A stretch of 63,252 bases of DNA, the filler included, from Stramenopiles sp. TOSAG23-2 (lineage: Eukaryota), in NCBI GenBank assembly GCA_900128395.1. It is 13 parts of 13 records of this genome, joined end to end, with 100 filler letters (N's around TTAATTAATTAA, not from the genome) between each part and the next. Parts side by side here need not be neighbours in the genome. Positions count along the whole stretch, not along the records: positions 11,863 to 17,691 come from LT650583.1; 12 more parts are not named here. One strand, 5' to 3'. The notes beneath the pieces were generated by a model. The model saw nothing but the letters and a program-made list of their open reading frames with translations, searched no databases and had not been told where the DNA came from. Both the position numbers and the translations under genes were made by a program. Within the stretch, counting starts at the first letter, position 1. Each line of letters starts with the position of its first letter. Below, piece by piece: positions 1 through 63,252 of the stretch.

Positions 1-351
1 TTCCATATTGTTAAATAGTATGCAAATTAGTGGTGCAAGTCGAGTCGTTTAAAAATATTTAAATATGGCCCCCATAAAATAAAATATATACAAACATTAT
101 ATATATATATATAATATTTTTGACTTTTATATAAGTTTACGCATAATATAATATTCTAATATTAAAATAAAAAAAATATTTTAATATTCTTTTTTTATAA
201 AAATAAAAAAAAATTGATTATAAAAAGAATATTCTCTCTCATTTTTTAATATTTTAAAAAAACATGCGTGTGATCATTATACGAAGTACATGATAAATGA
301 TATTTTACGAATATGCGGGCATATTATCATAGAGCATATTAAAATCAACAT

Positions 352-1224
352 TTAATCAATCTTTGGTGCTTTTTTCTTCTTCTTTTTTTTTTTCTTTTTC
401 TTATTTGACATCTTCTCTTCTTCTTCTTCTTCTTCTTTTTTTACAAGTACAAAACCATCATCGTCATCACGCACTTCTTTTTTTTTAACTTGTACATCTG
501 TATCATCCTTCGCCTTATCTGCAGTACTTTCCTTTTCTTTTCCCTTCTTTTTTTTTGATTTCATTTTGCTTTTACTACTATCATCATCCAATTTCTCTTT
601 TTTCAACCCTTTTTTGTTGTCATCTTCTTCATCAGTACTTGTTCCTTTTTTGTCTTTTTTTTTCTTCTTCTCTTTCTTATCATTTTTTATATTTTTTTCA
701 TTATTATCGCTGTCACCAGCACTACTCTTTAACTGGAGCAATGCAATTGTAAAAACAATCCCAGCAACTGATGCTAATACTACTCTGCCTACTTTAGATT
801 CCAAAAATGATTCCTCTCGGATATTATCTGCTTCAGCCATCTCTTTTTCCCAACTTTCAAAATCATCAAGAGATTCACCACTACTGTGTTCCCCACCACC
901 ATATTCTTGAAAAGTATGAGCTTCATGTTCTTGTTCTTCAACCTGTCTTCGTTCGTGTCTCCTTTGTGGTGGAGCTGGAGCGGACGCTGCATCATCTCCA
1001 ACCTCCAACAATAGATATTGATATTCGTCCAATTCCCTCCAGTTCGATGGTTTTGGCATACCATCGAAGCTATAGTCATATTTATTTCCACTATCATCAC
1101 ATCCATTGGCATTATTTGCATGATTATTACCAGAACATGATTGTGCATATGAAAAATGTGTAAGGTGAATCAATAATAAAACAGTCAACAATAATTTGTT
1201 GAATATTAATAAAAAATTATTCAT
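352..1224 (-). CDS. Hypothetical type I membrane protein: signal peptide, acidic lumenal region, one TM helix, Lys/Glu-rich cytosolic tail
   Basis: 290-aa ATG ORF. Hydrophobic N-terminus (LLLTVLLLIHLTHFSYA), TM-like VVLASVAGIVFTIALLQL, poly-Lys tail ending KID. Confidence 0.7.
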   Translation of the reverse strand: MNNFLLIFNKLLLTVLLLIHLTHFSYAQSCSGNNHANNANGCDDSGNKYDYSFDGMPKPSNWRELDEYQYLLLEVGDDAASAPAPPQRRHERRQVEEQEHEAHTFQEYGGGEHSSGESLDDFESWEKEMAEADNIREESFLESKVGRVVLASVAGIVFTIALLQLKSSAGDSDNNEKNIKNDKKEKKKKKDKKGTSTDEEDDNKKGLKKEKLDDDSSKSKMKSKKKKGKEKESTADKAKDDTDVQVKKKEVRDDDDGFVLVKKEEEEEEEKMSNKKKKKKKKKKKAPKID

Positions 1225-1947
1225 CGTTATATATGCTTTTTTTTTTCTTCGATTTTCTTGTGTGTTTATATATCGTTAATGAAATTGTGTCGTGTCTTAA
1301 TAAAATGAAATAGATTTTTTGAGAGTATGGTATTGTATTTATATGACTGATGACGACATCATTCATCAATCAAAATCAGTCAAATCATCAAATACAGTAT
1401 ATGTTTTTAGTTCATCATTTTAGCAACTAGTAAAAATATAATAATAATTGACCGATTAGCATATAAATAACATTAAGTCCAAAAATCAAGTTTAAATTTA
1501 AGGTTTTGCATCGTGATTTGTCTTGAAAGAATTTACCTATTTAGCGTATAAATAGTACTTAATGTCCTAATCTGTATTACTCTTCCACTTTTCCTATTTG
1601 GATAGCACGTAGATAGCACGGAATACTATGATACGCGTATATTATTATTTTGCGATTCCACTACCAAATGGTCCCGTTTCCTACCATATTACATTAATTT
1701 ATACTTAAAAGGTAAATTAGAATACAATATCATAGCTCCATCCCTTTTTCCTTAATCCGTAAATCCGAGACTTCTATCAAAATGACTATGACATATTTAT
1801 ACTTAAATGGAATCCCCCATCAAAATTAATTATTATTATTAATTACTATGGGATATATATATATATATATATATCACTATCTATATCTTTATTTGTCTTG
1901 GAAAAGGAAATAGAAGACTAAAATATATATATATATAAAGGAAAAAG

Positions 1948-2504
1948 ATGGTAAGTAAGCGCTATATATATATTTCATCACTCTCTCTCTCTTTATACAT
2001 ATGTATATATATATTCACACTTTCAAACCAAGTAAAACTAACAAAAGAATATGTATATAGATACGATTTATTGTTCTTCAAAATCGTCAAGGAAAAACAC
2101 GTTTATCGAAATGGTATATACCATTTGATGAAGAAGAGAAGCGGAAAGTTGAAGCGGAGGTACATAGGCTTGTAGTAAACAGGGATGCGAAATTTACCAA
2201 CTTTGTTGAATATAATGTTGGAAAGCATACGTATAAATTAGTTTATCGGCGTTATGCAGGATTATTTTTCACACTATGTGTTGATTTAAATGATAACGAA
2301 TTAGGTTGTTTAGAAACAATTCATTTATTTGTGGAAATGTTAGATCTATATTTTGGTAATGTTTGTGAACTAGACCTTGTCTTTAATTTTCACAAAGTAT
2401 ATGCATTAGTTGATGAATTTTTTCTAGCTGGTGAGATACAAGAAACTAGTAAACGTGCCATGCATGCTAGATTAAAAGAATTGGAAAAATTGGAATCGGC
2501 ATAA
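1948..2504 (+). CDS. AP2S1: AP-2 adaptor complex small (sigma) subunit; exon 1 1948-1950 (ATG only), exon 2 2061-2504
   Basis: Manual splice: GTAAGT donor at 1951, ACTAAC branch about 2037-2042, TAG acceptor at 2060. Product [20 protein letters not shown]...[10 protein letters not shown]...YRRYAGLFF...[15 protein letters not shown]...[11 protein letters not shown] (148 aa) matches the sigma-2 adaptin signatures. Confidence 0.95.
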
Positions 2505-2642
2505 AAGAAGTCTGCGTACATGTAAAATGTGTTTCTTTAAAAAAATATATTTGCTCTCGTATGATACACACATTTATATTTTAAATTTTACTCTCCATGG
2601 TCAATATCTTTTCCCTTTTATTATTATATATATGGGATACAA

Positions 2643-3389
2643 TTACTCATCTGCTTTTGTTGCCTTCTCCGTTTCAACAGTTTTTAACAATTTTTGTGTT
2701 TCTTTTTTTGTTAAAGATTGATGAATGGTACGATTTTCAACACGTTGTAATACAGAAAATTCCATTTTATCCTCTGTAAAACTTTGCGTATCCATTGCTT
2801 TTGCTAAAACACTTACACATAATTTTAATGCATCTTGTAAAGAAATATCTTCTTTATATTCTTTTTTCAACATATCACGTGCCATTTGATTATTGTTACC
2901 AATTGCAATTGCTTTCCATCCAACATAATTGCCACTTGGATCTGCATGGTATAATTGATATTTGTGATTTTTGTCGTACCCACCAATTAAGAACGATACA
3001 CCAAATGGTCGTTGTCCACCATACATCGTGTATGTATGAGCAATATCAGCTAAAGATAATACCAACGTTTCAACTGGAATTGGTTGTTGATAACTATATC
3101 GATGTTGTTGTGCACGTACCCTTGCATGTTGGATCAAAATGTTTGCATCAGATGCTAAACCAGCTACTGCAACAGCAATATGCTCATCGATCTTGTACAT
3201 TTTCTCGCTACCTTTTGGCGGTGCTAGTAACTTTGAAACTGCTTTTTTCTCCGCACCAAAAACAACACCTTCCTTAGTTAATATACCAACACAAACACCA
3301 GCTTGGTCAATTGCTTTCATAGCATATTCCACTTGATGCAAACGCCCTTCTGGGGAAAATGTAGTGGTACGTGAGTCATAACGTGACAT
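2643..3389 (-). CDS. PSMA4: 20S proteasome subunit alpha type-4 (alpha3/Pre9)
   Basis: MSRYDSRTTTFSPEGRLHQVEYA alpha-subunit signature, AVAGLASDANILI, RPFGVSFL, DPSGNYVGWKA. Confidence 0.95.
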   Translation of the reverse strand: MSRYDSRTTTFSPEGRLHQVEYAMKAIDQAGVCVGILTKEGVVFGAEKKAVSKLLAPPKGSEKMYKIDEHIAVAVAGLASDANILIQHARVRAQQHRYSYQQPIPVETLVLSLADIAHTYTMYGGQRPFGVSFLIGGYDKNHKYQLYHADPSGNYVGWKAIAIGNNNQMARDMLKKEYKEDISLQDALKLCVSVLAKAMDTQSFTEDKMEFSVLQRVENRTIHQSLTKKETQKLLKTVETEKATKADE

Positions 3390-3857
3390 GATTCAAATTG
3401 ACGATCCAAAAACAAAAATGTCGATGATGTATTTATATGTATTATATATATATAATCTATTATTATGAGAGAGACAGAATATGTATTTACACCTTGTCTT
3501 TTTTGTTATTGTGAATAATCTGATTTACTAATGTAATGTTACTGATGTACATAAACATGTAGTACTTCTTTTTTTTACTCATTCATTCAAATTTTTTTTG
3601 ATTTCAATATTTTTTTTTTGTTTTTTTTTTTTTTTATTTTGTTTTTACGCGATTTTACGATGATGATATCATGTGACAATACTGTAAATTATACTTGAAT
3701 TGGAAATTATTGTAATTTGTACTTATTAGTATACTAAAATTTTATTTGGCAACTGGATCCTCTCTCAGATAAAAAACCGGGTCACCGGGTCGTGGGTCGT
3801 ATAAATATATATATATATATACATGTTATATTTTTTGCTTTGCTTCTAGTCGTCTTT

Positions 3858-4637
3858 CTATGCATCTTTATCAAAACAACATAAATCACATTCACATATT
3901 GGATTTAATTGCAAGGTCATACGTTTTTGATTATCAACTTCAATACCTTCTGATATTAAACGACATCTTTTTTCTTCACGCCATTTTCGTGTCTCCTTTT
4001 CCCAATGTTCCACTTGTTTGTCATATGTATCTTGTCTCAATTCATAATCATCGAAATATTTTTGTTTTCCTGCATCATCTAATACTTTCCACATTCCACC
4101 CACTTTTTTGCCGTCCTTTTTATTGTTCCATTTTCCATTCTTTTTAGCCAAAATTGATTTTTGTTCATTGAAGAAAAGACTATATGCACTACGAGCTGGT
4201 TTTTTCGCTGGTACCATCATTCCTTTATGTTCCTCAAACCAATAAAGCATGTATTGAGATGCATAATTTCGATTTTGTATATTGACTTGCGCACGGTATG
4301 TCTTCATAGCTACCTCGGGCCATATAAAATAATCAGCTGCACAATACACTTCTGGTCCACCGAAACCATGTCGTTCTGCTATTGTTAATACTTTTTTATT
4401 CTGCTTTTCTTTGTCTTTTGGTGCTCTTGGTGGTACACCTGGTATTAAAGCTGGATATAATAAAGGGCCATTACGTGTAGTTGAAGATGTTGAATCAGAA
4501 TTCATTTTTTGTTTTTTCAAAGAAGGACTTCCATTATTATCTTGTTGATTATTATTATTGTCATCACTAATTATTGTTGCTGATACTGGTCTTTTTTTTG
4601 TATCCGTGTTATTGTTGTTATCGATGATATCCGCCAT
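3858..4637 (-). CDS. HMG-box domain protein
   Basis: PAKKPARSAYSLFFNEQ...KKVGGMWKVLDDAGKQKY...Y fits the HMG-box consensus. First ATG at 4637 (MADIID). NLS-like PSLKKQK. Confidence 0.8.
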   Translation of the reverse strand: MADIIDNNNNTDTKKRPVSATIISDDNNNNQQDNNGSPSLKKQKMNSDSTSSTTRNGPLLYPALIPGVPPRAPKDKEKQNKKVLTIAERHGFGGPEVYCAADYFIWPEVAMKTYRAQVNIQNRNYASQYMLYWFEEHKGMMVPAKKPARSAYSLFFNEQKSILAKKNGKWNNKKDGKKVGGMWKVLDDAGKQKYFDDYELRQDTYDKQVEHWEKETRKWREEKRCRLISEGIEVDNQKRMTLQLNPICECDLCCFDKDA

Positions 4638-5295
4638 GTCTTCTATCAATTCTAAATAAATTAATTAATTTGTTTTGTTAAATAAGATTATACACAAGTA
4701 TACCATATATAATTCACTTTCACAATTTGTAGTAAATGTATTTCTAGTATTTATTTATAGTATGTATTTTTTATTTAAGCACTTAACATTTTTGTATATA
4801 TATATATTTATAAGTTCATTTAGTGGATTTTTTCAAATCCAAGTATAATCGAACTGTATAGTTAAAACATTTTTGATAGGGGGAGGGCAAAATACAATAT
4901 TTATTAAGACACCCCTTCTTACCAACAAATATAAATTAAAATGGTTTACTTGCCTGGAAAACAAAATTTAGAATTTTAAAAACAATCAAAAGAGATGTTA
5001 AAAACGCACGCAAAAATATAATAGAAAAATACGCGTTATACTATATATGTATTACGCTTGGTATTACATAATATTATAATATGATGTATGTATTCATTTC
5101 TTGAATTTTCATTTCTTATCAAATACTGCACATATATAATATAATTTGATTTTTTTTTTTCAAACAGAAATCTTATATAACTCTTTCGCCCCGAAATTTT
5201 CATCAAATCAAAATGGAAATAGATACGAATATTTTTGTCACTTTTTCCTTTTTTGATAATGTTAAGGCGTATGACGATGATCATCATTTGTTTCA

Positions 5296-5831
5296 TTATT
5301 TACCACCCATACGTACGTTGGAAATGGATACATTCTTTTTGTTATTAAAATTACTATTATTATTATTATTATTTAATAATAACAAAGCACCTTGTTGTTT
5401 ATTATTATTGTGACCTAAAAATAAAAATGAAAATAACATGATCAATACAAAAATTGATAAAAATGTTTCAACATAAAAGACCCATTGCAAAGTTTTATTG
5501 TTATTATTGGAATTTCCATTATCAACATCATCGATTGCTTCAGTTTCAAAATTATTAGAATATCTGACATGATCATTAGTAGTTAACAAAAATTCATTTT
5601 CTTGATTATTGCTATAAACATCATCATATTGAATTGTTTTCTCTTTTAAAATCCCATTTTGAAATTTCTGTTCAGAATTCTCCAAATTATCATTCTTATT
5701 TTCATCATCAGCATCTTTAAAATATGAATATAACATAAAACCAATAAATGTTATGAAAACACCAATTACATTTGTTATTGTCAATTCATCGTGAAAGATA
5801 TAATAACTTAATATTATGATAAAAATGAATT
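5296..5831 (-). CDS. C-terminal fragment of a triose-phosphate/nucleotide-sugar transporter-like (SLC35/DMT) protein, 5' end cut by contig edge
   Basis: Frame open to the contig edge. FIFIIILSYIFHDELTITNVIGVFITFIGFMLYSYFK resembles the last two TM helices of TPT/SLC35 proteins, followed by an extension with one more hydrophobic segment. Confidence 0.55.
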
Positions 5832-5931
5832 NNNNNNNNNNNNNNNNNNNNNNNNNNNNNNNNNNNNNNNNNNNNTTAATTAATTAANNNNNNNNNNNNN
5901 NNNNNNNNNNNNNNNNNNNNNNNNNNNNNNN
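5832..5931. other. Artificial contig spacer N44-TTAATTAATTAA-N44 (first of 12)
   Basis: Identical 100-bp spacers at 5832-5931, 11763-11862, 17692-17791, 23618-23717, 29542-29641, 35463-35562, 41381-41480, 47297-47396, 53211-53310, 59098-59197, 60483-60582 and 61868-61967. The core has stops in all six frames, and contig lengths fall monotonically. Confidence 0.98.
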
Positions 5932-7516
5932 TGTCAAAGCATCTTCATTGTTATTAACGGATTATGAGGAAGAAGCGTTTTATGACGTTGCATTATTAAA
6001 ATGTGAAAATTGTACATATACTAGAGTTGCTGGATGTTATTGCTTAGATGATAATAGTAGTGTAAATAATTTGAAAAATATACATAATAACTTTAAGATT
6101 CATGAACAAAAACAAAATCCCTCATTGATGGAATCCAAAAGACAGGTGGAACAAGGGCATAAACATGGCAATAACAAAAATGGTATTTTGACACCAATCA
6201 CAATGACGAAGACACCAAAATTTATACCACATCCGATGTTTCATGCAAAAAATGATAACTATAAAAGTGAATTATCTTTGTGCACCATACCTGTATTAAA
6301 TAATTTGAATCAAGCAAATAAAATGCATTTACAATGTCGATCTGGACAATGCAATACTATTCAAATGAAAAATACAGGATGTCCAGCATGTTTATCACCA
6401 AGTGAAAATATTAAAATTATGAAAGTTGCATTGCAAAAAAGTGAAATAAAATATGCATTAGATGGTTTTCACAAAGATTTTGGAGGTGAAATATTACATA
6501 CTGTCTTGCATTGTTCACATTGTTCAGCACTTGGTTTTCCTGGAGTTGCTGATAAGTTAACAACAATCCATGTTGAACATGATGGCAGTTATGAAATTAA
6601 ACATTCATTTTGGTGTTCAAAAACGAATAAACCTATGTCTAAAACGAGTTGGAATGGTGCATTTGGCCATAAACAATCGTGTCCTATGAAAAATAAAACA
6701 CCAAATTTAATTGAAACACGTTTGCGATTAGATGATTTAAAAATCATTTTCAACAGTTTTAATTATTCAATATCAAACAATTACATAGAAGAAAAATTGA
6801 AAGAAAATAAATCATATCGTGCAAATCAAAGGCAAGTATGGATGAAAATGGTTAAAAATTTAACAAATGGAAAAAACAATGATGAGATTTTAGAAATATT
6901 GAATAAAATGACTTATTTCATTTTGGCAAATAAGTTTCAATTATATAGTAGCTATATCTATGATATACCTATATTGAATTTAAAACAACAAATTGTGGAA
7001 AAATTAAAGTTGAAACATCGAGAATTGAGTCAACAAAATATGTGGAATGAAAAGGTGCGTAAGAAATGCGGCATATTATTACGTATTATACGAGCTTTTG
7101 TAAATAGTAGCAATTTTAAATTGTGCAATCCATTGCCATCATCACTACCACTAATATCATTGAAAAGCTCAATATTGCATATAAATAAACAGATTGATGA
7201 TTCAACAAAGACATTAAATGATCATCCTAGTGAAGAAAAAGGTGAAATTTCAAAGAAGAAAAAGACGACAACGACATCCAATGATACGAATAATAAAGTA
7301 TGGATGGTGTATTCAGAAAGTAACAATAATAATAATGATAAAAATAATACGATGAAGAATACTCAAGAAGAAGAACATAAAACAATGTCAAATATTGAAA
7401 TTGTACAACAAGATTTAATACGTGCTCGCACAGTTGAAGCAGCATTAAATGCAGCTAAGGAAATTAGTGAAATGGCAATATCCAAAGCAAGTGAAGAAAT
7501 GAGTGCTGGTCACTAA
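5932..7516 (+). CDS. Hypothetical Cys/His-rich protein, 5' end cut by contig edge
   Basis: Open frame of over 520 codons from the contig edge. Clustered CENC, CRSGQC, CPAC and HCSHC motifs, then a helical C-terminal half. No family recognised. Confidence 0.65.
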
Positions 7517-7645
7517 AATTTAAAGACAGGACACACTTTTATTAAAAATATGACCGTGTAAAAAAAGAGAAGCCCCAATAAAATATAAAAAACTAGCGAA
7601 TTGTTGTACATAGCAGATATTCTACACTTTGTATATATATATATA

Positions 7646-8038
7646 TGTGTTTTTCTCTTACTCATATGTTATATAGAATTCTTTTACTCCCGTTTATTAA
7701 CATCTCAAATCAAAAATGATTTATAAATTTTAGTAAAAATTATTTAGTATTCAAAAGATGTTTCCGCTGTCTGTGATTCAGAGCTAAATGAAAGAGGTCC
7801 AAAGTTTATATATATATTATATAATTTAATTATATAATATAAAAATTTTCTCTTACTCATGTATTATATATGTGTTTTTCTCTTACTCATATGTTATATA
7901 AAATTCTTTTACTCCCGTTTATTAACATCTCAAATCAAAAATGATTTATAAATTCTTTTACTCCCGTTTATTAACATCTCAAATCAAAAATGATTTATAA
8001 ATTTTATGATAGTAAAAATTATTTAGTATTCAAAAGAT
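7646..8038. repeat. Imperfect direct repeats (about 115-bp unit, with an internal 49-bp duplication in the second copy)
   Basis: TGTGTTTTTCTCTTACTCATATGTTATATA...TATTCAAAAGAT at about 7646-7759 and 7871-8038. AATTCTTTTACTCCCGTTTATTAACATCTCAAATCAAAAATGATTTATA occurs three times. Confidence 0.85.
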
Positions 8039-8128
8039 ATATATTATACGAAGTATTTTATATACGTTTTCTCGTGTGTAATATTTTTATTTTTTACGAG
8101 GTATTTTAAAAAAATAACAGGAAAGTCT

Positions 8129-9161
8129 TTATTTCTCTTCCGCTGCTGCTAATACTTCCATCTTCCTTTTCCTCCTCTTTTCTTCTACTTGTTCTATTCG
8201 TCTTTTTTCTTTCTCGAGTTTAAGTTGTTCGATTTTCTCCTTGTATTCTTTCTCAACAATTTCTAAACTACTTCCCGTATCTTGCATTCTATCAATGATT
8301 TGATACCAAAGTTTTTTTTGATAACCTTTCGCACCTTGTTTTACAAGCATTCGTAAGACATGATAATGACCATTTGCACCGGCCATTGAAAATGCACATC
8401 TTTTCTTTTGATCATACCATCGTACATCAACTAATTGATGCTGTGCTAATACTTTTGCAGCTATTTACACCTCTATCTAATAACATAGTGCATATTTCCG
8501 TGTGGTTTCCTATACTAGCAGCTTGTAGCGGTGTACGTCCATCTGCATCAACTGCTTCTATGGCTACGTTGCATTCAGTTAATAAATATTCCATCGTTTC
8601 TAGATGCCCTCCTAAACATGCCAAAATTAGGGGCGTAGCTTTGTTACAACCTTCAGCATTTGGATCTGCACCATATTTCAATAACAATTTTACTGCTTCT
8701 AAATTCCCATGTTGGGCGCACAATCCTAATGGTGATGATCCATCATATGATTGTTGCGAATGTGAGAATGGATTTAATTCTAAATATGCTTTCATCGCTA
8801 CAAGATTGAAATTAGCTGCGCAATAATGCAAAGGTGTTGTTCCATCACGATCTCTTTCAGGAAAACCTTCACTTAAATATTTAAACATTTCTTTTACATT
8901 TTCATTTGTATTTGATGCAGCAACAATCATAGCTCCTTTCCCTTCATAGATTGGATACTTCATATCATCTTTAATTAATAAATGTTCAACTTGATATACA
9001 TTACCTTCCGATATATTTATAATTAATTTTTTTTTTCGATCCGATAATAAATGCCAATTAGCTCTACATGGATCGTTATCCGGCATTTTCGATGGCGTAG
9101 AAGAAGGACGACGTTGTTCTTTTTGTTGTTGATGTGGTTTTCGTCGTTTTGAATGATACAT
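8129..9161 (-). CDS. Ankyrin-repeat protein, frame-disrupted at about 8462 (possible pseudogene or assembly error)
   Basis: Repeats TPLHYCA, SPLGLCA, TPLILAC, TPLQAAS. After LDRGVN the ankyrin-like text continues in the +1 frame (AAKVLAQHQLVDVRWYDQKKRCAFSMAGANGHYHVLRMLVKQGA) to the stop at 8129. Confidence 0.8.
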
Positions 9162-9200
9162 TTTTTTTTACCCCTTTTTATTTTATATATATATATAAAA

Positions 9201-9327
9201 AAAATAAAAAATAAAGTCTAGTATATATTAAGTAATCTATATTGGTTGTATTGTTTGACATATAAAAAATAATAAAAAATAAAGTCTAGTATATACTAAG
9301 TATCTATATTGGTTGTATTGTTTGACA
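9201..9327. repeat. Tandem direct repeat, about 67 bp x2
   Basis: AATAAAAAATAAAGTCTAGTATATA(T/C)TAAGT(A)ATCTATATTGGTTGTATTGTTTGACA occurs twice, upstream of the ankyrin gene. Confidence 0.85.
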
Positions 9328-9766
9328 AACTATACTAATGTCATTTAGATGTGCACATGCGTGTGATAAAAATATTTTTGGATATATATATATATATAAA
9401 AATAATAATATTGAACGGAAAAATAATATTGAAAAAATATAAGAACTATCATTTTAATTTGCAGATACCACTATACTATTAGTACAGTATCTAGACTAGC
9501 TCCTATTTAAAAATACTTGGAATCTCCCTGCCTTTTTGCATTTTGCATTTCTTTTCTTCTGCAAAGAAAGCTGTAATTTTATATTATAGTATATTTATAT
9601 ATAGAACGAATACATATTATTAATGCTGATGTGTTACGTGTACCAGTGTATCTTTTGTTTTATAAAAGATTTAATGGATTAATACGTATATTGGTTTGTT
9701 CCTCCATATATTTAAACCATTTGTTTCGTACATTGCAAATTGTTGTACTTTCACATCCTATTGAAC

Positions 9767-11327
9767 CTAAATAAACAATTGATCTGGTGCATGTGGCATA
9801 TGTTCTAATCGTTTAGGATAAAACCGATGATCTGTTGGATAATTTTGTAAATTAATTAAATTGCTTGTATATAAATCTGATAATCTCCTAACGTTCCAAC
9901 CAAAGGAAGATGACTGGCCACGGGAACTGAAAACGCTTCCAAAATTTTTATTGAACAATCTACTTTTTTCTTTAAAATTTGAATTCCGTGTTAATTCTAA
10001 TAAATCATAATCATCAACGTTAGATGCCATATTCGCAATATCTTTTTCAATTAAAATTCCTTCATCTGCTAATATTTTATATTCGTTACTATTTAATACT
10101 TCTATTTCATGGTGTAATTCTCGGACAATAGCACCTGTTTGCCATCCACTTTGTCTTGATGGCTCTGCCAAATCTGCAAAAACATGATCTCCCCAATCTG
10201 TCATTTATATAATATACGGTCGTATTTATTGTATTGTTAGTTTTTTTTTATTATTATTAATTATTATTGTTACACATGTTAGGAGATTAATTCTCTCTCT
10301 ATATATATATATATGCTATATATACTTACACATAATATTTTTACCTTGCCATCCAGTTAATCTCATCATCTCCACGGCACTACCACCAACTAATGCACGT
10401 CCTTTTGATATTTCCTCATTTGAAACAACACCCCATTTCACAAAGTCATTTCCAGCATCCAATGAACGAAATTTCTTTTTTGACTTGAAAAAAACTAGGC
10501 TTTGCAGCTTCAAACATGTTAACATCAAATAAATTTAACCAATCAGCACCACATAAATATGTCATTCCAGCATTTACAAAATCATATGGAGAGTTAGTCA
10601 ATAAAAACAATTTTTTACCGGCATTGTGCTCACGCTCTAAAAATCCTCGTAAATGTGGAGATGGGTGTACATATTTATCAACATTTTCTATAATAGTTTT
10701 ATGAATACCACCTTCCCCATGTGCAAATTCAATAGCTTTGCTAACATCTGCATGCAACCAATATGGGTCATATGGAAATTTTAAATCTTCGGCAAGTTGG
10801 ATAACGTCAGAAATTAGGCAACCATACGATAGCGAAAACATGTCTGGCAAAGGACGACAATAACGTTTTATAAAACCTTGGGACATATGAAGTGATTGAT
10901 CATATGTATTCAGTACATCATGATGTCGTAACCTTCGTCTACCTTTATGTACAGAACCAGGTGTTATCATTTGTCTGGAGCTTAACTTCAATAAATTACC
11001 ATTTTTCAAATCAAAAACTAATCCCCTTATGCAGAAAGTCGAGTCAAACGTAGCCTTTTCTAATTCCTCTGGGTAACTCAATTCATTGCACAGATAAAAT
11101 TTTGCAGTATCATATACAAGTTGTTGTAATTGGTGAGTATATGAAACGAGTGTAAAATCATAATCAAATCCTAAAACTTCAACATCACCTAAATTAACCT
11201 CAGCATTACTAAATACTCTTGATGTTTTATTTACATGTAAATGACGACTATGCTGATATAATAATGATGAACATGAAGTACGTAATGCCCTTTTTGAAAG
11301 ACAATGATTCTTTCTAATGAGAAACAT
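9767..11327 (-). CDS. HAD-superfamily 5'-nucleotidase (cN-II/NT5DC family) with probable mitochondrial presequence; intron 10198-10329; +1 frameshift in a T7 run (A7 on + at 10488-10494)
   Basis: Motifs GFDYDFTLVSY, LFLLTNS and AAKPSFF. Splicing (GTAAGT donor, CTAAC branch, CAG acceptor) gives NIM-Y-WGDHVFADL...GWQTGAIV. Removing one T joins the 297-aa and 70-aa ORFs (KPSFFKSKKKFRSLD). The N-terminus is Arg/Ser/Leu-rich. Confidence 0.88.
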
Positions 11328-11613
11328 CTTTATGTGCAAAATGCTATTTCTTTTTTAATGTTTTTACGATGACTTCTTCTATTATTGTTCTTTATTTCTT
11401 ATGTAGCAATGTACGTTGTTTGTCATCATCATGTGTTAAGTGCTTAATTAATAATTATTATTATTACTTTTTTAATACTTTTTATTAATATCTCAAAATG
11501 CAAATAATTATTTTTATATAATACTACAAATAAATAAGATTCAACGGGCGGGGACAAAAAAAAATATTGTTCATATTATGAACAAAATACACTAATGTTA
11601 TTATTAATATAAA

Positions 11614-11762
11614 ATGGCAGAAACAGCAACGACTACAACTATTACAAACAATGATGATACAAATAATAATACAAACCTTGTAAATAAAACTCCTACACAC
11701 ACAATCATTGAATCAAATAATGTGAATAATGAAGAAGATAACATTAATAATAATAACGTAAA
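11614..11762 (+). CDS. 5' fragment of an Asn/Thr-rich hypothetical protein, cut by contig edge
   Basis: AAAATGGCA start context and an open low-complexity frame running to the spacer. Confidence 0.45.
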
Positions 11763-12109
11763 NNNNNNNNNNNNNNNNNNNNNNNNNNNNNNNNNNNNNN
11801 NNNNNNTTAATTAATTAANNNNNNNNNNNNNNNNNNNNNNNNNNNNNNNNNNNNNNNNNNNNCTTCCTAATGCTATTCTCTTACTATGCGTCTCCTACGC
11901 TATTTATATGTATAATAAGATCGTATTAAATTTATATTATCCCCATTTGTGTAGTAGAGGGTAAAAGTAAATCATATATACATAATAATAATAATAATAG
12001 AGACGACAACTATCATAATAATATAGTTCAGTGCGCATATACTGTTACAATATATATATCTACATATTCATCTAAATATACGCATATATATCAACACGTA
12101 CGTAATACA

Positions 12110-12928
12110 ATGCCGGAACAAAACAATTCATTTATGTGGAATTTATTCCTTACGTTTAAAAAAGCAAGTTGGTTTAAGATAATTGGTTACCCTGCTTACT
12201 TAGTTAGGACAAGAAAACAATTGGTAAGGTATCCATTTACTGCAAGTAATGGCAAAACATATTCTGGTACTATATTAGGAATAGCCCAACAACTTGCCGA
12301 TGAAGGCTTCGTAAATATGATAGCTTTAATACCGCAATGTTTCCGTGTACTTCCTACGCAAATGATTAATGCTGCTTTAAAAGATCCAGTTAAATCTTTT
12401 TTTAAAGTTGAAAAAGACTCCTCGTTTTTTAAAAGATTATTGTCTAATGTCTTGGCCGGAACAGTGGCGGGTGGGCTATCCTTGGCCGTTGTGTATGGCT
12501 TGGATCGATATCAAACAGTATCTGCACTTCCACCAGAGTGTGTAACAGAACCAAGTACAATTTATGACATATACAGTGGATATGGTCTTGACATAGTTGG
12601 TATAATGGTGTACCGTGGATTATATTTTGGGTATTATGATACAGCGAAGGGCAGCAAAGATTTATTATTTCCAAAAGGCTTTATGGGACACTTTGTTAAT
12701 CTCAGAAGCGTGTTACAGCTAGTATGTTATCCTCTTGGTACTATTAGTCTAACGCAAAGGGTACATTGTTGTACAATATCAGAAGCTATTTCGATCATTA
12801 ATGATCATCCAGATGGTTTGTGGGAAGGATATATGGGTGGATGGAAAGAATCATTTGTGCTTCATGTTGTCATTGGCATTGGTTTTCATTATTTATACAA
12901 ATTGTATCCTACGGAAAATAAGAAGTAA
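12110..12928 (+). CDS. Highly divergent ADP/ATP-carrier-like mitochondrial carrier (SLC25), tandem paralog of the next gene
   Basis: RVLPTQMINAALKD (cf. RYFPTQALNFAFKD) and GIMVYRGLYFGYYDTAKG. Shares RKQLxRYP, SALPPxCVxEPST and HPDGLWEGYMGGWKE with 13704-15096. Confidence 0.75.
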   Translation: MPEQNNSFMWNLFLTFKKASWFKIIGYPAYLVRTRKQLVRYPFTASNGKTYSGTILGIAQQLADEGFVNMIALIPQCFRVLPTQMINAALKDPVKSFFKVEKDSSFFKRLLSNVLAGTVAGGLSLAVVYGLDRYQTVSALPPECVTEPSTIYDIYSGYGLDIVGIMVYRGLYFGYYDTAKGSKDLLFPKGFMGHFVNLRSVLQLVCYPLGTISLTQRVHCCTISEAISIINDHPDGLWEGYMGGWKESFVLHVVIGIGFHYLYKLYPTENKK

Positions 12929-13703
12929 GAGATATTAAATGCTATACTATACGAGGCCTCGTATATAGTGTGCCAGCCAAATTCGATTTTTTTTTCTTGT
13001 GGCAGTGGCCTGACCTCAAATGAAAACTTCCTCAATTTTGCCTTAGCTATAGCTATATATACAAAATCGCTTAGTAGATTATCTCATGGAGCTTTAAATG
13101 GGGTGGTTACAAAAACATAAATAGAGTTTTTTTTTTTTTTCTCTTGTGTCTCTTAAAAAATTATTGATTTTTTTGATCTCACAAACCGCAAACTCATGAA
13201 TTAAAAGGGAAAAAAAAATACGCGCGAGGTATGCCAATATTTATACATGTAAATGTATTTTACTGTATGACAATAAAAAAGATTTTTACATTTAACATTA
13301 AAATATCTATACGAATATTGTATTGTATTACACTTGCCTCGCAGTTTCAAAAGGAAATGTCTCCAGGATGTTCCCCATCACTTGCACACTGCACACTTTA
13401 TCGATTAAACACTAACATTGTAGTATTTCTATGCACCATAACCACCTCGATCCTCATTTTAGGTATCTTTTGTATAAAATAAATAACAGGTACACAGTAT
13501 GGGAAAACAGATTAATAAAAAAAAATCCTCCTTCTTTTTTACCTCTACGACAAAAATATATATAAAAAATAAAGAAATAATATTAATTAATACAGACAGA
13601 CATAGATAGATAGATATTTCATCACATATTATATGTATATATATATATATATACATATATAAACATACATATATATATAGAAGCGCGCCAGTTGGGAAAA
13701 AAA

Positions 13704-15096
13704 ATGCCGCCGCCATCAAACCAACGAAAGGTACGGTTAAGTTTTTTGGAAAGTTTATGCTTAGCTGGTGGTGCAGCAGCTTGTTCCAAGATTGTTTCTA
13801 CTCCATTGGAAAATATTAAAATACGCAAACAACTTATAAGATATCCATGTACTTCAAGTAGCACTGGTAAAGTATATTCTGGTACAACTCTTGGAATATT
13901 TCAGCAACTTACTGATGAAGGTTTTTTTCTAGGTATTATGGGGGGGTGTGGTACCAAATGTACTTCGTTATTACCCCACACAAGCTTTAAATTTTGCTTT
14001 TAAAGATTCAATTAAATCTTATTTCAAACCGGGAAAAGATTCATCATTTTTTAAAAAAATATTATATAATACAATATCAGGTACTCTTGCTGGAACGATA
14101 ACCTTAGGTGTTGTATATGGTATGGATCGATGGCGTACAGTATCTGCACTTCCTCCAGGGTGTGTAATAGAACCAAGTACATATTATCAAATGTATAGTG
14201 GCTTTGGCGTGTCATTATTAGGTATGTTTGTTTATCGTGGATCGTATTTTGGGATTTATGATATGGTAGGAAGTATAAGACAACATGTTTCATCATTTTG
14301 GGGAAGATTTGCGTTAGGGTATTCAGTTACATCAATAGCTGGACTTATAGTATATCCATTAGATACTATTCGTAGAACACAAATGATAAATTGCTGTACA
14401 GCATCAAAAGCAATTTCAATCATCCATGGTCATCCAGATGGTCTATGGGAAGGTTATATGGGTGGATGGAAAGAGAATGTTATTCGAGGACTTCTTGGGA
14501 CTATGGTTTTAATTACATTTGATTATTTCAAAGAGTTGTATATTAATAGTGTATATCCAAACGGAGGTGGATCTTCAACAACTACAAATAATGTGGATGA
14601 ACGACCGTTGATATTCAATGTGACTGCACCAGAAGGCTCAAGTCCTGGGCAAGTTATTAATGTACAAACGGAAGTAGGTGTGATGCATTGTCAAATTCCA
14701 CCAGGTGTACAAGCTGGTCAAGTATTTCAAATACGTGCACCACCAGAAATGGAGCGAGCTGCTAGAGAAGCACAAAAGAAAATAACAGAAGAAAGAAACA
14801 AACATGTCGATTACATTGTTGCAAAACGTAAAGTTGGAGACAAAGTAGAGTATTTAGTTCATTTCAAAGATTCTAAATTGAAGGATGAATGGATAGATAT
14901 ATCAAGAAAATCAGGTGTTTATATTAGTTCCAAGAAAGTACAGCAATATAAAGAAATGGTACGTGGTATAATTTCAAATCTAGAAAATGAAAATGGAGAC
15001 GAGGAGATGATGAAATTATTGAAAGACAAAATTGGCGAGAGTGATTCATTATTATCAAATCCACCAATGCTTTCTAGACAAGATAGTGTTGATTGA
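13704..15096 (+). CDS. ADP/ATP-carrier-like mitochondrial carrier with a long C-terminal extension (Pro/Gly beta module plus chromo-like domain); +1 frameshift in a G7 run at 13940-13946
   Basis: AGGAAACSKIVSTPLENIK, NVLRYYPTQALNFAFKD, VYRGSYFGIYD, YPLDTIRR. Removing one G gives EGFFLGIMGGVVPNVLRYYP, which parallels repeat 3 (GLWEGYMGGWKENVIRG). Confidence 0.85.
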
Positions 15097-15723
15097 CAAT
15101 AAAAAGATGTGTATAAAATACAATATACGTATTATATGTGTGTTGTTGAGACGTATACATTATATAGAAAGGGAAAAGATCTTAATGCATAATGCGCGTT
15201 TTAAATTGTGTACGTTCGTAATTGATACGTCGTATATTCTATGGCAGCCAAAAAGATCAGACCAGCCATTTTACACATAGGATAAAAGAAAGCAGCAAGT
15301 GTTTAATTTCAATAGCTTTAGCAACAAGTATAGAAGATTTACTTGTATCATTTAAATCAATTGGGGAAACTATCGCAATACCTGGAAAAGTAAAGTACAT
15401 GTACATATTTCTAAAATATGATAACTATTGTTTGTACTTTTTTGTAGTGCCACTACTACTTTCATTTCCTATCAATAATGTCGTGGAAGTAGTACTTACA
15501 ACATTAAGTGCCATTTTGAAATCCACTAATAATCCTTCTCATTTTTACAAGGTGTGCGATTCACTATCTATAATTTTATTATTAATATGCCGGAAATCGT
15601 CATATACGCATGTTTTCATCTTTGCACCTTTCATCTGTCATCCGTCATGATACGACACAAGGAGATATACTTACAACCGTCTATCTTAACTTTCAAACAA
15701 AGAACTTTGGTATTATTTGAACG

Positions 15724-16662
15724 ATGTCATCTGAACGCCCCATTAAAAAACATAAAGTTGCTGGCTTAGACTGGGAAGCGATTAAGAAGGTCTTGGGTGA
15801 TGAAGATTTATTTGGAGAAATGAAAAAAGGAGATGTAACTTCGTTTGACATACAATTTGAAATTCATGCTAAAACGATACAAGTAATAACACTGGCTATT
15901 TTGCAACAAAAGAACTTGTCTCAGCTATCAGCAACTAATCACGACGAAAGTTGGGGGGACGACTGGTGCCATATCGAACCGCTTCTTTCTAAACTACCAA
16001 ACATAACCTGTTTGGATTTCAGTAATAGTGATATTAGTTACAATAACGACCAACAATGGAAAAAATTATCGCCTGCAATAGGGCGTCTTTTGAACTTAAC
16101 TTCATTGAACATACGGAATAATGGCATTAGATACGAAGGTTGGAAATATTTAAGTAATGCATTTACACATCTAAGCTGTTTAGAACACTTAGATATCAGT
16201 GAAAACTATGTAATGTTGTATGAGAATGAGGATGATGACGAAGACGACGACGATAAAGTTTACGTTGGGGACAGTATCAAAAAAATGTTTGCCACATTAT
16301 CCAAACTGGAAAAACTAAAAAGTTTAATTTTGGAAAATGTAACTATTAGCGATGCTTGCATTGAAGCTTTGGCTCCCTCGTTGGTGGAGATGAAGGCGCT
16401 GGAAATATGTGACTTACATGGTAATAATATAAGGGATGAAGGTGTGAAAATCTTAGTTTCCTGCTTGCCAAAAATGACAGCGTTATGTACACTTGATGCT
16501 AGTAATAACGATTTTAGCGACGAGAGCCAAATGATTTTAAAAGAAGCGTGGGAAAGCGCTGGAAAGGATTTAGATCAGTTAAGTCTCATAAAAAATACTT
16601 CATCCGATGACGATTCAGACATTGACGAGTCAGACGATGATGATTCAGACAATGGCGATTAA
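15724..16662 (+). CDS. Leucine-rich repeat protein (ribonuclease-inhibitor/RanGAP-like 28-aa LRRs) with acidic tail
   Basis: LxxLxLxxNxI repeats: LTSLNIRNNGI, LEHLDISENYV, LEICDLHGNNIRDEG, LCTLDASNNDF. Confidence 0.85.
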   Translation: MSSERPIKKHKVAGLDWEAIKKVLGDEDLFGEMKKGDVTSFDIQFEIHAKTIQVITLAILQQKNLSQLSATNHDESWGDDWCHIEPLLSKLPNITCLDFSNSDISYNNDQQWKKLSPAIGRLLNLTSLNIRNNGIRYEGWKYLSNAFTHLSCLEHLDISENYVMLYENEDDDEDDDDKVYVGDSIKKMFATLSKLEKLKSLILENVTISDACIEALAPSLVEMKALEICDLHGNNIRDEGVKILVSCLPKMTALCTLDASNNDFSDESQMILKEAWESAGKDLDQLSLIKNTSSDDDSDIDESDDDDSDNGD

Positions 16663-16771
16663 TAAGTCATTACTCTAATTATCATTTATGAACATATATG
16701 CATATGATACATCAAATATGTATCATACATTTAAATATAATATTCGTATAATAATAATTTATATATAATTT

Positions 16772-17278
16772 AATTTACGCATAATTTATTTTTAATTTAC
16801 TCATGATAATTCCTACTCTTCAAAAGAATACAATAACTGAAATAATCTATATATATAATATTTTATTTAAAATTCTAAAATATCATCTGTGTACATCCCC
16901 TGTGTATTTGTATTAAAACAGTCGTCCATCATTATACGACGTATATATATTTAATTAATGCATAACTTATTTTTTAATTTACTAATGATAATTCCTACTC
17001 TCCAGAAAGAATACAATAACTGAGACAAATCTATCTCACTAAACTGAAAGATGGACAATGAATCGTAACATATATATATATATAAAGATGATGGTTAAAA
17101 TATATTCGTAAGTTTTACGACTCGTAATATGTAAATATATAATAATTTTATCCACCCTATTATATATATATCATATAAATTATACGCTTCGTATGATATA
17201 TATTTGTGCATTTATTGTATTCTTTTGAAGAGTAGGAATTATCATGAGTATATTAAAACAATGTATGATGCGTAAATT
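16772..17278. mobile_element. Putative MITE-like element with about 65-bp imperfect terminal inverted repeats
   Basis: Perfect 39-bp inverted pair at 16798-16836 and 17212-17250 (TACTCATGATAATTCCTACTCTTCAAAAGAATACAATAA), extended outward by AATTTACGCAT. A third, direct, diverged copy lies at about 16961-17023. The interior is non-coding and AT-rich. Confidence 0.45.
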
Positions 17279-17791
17279 TAAATATTTGTGCATTTATACT
17301 TCGTAATATCTGGGGGAAATAAAATATAAAAAATGATAAAAGCGGAAAAATTACGAACCTATAAAAAATATATTATATTTTATCTCTTTTGTTATTTTAA
17401 AAATGAGCTCTTCTGTACGACTTGTACTCCTCCAGAAAGCAGAGTGTGTGGATACCAGATACATGCAAAACATACCACCAAATCTATCAAGATTTATTAT
17501 ATATATTATATACGATTATACTTCGTACAAGTATTATGATGACATATATTTAAACAATACAAAAGAGCATACATTACTTTCTCATCACAAATACATTATG
17601 ATGCCACAAACTATATCACGTCTATTATTCTCTTTCATCTTTTTTTCCTATACCTTTGCTAACAAACACTTTAGCAATTTCAAACAATTCANNNNNNNNN
17701 NNNNNNNNNNNNNNNNNNNNNNNNNNNNNNNNNNNTTAATTAATTAANNNNNNNNNNNNNNNNNNNNNNNNNNNNNNNNNNNNNNNNNNNN

Positions 17792-18142
17792 AATATTACT
17801 GATGTACAAAGTATTGGTGAAGGATTAAAAACAAACAATACATTAACAACATTGTACCTAGACAATAATAATATTACTGATGTACAAAGTATAGGTGAAG
17901 CGTTAAAAACAAACAAGACATTAGAGGAATTGCACCTATATAGTAATAATATTACTGATGATGGTGGAATACAAAGTATTATTGATGCATTAAAAACAAA
18001 CAATACATTAAAGACATTGTCCCTACATAATAATCAACTTAGTGATAATATAATATCACAATTAAATGCTATAGAACAATATAAGAGAGATGGATCAAAC
18101 AGGTATCAACAAGTGGAAGGGATGGTGATAGCGGCATTGTAA
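17792..18142 (+). CDS. C-terminal fragment of an NLRC3/RI-like LRR protein, cut by contig edge
   Basis: Tandem NNITDVQSIGEALKTNKTLEELHLY-type repeats, open from the contig edge. Confidence 0.85.
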   Translation, partial: NITDVQSIGEGLKTNNTLTTLYLDNNNITDVQSIGEALKTNKTLEELHLYSNNITDDGGIQSIIDALKTNNTLKTLSLHNNQLSDNIISQLNAIEQYKRDGSNRYQQVEGMVIAAL

Positions 18143-18218
18143 TTTATAATAGTTTAAGTTACAATAAACAACAACATCAGCATGGCCATGCAATTATTCA
18201 TAATTAGAATAATATGAA

Positions 18219-18312
18219 ATCACAATTAAATGCTATACAACAATATAAAATAGATGGATCAAACGGGTATCAACAAGTGGAAGGGATGGCACTGATGGTG
18301 ATAAGGACATAA
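18219..18312 (+). pseudogene. Duplicated, diverged copy of the LRR gene 3' end
   Basis: Near copy of 18055-18142: SQLNAIQQYKIDGSNGYQQVEGM versus SQLNAIEQYKRDGSNRYQQVEGM. Confidence 0.7.
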
Positions 18313-18597
18313 TAATTAATATATATTTATATACTACCAACTACAATATACTATCCATTTATTATCCGCGATCATCATCAAACTTCATCCTAATCCTCTT
18401 CGCACCTTCCGTGCTTCCCGTCCTTTTTTCCATTTTTTATTTATTAGAATTATTATTATTATTTATTCTAGATTCTAGCCAGCTAGATATTGTTTTGTAT
18501 GGAGAGAGTAAAAAAAAAGTAATATTAATGATTTTCTATCTCTATTCTATTAACTTTAATATAACATAATATAGTTACAATAAACAACAACATCAAC

Positions 18598-19899
18598 ATG
18601 GCATCTATTGGAACATCAAAACGACCAAAAAAGAAAAGAAAGAAAAGAAACAATAATAATCATGAAGGAAATTCTTCTTCTTCTTCTAGCTCTATTGCTG
18701 TTCCTTTTTCCACTACTATAGTACCTGGTACTGTAGATGAAGTAGAAAACCAATTTGAACTAATGGTTGGTAGTAAAGAAAAGGTAAAAGAATTCTTCGA
18801 TACAACTTGGGAAAAAAAGCCACGAGTATATAGAAATGGTGATGATTGTAAAACAACACCACCATTCCATAACTTTAAAAAAGACAATTTAATGGAAATT
18901 TTGCATTTTGCTCAAGCAGCTCATAAAAGAGAGAAAATATTAAACAGATGGGAAGGGCCGAGGGATGTATTGTTATTTATGAAAAATAGAACTCCAAATT
19001 TTTCCTATGAGTCGCCATTTCATGCATATTTAGATGGTGCATCTATTATTTGTAATCATATGGAATATTATTCAAAGGCTGTGTATAGTTTATGTGTAAA
19101 TTTACGTAAAACATTCCCACATGTCTTTGTCAATACGTACCTCACTCCGCCAAATTCTCAAGCGGTTGCACCACATGCTGATGATAGAGATGTGCTTGTT
19201 TGGCAATCAGCTGGTAAAAAAAAATGGATTGTATACAAAGACCCACCAATTCCTTTTCCATATCATAAGGAACAAGTTGGTAAATCAAATGAGTACCAAA
19301 TACCTGATAATATATTGAAGAAAACAGCTGAGCCATATTTAGAAATAACATTGAACCCAGGTGATATATTGTATATACCACGAGGATATGTACATGAAGC
19401 ATATACAAGTAAATCGAATCCATCTTTCCATTTGACAATTGCTTTGAAAACTGATGATTGGTCGTTTGCAAATCAAATGGAAATAATCTTGATGATAGAA
19501 AGAAATAATATTAACAAAAATCTAGTCCAGCAATTTCGCAAATGGGCTGATACAATTGATGAGAATGGCACAAATCTCAAATGGCGACATTCTGTTCCAC
19601 CACATTTCATATGTGAAAAATTAAAAAATTTATATTCAGATGCTGAGAAAAAAAGAACATTTGAAGATATAATACGAAGTTTAAGTGGTTATGGGGAAAA
19701 GAATAATATTCAACAATTCATTAATGTGGCATATTCTTTATCTTTTACTGAATTTGAATTTTCGTTTAGATGTTATATTTTTTCAAAGAATATGCCACAA
19801 GACATTGAATTTCGAGGGGAACCAAGGGTAAGAAAAATTTACGATGAGAAGGCAAACAAAACTAATAATCCCGGACTAAGTATGCATGCATCTGAATGA
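18598..19899 (+). CDS. JmjC/cupin 2-oxoglutarate oxygenase of the ribosomal oxygenase (NO66/MINA/RoxA)-like family
   Basis: FFDTTWEKKP, NTYLTPPNSQAVAPHADDRDV (HxD), GKKKWIVY, LNPGDILYIPRGYVHEA (distal His), SFHLT. Basic NLS-like N-terminus. Confidence 0.9.
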   Translation: MASIGTSKRPKKKRKKRNNNNHEGNSSSSSSSIAVPFSTTIVPGTVDEVENQFELMVGSKEKVKEFFDTTWEKKPRVYRNGDDCKTTPPFHNFKKDNLMEILHFAQAAHKREKILNRWEGPRDVLLFMKNRTPNFSYESPFHAYLDGASIICNHMEYYSKAVYSLCVNLRKTFPHVFVNTYLTPPNSQAVAPHADDRDVLVWQSAGKKKWIVYKDPPIPFPYHKEQVGKSNEYQIPDNILKKTAEPYLEITLNPGDILYIPRGYVHEAYTSKSNPSFHLTIALKTDDWSFANQMEIILMIERNNINKNLVQQFRKWADTIDENGTNLKWRHSVPPHFICEKLKNLYSDAEKKRTFEDIIRSLSGYGEKNNIQQFINVAYSLSFTEFEFSFRCYIFSKNMPQDIEFRGEPRVRKIYDEKANKTNNPGLSMHASE

Positions 19900-19912
19900 T
19901 CTCTTCTCTAAG

Positions 19913-20687
19913 AGAGAGGAGTAAATAGTGTGTGTGTGTGTGTGTCTGTCTGTCAATGCCAGTTTACAATATCCACCACATTGTGTGTATGATAGACTAA
20001 AATATATATATATATATATACGAAAAGAGTATAAAATGCTATTTACACACCACCTACCACAGCAGGTCCATCATTATAATATTATATTTTTATTTTAAAT
20101 CGAGAGTTCACTTACACTCTTTTTCACATGGAATTAAAATACCCAACTCTACACAAACGTATGCAAAACATACCTTACTCCATGCACACAAACTATATTA
20201 GGGCCTGATTCATACGTACGTAGACTTACTAGAGAAGAGAAAGAGGAGAGGAGTAAAAAAAATACTGATGATGATAATAATAATAAAGGTGGGATTGTTG
20301 CAAGAGATTGTTTAAGTTCATATTTTGGTGCGATTTTACAAAGTATTAATGATCATACACCTGTACGAATTGGTTCATTTGGTAGTAATGAAGAGAATAC
20401 AGGAATGTTGTGTGCATGGAGTAAGGTATGTTTTGCATACGTTTGTGTAGAGTTGGGTATTTTAGTTCCATGTGAAAAAGAGTGTAAGTGAACTCTCGAT
20501 TTAAAATAATATAATATTTATTTATAAATATGTTATACCTGCTGTGGTAGGTGGTGTGTAAATAGCATTTTATACGAATACTTCGTATATATATTTTACG
20601 TAGTCTATCATACACACAATGTGGTGGATATTGTAAACTGGCATTGACAGACAGACACACACACACACACACTATTTACTCCTCTCT
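19913..20687. repeat. Long inverted repeat: arms 19913-20191 and 20408-20687, 216-bp spacer
   Basis: The arms are reverse complements over about 280 bp with a few substitutions and indels. Each carries a (GT/AC)n microsatellite. The repeat fills the gap between the convergent JmjC and ATG4 genes. Confidence 0.92.
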
Positions 20688-20694
20688 TTCTAAA

Positions 20695-21951
20695 TCAAAG
20701 TAAATCCCATTCATCGTCTTCACCATCACCAATTGATGATGGGCTACTTTTGCCACTATTGTCATTATTACTACCAGTGCTACTCAATAAATCTACGGAC
20801 AATGTATCCATTGGATTCACGTCGACCAAACCAAAAAACATTGGTGTTGTTTTACCAATCGTATCAATCTCGTTACAAAATTGATTAAATTCATCTTCAT
20901 TATGAATCAAAAAACCAAGTGCTAATGAAGCATCAATTTCCTTGGCATTCATACGACGAGGTGTTGGTGAATGATACGATAATAATTCTTCCAATGTAGG
21001 AAAGCGTGGACCATAATCCACTGTACTTTGTACACGATGTGGATCCATATAAAAAATATCAGTACCTGATCGACCATTGAAATAGACGGAATGTCGCGGT
21101 TTTCCTCCAATAAAACCAACTGATTGTGGCAAATCAATTATTTTACATAATGCATTGATAAATTTTTCATTAATTTTCAAACTAGAACCACGGCCTAAGA
21201 TAGAACATGGTATAATTAAAAATAAATCAGAAGACCAATCATGACCAGATGAAGGTTTTTTTTCATTGCTACTATTGTTATTATTATTATTCATGTTATC
21301 ATTATTACTTGTACTACTTTTTTTCTTGTTGTTACTATTATTATCATTTACAACTAAATCCAATACATCCTTTTTCACAACAACACCACTTGATGCAACA
21401 TATACTTCAACATTTATATTTGGATGTGAATTTACTAAATCACGCAAGACGATGGAAATTGCTTCTGGGCCATACCAATCACCTGGCCGTTTACCATATT
21501 GTAAACCAACTTGTACAATTCTATGTATTGAAAAATCACATTTTATATTTGGTGCATCTACAAATTGTAACAATATTTCTTTATGTGCAATTGAATAAGA
21601 TCTATTTTGACTACCGGACACAGGTTCATCTAAACGCCAATCTCTACCTAATTTTCGACGTAATAATACTTCTGCTAACATCATTTGACCAGATCGAATC
21701 ATGCAGCCCCATCCAGCATCTGATGTCAATGGAAATGTAGGTGGTGATGGTACTAAAGCACGAAAACTTCTACGGTAGGTAATCCATATGTGAGAACGAA
21801 AATCAGCTAAAAATTCTCGTTCACCTTTTTCATTCGACGTATCGTATTCTTTACCATATAACGAAGAAGTACTAGTTTCATCTTTTAATTTCTTATTTTT
21901 ATTATTCATTTTTGATATTTTTTTAATTGTATCTGTAACAAGTGACGACAT
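20695..21951 (-). CDS. ATG4: Autophagy cysteine protease ATG4 (peptidase C54)
   Basis: IWITYRRSF, TSDAGWGCMIRSGQMMLA (catalytic Cys), GDWYGP, GFIGGKPRHSVYF, YMDPH (Asp/His), acidic C-terminal LIR-like EDDEWDLL. Confidence 0.95.
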   Translation of the reverse strand: MSSLVTDTIKKISKMNNKNKKLKDETSTSSLYGKEYDTSNEKGEREFLADFRSHIWITYRRSFRALVPSPPTFPLTSDAGWGCMIRSGQMMLAEVLLRRKLGRDWRLDEPVSGSQNRSYSIAHKEILLQFVDAPNIKCDFSIHRIVQVGLQYGKRPGDWYGPEAISIVLRDLVNSHPNINVEVYVASSGVVVKKDVLDLVVNDNNSNNKKKSSTSNNDNMNNNNNNSSNEKKPSSGHDWSSDLFLIIPCSILGRGSSLKINEKFINALCKIIDLPQSVGFIGGKPRHSVYFNGRSGTDIFYMDPHRVQSTVDYGPRFPTLEELLSYHSPTPRRMNAKEIDASLALGFLIHNEDEFNQFCNEIDTIGKTTPMFFGLVDVNPMDTLSVDLLSSTGSNNDNSGKSSPSSIGDGEDDEWDLL

Positions 21952-22566
21952 TATTATTATTATTACTACTAACGTTTTTGAATACTAAAATATATAATTT
22001 CAAAAATAATAATAATAATAATGAATAATGTCACTTTTGTCAATCAATCTATGTGTGTGTGTGTGTGTGAACGTGCGTCTCGAGTAAGTGACGGTTTTCT
22101 CCAAATACTATGATTAATAATATATAATACGACGACGTTGATTATCTTGTTTGTAAACTATATGTGTCTTTGCATTTTGTTCTACCATCATCAGTTAATT
22201 ATTAATATTTGTAAAAATATATTGAATTACAATTATTAATTATATTTTGTGCTTTTTCGAAATTTTTTTGGTTGTGAGCTTGAAAGACTATAACTACGCC
22301 TATGTTAAAGTTATACTTGTACTCCCCGAACTTTTTAAAGTGTTAGTAAAATGTTAATAATAATATATTTGAATTAAAAGTAATATTTTTAAATTTTTAT
22401 TTTTTATAAGACACATTGACACACATATAGATATATATCATTATATATATGTACGTGTGTGTGTGTGTGTTCTACAATATGGCTGGTGCGGGTTATATAT
22501 ATATATATACGAAGTATAGTATCATATATACAACTCATTCATTCAAGTTGCTTTCCTATGAAGTAG

Positions 22567-23616
22567 TCAAAAATCCTTCTTCTTTACCCTGTTTATAGTT
22601 CGTCTTAGAACATGATAAGGTACAATTTCATTTGATTCCATTTCATTTATAATTTCCTCAACTTTATCGAAATCATCATTCTTTCCGTACAGAGTAATAA
22701 GTGTATTGTACATAACACCATTCGGTTCAATATTATTTGATTTCATTTCACTTAAACATTCATCAACTTTATTGAAATCGCCATGCTTTCCGTACAGATT
22801 AATAAGTGTGCTGTATGTAAAAATATTAGGTTTAATATTATTTGATTTCATTTCATTTACGTATTCATCAATTTTATCAAAATCGCCATTCTTTCCAAAT
22901 ACAGAAATTAATGTATTGTATATAACACCATTCGGTTCAATATTATTTGATTTCATTTCATTCAAATACTCCTCAACTTTATCAAGGTCATTTTTCTTTC
23001 CATACGCATTAATAAGTGTGCTGTATGTGATAATTTGAAGTGCAATATTATTTATTTTCATTTCATTTAAACATTCATCAACTTTATCAAAATCGCCATT
23101 CCTTCCAAATGCAGAAATTAATATATTGTATGTATAACCATCCGGTTCAATATTATTTGATTTCATTTCATTTACGAATTCATCAACTTTATCTAGGCCA
23201 CCATTCTTTCCACACGCATCAATTAAAGTGTTGTATGTAGTAAGAGTCAGTTTGAGATTATTTGATTTCATTTCTTTATAATATTTTTCAACTTTATTGA
23301 ACTTCTTCCTCTTCACACATGTGATAATAAGCATGTTATAGTGGAAAACTTTTGGCTTGATATTTTTTAATTTCATTTCCTTGAAACATTTTTCAATTTT
23401 TCTCACATTGCCTATCTTTGCGTATGCAATAATCAACGTACTGTATGTAATATTAGTTGGTTCAATATTATTTGATAACATTTCATCTATGTATTTCTTA
23501 ACTGTCTGCATGTCACCATTTTTTCCGTAGGTACTAATCAGTGTGGTATATGTAACAACATCAGGTTTAATATTATTTGATTTCATCTCATCGACATATT
23601 CATCAACTTTAATGTA
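22567..23616 (-). CDS. P-type pentatricopeptide repeat protein (at least 9 repeats), 5' end cut by contig edge
   Basis: Regular 35-aa repeats xxTYNTLIxxYGKNGDFDKVDExxNEMKSNNIEPx. Confidence 0.93.
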   Translation of the reverse strand, partial: YIKVDEYVDEMKSNNIKPDVVTYTTLISTYGKNGDMQTVKKYIDEMLSNNIEPTNITYSTLIIAYAKIGNVRKIEKCFKEMKLKNIKPKVFHYNMLIITCVKRKKFNKVEKYYKEMKSNNLKLTLTTYNTLIDACGKNGGLDKVDEFVNEMKSNNIEPDGYTYNILISAFGRNGDFDKVDECLNEMKINNIALQIITYSTLINAYGKKNDLDKVEEYLNEMKSNNIEPNGVIYNTLISVFGKNGDFDKIDEYVNEMKSNNIKPNIFTYSTLINLYGKHGDFNKVDECLSEMKSNNIEPNGVMYNTLITLYGKNDDFDKVEEIINEMESNEIVPYHVLRRTINRVKKKDF

Positions 23617-23717
23617 TNNNNNNNNNNNNNNNNNNNNNNNNNNNNNNNNNNNNNNNNNNNNTTAATTAATTAANNNNNNNNNNNNNNNNNNNNNNNNNNN
23701 NNNNNNNNNNNNNNNNN

Positions 23718-26700
23718 TATTTGGAAGTTTTTTACCATCAACATCTACAATAAAACATGTTTTATATTCAAATCTGCTTGTACCAGGTGACCGAGTAACA
23801 GATGAATCCCGGGATGGATACAATTTTCTCAACCAAGTACCAACACGCAAAGGTTCATCACCATCTTCAATTAATCCATTTGGTAACAATTTACCATATT
23901 GATATGTTTTAGAATCAACAAACCTTTTGCATATAAATCCAACGTAGCGTTCTGCTCCTAATTTATTGCATATTTCATGATATCCTATTCTAACTGTGCC
24001 AAAGGGTTTTGGAGTATCATCAATCGTTAATATTTTGCTCGAGGAAGATGAGCTAGAAGTATCGCTGCTGTTATTGTTCGTGGTGCCTTCTTCGCTTTCT
24101 TCTTCCTCTTCTTCGCTTTCCTCTTCTTCGCCTTCTTCTTCTCTTCGATCACTTTCTTCACCAGCTTTTAATTTTTTGCCTCCCGTAGAAGATGTGCTTG
24201 AGCTGTTGTTACTGTTCATTGCGCCTTCTTCTTCCCCTTCATCTTCGTCACTTTCTTCCTCTTCCTCCTCGTCGCTTTCTTCCGCTTCTTTACTTTCTTC
24301 ATTAGATGTGACTTTTTTACCTCTGCGGAATGCCCACAGATCCAATTTATTTGGAAGTTTTTTACCATCAACATCTACAATAAAACATGTTTTATATTCA
24401 AAAGTACCAGATGATTCCCGGGATCGCTGATACAATTTTCTCAACCAAGAACCAACACGCAAAGGTTCATCACCATCTTCAATTAATCCATTTGGTAACA
24501 ATTTACCATATTGATATGTTTTAGAATCAACAAACCTTTTGCATATAAATCCAACGTAGCGTTCTGCTCCTAATTTATTGCATATTTCATGATATCCGAT
24601 TCTAACTGTGCCAAAGGATTTACCGGGAGTATCATCAATCGTTAATATTTTGCTCGTGGAAGATGTGCTAGAAGTATCGCTGCTGTTATTGTTCGTGGTG
24701 CCTTCTTCGCTTTCTTCTTCATCTTCTTCTTCGCTTTCTTCTTCCTCTTCTTCGCTTTCCTCTTCTTCCTCTTCTTCTTCTCTTCGATCACTTTCTTCAC
24801 CAGCTCTTAACTTTTTGCCTCTCCTAAATGCATAAAAATCCAATTTATTTGGAAGTTTTCTACCATCAACGTCCACAATAAAACAATTTTTATAGTTGAA
24901 ACTACTGTGTGCTTTCCGAAAGCTTTTCATTAGCCAGACGCCAACAGAAAGGGGCTTGTCATCATTTTCAATTAACCCACTTTGTAAAAGTTTGCCATAT
25001 TTGAACACATTCGAAAAACGGCTTTGTCTGCACTCGAAACCTATAAAGTGTTTAGCTCCTAATTTACTACATATTTCATCATAACCAAATTTTGCGCGAC
25101 CAAGACTTGATAAGTGAACATCATCAACACTTAATATTTTATTTGTAGACGATGTGTTTAAAGTATTATTGCTGTTACTCTTTTTTGCCCCTTCCTGTCC
25201 CTCGTCTTCGCTTTCTTCCTCTTTGTCACTTTCTCCATTCGATGTTATTTTTTTACCTCTTCTAAATGCATATAGATCTAATTTATTTGGTAGCTTCTTA
25301 CCGTCAACATCTACGATGAAACACCGTTTATAGTAAGAACCTCCGCTAAAACTCGATGAACTCGGTGGATACTTTTTCCTCATCCAATTCGCCATAGTTA
25401 ATGGTTTTTCAACGTCTTCAACGAATCCATTTGGCAATAGTTTACCATATTGATATACTGTCGAATGTACATCGCTCTTGTACGTGAATCCAACATAGCG
25501 TTTTGCTCCTAATTTATTACATATTAAATCCATACCAAAAATTTGTGCACGCTTACTTAGGTCAAGCGATTCTATGGTTACTTCATCAATAGTTAACATT
25601 TTGCCGGTAGAAGATGTGCTTGAAGTATTATTGCTGTTGCTATTTGTTGTATCTTCCTGCTCATCTCCTTGCTCTTCGCCACTTTCCCCGTTTTCTTCAC
25701 TTTCTTCCTCTCCATCACTTTCTTCACCAACTGTTAACTCTTTACCTCTCCTGAATGCAAAAAACTCCAATTTGTTTGGTAGTTTTTTACCATCAACGTC
25801 TACAATATAACAACATCTATAGTTAAATCTCGTGGGAGGGCGGTTAGGAAACGTCTCTTTAAGCCAAGTACCAACAGGAATAGCCCCGTCATCACTTTCC
25901 ATTAATCCAATATGCAAAAGTTTACCATAATAATATGATTCAGAATCTAAAGATCTCTTCCCCATTAATCCAATATAACGTTTCGCTCCTAATTTATCAC
26001 ATACTTCATCATAACCTAATTTCACAGCACCAAGATCACCGACCGAAAAATCACGAACAGTTAACATTTTCTTTGTAGAAGTAGAAGAAGAACTTATTGG
26101 CGCATTACTGCCATTATTATTGTCATCAGTTGCTTCTCCTACTTCTCCTCCCTCCACTTCTTTCTCCTGTTCTTGCTCTTTTTCTCCCTCTTCCACTTCT
26201 TTCTCCTGTTCTTGCTCTTTTTCTCCCTCCTCCACTTCTTCAACATTTTTATTAAATGTTACGTCTACACCTTTTCTAAATGCATATAAATCTAATTTAT
26301 TTGCAAGTTTTTTACCATCGACATCTACAATAAAACATTTTTTATAGTCGAACTTTTTCATGGTATGCCCCCCTACAGGGTAATTTTCCTTAATCCATGT
26401 AGCAACAGCCAGTGGCGACCCATTTTTATTTTCAATCATACCATCAGGTAAAATTTTGCCATAAATTCCCGGTTGTCTTGAAAACACACCATAATGATAG
26501 TACTCAAAACCAACATAATTTTTTGCTTTTAATTTATCACATATTGCTTCCATACCAAGTTTATTAGGCAAATAACTAAATGCCTCAAGTCGCAAATCAT
26601 TTATATTTTGTATTTTTCTTTTGGGGCTAGGACTTGAAGTATTATTAATATTATTGATCTCCTCTTCTCCTTCTTCCTCCTCCTCGTCTTCGTCTTCTTG

Positions 26701-28334
26701 CATATATGTTTCATCATTTACGGGCGTTTTGGTTCTTTTAAATCTCAACACAAACGGTCGTTTTCTTAAATTCATATGAACAACTTCATCATAGGAAAGC
26801 CTTTTAAATTTACCGTTTGAGCCAACAACTCCCATAAGGTAATCACCAAGTCCAACAGTACCCTCTTCATCAATAAATGAACCAGGTTTAATAGCGGTAA
26901 CTTCCATTCCTTCAAAACTGTCACCATCAAAAATAGACATCCCAAGTTTGAATTTTTGTCCACCACCACTAGGCACTACAACATCGTAACCTTGATCATC
27001 GTCCACAAAATTTTCTGTACGTTTACGCATTGACAAAACAATTGGCCGCTTCTTGGTTCTTAGCAACTTTTTACACACCTCAAGTTTTTTATCTATAAAA
27101 GAAACAACTTTGTTATTATATGTCAAATGTATTTCCAATTCTAAAATCATATCGCCTATTTTTAAATGACCATTTATATCTGCAAACCCATTTGGTATTA
27201 TTTCATGGATTCTAATATACGATTTATTATTTTTAATTATACGTTCAATTTCTATACCAAGGCCACCAACACCAACATCACACACATCAGTTGAATTTAC
27301 TGTTACAAAATAAAATTCGTTATAGGTTAGTTCATCTACTTCATTTTCAATAAATTTTCGTTGAGAAGATGAAAAGCGCGTATTGAATTGATCTTCAAGA
27401 AATTTCAATACAGGAACAGTATTTCTATCATCCGCACCATCGTGTTTGTCTAGATATGACACAATCGCTTTTTGCAAAATATCATCAGTAATAGCATCAT
27501 CTTTATCATCATCCTCGTTATCATCGTCGACAACTAATGTTTCATCTGGAGTTTCTTGGCTTATATTTTCTTCTACTTCTGTTTGATCGTTTGTATTAGC
27601 ATCGCGATGATTCGTTTGATTATTATTAATATTGCTACTGCTGCTGCTATTAATAGTTGTAGTGGTGGTGGTGGTGGTTGTAGTTGTTGTTGCTGTCGAA
27701 ATTGCATTATTACCACCGCTCCCATCAATATTATCATCATTGTTATCATTGCTAAATACATTTTCTACTTCTGCGAGGTGTTCTTTCCCTAATGTATTAT
27801 TGTTGTTGTTGTTGTTGTTGTTGTTGTTATCATCATCCGTGGTAGGAATTGTTGCAGGATCATTTATTGCATTATTTATATTGTTGACATCATTTGTTGA
27901 TTCTATAGATATATTTGATTGATTATCAATATTTTTATCTTTGTCGGAATTAGAAATATGGTTTCCATCTGCTTGATGATTCTCGTTATTATCATCATCA
28001 TTCTCCTCCTCGTCTTCCTCGTCGTCATCTTCAAATATTTGTGATTGTTGTGTAGCTGCAAACATCACACGTTTTCGGACAGGATTTTCTCCTCTTTCGA
28101 TCAAATTTGTTTGTCTATTTCTTCCAGTAGATTTTTTTCTTTTAGAATTTGAAGAAAGAATACGATATGAATTTTCATTATCACTAATTTGATCTTGTTC
28201 TTCATCTGTCATTGTATTTTCTAATGGCGTAGTAGCATTAATTTCTGGAATTGCATTACCATCATCAATGACATCACTAAAATCACCATCATCCTCTTCC
28301 TCGTCTTCATCTTCAAATTGTTGACTATTGCTAC

Positions 28335-28373
<39 letters not shown>

Positions 28374-29283
28374 CGATTATCGGATCATCATTGCTACTAT
28401 TACTAATACTACTACTATTGACTGTAGTATTTATATTATTACCACTACTTTGTGTATCAATATCATTGTAATCTATGACGTTGTTTAAATTGTTATTATT
28501 GTTACTTGTTGTGCCTCCATTTTTATTATTATCATTATTATCATCATCGATAATTTCAATATGATATGACGTAGAATCAGCTTGTTGAAGCAAATAAATA
28601 TTTCTTATGTAATAATACATACCAGTATCAAGTAAAGTTTTGATTAATTGAATATGTCGCAAAGGTTGTGGATTACCAAATAAAGTATTACCCATTTCGT
28701 TATAAATAACAGCACTATCGATTTGAATATAAAAAGGAGAATCATATACATTTATTAATATATGTGGTGCTGCATTGTTATACGTAGCTTCAATATATTT
28801 TATTTGAGGCTCGGTCCACATTAATAATTTGTATGCACAAAGTTGCAATGTTTTATTGTTTAGTCGTTGTTTGAATTTTGCGAAGAAATCATTTTCCCTT
28901 GTATTATTATTATTATTATCATTTGCATCTACTCCAAATAATTCTTTACGACATTTTGACGTAATACAAAAACATATTTTAAAATGTGTATCATTTAAAT
29001 GTCCAAAACAAAGATCTTGAGCAATGAAAAAATTTGGACATATTTGTGCTTGAAATTTATTTGTTTGCAATGTATACGGTGGATTTGGAATTGTTTGACG
29101 CGAAGTCGATGACGATGACGAGGAAGAGGAATCGTTGCTGTTGTTGTTGTTGTTGGTATTATTAAGATTATTTTGTTCTTGTCCTGTATTACCTTGGTTT
29201 AAATGTGCAAAAGGTAATAATGCATGTTCTACTAATGCTTTTATTTTACTATTTTTTTTTGTTTTTGGGAATATACCCGACAT
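23718..29283 (-). CDS. Large multidomain protein: DEK-C-like helix bundle, two PDZ domains, at least 6 tandem copies of an unnamed ~110-aa domain with acidic linkers; 3' end cut by contig edge
   Basis: Uninterrupted ORF of over 1850 codons. DEK-C-like ITDDILQKAIVSYL...LEDQFNTRFSSSQRKFIENEVDEL. PDZ motifs GGLGIEI...IHEIIPNGFADINGHLKIGDMIL and KLGMSI...VTAIKPGSFIDEEGTVGLGDYL. Repeat core YGKLLPNGLIE...W...YKxCFIVDVDGKKLPNKLDxYAFRRG. Confidence 0.88.
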
Positions 29284-29641
29284 GTTTAAATTGAATAATA
29301 TTTCCTCTTTTTATTCTTTTCTTTTCAGTTGGTTTGTTTGAATAATGAAACTGTTTGGATGTATAAGTTAAAGAAAATAATGTTTCTTTTCTGTTTTCAT
29401 TTATTTTTTTAATAATCGATAATCGATCGATAATATTTTAATTAATTATTTAATTATTATTAGTCGTCATTAAAGCCCGTTCATAACCATAGTCCTGTGT
29501 GTTAAATGTGTGTTAAATTTAGTGCATCCTACGCAAAACTTNNNNNNNNNNNNNNNNNNNNNNNNNNNNNNNNNNNNNNNNNNNNTTAATTAATTAANNN
29601 NNNNNNNNNNNNNNNNNNNNNNNNNNNNNNNNNNNNNNNNN

Positions 29642-29807
29642 GATGATTGATAAAGTGGGTATAACCAATGAAAAGTCCAGCAAGAAACAAGCATGCAACA
29701 CATAAAATTAATAATAATAATCGTTTCGTTTCAGTTGTTTTTAGAGTTGCATTTCGTTTCCCGTTCCTATTTTTCGGTATTTTCACACGTTTTGAATCTG
29801 AACCCAT
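29642..29807 (-). CDS. 5' fragment of a probable type II membrane protein, cut by contig edge
   Basis: ATG at 29807, basic N-tail MGSDSKRVKIPKNRNGKR, then signal-anchor-like LLLLILCVACLFLAGLFIGY. Confidence 0.5.
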
Positions 29808-30487
29808 AATTATTATTATTATTATTTCTCTTGTTGCTTTTTTCCCATAAACAATATCTTCCAAGAATGAGAAAGATAGACGAAAAAGAAACAAAAGAAA
29901 TACAAAAAAAGAAATACAAAAGAAATATGTAGAAAAAACAATTTGTTGTAAGTATAATTTCTTATAAATTCCTGTGATGGGATCTCTCCACATTATTCAT
30001 TATTTAATAAAAATTGTTTTCTATTTTTTTTTCTCATTCATTTTTATATGTTAATGTTGTATTTTTATTATTATTGAAATTATTAGCCCCAGCCCGGCCG
30101 GCTGATGGGCTCGCCTGATGCTGGCCTGGTAATTTGGTAATTTCAGTAATTAAGGAATAATATAATTAATGTAAAACAAATTGTGGTGGCTATGAAGAGG
30201 AGACAACGCTCTGGAGAGATACAATACTTAATGTTATTTGTTCCGTTTAGTATTCTAACAAGTATGGAGAGGACTAGTAGGTACGTATTTTATTTTACTA
30301 CTAGAAATTATACATGGCACCATGAATGTGGGAAATGCAATAATAAATAAATATATATACTGTTTTTGCAAAGCACCAAAAGTGAAATAAATAATACCAA
30401 CAAAGAAGTTTAGTTGTTGGTCTATGGCAATAGGAAAGAGGTACACGTATTTGAACAGTAGCTTTTAATACATAAAGGACCAACATC

Positions 30488-33400
30488 ATGACAAAGTCTG
30501 TAAATATATTGGTCCCATTTATTATTAGTATTATATTAATTGGCGTACATGGGCAAGAATGTTGTTCTGCTAGTGACTTTTGTTGTACAACACCAACTGG
30601 CAGTGGTGACGGGATATTCCATACACCGGCAGGGTTACATATGCGTGCATGGTGTTTTGTAAGCGGAGCTTCATCTGCAAATGATTGTCCAACTGGTTTT
30701 ACTTATCAACCTGAACATACTCAATGTATTAAGGACGCTTTCCAACCCAATACAGTTGACACTGTAAGATCTTGCACAGTATCTAAAAACTGTCCAACTC
30801 CTGAAATTGTGTGCGGTTCCCCAACATTGAAAAGTGGGTTACATTTAAGAGTTGGCTGCTATTTACAGGGGTCGAATGTCCAGTCGTGCCCAGTGGGATG
30901 GGGAAGCGATAATCACAATAATAATAAACAATGCCACAAAAACGTACAAGCTGGAACTCTAGGTAATTCGGTTGGAGTCTCGTGTAAAAGTGATGCTCGC
31001 AATATACCAGGATATTTTCTAGGAGAACATGCTTCAAATTTTAATGCTGCAAAAAGTTATTGCGAGGAACGAGGGACAACACTTGCACTAATCAAAAACG
31101 AAGAAAGTCAGCAAAAAGCTGCTGCAAAATGTGGAAAACATACATGTTGGATTGGATTAGTTGAGCATGGTGGTCAAGATGGAACATGGAAGTGGTTAGA
31201 TGGTGAGACTCTTTCATATTCTAATTGGAATGAAGGAGAACCAAATAATTTTCAGGGCAACGATGAAAAAAATGCTATCATGAATTGTTGCGATGAAGAT
31301 GTTGAATCACCAAATGGTAAATGGTATGATGCGCCTGAAGGATTTGAATCACCTCGTCCTCTGTGTGAAGAAAATGTAACAACATACCAAAATCCATGTG
31401 TTAACGGTGTTCAAAATGCAACACAAACGTATAATGGTAAAACATTTACAGTGAAATGTGATTATTTAGATGATGCAGGTCAAGCGGAAGGTATTGCAAC
31501 AGTTGGTTGCGATACATTATTAGGTAAAAGCCCTACTAATATTAATGAAGGGTGTCTCGAAACGTTTAAAACCACTGATCATAATACTTGTAAAGATTTT
31601 GGAATGGATATAGTAATTTCAAGGAGTAAAAAACATTGGGAAAAACTATTTGCTGAATATGATAACACCGATTCATATTTTAAAACAGTTCCCGGTATTT
31701 ATAAACCAACTGATGGTGGTTCTTTTGTCAATATAGCCATGAATAGTGATCAAATGACTGCAGGTGGATATCGATCGTTAGATGGAGGTCGTTGGTGGTT
31801 ACGTGATACACCATATGGGGAACCAAATGGTGATTACCGAGCAAATTGCTGGTTGACATTTTGGCAAGATGATCATAAATGGAACGTTGATGCATTAAAG
31901 TTTAATGATGGTACTTGTTCATATTCAACGAAAAAATATGTTTGTTCCTATAATAATGGTTCAAGCTTAGAGTCGTCACAACAACATGCCCCTGGATCAT
32001 GTAGTTATACTGCAGTGTACAACAAAGGGTGCAATGATTACATTCATATGGATGATCAGAATACATATGGAATTCAAGGTGGACAAACCACATTAGAGCA
32101 ATGTGCTGCTGCAATTAAAAAATTTAACGGAAAGAATGGTTGTAAAGGTAGTAAATATTTTTTCTATGAAAATGGTAAATATTGCAATTGCCCAAAAGAT
32201 GATTGTACAACTAGTCCAAACAATAATGCTGGCGGCCCAGGTCAACTATATGAATTTACTGATAGTAGCCAAACAAATTGTGGAGATATTCCAGAAACAG
32301 AACAGCATAATGTAAATAGAGATGGATTCAATCCAATGGAAAATGGATTTTGTATAAAAGAAGATGGCGGTGATCAAAATGCAGGAGTAATTAAATTAAA
32401 CTCATTAGATATTAATACAGCAGAACGGCGTGAAAACTGTTTAGATTTATGCGAGGCTACATCTGGTTACACTGGTTGTGAAGGTATTTGGAATCAAGCC
32501 AATCGTGGCTGCTATGTTCACACTGATGCAGTTTCTCGTGGAAATAATGCTGGTAACCACGTTTGCTGGATAAGAAAAAATTCAAATGTAATTAATCATG
32601 AAACGGTAGATCCTAATCTACATTTAATATATTCTAATGATTTTTTACATGGAAACGATGGTTGGAAATGCGAAGATCCAATATTATCTTGCGGTACATG
32701 GGGTAAAGTTTGTCGTGCAGGTGGTAATGGAGCAACAATAGAACGTACATTCAATGTGCAACCTGGAAAATTTTCCATTACATTGGATCTCTTGTCAATT
32801 GATTCGTACGATAATGAATACAACTCTGTATATATAAATGGTTATAAATGCTTTTCTAAAATGTATCAAGTCTCAACTGGCGAAAAAGTTTGTGGCGTTG
32901 AACATTGGAATGATAGAAAAGATCATATTGTTTGTAATTATGAACTTGCTGGTGGCACAAAATTAAATATTAAAATTACATCTACGATTGATCAAAATGT
33001 TGAAGATGAATCAGTTGGATTTACAAATTTAAAGATATTTGGAGAAGAAAATGCACAAGTTGTGCCAAAAACATCTCGATCCACAAAAACTGATGCAGAA
33101 TTTTGTCATGATGAATGCTTAGCAAAATCCTTTTGCTGTAATGATCACACCATCGGTTCAAATCAAAAGTTATCCTGTTCCCAAGCATGTATGATCCGAC
33201 TAAGAGGGACAAGTGAAGACGTTTGCAAAAGCTATTGCAACGATGGACAAAATGGCTGTTCCTTGGGGATTAATGGAAATGATTATCGCTTATGCCAAAA
33301 ATGTAACGATTTAACAGATCAATGCCCACATGGGGTTCAAAATAAAGAACCATGTATGGCGGGATGTGGAATGAGCAAGGAAATGTATGATGAATATGAC

Positions 33401-34987
33401 TCTGCATCCACAAATACACTAGGATATTTTCTAGGAGAACATGCTTCACATAATTTTAATGCTGCAAAAAGTTATTGCGAGGAACGAGGGACAACACTTG
33501 CACTAATCAAAGACGAGGAAAGTCAGCAAAAAGCTGCTGCAGCATGTGGAAAACATACATGTTGGATTGGATTGGTTGAGCATGGAGGAACATGGAAATG
33601 GTTAGATGGTGAGACTCTTTCATATTCTAATTGGAATGATGGAGAACCAAATAATGCTGGTGGTGCTGAAGACTATGCTACTATAAATTGTTGCTCTGAA
33701 ATTGCTGAACATTATACAAATGGCAAATGGAATGATATTTCTGCGGGCCATGACGAAGCACGTCCTCTTTGCGAAGGAAATCCAACTAATACACCAGGAT
33801 CATGTAGTTATACTGCAGTGTACAACAAAGGGTGCAATGATTACATTCATATGGATGATCAGAATACATATGGAATTCAAGGTGGACAAACCACATTAGA
33901 GCAATGTGCTGCTGCAATTAAAAAATTTAACGGAAAGAATGGTTGTAAAGGTAGTAAATATTTTTTCTATGAAAATGGTAAATATTGCAATTGCCCAAAA
34001 GATGATTGTACAACTAGTCCAAACAATAATGCTGGCGGCCCAGGTCAACTATATGAATTTACTGATAGTAGCCAAACAAATTGTGGAGATATTCCAAAAA
34101 ATGATGCTCGCAATATACCAGGTAGAGATGATCAAGACATTGAGGTTGAAGAATATTTTCTAGGAGAACATGCTTCAAATTTTAATGCTGCAAAAAGTTA
34201 TTGCGAGGAACGAGGGACAACACTTGCACTAATCAAAAACGAAGAAAGTCAGCAAAACGCTGCTGCAAAATGTGGAAAACACACATGTTGGATTGGATTA
34301 GTTGAGCATGGTGGTCAAGATGGAACATGGAAGTGGTTAGATGGTGAGACTCTTTCATATTCTAATTGGAATGAAGGAGAACCAAATAATTGGCAGGGCA
34401 ACGATGAAAAAAATGCTATCATGAATTGTTGCGATGAAGATGTTGAATCACCAAATGGTAAATGGCATGATGTGTCTGAAGGATTTGAATCACCTCGTCC
34501 TCTGTGTGGTGAAGGACATGGTAATAATAATGATACAACAAGTATTATTTTGCTTGTTATAATCATAATTGTGTCGCTATTAACAATAGTTGTGTTTGGT
34601 TTCATGTGTTATTTTTTCTGTTGTAATCGTCGCAAGAACAAACAGTCTCGTCGAGCTAGTGTCATGATGAATTCACATGATAATAACTACCAACATGATC
34701 ATGGTGTACATCAACGTAGTGTCGAAATGCAACATCAAGGTACTGGCAATAGCCGTATGAGTAACATCGGAGTAATACAAGGGGTAGTTACTATTCCTGA
34801 AAATACCGTTCAAATGCATGCAAATCCTGTTCAAATGCATACAAATCCATTTATTCAGCATTCTCAAGTGGTTAATATCTCAAAAATACCGACAACGCAA
34901 ACAAGTGATGGTTCATCATCATCAGATATAGTGTCCAATAGTCAAAATAATAACAACAATAATAATGCGTCGAGGATGAGTATATAA
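30488..34987 (+). CDS. Type I membrane multi-lectin receptor: 3 canonical C-type lectin domains, 1 divergent CTLD-like domain, PAN/apple-like and other Cys-rich modules
   Basis: Signal peptide; three CWIGL...WKWLDG...YSNWNxGEPNN...GKWxD...PLC domains; WWLRD...EPNGDY..NCWL...FNDGTC domain; TM IILLVIIIIVSLLTIVVFGFMCYFFCC; cytosolic tail. Confidence 0.9.
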   Translation: MTKSVNILVPFIISIILIGVHGQECCSASDFCCTTPTGSGDGIFHTPAGLHMRAWCFVSGASSANDCPTGFTYQPEHTQCIKDAFQPNTVDTVRSCTVSKNCPTPEIVCGSPTLKSGLHLRVGCYLQGSNVQSCPVGWGSDNHNNNKQCHKNVQAGTLGNSVGVSCKSDARNIPGYFLGEHASNFNAAKSYCEERGTTLALIKNEESQQKAAAKCGKHTCWIGLVEHGGQDGTWKWLDGETLSYSNWNEGEPNNFQGNDEKNAIMNCCDEDVESPNGKWYDAPEGFESPRPLCEENVTTYQNPCVNGVQNATQTYNGKTFTVKCDYLDDAGQAEGIATVGCDTLLGKSPTNINEGCLETFKTTDHNTCKDFGMDIVISRSKKHWEKLFAEYDNTDSYFKTVPGIYKPTDGGSFVNIAMNSDQMTAGGYRSLDGGRWWLRDTPYGEPNGDYRANCWLTFWQDDHKWNVDALKFNDGTCSYSTKKYVCSYNNGSSLESSQQHAPGSCSYTAVYNKGCNDYIHMDDQNTYGIQGGQTTLEQCAAAIKKFNGKNGCKGSKYFFYENGKYCNCPKDDCTTSPNNNAGGPGQLYEFTDSSQTNCGDIPETEQHNVNRDGFNPMENGFCIKEDGGDQNAGVIKLNSLDINTAERRENCLDLCEATSGYTGCEGIWNQANRGCYVHTDAVSRGNNAGNHVCWIRKNSNVINHETVDPNLHLIYSNDFLHGNDGWKCEDPILSCGTWGKVCRAGGNGATIERTFNVQPGKFSITLDLLSIDSYDNEYNSVYINGYKCFSKMYQVSTGEKVCGVEHWNDRKDHIVCNYELAGGTKLNIKITSTIDQNVEDESVGFTNLKIFGEENAQVVPKTSRSTKTDAEFCHDECLAKSFCCNDHTIGSNQKLSCSQACMIRLRGTSEDVCKSYCNDGQNGCSLGINGNDYRLCQKCNDLTDQCPHGVQNKEPCMAGCGMSKEMYDEYDSASTNTLGYFLGEHASHNFNAAKSYCEERGTTLALIKDEESQQKAAAACGKHTCWIGLVEHGGTWKWLDGETLSYSNWNDGEPNNAGGAEDYATINCCSEIAEHYTNGKWNDISAGHDEARPLCEGNPTNTPGSCSYTAVYNKGCNDYIHMDDQNTYGIQGGQTTLEQCAAAIKKFNGKNGCKGSKYFFYENGKYCNCPKDDCTTSPNNNAGGPGQLYEFTDSSQTNCGDIPKNDARNIPGRDDQDIEVEEYFLGEHASNFNAAKSYCEERGTTLALIKNEESQQNAAAKCGKHTCWIGLVEHGGQDGTWKWLDGETLSYSNWNEGEPNNWQGNDEKNAIMNCCDEDVESPNGKWHDVSEGFESPRPLCGEGHGNNNDTTSIILLVIIIIVSLLTIVVFGFMCYFFCCNRRKNKQSRRASVMMNSHDNNYQHDHGVHQRSVEMQHQGTGNSRMSNIGVIQGVVTIPENTVQMHANPVQMHTNPFIQHSQVVNISKIPTTQTSDGSSSSDIVSNSQNNNNNNNASRMSI
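31994..34096 (+). repeat. Exact 300-bp intragenic duplication (31994-32293 and 33797-34096)
   Basis: The GSCSYTAVYNKGC...QTNCGDIP module appears twice with apparently identical DNA. Confidence 0.9.
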
Positions 34988-35562
34988 AATTTTTACATTT
35001 TTTTAGAGCACGTACGACACCCTACGTGTGTGTTTTGTGCAAAAAAAATTTAAACACACCACACAAAAGAGATATATTTTTTATTATTTCAGAAATATAT
35101 ATACATAAAAATAAATTATGCGTAAATTAAATATATATATCATGTATAATGATAATTTTACTTTCTTCAAAACACTTTTCTTCTCACTTTGACTGACTAT
35201 ATATTTTCACTTGATTTTGGCGTGGTTTTTTCTACTACACAACCCGCTTAAGTTGATTTTGTACTTGTTAGAATATTATCAAATGGACCTAATATTATGG
35301 CACCACCAAAAATCATCTTCATCTTTTTTTTTTTTCTCAATTCAACCTAATTTTTTTTTTTTATTTTTTTCATCATGAAAGAAAGAACATATGGGAGAGA
35401 CATGACATATTGATGCATCATCATGGATATACCCAAAAGTAATTGTTTCCTTTTACATTTAANNNNNNNNNNNNNNNNNNNNNNNNNNNNNNNNNNNNNN
35501 NNNNNNTTAATTAATTAANNNNNNNNNNNNNNNNNNNNNNNNNNNNNNNNNNNNNNNNNNNN

Positions 35563-38475
35563 GAGTCATTGCTCGCATTTGACACAGCAAATGGTACAGT
35601 ATCGATACATGGTACGTTAAATGTTCACGGTGGCATACGGGAAGAACCATGTGTAATAAGGCTTGGAGAAGGTGAATCATATTTGTATAAATTATGTGGT
35701 ACAAAAAGTATGGTGGTTATAGCGAAAACAGTCAACCAGACTGGTTCAGATGTAAGTAGTGGTTCAGCACTACTACTTCCTCACGTTGATGGAGACATTA
35801 TACGCAGAGGATACCGTGTCACCATTATCAGCGGGAGCAAGGATAATTCTATTAACGATTTTACAATCAAAGTTGATGACCGTGTTCAAGAGCAGTACAT
35901 TATCAACGGAAAAGAAAGGGGTTCTGTTAAGATATCTAAATATACCAGCGTAGTTGATTGTATAGGTACAAGTGAAGGATATAATCAATGGGTTTGTGAA
36001 CTAAGGACAGATGACGGACAAGTTGTGTCTACGGGAAGTTCTCCCGGTTTATTTTCTACGGTGACAATCACCGAAAGTGTGATATTAAAAGGTTTAGGAA
36101 TTAATGCAGAGAATAATAATGTAAACGTTGTATTAAAGGATGACTCTAGAAATGCCTTACAATTTTCTGGGACAACATTTAAAATAATCGGCATTACCAA
36201 TAATAATTTTGCAACCGTAACTGTAGGCACCAAATTTACCGATGAAACTATACTACCCACTATAGAGACTTTCAAGGAAGGCAATTATGTATATATATCT
36301 GGGGTAAGAAATATGTCACAAGTCAATTTTGGAACGTACAAAATACATAGTGTTGCTGTAAATTTGGATAACATACAATTGGTGTTAGCCGGGCTAAATA
36401 CAAGTGCTTTCCCAAAGTTCATTGTAAGTGAAGAAAAAACTGCTAAAATTGTCAAAGTAATTTCTAGTTTTAATACAAGGAAAGATCATGAAACTGTTAG
36501 TATTTTCAATGATTTTCATGTAAACAGTAAATTGACAACTAATAAAGATATCCTTTTTACTGGACCTAATCCAACTATATCTTTCTTTTCAGGGGCGACG
36601 TTGAGTGTGCCCCATGGCACCACTAAAGCGTTTGATTTAACGTGGAGTAGAAGTGGTCATGGAATCTCCCCAGCGGTTTCTACATCAAATACTGCAGTAG
36701 TAATAACAACGAAAGAAAATCATTTATTCAGTGATGGTGATGCTATACTTTTGACAAATATATTATTTGATGGAAATAGCGAAACCAATTTTCAAGGTAG
36801 AGAATCGTATATACGAGTTTTGTCCAAAACGCAATTTGAACTACCCCGTGTCCATGGAGACAACATGGAGGGTATCGGTGGAGCAGTTGGCCACATTGAT
36901 AATACATTAGTGATGCATATTGCAAGTATCACTAGTGCTAATCCAGCACAAGTGACTACTTTCCACCCACATAATCTCAATACAAATGATTTAATTATTG
37001 TTACCGATGTACTAGGGATGACTAAGATAAACCGCCAGATTTATTCCATAAAAACAACAGACAACGATTTTTCATTCACCCTAAATAATTATCCAAACAC
37101 ACACGAAACTACATCCTCGACAGAATGGAGTTCTTATACAGATTATGGGCGTATCATTAAAATTAATCACAATGCGTCATATAAATATATAAAAATTGAG
37201 ATTGACAGTAATAACAATAAAATCATGAATTTAGCTTTTGAAACTACTATTCAAAATATTACGGAAGGAGACATTGTAACATTTTTTATCAATGAAAAAG
37301 CACTGTCAAGCAGAAATGGACAACGGTTCATTGTTAGCAATATAAGCGACGACGGAAAGGAAGTAAATATTGTTAGTGCAACTTATAACACAACGTCGAG
37401 CGACGGTTGTGGTGGAATTTCATCAAATTGTACAGGTAGTATATTTAAGATTAGTGACAATATGCTGATGCTTGCAGAGGGCATAACGTTCGCCCCTGAT
37501 AGAAAATTGCATATTTTTTCACATCAACACGGTTTCCTACAAAAAGATACACCGTTTACAGTTGTATTGAACAATGTGCGAGGTAAAGTTGAATTAAATG
37601 GTGGTACATTTTTAGTCCATTCGGTCGCGAGTGAAAACACATTAGTTATGGACAATCAAAATATTGAGTACTCTGATGATAATAAATATTTTGGTAGTGG
37701 CATTGTCACTAAAGTGGAACCAACAACATGTTATAAAATACGCAGAGTTTCCCAACGCCTTGCAAATAATCCATTTTTTGTACATAACGTCGTAGTAGAA
37801 TTGATGGAAAATGACAAGGGAATTATGCTTTCGAAAGGCGATGAAATAGTTATTCATGATGCAATGCAAAATTCCGTGGTGAAAAATAGAGTAACTATCA
37901 TATATACATTTACGACACAGGTAAAAACATTACAAGAATTTGATTACATGAAGCTTCACCTCTCGTCCTCAATGGTATCTTACGAAAGTGAGAATCCACC
38001 ACAAATTTATGAAAGTTCATGTGGAAATCTTAAATGGGAATTAAATACGTCAAGGTCCAACCATGAAATTGTTTTAAATTTCACTGTGATAAAGAATACT
38101 TTAGAACCTGGGAAAGAATGCCTTTTATCAATGATAGGCTTCAAAACAAATATGACTACAGAAGCAAATACATCGTTTATTCAAATAGCTTCTAATGCAA
38201 GTACAACTGATGATGAAAGAATTTTAAAGGTAAAGGAATTTTATTCAGATTCTATTGGCACTTCGATTATAGAAAATAGACTTACTACGAATGAGACTGT
38301 ACTACCGGTACCATTTAATCGTCCACTTCTATTAACATATAAATTTGCTTTGTCTAGTAGCATTGATAATGGTACTCGCATCGTGTTAAAATTGCCAGGT
38401 TTTACAGTTCCAACTAATGGCTTAGTACATGTTGAAGAGTCCACCAATTGCCATTTGCAGCTTCCTGGCCTTTAA
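35563..38475 (+). CDS. Internal fragment of a giant beta-rich protein with repeated E1-FCCH-like modules of the type seen in phage structural proteins
   Basis: Open from the contig edge for about 970 codons, no introns. Modules IASITSANPAQVTTFHPHNLNTNDLIIVTDVLGMTKIN, GITNNNFATVTV...GNYVYISGVRNMSQVN and VVITTKENHLFSDGDAILL. Confidence 0.75.
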   Translation, partial: ESLLAFDTANGTVSIHGTLNVHGGIREEPCVIRLGEGESYLYKLCGTKSMVVIAKTVNQTGSDVSSGSALLLPHVDGDIIRRGYRVTIISGSKDNSINDFTIKVDDRVQEQYIINGKERGSVKISKYTSVVDCIGTSEGYNQWVCELRTDDGQVVSTGSSPGLFSTVTITESVILKGLGINAENNNVNVVLKDDSRNALQFSGTTFKIIGITNNNFATVTVGTKFTDETILPTIETFKEGNYVYISGVRNMSQVNFGTYKIHSVAVNLDNIQLVLAGLNTSAFPKFIVSEEKTAKIVKVISSFNTRKDHETVSIFNDFHVNSKLTTNKDILFTGPNPTISFFSGATLSVPHGTTKAFDLTWSRSGHGISPAVSTSNTAVVITTKENHLFSDGDAILLTNILFDGNSETNFQGRESYIRVLSKTQFELPRVHGDNMEGIGGAVGHIDNTLVMHIASITSANPAQVTTFHPHNLNTNDLIIVTDVLGMTKINRQIYSIKTTDNDFSFTLNNYPNTHETTSSTEWSSYTDYGRIIKINHNASYKYIKIEIDSNNNKIMNLAFETTIQNITEGDIVTFFINEKALSSRNGQRFIVSNISDDGKEVNIVSATYNTTSSDGCGGISSNCTGSIFKISDNMLMLAEGITFAPDRKLHIFSHQHGFLQKDTPFTVVLNNVRGKVELNGGTFLVHSVASENTLVMDNQNIEYSDDNKYFGSGIVTKVEPTTCYKIRRVSQRLANNPFFVHNVVVELMENDKGIMLSKGDEIVIHDAMQNSVVKNRVTIIYTFTTQVKTLQEFDYMKLHLSSSMVSYESENPPQIYESSCGNLKWELNTSRSNHEIVLNFTVIKNTLEPGKECLLSMIGFKTNMTTEANTSFIQIASNASTTDDERILKVKEFYSDSIGTSIIENRLTTNETVLPVPFNRPLLLTYKFALSSSIDNGTRIVLKLPGFTVPTNGLVHVEESTNCHLQLPGL

Positions 38476-41380
38476 TATTCAATGCTTGCCCATCACCACT
38501 AGTATGCGGTGGGCGTGTGATAGTGAACGGGTCATCATCACCAATCACCATATTTTCACTGTCGTCTAATTTCACTCGTACTTTAAATTCCCCGGAACCT
38601 TTTCGCTTTGTATACAAGTGTAAGCTCCCACTGTACATATCACTATCATCCGCGCGGTCCTCAATATGTATCTTGGAAAAAATGGAGGCAACCTTTACTC
38701 TGTTGTCAGAGCTATATCCTGCAAAAGCTAGGGTACCGACAGTATCATTGTGTAAATTTGCTACAGGTATTTCTGACGGATTAGTGCCATTTCTATCACG
38801 TGATAAGACAATCGTAGCACCACTGCTATCTTCACTATCCGAGGAAGATCGAACGAAAATACTTTCATCTATGTTAGTTTCAATAACAAGTGGCGATGCG
38901 GGTTGATAATACAAGTTGTTTGAAGTCTGTCCCAACTGTACCAATCGCATCATTTGTAACGCGGTTGTTCCTGTATTTAAGCCTTCGACTGTTACAAGGC
39001 TCGACCTAGATTGCGACATGTAGTTTGCAGAACTTGACTGTACATTTAAAGCTGTTCCCCCTTCAAGATTGTTTGCTTGTATGTCAACAATTTTGCCACT
39101 TGTTTGCGCGTTTGCGTCTATTTTTACTAAAGACCCATCATTATCGAGGCTGGTCCCCACGGAGGAGACTTGAAACGCTGTTCCACTCGTCAACGAATCT
39201 GCAGATATTTTTGCAACCACTCCAGACTGTATATTATTTGCTTCAAGCAAAATTGGATTCACTGCATATTTTGAAGTAGTAGAGACATGTAATAATTTTC
39301 CCGTTGTCAAAGTATCCCACTCAGTTCTATAAGCTCCGATCCATTTCCATGAATTGGTATTTGCAACTATTTCATAACCGAAGAAAGCATCCGTGAAAAC
39401 ATGATCAGACGATGTGCGTATTTGATAGGTTACGTTATTTGCCTTTGAAAATAAATTTGCTTCAACATTACCAATTTTTAACGTTGTTACGTAACCACTT
39501 TGAACACTTATATTATTTTTAATTTGAAAGGTAATGTTGTAAGCAGACTGATCTAATATGGTTAAATTAAAACGCAATTGTTCTGCCTTCACATCATTGG
39601 CGATAGTTACAAACCCTTCCGATTCGATAATGTTATCAAAGTGCGCAACGTTACTTCTAATTGTTATTTGCCCTGACGTTGGGATCGTGTGCGTAGGTGT
39701 AAATTCAAAAACTAAGCTTCCATGATTTTTACCCAATACATAGGAATCTGTTAAATATATTTCTTGAAAAACTACGCTATGTGGATTTAATATTTTGTAA
39801 CCATCCTGATTTTCTAGCTTTGTCGTATCTTTACTAGTTTTTATGTTAAAATTCACCTCCAAAACATTCGATGGGTTCATTTGCAAACCACCAGAGCATC
39901 TAAATTCAACCAGTTCACCGGCTACTAATTTATGTTCCAAAGTTATTTCTATTGTACGTTTATCCACAACTTCAGTCTTTGAATTAAAAGATAACTCTTG
40001 AAGCCATCCATCACAAATAGTTAGTATAGGTTCAACGACAAATAAATCAGATGTTGCTGTCAATATCACCAGATCATTGATTTCTAATGTTGTTTGTGGT
40101 AGAAAGGAAAAAATGAAATCTCCGCCATTTCTTCCCCCAATGTAACTCCCCTTCCGTTCGGCGCCGATCCATTGAACGCTTTGAGTATTAACAATTTCAT
40201 ATCCAACTTGGTCTATTAACTTTGTTGTATCTGACGATGTCGATATGTTAAACGTCACCACTGCTGCAGAAGATGAAGAAAAAGATGATGGGCAATGAAT
40301 CTGCGCAAGTTGTCCCCAGGGAAGAGATTCTCTTAAATGAATTTTCAACCACGTTGTTCCTATGTAAGTTTCAACTTCGATTTCCAGACCATTGCTATAT
40401 AAAGAACATTCGTTCTCAACGTCGCTGATGTTAAAAATATCAATGCTGCCATTAACTAGAATNNNNNNNNNNNNNNNNNNNNNNNNNNNNNNNNNNNNNN
40501 NNNNNNNNNNNNNNNNNNNAACTAGAATAAAACCATTTGCAATGACCCTGGTACTTGGAATAAATTCAATTACCAATGGGCCCAACGCATTGTTCACCAC
40601 GTACGACTGTAATCTAGATGCTTTTACCCACTTCACAATTTTCTTATTTGCAGGACTTATCTCGTACCCAATTAAATTTGTTATTAGATTGCTGCGAGTG
40701 CTATTTATAGCAAAGGAAATGATTTCGTTTGCATAATCATCCGTGACTAAATTCGATGAGCATTCTAAAAATACTCGATGGCCAGGTGCTATCTCAATGT
40801 CAAATTTTGCAACCAATGCAACATCATACTGTTCATGGGTCGTTGCTGAGATATATGTGGTAGGATTTACCATAATTTCATTTATCTTACCAGAGCATTC
40901 AATTGGTCCAATTTGTTTGAAAACTGCCGTCGCATTCGAAGGGTAAATATACAACGATTCATCAAGTAGAATCCTACTTTGAGGTATAAACTCAAAACGT
41001 AAAAAGCCATTTCCAGGGTCATTGACGACAGAGATGCCACTGCCAACCGTTAAATTGGGAAGATGAATGTCAAGTACATTGCCAGTTGATAACGCGCCTG
41101 CAGAAAAATCTAAGAGGGTCCCAGCCGTGACTGGTGACGTTGGAACACCACCATCAATCACTAAACCATTTTTATGTAGTTCAATTATAGTAGTGTCATT
41201 TGAAGTGGAAAAATCCAACAAACCGCCGGTAAAAGTTACGTTGCCAGTTGCTGTAACATCTTTAAATTTAGAAGAAGAATTGCCGGATAACATGTAATCG
41301 CCATGTCGGTTCTTTCTTGTACAAATCCATTCTTTATCAGCATCTACACTGGTACAGGTAACTATAGGAGTCCTTCGACC
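38414..41380 (-). CDS. Internal fragment of a giant beta-rich protein with about 140-aa beta-sandwich-like repeats and phage-tail-fibre-like motifs
   Basis: Open from the contig edge (GRRTPIVTCTSVDADKEWIC...). Four FxFxPxT...FxIxTSxD...GYEI repeats, then beta-helix-like SLTSGTAFQV repeats, then IVLSRDRNGT...DTVGTLAFAGY...VASI...GSLHLYT. Confidence 0.75.
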   Translation of the reverse strand, partial: GRRTPIVTCTSVDADKEWICTRKNRHGDYMLSGNSSSKFKDVTATGNVTFTGGLLDFSTSNDTTIIELHKNGLVIDGGVPTSPVTAGTLLDFSAGALSTGNVLDIHLPNLTVGSGISVVNDPGNGFLRFEFIPQSRILLDESLYIYPSNATAVFKQIGPIECSGKINEIMVNPTTYISATTHEQYDVALVAKFDIEIAPGHRVFLECSSNLVTDDYANEIISFAINSTRSNLITNLIGYEISPANKKIVKWVKASRLQSYVVNNALGPLVIEFIPSTRVIANGFILVXXXXXXXXXXXXXXXXXXXILVNGSIDIFNISDVENECSLYSNGLEIEVETYIGTTWLKIHLRESLPWGQLAQIHCPSSFSSSSAAVVTFNISTSSDTTKLIDQVGYEIVNTQSVQWIGAERKGSYIGGRNGGDFIFSFLPQTTLEINDLVILTATSDLFVVEPILTICDGWLQELSFNSKTEVVDKRTIEITLEHKLVAGELVEFRCSGGLQMNPSNVLEVNFNIKTSKDTTKLENQDGYKILNPHSVVFQEIYLTDSYVLGKNHGSLVFEFTPTHTIPTSGQITIRSNVAHFDNIIESEGFVTIANDVKAEQLRFNLTILDQSAYNITFQIKNNISVQSGYVTTLKIGNVEANLFSKANNVTYQIRTSSDHVFTDAFFGYEIVANTNSWKWIGAYRTEWDTLTTGKLLHVSTTSKYAVNPILLEANNIQSGVVAKISADSLTSGTAFQVSSVGTSLDNDGSLVKIDANAQTSGKIVDIQANNLEGGTALNVQSSSANYMSQSRSSLVTVEGLNTGTTALQMMRLVQLGQTSNNLYYQPASPLVIETNIDESIFVRSSSDSEDSSGATIVLSRDRNGTNPSEIPVANLHNDTVGTLAFAGYSSDNRVKVASIFSKIHIEDRADDSDMYSGSLHLYTKRKGSGEFKVRVKLDDSENMVIGDDDPFTITRPPHTSGDGQALNIKGQEAANGNWWTLQHVLSH

Positions 41381-41480
41381 NNNNNNNNNNNNNNNNNNNN
41401 NNNNNNNNNNNNNNNNNNNNNNNNTTAATTAATTAANNNNNNNNNNNNNNNNNNNNNNNNNNNNNNNNNNNNNNNNNNNN

Positions 41481-41638
41481 TTGGTAATCCATTTTGTGTT
41501 ATTGCATATGCATTAGCATCTTGGCAATTTTTTAAAGATCGTATCCCATTTGAAGAAATGTGTTTAGAGCAAATGTATGGAAAAGAATATGATGAGTATA
41601 AAAAGAAAACAATTATTGGTATACCATTTATTTCGTAA
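41481..41638 (+). CDS. ICMT: C-terminal fragment of protein-S-isoprenylcysteine O-methyltransferase (Ste14), cut by contig edge
   Basis: Manual translation from 41483: GNPFCVIAYALASWQFFKDRIPFEEMCLEQMYGKEYDEYKKKTIIGIPFIS*, matching the ICMT C-terminal NP...WxFFxDRxxxEE...GxEYxEYKK...GxPFI pattern. Confidence 0.9.
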
Positions 41639-42130
41639 AGCTTGACGACTAACTTTTGTACCCACAATACCTATTATTTTTGCACCAAAATTAATTACCA
41701 CCAATTACACAATAAGTAGAATAAGTATATACCAACTCTTATTAACCCCCACTTATTAGACTATACCATAGTTCTAATATTAAGTATAATAGTTGCAAAA
41801 CCCTGGTACATTTTTTTTTAAAAAAGCACCGCGTGCCTCGCGTGCAAAAAAAAAAAAATGTTTTTTTTGTTTTCTTTTTTTCTTTTTTTTATTATCGGAA
41901 TAGTAGAGAAGAAGAACGAAAAAAAGAAAAAACAAAATTAAAATTAAAAAAAAATGTATTGTGTGCTATAATAATAATTGCAATCCATCATCATGGCACA
42001 ATATTAATAATACAAAAACAAAACAAAAAAAAACATGTCTTAAGAGATAGTCTTGTATGAAAAAAAACTAAAGAAAAAAACAACATATACAATTATGGAA
42101 CAGTAAAAATAATCAAAAAAAATAATAATC

Positions 42131-43129
42131 ATGGAGATTGAAAATGGAAAAAATTTACACCAACAACCAACAACATCAATAATTTATACATATTTTTCTA
42201 TATATTTATTTGCCTGTTGTGGCATTTTGATACGAATATTCATAACAATGGCAGCAACAACAACGTTATCCTCATCACCGACCAGTAAATATTTTGGTAC
42301 TGGCTATTTGATACAAAATATTGTAGGGACATTCATATTGGGAATTTTATCGAATGTTAAAAAAGGAAAATATTTTATTTCACCATCCATCACAACTGGA
42401 TTTTGTGGTAGTTTAACCACTTATTCATCTTGGCAGTTATATATAACAATTCATTTACTTTTGAAAAATAATTATCAAATATTAGATGCTTTAATGAATG
42501 GCATTGTATGCTATTGTATGTTTTATATTGCATTCGTTGTGGGTAGGCATGTAGGTGAATGGATGATATATAAGAATAAAATAATTGATCTGCCATTGGC
42601 ATCATCAAAATTCTATCGTTCGTATCAATTATTTATCATCTTTGCAACAATTTTTATATTCATAATATTGTTGATTTTAACGTTTATTGTTGAAAATGTA
42701 TTACGTCCATATATATTATGTTGTCTATTGGGTAGTTTTGGCGCTTTGTTACGGTATAAGTTAGGTTTATATAACGAAGTAAATAATAGCACACGATTTC
42801 GTTATTTATTTACATTTATTGCCAATGTTTCTGGCACAATTATCATTTACATTGTTTATTTTATTGGTATTCGTAATAATACATCATCGTTTAAAAATGA
42901 AATTGAAATAGGTACAGGTGTTTGGTCAAATGATTTGCTTTATTCTATTCAAATAGGTTTTTGTGGTTCATTGACCACTGTATCTACATTTATGAATGAA
43001 CTTTATATATTAACTACAAGTGGTAAAGAAGGGGTAACAAAAGAACGTGGATATTTATATCAATATATTGTCATTACATTTGTTACATGTCAAATACTTG
43101 GTTTGATATTATCATTTATCTTTGTTTAA
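42131..43129 (+). CDS. FEX1: Fluoride export protein (eukaryotic FEX, two fused CrcB/Fluc domains)
   Basis: Two Fluc signatures: GILIR...NIVGTFILG...GFCGSLTTYSSW and GALLR...ANVSGT...GFCGSLTTVSTF. About 9 TM segments. Confidence 0.9.
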   Translation: MEIENGKNLHQQPTTSIIYTYFSIYLFACCGILIRIFITMAATTTLSSSPTSKYFGTGYLIQNIVGTFILGILSNVKKGKYFISPSITTGFCGSLTTYSSWQLYITIHLLLKNNYQILDALMNGIVCYCMFYIAFVVGRHVGEWMIYKNKIIDLPLASSKFYRSYQLFIIFATIFIFIILLILTFIVENVLRPYILCCLLGSFGALLRYKLGLYNEVNNSTRFRYLFTFIANVSGTIIIYIVYFIGIRNNTSSFKNEIEIGTGVWSNDLLYSIQIGFCGSLTTVSTFMNELYILTTSGKEGVTKERGYLYQYIVITFVTCQILGLILSFIFV

Positions 43130-43783
43130 TTAATAAAAGAATAGATATCATATTAATGATATATATATATATATATATATGCATATATCATATGATTATA
43201 ATTAATACGAACTTTGTATGCATATTACTTATATTATTTATGTGCGAATATACATATAAATATGGACCCACATTTTCATATGGTGATGATGGGAGAGGGT
43301 ATCAAAAAAATCTGAAAAAGAAAAGTGCAAAATTACAATTTGTTTTTTTTAAAAGACCATAGCGAGAGAACGAACATGCAAACTTGTACGTGTACAACAA
43401 TATTGTGTGTGTGTAAGAGTGTTATACAGAGTACGTCGTATGATACGTACGTATAATATTTTAGGAAAGAGTACAAAACGTGTATACGTATTTGATTATT
43501 TTAAAAAAACCGCATATTTATATGGTCAGGTAATATAAAAAACAGATTTTTATAAATGTACGGAAAAATATTTATGATACTCATAAAAATCAATAATATT
43601 TTTATTTTTAAAATAATCCCCTATCATACGTACCAAGTACTTTGCGTGTTACACATTTTTAAAAATATAAAAATATAGTATATGGTCGTATCATATGATA
43701 TGCCTAAATGATATGTCATACGAGCGTATAAAATATGCATACATATATAAAAAAAAGATATATAATGCCATCATTAATAAAAA

Positions 43784-46444
43784 TTAAATCTGTTCACCAC
43801 CTTTATCCATCCATTCATTTCTTTCTGGTCTTCCTTTCTTGTGCCTATCATACACACGTTGAATTAAAATAGTACCAAGCGCACCAATCATAATCATTGC
43901 AATAGAGATAGCAATGATACCCCATAAACCGATTTGCATTAAAAAATTTAAGATACGAGCCTCACATGCTTCTTTTTCACCATCACCAACTGCATCGTTA
44001 TCTTTCTCAATAGGAGCAATAGTTGCGTCTGGGTTAGGTGTAGGTGGATCTTGCGGATCTATTGGCGCAACTGGATTGCTTGGTGGTTGTGGAGCAGAAC
44101 GTGTTTTTGCTTGTAATCCTGCAAAGTGTCTTTGCTCCGGCACTTCCCCAGCACTTTCTGGCGTACAATCTTTATCTGTCGGAGATGTTAATGCCCCTTT
44201 CACGCAAATGTTCATACGCATATCACGATTACTAAAATTATTATTACGTGTGCTCATACCGGCAAATTTACCTTTTCTTGCAGCATTCATCAAACCACCA
44301 TCAAAATATGGTTTAACGGCTGCATTCAATTTTGCACAATTTTGTGGATGGTTTTCTCTTTGGTTATTGTTATTAATATTATTCAATTCTGTTTGAGTTA
44401 AACAGTTCAATCCAGCTGCTTTCAACGGTGAATCTGCAGCATCTTGATTAATGTATGCTAATTTCCATACATCCGCACCAGAAAATGGTGTTTTTGCAAT
44501 ATTTTCTTGAGCTGTTAATGATGTTTCCAATAAATCAACGGTATCTGTTGGTTTTGCACCTAATGGAGCATTGTAACCAACAGCATCTGTAAATACCAAG
44601 TTTGCACGGTCCGCACGAGAGTTTTGATTTGCAGCATTGATTGCTTGTTGGCTGAAAGGCGCGCATCCTTGGCAATCTGGAGGGCCACCTTCCCCATTGT
44701 TACACCCACGTTGTGGATTGTAATCACTTCCAGTCCATTGTGCATGGACTTGATCTCCGGTTCCTAATGTCAATTGATTTGGTGCAAAATCATATTCAAC
44801 CGCTGGGTACGTTTGTACAATGTTACCACGTTTACCACGTACGGACATTGAAACAATTGATTGCGTTGCCGGTATATCCGCCGGACGTGCTCTGATTTCA
44901 AATACGTAGGAACGATCTTGAAACGTTCTTGAATATTGATTCGTATTCAATGCCAATGATAAAATTTCATTATTCTCACCAACTTTCACATATGGATCTT
45001 GCGTCATGGCAGGGAAGGAATATGCGGTACACGGTTGGTCATTGTTTGCATTGTCACCTCTGCAATTTGCTGTACTGTCAATACCTGGTGCACCAGTGAA
45101 TTTTGGTGTCGTTGCATCGGATAAGTATCGATTGCCATTTTCCCATGCCGGGTAATCGTACGTTGTAATATTATATCTTAACCTCAATACGCAATTTTGA
45201 TTTGGTGTGTTTGGTATTGCAAATGGAAATGATGTGGCACCAAGGGAATTACCAAAGTGCGCATCAAACATACGACCATCCCATGTTTTGAACGTTTTCG
45301 TACTTTGCCCTGCTGGACAATTTGAATCACCATTTGTTTTCAATGCCGCATATGTACGAACAGTTGAATGGTCTGTACAGATTTCTTTCATACAAACTTG
45401 ATCACTATTTGGACCACAATTTGCATCCGTTGTTACTTTCGTAAATGCAGCAGCTCCATTACCCAATTGATTTACTCTTGAATATTCCCCTTGTACAACT
45501 TCCATCGGTGGTGACGGTGGTCCATTAAAATCAGGTGCATATTGTGTTGCAGTCCATGTATGGCCATTGCTATTGCATTGCGCTTCATTATTGTACCAAT
45601 CTCGCTGTTGCCTTTTCTGGGTGAAATCTGCCTGTGCTTGCGCGCTTGCACCGGCAACACACATACCTCTTGCATTAGCAGCGACGTTTTGTGAGTTATC
45701 TTGATAATATTTCAATTTCTCTGCGCTATAATCAGAGGTAATGACAGCAATATCTCTCCATGGGGAAGGTCTCCAATATGGATAATAATCACGCTCCTCA
45801 GGGCATTCCAAACCATTACGATTACCATTATTATTTTGTCTGGTTGCACGCGCATCGTTTCTATTTAAATTTTGATCGGATGTGAACAAACCTTTGTTAC
45901 GCTCAGTTCTTTGGCACTCTTGATAATTTGCAAATGATTCATGCATCCCAAAACGTTTCGTAGCTTGAGTACCTGGTGTTGCAGAATCAACATTATCTGG
46001 AATTTGATCCGTTGCTGCATCGTTGCCATCTTGAGGTATACCATCCCTAGGTGTACCGACTGTACCATCTGCTGCATTAAATTGCCCTGATGGATCCAAC
46101 GTATCCGTACATGCATATTGCAAAACAACTTCAGAATGTAAATTTTTATTGTCACCACCACCATGTTGGTTCGTCCATTCCAAAGGAATCTTTTCCCCAA
46201 CATAATAATACATATTTGGTGTTTGTGCAGCAGCTGCTTGACCACCAACTGCACGCGGGCATGCATAACCACCTTTTGCATTATTTTGCGAATCAAACAA
46301 ACGGTTACCATTGTTACGATTTACATTACGCTCACAATTACGATCATTGGAACCACGCATATTATGCATGTATACGTCTGCAAATGCAGTGGATACTACA
46401 AGGGTTCCAACAAGAAATGCAATAAGTAAAGTATGTTGTTTCAT
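43784..46444 (-). CDS. DD3-3-like secreted/type I membrane protein
   Basis: Signal peptide from the ATG at 46444. DVYMHNMRGSN...RLFDSQNNAKGGY, EWTNQHG, GLECPEERDYYPYWRPSPWRDIA, CVLRLRYNIT, RTFQDRS and VRGKRGNIVQTYPAVEYDF recall Dictyostelium DD3-3 family motifs. C-terminal TM helix. Confidence 0.85.
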   Translation of the reverse strand: MKQHTLLIAFLVGTLVVSTAFADVYMHNMRGSNDRNCERNVNRNNGNRLFDSQNNAKGGYACPRAVGGQAAAAQTPNMYYYVGEKIPLEWTNQHGGGDNKNLHSEVVLQYACTDTLDPSGQFNAADGTVGTPRDGIPQDGNDAATDQIPDNVDSATPGTQATKRFGMHESFANYQECQRTERNKGLFTSDQNLNRNDARATRQNNNGNRNGLECPEERDYYPYWRPSPWRDIAVITSDYSAEKLKYYQDNSQNVAANARGMCVAGASAQAQADFTQKRQQRDWYNNEAQCNSNGHTWTATQYAPDFNGPPSPPMEVVQGEYSRVNQLGNGAAAFTKVTTDANCGPNSDQVCMKEICTDHSTVRTYAALKTNGDSNCPAGQSTKTFKTWDGRMFDAHFGNSLGATSFPFAIPNTPNQNCVLRLRYNITTYDYPAWENGNRYLSDATTPKFTGAPGIDSTANCRGDNANNDQPCTAYSFPAMTQDPYVKVGENNEILSLALNTNQYSRTFQDRSYVFEIRARPADIPATQSIVSMSVRGKRGNIVQTYPAVEYDFAPNQLTLGTGDQVHAQWTGSDYNPQRGCNNGEGGPPDCQGCAPFSQQAINAANQNSRADRANLVFTDAVGYNAPLGAKPTDTVDLLETSLTAQENIAKTPFSGADVWKLAYINQDAADSPLKAAGLNCLTQTELNNINNNNQRENHPQNCAKLNAAVKPYFDGGLMNAARKGKFAGMSTRNNNFSNRDMRMNICVKGALTSPTDKDCTPESAGEVPEQRHFAGLQAKTRSAPQPPSNPVAPIDPQDPPTPNPDATIAPIEKDNDAVGDGEKEACEARILNFLMQIGLWGIIAISIAMIMIGALGTILIQRVYDRHKKGRPERNEWMDKGGEQI

Positions 46445-47020
46445 GCTGCTATTGTTGCTGTTGTTGTATTTTTGTGTTTTTGTTTGAAATAAACTATTAA
46501 AAAGTCTTACCTTTTCGATATTCAAATATTTTATATACTTTCGTATGTCTGTATTATATATTATGAACTATTAAATCGTCTTGTTCTCTTTGTTGGTATA
46601 ATATATCTCTTCTACATATATCTCTTTATATATATATGCGGATTATTAGCAGGTAAATATAGGGAATAATAGAATTGAAATATTGGAGGTTCGTGCGTGT
46701 GGCACATTTGGACAAATCTTCGTTGTGGCTCGTTTTGTGATTGGTATTTTAATTTGTGATTTATGGTATAATGGTATATAGCGCGGTATAGCTAGTAGCT
46801 AGTGGGTAGTGTAGACTATCATGTATTTTGATAGGGGATTAATGTGCCGCATGTGCTGTGTGCGTGCTGTTGTCCGAGCATCATGATTTCGACCAGTGAT
46901 CTTCATAGGAATGTGCACATGTCAAACAACAAAAAGGATTCCATTAAATATGTTTCATATGGCATGCAATAAAACCTTTCCAATGTTCCTGCTGGAACAC
47001 AAAGAAAAAGCATTAAATGA

Positions 47021-47248
47021 TTACTGTACATTTTTACATGTGTCAACTAAGTCATCACCAGTTTGTTCAACATTTTTCTTACCAAAAACTAAAACCAAAA
47101 TATCAAAATCTGTATTACCATATGGATAACGTTTGCTAGCATTTCTACCTGCACTACGGTATAATTGTACACCAACACCATTTGATAAATCACTTTTGGA
47201 TTTAAATTGAAAACGCTTTTCAGCATTTTCCCCAGTAAAATACTTTGT
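47021..47248 (-). pseudogene. Start-less ORF fragment resembling a PD-(D/E)XK nuclease-like domain
   Basis: Manual translation ...EKRFQFKSKSDLSNGVGVQLYRSAGRNASKRYPYGNTDFDILVLVF... shows RxQxK...PY...DFD spacing. In-frame stop just upstream; close to the contig edge. Confidence 0.3.
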
Positions 47249-47626
47249 TTAACGGTGTGGGAGGATTAACAACGGAATATGCTTACGATCTAAATGNNNN
47301 NNNNNNNNNNNNNNNNNNNNNNNNNNNNNNNNNNNNNNNNTTAATTAATTAANNNNNNNNNNNNNNNNNNNNNNNNNNNNNNNNNNNNNNNNNNNNGCCC
47401 ACCCAAATAGCAACTTGATTAACGAGCCGCCCACACCGGCTCATATCAACATAATGTCCACTCTGTAATAAAAAGTGGTGTGTTACACTAATTTTTGTAA
47501 TCATTATTACGAGGAAGTATAAAAATGTATACTATTCGTATATTTTAAGTGTAATTAATGCATATTATCTGTTTTTTTACTCAGATATTATATATAATCG
47601 TATGATATTATATATCATATCATAGT

Positions 47627-49114
47627 CTAAAGCACACTCTTCTTTTGAATAGTCGCTGCTAGATTTTTATCTTTATACATTGGATTATTTATTATTTCAC
47701 TATTATGTAATACACTTACATCGTTGTTAATTTTTTTTTCCTTCTGATTATTATTTATATTATTATCAGCAGCAGCAGCAGCAGTAATTCCTTCTTCATA
47801 TTCTTGTATTTCCACCGTTGTTGTCGTACTTTCTTCTATTATTGTTGCATCATCACTTTCATTTTTATTACTATCATTATTATTATTATTATTATTATCT
47901 GTTTTACTTCGATTTAGTCGCAAATTTAATAAACCATCATCATAATTCATGGACTTTTCTTCTTCAGTTTCATTAGATAAATCTTGTTTCCAGTAACAAT
48001 AATATAAACATGGGAATACACGACTTCGAATTGTACCTTCTAATACTCGAACACCAATAAGCATCAACCATAATTCCACTATTTTATATAAAATACTAAA
48101 AATAGCGTAATGGTATGGCGTATACGGATTGTAAAATGTACGTGTCCGCACGATAACAACTACAAATATATACAATATAAATAAACCTAATCCTTTCGAC
48201 ATATAAAAGCTAAGGACGCGGATTAACTCAATTCTCTTAGCTTGTAATTGGGTTCGTCTACTAATACTTCTATCCCCCTTTTGTTGTACTTCATTCTTTT
48301 CGTGTTGCTTTAATAGTTGTACGATATGATAAGCATAATAAATACATGCAAAACCGGCTAAAATAGCATACAAAGCTATTAAATATTGGTGGAATATATT
48401 TTTTATTAAAATAGGAGTTCCAATAACCAAAGCAGAAATGATTGTACCTATCAAAGCAGCAAATGTAAAACAATAAAATCCATTCCTAAGGATAATAAAC
48501 AAAGGCATTCCGCCAATTAAAACATTGCCAAAGCTACGAGTCCGTCGTAAACTTCCTCCACTACCCATTTTACTAGTAATATGTCCAAATTGATGAAACA
48601 TATTGATAGCAATAAAAACTGCAATCCACGAGGAAAAATTCAAACACTCTTTCCATTGAACTGGTAAATCGAAAAAAAATACATCTCGGATTAATTTAAC
48701 AAAACAGTAAACGAAAGTTAGGACAAGCGTTCGTATTGCATAATTACCAAATATACTGATCTTTATATATTCCATAACTGTTTTTGGCTTTTTAAGTCTT
48801 GGTAATCTATCAATATATTCATTTATTTTTTGTTTTAACGTTTTAATTATTGCAACTGCAAAGAATAATAGACTTGGTACATGGATCCCATATTGTATGA
48901 AATAGGGCCAAATTAAATTCGTATAGAGATGTACACATTTTGTCTTTTCTATATCTTGGAAATAATAATTATTTATACATGTGCATTTCTTTTCTTCGAT
49001 TTCACAAAATGCTAATATAGAATTTGTTGCTTGATTATATGTTGGACATTCCATATCACAATTGGTTACGTTAGTTTTAATATATGACCATTTTCCTTCT
49101 TCTTCAGCCATCAT
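47627..49114 (-). CDS. Seven-transmembrane (GPCR-like) protein with an N-terminal EGF-like Cys cluster
   Basis: CDMEC...C..CTC...C cluster, seven hydrophobic segments, basic loop between TM5 and TM6, Cys-rich CLYYCYW after TM7, Asn-rich tail. Confidence 0.7.
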   Translation of the reverse strand: MMAEEEGKWSYIKTNVTNCDMECPTYNQATNSILAFCEIEEKKCTCINNYYFQDIEKTKCVHLYTNLIWPYFIQYGIHVPSLLFFAVAIIKTLKQKINEYIDRLPRLKKPKTVMEYIKISIFGNYAIRTLVLTFVYCFVKLIRDVFFFDLPVQWKECLNFSSWIAVFIAINMFHQFGHITSKMGSGGSLRRTRSFGNVLIGGMPLFIILRNGFYCFTFAALIGTIISALVIGTPILIKNIFHQYLIALYAILAGFACIYYAYHIVQLLKQHEKNEVQQKGDRSISRRTQLQAKRIELIRVLSFYMSKGLGLFILYIFVVVIVRTRTFYNPYTPYHYAIFSILYKIVELWLMLIGVRVLEGTIRSRVFPCLYYCYWKQDLSNETEEEKSMNYDDGLLNLRLNRSKTDNNNNNNNDSNKNESDDATIIEESTTTTVEIQEYEEGITAAAAADNNINNNQKEKKINNDVSVLHNSEIINNPMYKDKNLAATIQKKSVL

Positions 49115-49615
49115 CTATTTTTTTTCTTCGTTGTTCTAAACTATTGATCACAAAATAAAAAAGGCACCAAACTAAACTTTAAAAGATAAGCACAAGATTA
49201 TATTCTATATATTGCATTCGAAACAACGTAGAAACAGGAGTGCACTGAAAAGCTTCTGCTGTAAGGCACATGTGATCACGTGCATCTATCCAATATATAT
49301 ATATATTTATTGTTTGTCGCCCAACAACAACAAAAAAAAATTCAAGTCGCCGTCGTCGCGTCGTGTCCAACAAAATATAAATATTAAGGTATTATACAGA
49401 TAACGTTTAATTTATATACATAGTAACACATATAATAATACATGGAAATAATATCAACTAGGAACATATAATTACTCTATAAGAATACATATAAAATAGA
49501 AACAAGAAGCTTCACTTCGTATGAAGAAGTATGAATTTTCCATGTGTTCAATTATTTTTTATATTATTACGTGTACATCTTCTTCTTGGTCATTCCATTG
49601 GCTTTTTTCTTTTTT

Positions 49616-49890
49616 CTATGTCATGATTTCCATTTCTACATCGTCTGGTAATTTTGGTGTTGGTAAAAAAGAACCTGGTGGTGGTAATAATTCTGCTGGG
49701 AATTCTTCTGGTTCCCTTACCATATTGATCTTTTTTGATTGATTAGATAATTTCTCGTTTACTTTGCTATAATTCTTTGATTCTTCATCATCTGGTAAAC
49801 TAATATACATTTTCTTTTTCTTCTTCGTTTTTCTTGCTTTATTATTTGCTTTTTTACGACTTTTTTCACTTCCATGCATTCCACCATATG
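49616..49890 (-). pseudogene. Orphan 3' gene fragment (Lys/Pro-rich, cytosolic-tail-like)
   Basis: Coding-like frame YGGMHGSEKSRKK...ELLPPPGSFLPTPKLPDDVEMEIMT with no room for a 5' part or promoter. Abuts the opposite-strand fragment at about 49885-49890. Confidence 0.35.
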
Positions 49891-50379
49891 TCTGCAAATC
49901 AATTTACTGGTACGAGTTGTACAAATTGGAAGCAATGCAATAATAATGAATACATTTCATTTAATGGCAATCGTACATTTGATCGTATTTGTTTGATGAC
50001 ACCAACAACAACAACAGCTGCACCATCAACGTTAGCGGCGACAACCTCAGCTATAAGATCTACCTCATCGACGTTATCAGCCACAACAACATCTGCATCA
50101 GTTACTCCGTCCAAATCTACTACAGCAGCACCATCAGCAACAATAAATGGAACCACAATATCATACGTAGCATTTACATCAGCACCAACGGAGGCTAACA
50201 CGATTGCAACCACAACAGTACCAGCAACAGTTACATCAACAACGACAAAGGAAAATACTCGTAGATCACGTTCAGCAAATAAATTGGGTGAAGATGATGA
50301 AGGAAAATTATCCTCTTGTAGTATAAATACGATGTCAACAATTTCAATTATTATCGTATGCATGTTTATAATTTTTTAA
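49888..50379 (+). CDS. 3' fragment of a mucin-like surface protein (TNFR-like Cys module, Thr/Ser/Ala stalk, C-terminal hydrophobic GPI-like signal)
   Basis: CTNWKQCNNNEYISFNGNRTFDRIC, TTTAAPST repeats, terminal STISIIIVCMFIIF. No signal peptide, so probably 5'-truncated. Confidence 0.55.
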   Translation: MSANQFTGTSCTNWKQCNNNEYISFNGNRTFDRICLMTPTTTTAAPSTLAATTSAIRSTSSTLSATTTSASVTPSKSTTAAPSATINGTTISYVAFTSAPTEANTIATTTVPATVTSTTTKENTRRSRSANKLGEDDEGKLSSCSINTMSTISIIIVCMFIIF

Positions 50380-50741
50380 TAGTCAAATTTGTAGATTTTT
50401 GTAAGTACGGACGGTTCGTATAATCTAGATGAAAAAGAAAAAGAAGAGATTTTTTGACGATCCCCCAAAATTAAGAAAATTTTGGTTCGCTCGTACAATG
50501 AAAAATGAAACACACACATATTTTAAATTACGAGTACACTAAATAAACATTTTAAAACACAACACATTATGTTGTCAATTATTTAAAAAAATATGACATA
50601 CGTGCGTAAAAATATTCGCGCTTTTTTTTATCTTTTTGATTATAATATATATAAAAAGTTTTTTATATATAAAAAACGCATTTTTAGTTTTTTGTTTCAA
50701 TCTTCATCTTCTCCTTTTCTTCCTCCTGTCTTACGTACAAC

Positions 50742-53180
50742 TTACAAACTCATTGCAGATTCCAACATTTTTTCATAATCTGGGGTACCTAATCCAGATA
50801 CAGGATCATATCCTTTCGTGCAATTAAATCCATATGGTAATGAAAATGTCCCCCTTCCAATTGCATTATCACCCTTCACAATATCGGTTAAAATACTTGG
50901 ATTTGCATAAAGCCATGGATTTAAATAACCTAATGCAGGCTTTCCATTACTTAAACGAGCTTCGTTTAATAATGAAATGACTGCTGCAAATGTTGGTGCA
51001 GATGCAGAAGTTCCACCAACTGGTTGTGTTCGTCCACCAGTAATCACTTCAAACCCTTCACCTAATGCGGCAACATCTGGTGTGGCACGGCCAGTTTTGT
51101 TAAATAAATCACTTGGTGGTAACTGCGGTGCAACTTTGAAATAATTTGCAATATCTTCTTCCTGATCTTTAAATGCATCAAACATACTTGAAAATCCGCC
51201 ACCACTTCCAAATTGATCTGTTGCCATCTCTTCATTGCCAACTTTTTGATCAACAAAACGTGTTGAACCTACTGCCGTAACCCATGGGCTTGACGCTGGC
51301 CATGATGGATACAATGGTGTTGCTTTTGGTGTACCGCCTGGAGTGTAACTTGTTGCTTCTGCATTTTTTTTCGTTGAAGTAACTTTGGAAAAAGATGTAC
51401 ATGTCGTGTTCAATGTTGGTGGGGCTTTACTTAACGAAATCGCGCCTTTTTTTGATGTAGTTCCCGTTATGGATTCATACAACGTACAATTACCTTGCGT
51501 TGGATCATCCTCTTTTGGTGTAAATGTCCATCCAGCAATTTTTTTCACTTCATTGTTAATATCTTTAGCAAAATCACAACATCCCAATGTAGATTGAAAG
51601 ATATTTTCAAATGCTTTTGTTCCAGTTATTGCTTTATCTTGTTCATATTTTCCAGGATCACAGTATTTTTCAGTTGGCTTTGGACCTTCTATGAATGTCC
51701 ATGCATTTGCGCCACTTGCAAAACAACATTGAAATGCATCTTGTACACCAGCAAATTTCGATGCTACTTCACCTTCATATGCAGTGCCTTTTGTACCAGT
51801 AGATGGTGAGCAAGTTGGTCGGGGTGGTGCATATCCACTTCCACTATCACCACTAGCAAATATAATAGTAATACCTTTTGCTGCTAATTTTGCAAAATCA
51901 TTATCGACATCTGTTACATCATCTTCTTTGCATCCAATTTGTTTTAAATTACCTTGCCATCCATATGAAACGGAAGTTACCAATGGCACATCATCATTTG
52001 ATAATAACATACCTGTCCAATTTTTTAAATCGCCACAAAAATCATTTGAAGCGAAATACCAAAATTCTGTTTTCACTCCAGGTGCCTGTGTTGTGTGTAA
52101 TATTATTTAAAAAAAAAAAAGTGAATAATAAAATAAATAAAATGTTGTTAGAAATATATATATATATATATTTATTAATAATAATACGATTTTCAGGTAA
52201 AAAACGAAACGATTTTGTAGTGGGAAAATATGATATGTTATATATATATATATGCATCTACTTACTACACCCATAATATATTGAATATCTAATGATGCTT
52301 CAACACCAGGATTACCTTCACCTGGATCACCAACAAATTTATATACTTTATCATCCCCAGGTGCGGCTTTAGGTACATATGTTTTGAAAAATTGAGTTAA
52401 ATCACTATCTTTCATCGTTTGCCCTTGAAATTCTGCTACTGCTTGTCGATTTTTTGAATCACCGCTTACTTTTGCATCTTTAATATTGTAAACTTGTTCA
52501 ATAACAGATGGTGTAACACTTGCTGGTTGTGCAGGTGGAGCTTGTTGTTTTTTTTCGTTTTTTTGCATTTGTTGTTTTCGTGGTGGTAATGGTAAACCAT
52601 GTAAACCATAAATACTTTGTACTAATACATCAATATATTTTGGCAAATAAAAATCTTGTGCACGTAATAATATTTGTGTTGTTTTTTTCATATTTTGTAA
52701 TAAATATAATTTTGTTTTAAATAAATTTTCAACAACATATCCAGTATCGCAAGTAACTTCAAGTATTTCTTTTAAAACATTTACATTACATTTGTTGAAG
52801 GATTCTTTTTCAATAAATGTTTGTACTATCCTAATATCATCATTATTTGGTAGTGTTAAGTCATCAATTTCCTTTTGTGTTAAATATTCTCCATATTTTT
52901 CATGTTTTGGATTAGAGCGTTCAAGTGCAATTTCTTTTAAAAATTTCATATTACGTTGTTTTAATGATAAACGAAATTTATATGGTTGTTTCATGTGTTG
53001 TGGGAGGATCATATTAGTAGTACTTGCTGTTGTTGTACTGCTTAATACTTTCCATTCATTTGTATTGTGTAAATATTTTGGATGTAATACATTATTATTA
53101 TTATTATTACTATCATCAGCATAGGTGATTGTTGTTGTTGCCAATAACAATACGAGTAGTATGGTAATTGTACGTATCAT
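50742..53180 (-). CDS. TPP1: Sedolisin (peptidase S53, tripeptidyl-peptidase 1-like); exon 1 52266-53180, intron 52086-52265, exon 2 50742-52085
   Basis: Signal peptide, pro-domain SNPKHEKYGEYLT, catalytic EASLDIQY, ASGDSG, GGTSASAP and Ca-site GYDPVSGLGTP. Splice GTA|GTAAGT...CTAAC...CAG|GCA gives YIMGV-APGVKTEFW. Confidence 0.93.
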
Positions 53181-53310
53181 GATACTAATTTATTTATTTT
53201 TTTATTAAAANNNNNNNNNNNNNNNNNNNNNNNNNNNNNNNNNNNNNNNNNNNNTTAATTAATTAANNNNNNNNNNNNNNNNNNNNNNNNNNNNNNNNNN
53301 NNNNNNNNNN

Positions 53311-54071
53311 TTGTTGTTTTTGTCATCATTTTGTACATTTTTGTTATAAATTTTAAATATATCAGTCATTGTACGTTGATAAATATGTAAATATTTAATC
53401 TCATCATGAATATACATGGGATCTACGTGATCAAAATTATTATTACTATTACTGCTGTTATTGCTGGAACTGAAATAATTAGAATGATAATTGTACCCAT
53501 CATTGTAACTTCCTTTTTTAACTAAATTTGTGCTTAATACTGTCATTACTTTTTTTTGTAATTTAAATGAAAAATATGCACGTGCATTTTCAACAAGTGA
53601 TAATACACATGAAAAAATTTTGTGATTTGGAAAATACGAATCAAAATTCTCAATAACAATCAATTCATATAATTCTGAAACCATATGCACGTTGGAAAAA
53701 TATTCAATCATATTTCGGTAACTACTATTATTTTGTTCAATACCAAAATATTTCATATCAATTTTATTTAGATAAGGAGGTACACGATTCCATGACCATG
53801 ACGACTTCAAAGTCGACGACGATTGTTGAGTATTTATACATTGATAAGGTAACTTTTTATACAATCGTTGCTGATCAGTTACAAACAATACACGACCACC
53901 TGTTTCAGCCACTTTACATGCCATTTTAAATAGAATACTTGTTTTCCCAGATGATACAGGACCTGCTATTAAAATATTTTGTTGTGCATCAGTATTATTA
54001 TTGTTTACGTTTTGATTATTATTTTCATAAATGTTTTTGTCATCAAATAAATACGATTTCAAAAGACTCAT
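53311..54071 (-). CDS. SWSAP1: SWSAP1-like RecA/RadA-fold ATPase (Shu complex), 3' end cut by contig edge
   Basis: Walker A LIAGPVSSGKTSILF, then RVLFVT, LNKIDMKY and degenerate Walker B LIVIENFDSYF, following the SWSAP1 pattern. Confidence 0.65.
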
Positions 54072-54206
54072 CGTATTTATCTTTGTATATTGTTAAACTG
54101 TTAGACGTGATAGAACGTGATGTTTTTTATTAACACGATGTTGATATAGTATAAATGGAAGGAAATATCTCTTTCTTTCGTTTCCTGTGTCTCTCTCTCT
54201 CTATAT

Positions 54207-54388
54207 ATATATGGAGGTCGTCTATATTCATTTTGTTCGTAAACAAATTAATTTATATACAGTACATGTTTATGTTGAATATTATAATAAATTCAATATA
54301 TATGGAGGTCGTCTATATTCATTTTGTTCGTAAACAAATTAATTTATATACAGTACATGTTTATGTTGAATATTATAATAAATTCAAT
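54207..54388. repeat. Exact tandem repeat, 91 bp x2
   Basis: ATGGAGGTCGTCTATATTCATTTTGTTCGTAAAC...AAATTCAATA starts at 54211 and 54302. Confidence 0.92.
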
Positions 54389-54899
54389 AATACATTAACA
54401 TACAGGTACTAACAACACTGATTACTATATAAAAAGTGCCTAAATCCAGAAGAAGAATAATAAATATCATCATAGCACCATCAAAATCATCAAAATCATT
54501 ATTAAAATATATGAAAATAGCATTAGATTGATTTTGTACTCTATGATACTATACACTACTAGCAAAACACGAAACGAAATAGAATAACAAATACATGTAT
54601 TAATCTATAAAATTAAGAACAAAACAAAGAGAAAAACGAGACGTTTCGTTCGGCGGCATCGTTTTGAGGGATGGATATATCATCACCACATCATTTTTAT
54701 ACCTGTACACTCGCTGGAGGAGAATAGAACGCAAGGCCTAACTGGCTAACACAACCAGACAACAAATAATACAAAAAAATACGAAGTATATATATATATA
54801 ACTTATGTATGTATATGTAATAATATTGAGATACAAGGAAAAGCAAACAAACAAGGAATACCGTATATAAATAATACGCAGAAAAATTAGGATAAAACT

Positions 54900-56309
54900 A
54901 TGATCGAACCAAGAAATAAAAATACCAATGGGACAACTGCTACTAAAAAAAAGATACGAACCCCTTTATTAGATCGTTCTAATAATAAAAATGTTGTAAA
55001 TGATGAAAAACCAAAAAAAATGTCACGTTTTCAAGAATTGTTTATGAAATCAGCAAAGAATACTACTGTTGTTTATGAGGATGGATTGCAAAAAACTAAT
55101 CAACAAAAACAAAATTTTCAGAAAAGCAAGGATGATATTCAAGATTCTATTAAAAATGACCAAGTACGATTAGTTTTATCAACAAAATTTGTAAAACAAC
55201 GTAAAAAAAGCAGTAATCGTGATGATATTCAAGATTCTATTAAAAATGACCAAGTACGATTAGTTTCATCAACAAAATTTGTAAAACAACGTAAAAAAAG
55301 CAGTAATCGTATGAGCAATAATAGTACATCTTCACTATTATTAAAAAAGAAAGAAAAAAACTTTCAAGTTATCGAGAAAAAAAAAGTCACACTAACACGT
55401 TCTCAACAACAGAAAAAACGACATATCAAAGAACCGAATGTTTATCATAATGCAAAAAGAAGCAAATGTACAATGTGGAATGATAAACGTTTGGACCAGA
55501 AAAAGCAAAAAATGACAAGAGTAGAAAGAATGAAATTAGCAAGTGCACAAAAGAAACGAATTCATATGGAACACGTACAACGTGAGCGACAAGCAAGACT
55601 TAATGCAAAACGTTTGGAAGAAGAAAAGAAAATAAAAGAACGTGAAGAAAGACGATTGCAGTACGAAGAGGAAATGCGTGTCAAAAGAGTATTGGAAGAT
55701 GAAGAACGTCAAAGACGACATGACGATGTAAAACGTAGAAAATTAGCATATGATCAACAAGTGCAATTAAGATTGCAAAAGAAAGAAAGAGATTTAATAG
55801 AAAATCATAATACGTATAAATCACACACGGAGGAGCAAAAAGATTTACAAAAATACCAAAAAAAGCTCTATAATAAAAGACGTGAATCAATAATGATACG
55901 TGCACACGAACAAAAAAATGTAAGATCAATTAAGAAATTAACAAGAGAACAACGATTACAAAAGGAAATTGAAAACCTTCGTGAAAAAAGTGTAATTGAA
56001 AATGAAACAAAATACCACTTGAAGCAAGAGGAAACATCTATCGTAAAAGACATTATTAATGAAAATAAGCGTATATTGGAAGCTGAAAAAAATATTAAAA
56101 CTGATAAGAAAAGGCAATATTTAAATGTAGAACGTGACATGATTCAATGGAAAGAGGATACCAGATTGCTTGAAGAAGAATTAGAAGCTAGTAGAAGAGA
56201 AAGTGTCATGCCGATTGCAAGTACTGGAATTAACAAATTAAAAAGTATGTGGAAGTTGTTCAACGAGGAATGTATTAAGGAGGAAAATGTACATCCTGAA
56301 ACTATGTGA
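54900..56309 (+). CDS. Basic coiled-coil protein with an N-terminal D-box-like motif and an internal 90-bp duplication (55131-55310)
   Basis: 469-aa ORF, E/R/K-rich helices, RTPLLDRSN (RxxLxxxxN), two RRES motifs, DDIQDSIKNDQVRLV(L/S)STKFVKQRKKSSNR x2. Confidence 0.75.
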   Translation: MIEPRNKNTNGTTATKKKIRTPLLDRSNNKNVVNDEKPKKMSRFQELFMKSAKNTTVVYEDGLQKTNQQKQNFQKSKDDIQDSIKNDQVRLVLSTKFVKQRKKSSNRDDIQDSIKNDQVRLVSSTKFVKQRKKSSNRMSNNSTSSLLLKKKEKNFQVIEKKKVTLTRSQQQKKRHIKEPNVYHNAKRSKCTMWNDKRLDQKKQKMTRVERMKLASAQKKRIHMEHVQRERQARLNAKRLEEEKKIKEREERRLQYEEEMRVKRVLEDEERQRRHDDVKRRKLAYDQQVQLRLQKKERDLIENHNTYKSHTEEQKDLQKYQKKLYNKRRESIMIRAHEQKNVRSIKKLTREQRLQKEIENLREKSVIENETKYHLKQEETSIVKDIINENKRILEAEKNIKTDKKRQYLNVERDMIQWKEDTRLLEEELEASRRESVMPIASTGINKLKSMWKLFNEECIKEENVHPETM

Positions 56310-56441
56310 AAATGTGATTTTCAAAAATTATTGTTAAAAATGTATGTCCGTGCTCTTGCAACTTTTTTTGTTTTTCAAATTGTTTTTTATTTTATATGAT
56401 ATTTATAATATTCATTATATTAATTTTCATTTTTTTCGTTA

Positions 56442-58493
56442 TTATCGCGGTGTACCTAAATTCAATAAAGCACTTGCTGTAGTGATATCATCTTCCTTAT
56501 TATTATTCTTGTTACCTGTACTATTGAACGATGTCGATGGTATAATTTTCAATTGATGATAATTAATCAGTTTATTTTGAGTCAACTCATTACTTTTGTG
56601 TTTAACACTACTCCCCTTGCGTTCAATTGTAGGTGGTGATTTAGGCTTCAATGATTGGCTCTTTTTTCTTAAATCAAAATTATTTAAATCCTCGTAAGAA
56701 TTAGAGCCTTTTTGTACAATGGCTATTCCATATCCATTTGGTGGTGTGGTGAGATCGCTATGTGTGGTATGGCTATCACTATGATAATTTTTTTCATCTT
56801 TGTAAGCAAATTTTGGGAATTTTCTATATTTTTCGCCACCAGCATCATTATCGTCATCACTACTGCTGACGCAACCATCATTTTCGGAATTGTTTACGGA
56901 TGATGACCGTGATGAGTCGTTCTCTTGCCTTCTCAGTTCTAAATTTTCTTCCAAAACTTCAGATACAGCAGCACGTAGCCTTGCAATCTCTTTGGACTGT
57001 TCCATTAATTGAAGTTTTAGATGATTCTGGTGCGATGGTGAATCGACATTTAAAGCATTTGTGCTTGAATCAGATACAAGATTTGTGTTTCTACCTCTTC
57101 TATTTGTATTATTTGTAAGAGCCAACCGTCGTAATTCCACCCCAAAAAAATCGTATGTTAATCGCAATACTTTTGATTGCCCACGACGATGAGAATATGA
57201 TTTTTTACGTGGTCTAGGCGATAACATCATATTGGAAGTAACGTTATTAATTTCGGTCCCATTATTACTATTCGTAAAAGTGTTGCTATTTATAGAAATG
57301 GAAGCAGATGGCGAAAACAAATTTTTATCATTTAAATTACCTAAAAACCTGTCTGTCATTGTTAAAAGCCTATTATCGCAGTCCTTAACAACGTCATTGC
57401 TGCTGCTGCTGCTATTATTGTAATAATAAGGCATTGAATAAGATTTTTTCAAGGCACGCCCATGCTTTAGTTTTTTATTCATCATTGGTTGCATCGAAGC
57501 TTGCTTGGTGCGCAATGAATTGAAGCGATTTTTTACAGCGTTTTCCGGTCTTCCTCCTAAGATTTTTGCAATTTCACTCCAACGATTTCCTAAACGGCTT
57601 TGAGCTCGTAGTAAAATTTCATCTTCTTTGACAGTCCATTCCGCCTTTTTCAGCGTTGGATCTAAATGATTTTTCCACCGTTCACGGCATTGCTTACCGC
57701 TGCGGCCAGGAATATGTGCAGCGATTATGGACCAGCTCTCACTCCCATATTTATTCACATATTTCCTTAAGAGTGCATCTTGATCCCTATGCCATGGTCC
57801 TTTAATTATAGGGCGAATTTGTTCCCAATGCTCTGCCACATCCTTAGCAGAAAGTGGCCCAACATCATTGCAATTTATTTCTTTTAATATTTCATTCCAT
57901 TCTCCTTCACCATGTGTTTTTATAGCTTCAAAAAGACTTTTATTCATATCTTCCGTCCATATATTATCAACAACAATAGAAGTGTTGCTAAAGTTGGTCC
58001 TTCCAGAAGTTACTGGACATCTCACTTGATGTCGATGCTTTGAGCGCGATAGACGTTGCAGTGGCGGCGGTGATTCTCGATCCTCTTCACCATCAGAATT
58101 TTCATCTTGCGATACAGTTGTTGAACTACTATCACTTTCATGCTTTGAATCATGTTGTACCGAGGAGGACGTAGATGGAACGCTCATCATAGGTATTTCC
58201 CTTTGTGCATACGTTTCAACCGCTTTTATAAATTGCGAATTATTTGATACAGTTCCACCTCCATAATGTTTACCTCTTGATAAAGAATTATTTGACAAAT
58301 TGTTTGGTGTACATGCTCGCTTTAATGGGGAGCCTATAATTACCGAGCCAAATTCAATACCAACATGTTTACGTTTACTCTTCTTATGCTTGGACGTTAT
58401 CATAATTGATTTTGTTTCTATAGAAACTGGTTTTCCATTTTCTACGTCTTGCTTTCGCTCTTGCATCCTCCTCTTTTCTTTCCATCGATGCAT
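56442..58493 (-). CDS. Myb transcription factor with three Myb repeats (divergent R1 plus R2R3)
   Basis: WTEDMN...GEWNEI...HW; KGPW...WSIIAAHIPGRSGKQCRERWKNHLDP; EWTVKED...LGNRWSEIAKILGGRPENAVKNRF; coiled coil; C-terminal ASALLNL. Confidence 0.92.
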   Translation of the reverse strand: MHRWKEKRRMQERKQDVENGKPVSIETKSIMITSKHKKSKRKHVGIEFGSVIIGSPLKRACTPNNLSNNSLSRGKHYGGGTVSNNSQFIKAVETYAQREIPMMSVPSTSSSVQHDSKHESDSSSTTVSQDENSDGEEDRESPPPLQRLSRSKHRHQVRCPVTSGRTNFSNTSIVVDNIWTEDMNKSLFEAIKTHGEGEWNEILKEINCNDVGPLSAKDVAEHWEQIRPIIKGPWHRDQDALLRKYVNKYGSESWSIIAAHIPGRSGKQCRERWKNHLDPTLKKAEWTVKEDEILLRAQSRLGNRWSEIAKILGGRPENAVKNRFNSLRTKQASMQPMMNKKLKHGRALKKSYSMPYYYNNSSSSSNDVVKDCDNRLLTMTDRFLGNLNDKNLFSPSASISINSNTFTNSNNGTEINNVTSNMMLSPRPRKKSYSHRRGQSKVLRLTYDFFGVELRRLALTNNTNRRGRNTNLVSDSSTNALNVDSPSHQNHLKLQLMEQSKEIARLRAAVSEVLEENLELRRQENDSSRSSSVNNSENDGCVSSSDDDNDAGGEKYRKFPKFAYKDEKNYHSDSHTTHSDLTTPPNGYGIAIVQKGSNSYEDLNNFDLRKKSQSLKPKSPPTIERKGSSVKHKSNELTQNKLINYHQLKIIPSTSFNSTGNKNNNKEDDITTASALLNLGTPR

Positions 58494-59197
58494 TTTTGAT
58501 AAAATACCAATTATAATTAATTTATTTGGTCAATAATTTAAATGAAATTTCTGTTATTAATTTTTATGAAAACGATTATTGTTTTTGAAAACGGATTGAA
58601 AAGTGGTAACGTCTATTTTTTTTTTACACAAAATTTGAAAATAATTGAGACAACTATATACTATAGACGACAAAAACAATTTTACCAAATTTTTATGTTC
58701 TGCCAATCAAATGTATTAATTCTAAAGATTCAACGATACTATATGTGAACACACTTTACTTTAAAGGAATGATTGTTCTTTAAAAATCTGATAGAAATAA
58801 TATAAAATAGTTTTTGTATATATCATAGTAATATATAATAAATACATATAGTAGTATAAGCATATATATCAGATATGCATGTTATTTACAAGTAATAATA
58901 ATACGTAGTAGTACAGTAATACTATTGTGGGTTTGTTTTCAAATAGTGCTGTATAGTGCTATAGCTGTTTCAAATATAAAGTGTGAAAAAATATAAAATA
59001 GCACTGAACAATCAGCCGGTAGCTACTGGACTTTGTTCGTACTTATAGTATTTCAAGTATACTAACATTAAATTAATATAGGCTATAGTTCAGCTGCNNN
59101 NNNNNNNNNNNNNNNNNNNNNNNNNNNNNNNNNNNNNNNNNTTAATTAATTAANNNNNNNNNNNNNNNNNNNNNNNNNNNNNNNNNNNNNNNNNNNN

Positions 59198-60429
59198 GTG
59201 AAGAAGTTGGGATAATGGTAGTGGGTTTAGGACAAAACGGGACCGGTTGGTAGTACGGAAACTGACAGGGGGATCAGACGATGAAACATTGATCTTGGAA
59301 AGAGAATTGGGGTAAATCATGCAGACGTTGAGGAAAAGTGGAAGTTGACGATGAATTGATAGAGGAAATATAGGAGGCGTAGTTAGTATAGAAAAGGAAG
59401 CGATGTGGATTGGAAGTTGGTGTAAATAGAGAGAAGACGGGCTTACTTAAAAGGCGACCAATTAGATATGGTAGACAGGCAGGATAAATGAATGGTTCCT
59501 TGCTGTGACAGGACCGAACGGGGGTTGCGGAAACAAACAGGTGGATTGTAAGACGAAGCAGGGATCAGGGAAGAGAAATTGAGGAAGGTCGTACAGACAT
59601 TGGAGGAAGAGTGAGCAATGGAAAGACGGAGGAAACAGGAGATAGAGGTTGTACACAAAAAATAAGGGAGAAGTGAGGTAGATTGGGAGTTTGTGAAAGG
59701 GATTTAGGGCAGACGGTGATTTAAAGGGTACGCACCAATTGGATATGGTAGACAAGCGGAATGAATGATCACGGTGATTTAAAGGGTACGCACCAATTAG
59801 ATATGGTAGACAAGCGGAATGAATGATCAGATATACAGACAAAGAAAGAAGAGGGAAAAATGGATATCGAAAGTAAGGAGAAAGCGCGGGTATTGAATTG
59901 ATGAAGATCAGTTGAAGATATACAATCGAATATTGGAAATCGAGATGTGGTTTGGGAAAAACTAATAGTTGCGAGATAACTGCGAAATGATAGTAGTAGT
60001 AACTTAGGAAAGGTAGATTACAAGGAACACGAGTTGTGCGTGAACATTTTGATGTCAGTGGTTTTAAGAAAACAAACGATAAGGAAAGATGAGTATTGGA
60101 AGTTAAAGAACTGCTTTGCCAGCGGGCGAACCAAGAAGGTCACGTTGGTCATAGAACTAGAGATGTGAGTCAACGGAAATGACAAATTTGAGTTTGAGAT
60201 AAGGGATAGCTAAGATAACTAAAATGACAGAGCGGACGAATGATGATATGTGTGAGCAGGGGACGGACTAGGTAGTTCAAGGGATTACTTAATTAGAGGA
60301 GATTCAAGAATATTGGGTAAAATGGGTGGCAGAGATAGTTTAATTAGAGAACAATCACTGCGAGGGATAAATTAGTCGCCAGGTAGGTTGGTAGACGGTT
60401 ACACGGCTCAAAAAAAAAAAAAAAAAAAA
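59198..60429 (+). mobile_element. Possible decayed non-LTR retroelement 3' end (purine-rich strand ending in A20)
   Basis: Strong G+A skew and higher GC than the other contigs, coding-like but full of stops, ending in poly(A) at 60410-60429 before AT-rich host-like DNA. No intact RT motif was found. Confidence 0.35.
59713..59828. repeat. Tandem repeat, 58 bp x2 (1 mismatch), with a degenerate third copy at about 59447-59493
   Basis: ACGGTGATTTAAAGGGTACGCACCAATT(G/A)GATATGGTAGACAAGCGGAATGAATGATC at 59713 and 59771. Confidence 0.9.
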
Positions 60430-60583
60430 GGGGGTCTTGCCTTGTAAAATAAAAAATATTTTGATTTTCATCAAACATTAGANNNNNNNNNNNNNNNNNN
60501 NNNNNNNNNNNNNNNNNNNNNNNNNNTTAATTAATTAANNNNNNNNNNNNNNNNNNNNNNNNNNNNNNNNNNNNNNNNNNNNT

Positions 60584-61522
60584 ACAGCAACGCAATATAC
60601 TGGCGAGGAATTTTTTCAAGGTGGATTAAATCGTTATAAACAGCAGCTAAGTGATCAATTGAAAAATGGTACTTATGTCACCGAACGAAAGCAAGTGGAA
60701 GTAGAAGAGATGGCATTGGCACCAGTAAGTTCCAAACAAAGTGATTCAAATAAATTGCAACATTCAAAACAGCTTGTATGGAAAACAGTTCCAAGAAAAG
60801 ATGATCATGGTCTTGAGTTAAGAGATGAAAATCCTTTATCTGATTACGGAATTGAAGTTACACAAGTATTGGTTAGCGACCCAACTCCAGAAGGGAGCCT
60901 CGAACGGTTGCTCATGGACAAAAAAACACTTGTTGCTGATCGAATCAAAGCAGTACAAGAACAAGAAACAAGTAAAGCACAAGCTAAAACGGAGCAATTG
61001 AAAAAAGAGATTCAACGCACACGCGCTGTTCAAGATGCACAAAGAGAAAAAGAATTAGCTGTAATTTCCGAACAAAAACAAGTTGAAATTGCAAAACGGA
61101 TCCAAGAAAGACAAGTCGTAGAGCAAACTAAACTTCAAGAGTTGGCTTTAATTGATAAGGAAAAAGAATTGCAAATCGCGAAATCAAACTTGGAAATTGG
61201 TAAAGCTGCTTCAGCAGCAGCAGTATTTGAAGCAAAAGCAATTAAAGAACGAGGTTTAGCCGATGCTGCGGTACTTCAAGCAAGATACAGGGCATTAAAT
61301 CAAAACAAAGAAATTTATTTAGCTGAAATTCAACGTGACATTTCACAAGTTGTGTACACAAATTTAAAAGATTTTAAAATTGAAATTCCAAAAAATTATG
61401 TTGGTGGTAGCGGTGGTAAAATGACATCAAATTTAGATGTTATTACAAGTTTTGCAGCATTGGCAACAATGAGTGCGGCAGACCAGGCAAAACTTGTTGC
61501 TAAGTTAAATGAAACGTCGTAA
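60584..61522 (+). CDS. SPFH/Band-7 (flotillin-like) domain protein, 5' end cut by contig edge
   Basis: Open from the edge: TATQYTGEEFFQGG...DQLKNGTY...NPLSDYGIEVTQVLVSD (SPFH end), then A/E/Q-rich coiled coil and EAKAIKERGLADAAV. Confidence 0.75.
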   Translation, partial: TATQYTGEEFFQGGLNRYKQQLSDQLKNGTYVTERKQVEVEEMALAPVSSKQSDSNKLQHSKQLVWKTVPRKDDHGLELRDENPLSDYGIEVTQVLVSDPTPEGSLERLLMDKKTLVADRIKAVQEQETSKAQAKTEQLKKEIQRTRAVQDAQREKELAVISEQKQVEIAKRIQERQVVEQTKLQELALIDKEKELQIAKSNLEIGKAASAAAVFEAKAIKERGLADAAVLQARYRALNQNKEIYLAEIQRDISQVVYTNLKDFKIEIPKNYVGGSGGKMTSNLDVITSFAALATMSAADQAKLVAKLNETS

Positions 61523-61967
61523 CATTTAAAATATCTTAAAAAAAAAAACAAAATATCTAGATGTGAAACATTAAAATACATTTTAGTCTATTATACTGAA
61601 GAACGGGAGTTGGTATTATGACTGAGGGTGTGTTTTGGCACAAAAGGAAAAAACTAAGGGAAAGTGGAAAAGCTTTTTACATCGCGAGTGTGTGCGTGAT
61701 ATATTAGCTTCTAAAATATTTTTGGAGAAGAAAAACTTTTATATATCAGAGAGTGAAATATACTTCTTTATAAAATATTTGATAAAAATATTTATTTTAA
61801 AAATATAAAATCAAAATCTTACTTTCATTGAAAGAAAAATTAACACTTTTTACCGTTTTCTCTCTCTNNNNNNNNNNNNNNNNNNNNNNNNNNNNNNNNN
61901 NNNNNNNNNNNTTAATTAATTAANNNNNNNNNNNNNNNNNNNNNNNNNNNNNNNNNNNNNNNNNNNN

Positions 61968-63250
61968 TAACATAGGTGGTATACCATTTTTGTAACAGCA
62001 TTTAGTTCCTGCAGGTGCAGACGAGCCACGTTCGTCATTTTCCGGACCAGACGAACCACTTTCTTCATTTCCGGGACCGCTTGAGCCAGAGGAACCACTT
62101 TCCATATTTCCAGGACCGCTTGAGCCGGAGGAATCACTTTCTTCTTCATTCCCGGGACCGCTTGACCCAGAGGAACCACTTTCCATATTTCCAGGACCGC
62201 TCGAGCCGGAGGAATCATTTTCCATATTTCCAGGACCTGAGGATCCAGAGGAACCACTTTCGTTTCTAACAACATGTCTCATTTCCACAGTTTGAGGTTC
62301 TACCTCGTTATTTTTAGGCTCATCTGATGACGGGTTACATGTAGCAGTCATATCATCGAATATCCAGAGGAACCACTTTCCATATTTCCAGGACCGCTCG
62401 AGCCGGAGGAATCATTTTCCATATTTCCAGGACCTGAGGATCCAGAGGAACCACTTTCGTTTCTAACAACATGTCTCATTTCCACAGTTTGAGGTTCTAC
62501 CTCGTTATTTTTAGGCTCATCTGATGACGGGTTACATGTAGCAGTCATATCATCGAATATACAGTTTGGCAAGTTATTGCATGTAATTTTACGCTCACTT
62601 TGTGGAAAAATATCATTGATATATTCACCATCTTTAGTTAACAAACAACGTTTAATTTCTTTCATTGTTGGCATTTGGTTGATTTTTTCTGGACTGATCA
62701 TCTCACCTTCAACATAATGCGCATCAAAATATGCCATGTCTGGATGTAAATCATACTCCGCTTTAGCGAACCAATTCTTGCTTTGCCGTTTGAGACCACA
62801 CTTTCCAACCTCAAGCTCTCCATCGACATTCAACACACACCAACGACATCCATCGCGGCATAACATACCATTCTCTTTCAATTCCCATTCTCCAAAGTTA
62901 TGTACATCACCAGGGCCAGCTAAACCGCCAACCTCTGCCATATTTGCTAACTCTTTTAACATCGTTCCTTCCGTGTCGCAATTTTCTAATGTGATACTAC
63001 CACCTTTATGATCTTTATTTGTAATGCAAAGGTTGTCCTCCATATTTTTAACAACCCAACGTGTTGTTTTTACGCCCTTTGCATTAATAAATGCTCTCTG
63101 TTCACCTTGGTATATTTGAGATAAATCTTCGCCATCTTTACCTTTCTTTTGATCAACTGGAATCCATACATCGGATACACCATCACAAACGTTCAAGCCT
63201 AGTGCCTTTGGTACGATTGTTTTCTTTAAACTGCTTATCTCAATAAACGA
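61968..63250 (-). CDS. Internal fragment of a probable extracellular protein with a ricin-B-like lectin region and ESGSSGSSGPGN repeats; frame broken by a 197-bp exact duplication
   Basis: Open at both contig edges. LCIT...ITLENCD and WEL..NGML...WCV...LEVGKC...NW resemble beta-trefoil repeats. Removing one of 62167-62363 or 62364-62560 fuses the 282-aa and 143-aa ORFs. Confidence 0.6.
62167..62560. repeat. Exact tandem duplication, 197 bp x2
   Basis: CCAGAGGAACCACTTTCC...CATATCATCGAATAT at 62167-62363 and 62364-62560. Confidence 0.92.
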
Positions 63251-63252
63251 CT

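What the first reader, a model, noticed from the sequence alone, without database searches (positions are those of the whole stretch)
13704..15096. ADP/ATP-carrier-like protein fused to a Pro/Gly beta module and a chromo/Tudor-knot-like domain
Seen: after the sixth carrier helix (ITFDYFKELY) the frame continues for about 180 aa. First comes FNVTAPEGSSPGQVINVQTEVGVMHCQIPPGVQAGQVFQIRAP (about 14614-14742, an internally duplicated xVxxPxGxxxGQ unit). Then comes HVDYIVAKRKVGDKVEYLVHFKDSKLKDEWID...KKVQQYK (about 14803-14955), which follows the chromodomain pattern VExIxxxR..G.VEYLVKW...W and the chromo-barrel YxVH...DEW motif, with an apparently incomplete aromatic cage. Established: ADP/ATP carriers normally end shortly after helix 6. 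The hallmark RRRMMM is RRTQMI here and repeat 2 has YGMDRWR in place of PxDxxR, which suggests altered substrate or function. Inference: a regulated or repurposed carrier with a soluble reader domain.
Basis: partly seen in the sequence, partly recalled or inferred. Interest (0 to 1): 0.72.

Follow-up and report, generated by a model that had tools for sequence, protein, structure and literature searches.

The report
Carrier protein with chromodomain-like tail
An uncultured marine protist has a real gene in which a divergent ADP/ATP-type mitochondrial carrier runs on into a soluble tail with a small beta module and a probable chromodomain, a combination not described before whose function is unknown.

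Summary
In this window the gene is broken by a 1-base insertion: a G7 run at 13940-13946, where other copies have G6. Two independent metagenome contigs, one RNA contig and 9 of 15 listed members of a 61-member protein cluster carry an intact 462-aa ORF, carrier plus extension. The extension is real coding sequence. It has 178 open codons (0 of 200,000 shuffles stay open), no indels between strains, and 98.9-99.6% identity against 90.6-95.6% in intergenic DNA.

The Pro/Gly unit belongs to a widespread, unnamed two-hairpin repeat family (73 HMMER hits). The chromo-like part has no sequence relatives. It falls below Pfam's cut-off, but four weak lines point the same way:
- The only PDB sequence hits are cpSRP43 chromodomains (3 of 3, best E 0.0026).
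- Two AlphaFold models give three strands plus a helix.
- Foldseek puts chromodomains on top.
- The nearest ESM clusters are chromodomain clusters.

The aromatic cage is incomplete, so histone methyl-lysine reading is unlikely. The carrier is AAC-derived. It keeps the substrate and gate residues, but RRRMMM reads RRTQMI and two matrix loops are shortened. Only this species-level lineage has the fusion. I rate it a new variant of a known kind, of moderate interest.

The parts
13704..15096 (+). Whole gene (462 aa when intact; no intron). In this window it is interrupted by a +1 frameshift.
   Evidence: ORFs 13704-14003 and 14122-15096 lie in different frames. The intact collinear 462-aa ORFs are L001:2460-3848 and L002:4001-5389.
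13705..13707 (+). In-frame 3-base polymorphism: MPPPSNQ here, MPPSNQ in L001, L002 and P0002.
   Evidence: Alignment. The RNA contig of X15 leaves out 3 letters at 13706 and the DNA contig of X3 leaves out 2 at 13705. P0132 also has PPP.
13940..13946 (+). G7 homopolymer. It has one G more than in every other copy seen and causes the frameshift.
   Evidence: One letter is left out at 13940 in X3 (DNA, depth 21.6) and X15 (RNA, depth 5.5), while X1 keeps it. P0002 and P0132 read GIMGGVVPNV.
13704..14535 (+). AAC-derived SLC25 carrier domain (P0002 residues 1-276): six transmembrane helices, with shortened matrix loops 2 and 3.
   Evidence: Pfam Mito_carr 30.1 and 32.4 bits against a cut-off of 22.3. 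phmmer against bovine AAC1 1okc gives E 1.5e-33. The AF2 model has six long helices at pLDDT 75-91. Foldseek against 1okc gives E 1.3e-12, TMt 0.78.
14119..14136 (+). GMDRWR: the repeat-2 signature with P changed to G; D and R are kept.
   Evidence: At this position 23 of 40 canonical-like AACs have P and 17 have S; 14 of 19 short family members have G.
14371..14388 (+). RRTQMI in place of the AAC hallmark RRRMMM.
   Evidence: R236 is R in 40 of 40 canonical-like AACs, M237 is M in 39 of 40, and M239 is M in 40 of 40. Here they are T, Q and I, while R234, R235 and M238 are kept.
14536..14607 (+). Gly/Ser/Thr-rich linker (P0002 residues 277-300).
   Evidence: pLDDT is below 50 for residues 289-298. 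It holds the strain-variable residues N/D and VD/AN.
14608..14742 (+). Pro/Gly double beta-hairpin module (residues 301-345): two xVxxPxGxxxGQ units forming four strands.
   Evidence: 73 HMMER hits at E<=1e-3, of which 71 have their best stretch within query residues 2-85. Alignment A3 shows 36-49% identity to 10 short hits. AF2 gives four strands at pLDDT 74-90.
14743..14802 (+). Charged helix (residues 346-365) between the two modules.
14803..14988 (+). Chromodomain-like domain (residues 366-427): three strands plus a C-terminal helix. Net charge +4.
   Evidence: Pfam Chromo E 0.033 and Tudor-knot E 0.034, both below cut-off. PDB phmmer finds only cpSRP43 chromodomains, E 0.0026-0.026. AF2 topology comes at pLDDT 55-66. 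Foldseek chromodomain matches have prob 0.93-0.99 and TMt 0.47-0.68. ESM Atlas score 0.82 to Chromo clusters. Charge.
14989..15096 (+). Acidic helical tail (residues 428-462, net charge -5) and the TGA stop.
   Evidence: AF2 helix 432-450, with pLDDT falling to about 30 at the end. Charge.
12110..12928 (+). Tandem paralogue (272 aa) of the same lineage-specific family. It has no extension and its gate residues are degenerate.
   Evidence: It is conserved in tandem in L002:2398-3216.

Best explanation
Shown:
- This is a genuine, intron-less nuclear gene of an uncultured marine stramenopile.
- It encodes a lineage-specific ADP/ATP-carrier derivative whose C-terminus was extended by about 185 residues.
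- The extension runs in this order: flexible linker, one Pro/Gly double-hairpin module of a widespread protist repeat family, a charged helix, a chromodomain-like fold and an acidic helical tail.
- The carrier keeps the AAC substrate-contact residues and most of both salt-bridge gates.

Inferred:
- It is most likely still a nucleotide-type exchanger of the mitochondrial inner membrane. Its kinetics are probably altered by the change of RRRMMM to RRTQMI, the P-to-G change in repeat 2 and the two shortened matrix loops.
- Carrier termini face the intermembrane space (established for SLC25), so the tail would sit on that side.
- There it would act as a protein-protein docking or regulatory appendage. 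It would bind a linear motif by beta-augmentation, as the non-nuclear chromodomains of cpSRP43 do, rather than read methylated histones.

The copy in this window carries a 1-base insertion. That is either a sequencing or amplification error or a rare null allele.

Sub-claim odds: fusion real 0.95; chromodomain-like fold 0.8; docking or regulatory role on the cytosolic/IMS face 0.5.
For: Fusion is real:
- Intact 462-aa ORFs occur on two independent metagenome contigs, L001 and L002.
- In the P0002 cluster (61 members, 40 read, 15 listed), 9 of the 15 listed are 462 aa. P0122 (295 aa) and P0126 (212 aa) span the junction.
- DNA contig X3 record 25 covers 14444-15227.

The extension is coding sequence:
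- 0 of 200,000 shuffles stay open.
- It shows 0 gap columns of 537 and 98.9-99.6% identity. The intergenic stretch 12929-13703 shows 133 gap columns of 845 and 95.6% identity against L002, and 90.6% against L001.

RNA: X15 contigs cover 13694-14143 (with G6) and 14571-15154; X17 contigs cover parts of both halves.

Carrier:
- phmmer against AAC1 gives E 1.5e-33, against UCP 1e-3.
- K22, E29, K32, R79, D134, R137, Y186, R187, D231, R234, R235, R279, D291 and K294 are all kept.
- Foldseek puts AAC structures on top.
- In the tree the 21 family rows form one side of a 100/100 branch. The fused lineage has the shortest stem, 0.28.

Pro/Gly module.

Chromo-like fold:
- 3 of 3 PDB sequence hits are cpSRP43 chromodomains.
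- Both AF2 models give a beta-beta-beta-alpha topology.
- 28 of 38 listed Foldseek rows are chromodomains.
- cpSRP43 5e4w_C recurs with the second model at 37% identity over 51 columns.
- The nearest ESM clusters are Chromo clusters.

Precedent: cpSRP43 chromodomains bind unmodified basic tails through a modified Trp/Glu/Asp cage (passages of PMC4660199). Here the Asp is kept and Trp is replaced by Phe (alignment).
Against: - No transport, localisation or binding data exist.
- The chromo-like call rests on weak scores. Pfam gives 14.6 bits against a cut-off of 25.1. Foldseek E-values are 0.017-0.3 with none at or below 0.001. pLDDT is only 55-66 in that region. The ESM score of 0.82 is in the range that shuffled proteins reach a third of the time.
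- No sequence relative of residues 346-462 was found among 1.84 billion representatives or in the word search.
- The Glu of the cpSRP43 cage aligns with Arg here, and the domain is basic whereas cpSRP43's chromodomain surface is acidic. A cpSRP43-like ligand is therefore not implied.
- R236, M237 and M239 are invariant or nearly so in canonical-like AACs. They lie in the core of the matrix gate (passages of PMC9502086). Normal ADP/ATP exchange is therefore doubtful.
- The fusion is confined to variants at least 98% identical. The nearest relatives (at most 58% identity) all end after helix 6, including the P0020-type gene in L005.
- Between strains the extension shows 2-4 nonsynonymous against 0-2 synonymous changes, too few to show purifying selection.
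- Broken or odd alleles exist: the window's G7, P0129 and the recombinant P0139.
Confidence: 0.5

Rival explanations
1. Young, effectively neutral fusion. A recent read-through or exon capture appended a Pro/Gly module and a decaying chromodomain-like piece to one member of a fast-evolving tandem family. The tail has no selected function and the gene may be on its way to loss.
For: - The fusion is found only in variants at least 98% identical. None of the other 119 listed homologues covers more than 54% of the query.
- There are no relatives of residues 346-462 anywhere.
- Nonsynonymous changes equal or exceed synonymous ones in the tail.
- There is a frameshifted copy here, an aberrant P0129 and a paralogue-fused recombinant P0139.
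- The neighbouring paralogue diverges at near-intergenic rate, 94.7%.
Against: - The tail is kept open and indel-free in all three DNA haplotypes and in all 14 of 15 listed cluster members that reach it.
- Its substitution rate is about 4-20 times lower than that of adjacent intergenic DNA.
- It folds into defined modules in both AF2 runs.
- It is present in RNA libraries.
Confidence: 0.2
2. The carrier domain serves as a membrane anchor outside the inner membrane, in the outer mitochondrial membrane, the ER or the nuclear envelope. The tail faces cytosol or nucleoplasm and binds client proteins or chromatin. This would resemble the SLC25-derived MTCH insertases or the lamin B receptor (Tudor domain plus multi-pass enzyme; the latter is recalled, not from a call).
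For: - SLC25 descendants with non-transport roles exist (MTCH family; abstract of PMC12934571 seen in the listing).
- The short paralogues of this family have lost most gate and substrate residues.
- Chromodomain-like folds normally act in the nucleus (passage of PMC4660199).
Against: - The fused member itself keeps the full AAC binding site, both networks and all six helices, unlike MTCH2, which lost a helix.
- The aromatic cage is incomplete.
- No nuclear or ER targeting feature was seen, though none was specifically tested.
Confidence: 0.12
3. The chromodomain resemblance is spurious. The tail is a Pro/Gly module followed by a generic lysine-rich beta/alpha segment and coiled helices, for example an oligomerisation or lipid-binding tail.
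For: Every chromo score is sub-threshold. Model confidence is low in that region. The VIA wide search matched only the helical hairpin 121-173. There is lysine-rich composition bias.
Against: Four methods converge on the same fold:
- The PDB sequence search returned only cpSRP43 chromodomains, with a calibrated E of 0.0026 in 177,635 sequences.
- The single-sequence AF2 model, built without any alignment, matched CBX, CDYL, HP1 and cpSRP43 chromodomains at rmsd 2.4-3.5 over about 50-55 residues.
- The second AF2 model again matched cpSRP43 and CBX7.
- The nearest ESM clusters are Chromo clusters.
Confidence: 0.15
4. Artefact: the carrier-extension join is an assembly chimera, or the whole locus is a dead pseudogene.
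For: The window copy is frameshifted. The window loses collinearity with L001 and L002 at 15227, next to a high-copy element. RNA contigs do not bridge 14553-14570.
Against: The join at about 14540-14610 is identical in L001, L002, X3 and the ENA cluster members. The synteny break lies 131 bases beyond the stop codon. Intact alleles dominate the listed cluster members.
Confidence: 0.03

Closest known systems
Mitochondrial ADP/ATP carriers (bovine AAC1 1okc, yeast Aac2/3 4c9h/4c9q)
   Same: Best sequence and fold match: E 1.5e-33, 30% identity, TMt 0.78-0.82. Three repeats and six helices. It shares K22, R79 and R279, the Y186/R187 pocket, the matrix network in all three repeats and two and a half of the three cytoplasmic-network pairs.
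   Different: RRRMMM reads RRTQMI. P132 is G and K198 is G. Matrix loops 2 and 3 are about 10-13 residues shorter (alignment). Matrix loop 3 holds a family-specific invariant segment, CCTxSxAIxII..HPxGLWEGYMxG. There is a 185-residue C-terminal tail, which none of the 40 canonical-like AACs in A2 has.
SLC25 carriers with appended soluble domains (ATP-Mg/Pi carriers; aspartate/glutamate carriers aralar and citrin)
   Same: A carrier domain joined to soluble domains on the intermembrane-space side that regulate or organise it. AGCs also have a C-terminal helix (abstracts of PMC4250520 and PMC11539162 seen in the listing).
   Different: Those domains are N-terminal EF-hand calcium sensors conserved across eukaryotes. 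Here the appendage is C-terminal, has no EF hand, consists of a Pro/Gly hairpin module plus a chromodomain-like fold, and is limited to one lineage.
cpSRP43 chromodomains CD2 and CD3 (3ui2, 5e4w, 1x3q)
   Same: They are the only solved proteins found by sequence. Both have the short-hairpin chromodomain form (xVDxIVxKRxxGxxVEYLVxxKD...EW). In cpSRP43 the fold serves non-nuclear use in organellar membrane-protein biology. The cage Asp is conserved and an aromatic residue (Phe) stands at the Trp position.
   Different: There are no ankyrin repeats. The cage Glu aligns with Arg, and the residues of the second cage (F267, Y269) align with E and N. The domain is net basic rather than acidic. The organism's named relatives are stramenopiles, not green plants. 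Nothing shows common descent rather than convergence on a short chromodomain.
Canonical HP1/Polycomb chromodomains (Pfam PF00385)
   Same: Predicted three-stranded sheet packed by a C-terminal helix. Foldseek TMt 0.5-0.68 and rmsd 2.4-3.5 to CBX1/2/4/6/7, CDYL, Rhino and SUV39H1.
   Different: The Pfam score is below the gathering cut-off. The N-terminal strand that carries the first cage aromatic is replaced by a helix in both models. The third cage position is Ser/Asp. The protein is membrane-tethered.
Unnamed 'xVxVPxGxxPGQ' two-hairpin repeat of protist proteins (weak DnaJ_C likeness)
   Same: The module at 14608-14742 aligns over its full length, with invariant P, G, P and G.
   Different: Most relatives carry 2-17 copies, joined to kinases, EF hands, PARP, PA or WW domains. 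Here there is a single module on a carrier. The DnaJ_C likeness is seen in 18 of the 26 hits scanned and reaches the cut-off in 7. It was not detected in this protein.

Membership tests
SLC25 / mitochondrial carrier family (PF00153) | Pfam Mito_carr repeats above the gathering score | tested here: met
   32.4 and 30.1 bits against a cut-off of 22.3 for the two halves of the window gene. P0002 is precomputed as PF00153.
SLC25 / mitochondrial carrier family (PF00153) | Six transmembrane helices in three repeats, each with a short matrix helix | tested here: met
   The AF2 model gives H13-43, H73-105, H114-146, H166-191, H197-228 and H254-282 plus matrix helices, at pLDDT 75-91. Foldseek against 1okc gives E 1.3e-12.
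SLC25 / mitochondrial carrier family (PF00153) | Px[DE]xx[KR] signature on helices 1, 3 and 5 | tested here: inconclusive
   PLENIK and PLDTIR are intact. Repeat 2 reads GMDRWR, with the charged pair kept and the proline lost. 17 of 40 canonical-like AACs also lack P there and have S instead.
ADP/ATP carrier subfamily (AAC/ANT) | RRRMMM hallmark after helix 5 | tested here: not met
   It reads RRTQMI. R236 is R in 40 of 40, M237 is M in 39 of 40 and M239 is M in 40 of 40 canonical-like AACs in A2.
ADP/ATP carrier subfamily (AAC/ANT) | Substrate contact residues K22, R79, R279, G182, Y186, R187 and R235 (bovine numbering, recalled; consistent with passages of PMC9502086) | tested here: met
   All are present in P0002. 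I183 is Leu.
ADP/ATP carrier subfamily (AAC/ANT) | Closest relatives are AACs rather than other SLC25 subfamilies | tested here: met
   PDB phmmer gives AACs at E 1e-29 to 1e-33 and the next best, UCP1, at 1e-3. The family nevertheless sits on its own 100/100 branch apart from the 40 canonical-like AACs.
ADP/ATP carrier subfamily (AAC/ANT) | Electrogenic ADP/ATP exchange, inhibited by carboxyatractyloside and bongkrekic acid | not testable with these tools
   Needs reconstitution or complementation.
Chromodomain (PF00385) | Pfam gathering score | tested here: not met
   14.6 bits (E 0.033) against a cut-off of 25.1. Tudor-knot scores 14.5 against 20.8.
Chromodomain (PF00385) | Three-stranded antiparallel sheet packed by a C-terminal helix | tested here: inconclusive
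   Both AF2 models give strands 367-376, 379-386 and 394-397 plus helix 408-427, but at pLDDT 55-66. Foldseek chromodomain matches have prob 0.93-0.99 but E 0.017-0.3, with none at or below 0.001.
Chromodomain (PF00385) | Three-residue aromatic cage for methyl-lysine | tested here: not met
   By the alignment only the Trp position is aromatic (Phe). The first cage position falls in a predicted helix (Lys/Arg) and the third is Asp/Ser. Canonical cage positions are recalled.
cpSRP43-type chromodomain | Modified cage Trp + Glu + Asp that reads arginine (PMC4660199) | tested here: not met
   It reads Phe, Arg and Asp: 1 identical, 1 conservative and 1 opposite charge.
cpSRP43-type chromodomain | Context of ankyrin repeats and three chromodomains | tested here: not met
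   No Ank hit in the protein at E<=1, and there is a single chromo-like unit.
Pro/Gly two-hairpin repeat family (unnamed) | Significant full-length sequence match of the roughly 42-aa module | tested here: met
   73 proteins at E<=1e-3 and 4 at E<=1e-10 in 1.84 billion representatives. Alignment A3.
DnaJ C-terminal domain (PF01556) | Pfam match | tested here: not met
   No DnaJ_C hit for this protein at E<=1. Only multi-copy relatives reach it, by summed weak matches: 7 of 26 are above the cut-off and none has a single passing stretch.

The most novel reading that the evidence does not exclude
A chromodomain working outside the nucleus, on the intermembrane-space face of a mitochondrial nucleotide carrier. 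It would be a second, independently evolved organellar use of the fold after cpSRP43. Together with the Pro/Gly hairpin it would dock a partner onto the carrier. Candidate partners are an IMS kinase, an import or insertion factor, or the basic N-terminal tail QRKVR of a neighbouring carrier; that tail is an insertion found only in the fused member. The carrier's exchange activity would then be physically coupled or gated.
Probability: 0.25. Interest if true: 0.7.

Novelty: new variant of a known kind. Interest (0 to 1): 0.5.

Why it matters
Mitochondrial carriers are nearly always bare six-helix proteins. The few with appended domains, the calcium-regulated ATP-Mg/Pi and aspartate/glutamate carriers, taught much about how transport is regulated. 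A C-terminal Pro/Gly module plus chromodomain-like fold on an AAC derivative is an architecture I could not find in print. One search found 0 papers with its three terms. Searches listed 10 of 48 and 8 of 10 matching papers, and none of those shown was relevant. If the tail is functional it would widen the non-chromatin repertoire of chromodomains. It would also point to a new way of coupling or regulating nucleotide exchange in an abundant, uncultured marine protist lineage. The surrounding family runs from an AAC-like founder to degenerate short paralogues, and so offers a natural series for asking how carriers lose or change function. The case stays modest because the fusion is confined to one species-level lineage and nothing functional is known.

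Tried and rejected
- Whole genome: none is held for this window.
- Earlier findings of this scan: nothing for this place or sequence. The word search gave only unrelated carrier fusions.
- RNA continuity across the carrier-extension junction: of the two RNA runs laid, X17 contigs stop at 14552 and resume at 14737, and the X15 contig starts at 14571. Bases 14553-14570 are therefore uncovered by RNA contigs, at depths of 2-5. There are no loose ends there, so this says nothing either way.
- VIA-align wide search of the tail model: all rows fall on the helical hairpin 121-173 with Z at most 6.6, which is uninformative. The Pro/Gly module and the chromo part were effectively not tested.
- Word-indexed search with residues 355-425: only the protein itself, among 27 candidates.
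- dN/dS between the three haplotypes: too few changes (tail 2-4 nonsynonymous, 0-2 synonymous; carrier 2-6 and 3-5), so inconclusive.
- Complex prediction (carrier 1-286 against tail 296-462, to test whether the tail docks on the carrier): never accepted because the queue was full. There is no result.
- Rfam on the whole window: 0 matches at gathering score.
- Intron or splice explanation for the frame change at 13940: rejected, because the intact copies differ by exactly one G and are collinear.
- An extension hidden behind an intron in the nearest relative (P0020-type gene in L005): rejected. After a GT..AG intron the gene ends 17 codons later, shortly after helix 6.
Full report
**Setting.** The window is AT-rich nuclear DNA (GC 0.26-0.41 per 2 kb) of a gene-dense eukaryote. 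Its genes include a proteasome alpha subunit, an HMG box protein, ankyrin, 5'-nucleotidase, JmjC, an Atg4-type peptidase, PPR, a C-type lectin and CrcB. For the proteasome subunit, all 12 homologues that carry an organism name are stramenopiles by my knowledge of taxonomy, at 54-59% identity. Much closer unnamed hits exist at 86-98%. The stretch 13600-15300 occurs in many marine and seawater metagenomes and in poly(A) metatranscriptomes. I therefore read the organism as an uncultured marine stramenopile. No whole genome is held.

**The observation.**
- Frame 0 runs 13704-14003 (99 aa) and stops. The rest is open in the +1 frame, 383 aa from 13945 to the TGA at 15094-15096.
- The switch lies in a run of seven G at 13940-13946.
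- The closest database protein, P0002, is 462 aa, 98% identical and covers the query fully. It represents a 61-member cluster and reads GIMGGVVPNV through this point, as six G would give.
- Two metagenome contigs, L001 and L002, carry collinear, intact 462-codon ORFs that differ from the window by exactly one G there.
- When public runs were laid on the region, a DNA contig of X3 and an RNA contig of X15 both leave out one letter at 13940. X1 may be the window's own source and is therefore not independent; it keeps G7 at word depth 16.7.
- P0132 shares the window's private residues (PPP, PPGC, NNVDE, His) and is intact.
- The frameshift is therefore private to this sample. It is an error or a rare null allele, and I cannot tell which.

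**Is the extension real coding sequence?**
- It is 178 codons without a stop in DNA where the per-codon stop probability is about 0.08. The chance is about 3e-7, and 0 of 200,000 shuffles stay open. The other five frames have 6-14 stops each.
- Between the window and L002 or L001 the extension is 98.9% and 99.6% identical, with 0 gap columns of 537. This equals the carrier part (98.7% and 98.6%).
- The intergenic stretch 12929-13703 is 95.6% and 90.6% identical, with 133 gap columns of 845 against L002.
- Of 15 listed members of the P0002 cluster (61 members, 40 read), 9 are 462 aa and one is 486 aa through upstream read-through. Four are C-terminal fragments that include the tail, and two of these span the junction. 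One 147-aa form has an aberrant end.
- The carrier-tail join is therefore not a chimera.
- RNA contigs cover both halves (X15: 13694-14143 and 14571-15154; X17: several pieces). None of those laid covers 14553-14570, so one continuous transcript is not directly shown.
- Substitution counts between haplotypes are too few for a dN/dS statement.

**The carrier.**
- Pfam Mito_carr is met.
- By sequence the nearest solved proteins are ADP/ATP carriers, at E 1.5e-33 to bovine AAC1 against 1e-3 for UCP1.
- The AF2 model built on 61 sequences has six long helices at pLDDT 75-91. It matches 1okc, 4c9h and 4c9q at E about 1e-12 and TMt 0.76-0.82.
- I mapped the bovine residues on alignment A2. The numbering is recalled, and is consistent with passages of PMC9502086.
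- Kept: K22, E29, K32, Q36, R79, D92, K95, D134, R137, G182, Y186, R187, D195, D231, R234, R235, M238, R279, D291 and K294.
- Changed: P132G, I183L, K198G, R236T, M237Q and M239I.
- Matrix loops 2 and 3 are about 10-13 residues shorter than in AAC1 (alignment).
- The RRRMMM hallmark is therefore not met, and I do not file the protein as a canonical AAC. It is AAC-derived.

**The carrier's family.**
- It belongs to a lineage-specific family. 19 further sequences of 261-281 aa share an invariant segment in matrix loop 3, CCTxSxAIxII..HPxGLWEGYMxG.
- In a careful ML tree the 21 family rows form one side of a 100/100 branch against 40 canonical-like AACs.
- With a midpoint root the fused lineage is sister to the other 19 (support 93/87, not starred). 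It has the shortest stem, 0.28.
- Most short members have lost R137, D231, R234, R235 and often R279. One of them is the tandem paralogue at 12110-12928.
- The fused gene is thus the most AAC-like member of a degenerating family.
- None of the others has a tail. That includes the P0020-type gene in L005, which after a GT..AG intron ends shortly after helix 6.

**The tail, part 1: the Pro/Gly module.**
- An exhaustive HMMER search of the 178-aa tail against 1.84 billion representatives gave 73 hits at E<=1e-3.
- 71 of them match only query residues 2-85, the Pro/Gly module. The two exceptions are a TPR protein and a hit that extends into low-complexity sequence.
- The hits are proteins with 1-17 copies of the same roughly 42-residue unit (consensus xVTVPxGxxPGxxLxVQTxxGxxQxQxPPGxxxGQxFQxQVP). 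The unit is joined to kinases, EF hands, PARP, PA and WW domains.
- Of the 26 hits I scanned, 18 show DnaJ_C likeness at E<=1e-3. Seven exceed the cut-off, always by summed weak matches.
- This protein shows no DnaJ_C likeness.
- Both AF2 models fold the module into four strands at pLDDT 74-90.
- It is one ordinary member of a widespread, unnamed module.

**The tail, part 2: the chromo-like domain.** Residues 346-462 have no detectable sequence relatives. The evidence for a chromodomain fold is individually weak but consistent:
- Pfam Chromo scores E 0.033 and Tudor-knot E 0.034, both below cut-off.
- phmmer of 62 residues against all PDB sequences returns only three hits at E<=10. All three are cpSRP43 chromodomains (E 0.0026, 0.015, 0.026). 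The alignment pairs HVDYIVAKRKVGDKVEYLVHFKDSKLKDEWI with [30 protein letters not shown].
- The single-sequence AF2 model and the full-length model both give three strands and a helix, at pLDDT 55-66.
Their prob is 0.93-0.99 and E 0.017-0.3, with none at or below 0.001. With the second model cpSRP43 and CBX7 recur.
- The nearest ESM-Atlas clusters are Chromo clusters, at a score of 0.82, which is a lead only.

I put the fold at about 0.8.

**The cage.**
- By the alignment the Trp position is Phe and the following Asp is kept, as in cpSRP43's modified cage.
- The Glu of that cage aligns with Arg. The second-cage residues F267 and Y269 align with Glu and Asn, in what AF2 predicts as helix.
- Residue roles come from passages of PMC4660199. 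The index mapping is mine.
- The domain is net +4 and the tail after it is net -5, whereas cpSRP43's chromodomain surface is described as electronegative.
- Neither methyl-lysine reading nor cpSRP43-like arginine reading is therefore supported. The ligand is unknown.

**Mechanism (inferred).**
- Both termini of SLC25 carriers face the intermembrane space (established knowledge). A tail on an inner-membrane carrier would therefore sit there, far from chromatin.
- The parsimonious reading is a protein-protein docking or regulatory appendage on a still transport-competent, kinetically altered nucleotide carrier.
- One detail may bear on this. The fused protein alone has a basic insertion, QRKVR, in its N-terminal tail, on the same side of the membrane.
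- The test of tail-carrier docking could not be run because the queue was full.
- Rivals are a young neutral fusion, a non-inner-membrane anchor with a cytosolic or nuclear tail, and a spurious chromo resemblance. They are weighed in their own sections.

**Comparison and novelty.**
- Carriers with soluble domains are known: the N-terminal EF-hand domains of ATP-Mg/Pi and aspartate/glutamate carriers. I saw only the abstracts of PMC4250520 and PMC11539162, in the listing.
- SLC25 descendants with non-transport roles are also known (MTCH; abstract of PMC12934571 in the same listing).
- I found nothing in print on a carrier-chromodomain fusion. One search found 0 papers with its three terms. Searches listed 10 of 48 and 8 of 10 matching papers, and none of those shown was relevant.
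- Supplementary files were not consulted.
- I rate this a new variant of a known kind, confined so far to one species-level lineage, and of moderate interest.

Noticed in passing
window 15228-15290 (element 15240-15286) and 11930: The window is collinear with metagenome contig L002 only over 11930-15227, and with L001 only over 13421-15227. L001 and L002 share a downstream flank (a convergent 347-507-aa ORF) that is absent from the whole window. The right-hand break abuts a 45-base element whose word depth is 835-2800 against 16.7 in X1, and 115 against about 16 in X3. The element occurs once in the window and has no Rfam match. The window may be rearranged or mis-joined there, so the LRR gene at 15724-16662 may not be the natural neighbour.
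   Followed up: partly
window 12110-12928: The tandem paralogue (272 aa) diverges between the window and L002 at near-intergenic rate: 94.7% nucleotide identity, with 29.5 nonsynonymous and 13.5 synonymous differences. It has lost most gate and substrate residues, yet stays open in both copies.
   Followed up: partly
protein P0139 (453 aa, NCBI source), relative to window 12110-12800 and 14420-15096: This deposited protein joins the N-terminal part of the window-type paralogue to the C-terminal part of the fused gene, tail included. The switch lies inside the conserved AISII/HPDGLWEGYMGGWKE stretch, where the two genes share up to 20 identical bases. It is either unequal crossing-over between the tandem genes or an assembly collapse.
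   Followed up: partly
window 14389-14470 (P0002 residues 228-254) and the same stretch in all family members: The segment CCTxSxAIxII..HPxGLWEGYMxG in matrix loop 3 is invariant across the eight family members aligned, whose transport residues are otherwise degenerate. The paired Cys and the His suggest a ligand or metal site on the matrix side. This is untested.
   Followed up: no
window 13719-13733 (P0002 residues 6-10): The fused protein alone has a basic insertion, QRKVR, in its N-terminal tail relative to the short paralogues. It lies on the same membrane face as the C-terminal tail.
   Followed up: no
L005 4770-4965: The P0020-type relative has a GT..AG intron of about 140 bases just before the end of helix 6. 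The fused gene and its tandem paralogue are intron-less.
   Followed up: yes
L003 658-1473 and about 2867-3115 (minus strand): Another contig carries one full family member and, about 1.4 kb away, an inverted partial copy (80.8% identical to window 12212-12448). This suggests frequent local duplication of this family.
   Followed up: no
window 15100-15154: An AATAAA lies just after the stop codon, and the X15 RNA contig ends at 15154 while DNA contigs run on to 15227. This fits a short 3' UTR, but contigs cannot show RNA ends.
   Followed up: no
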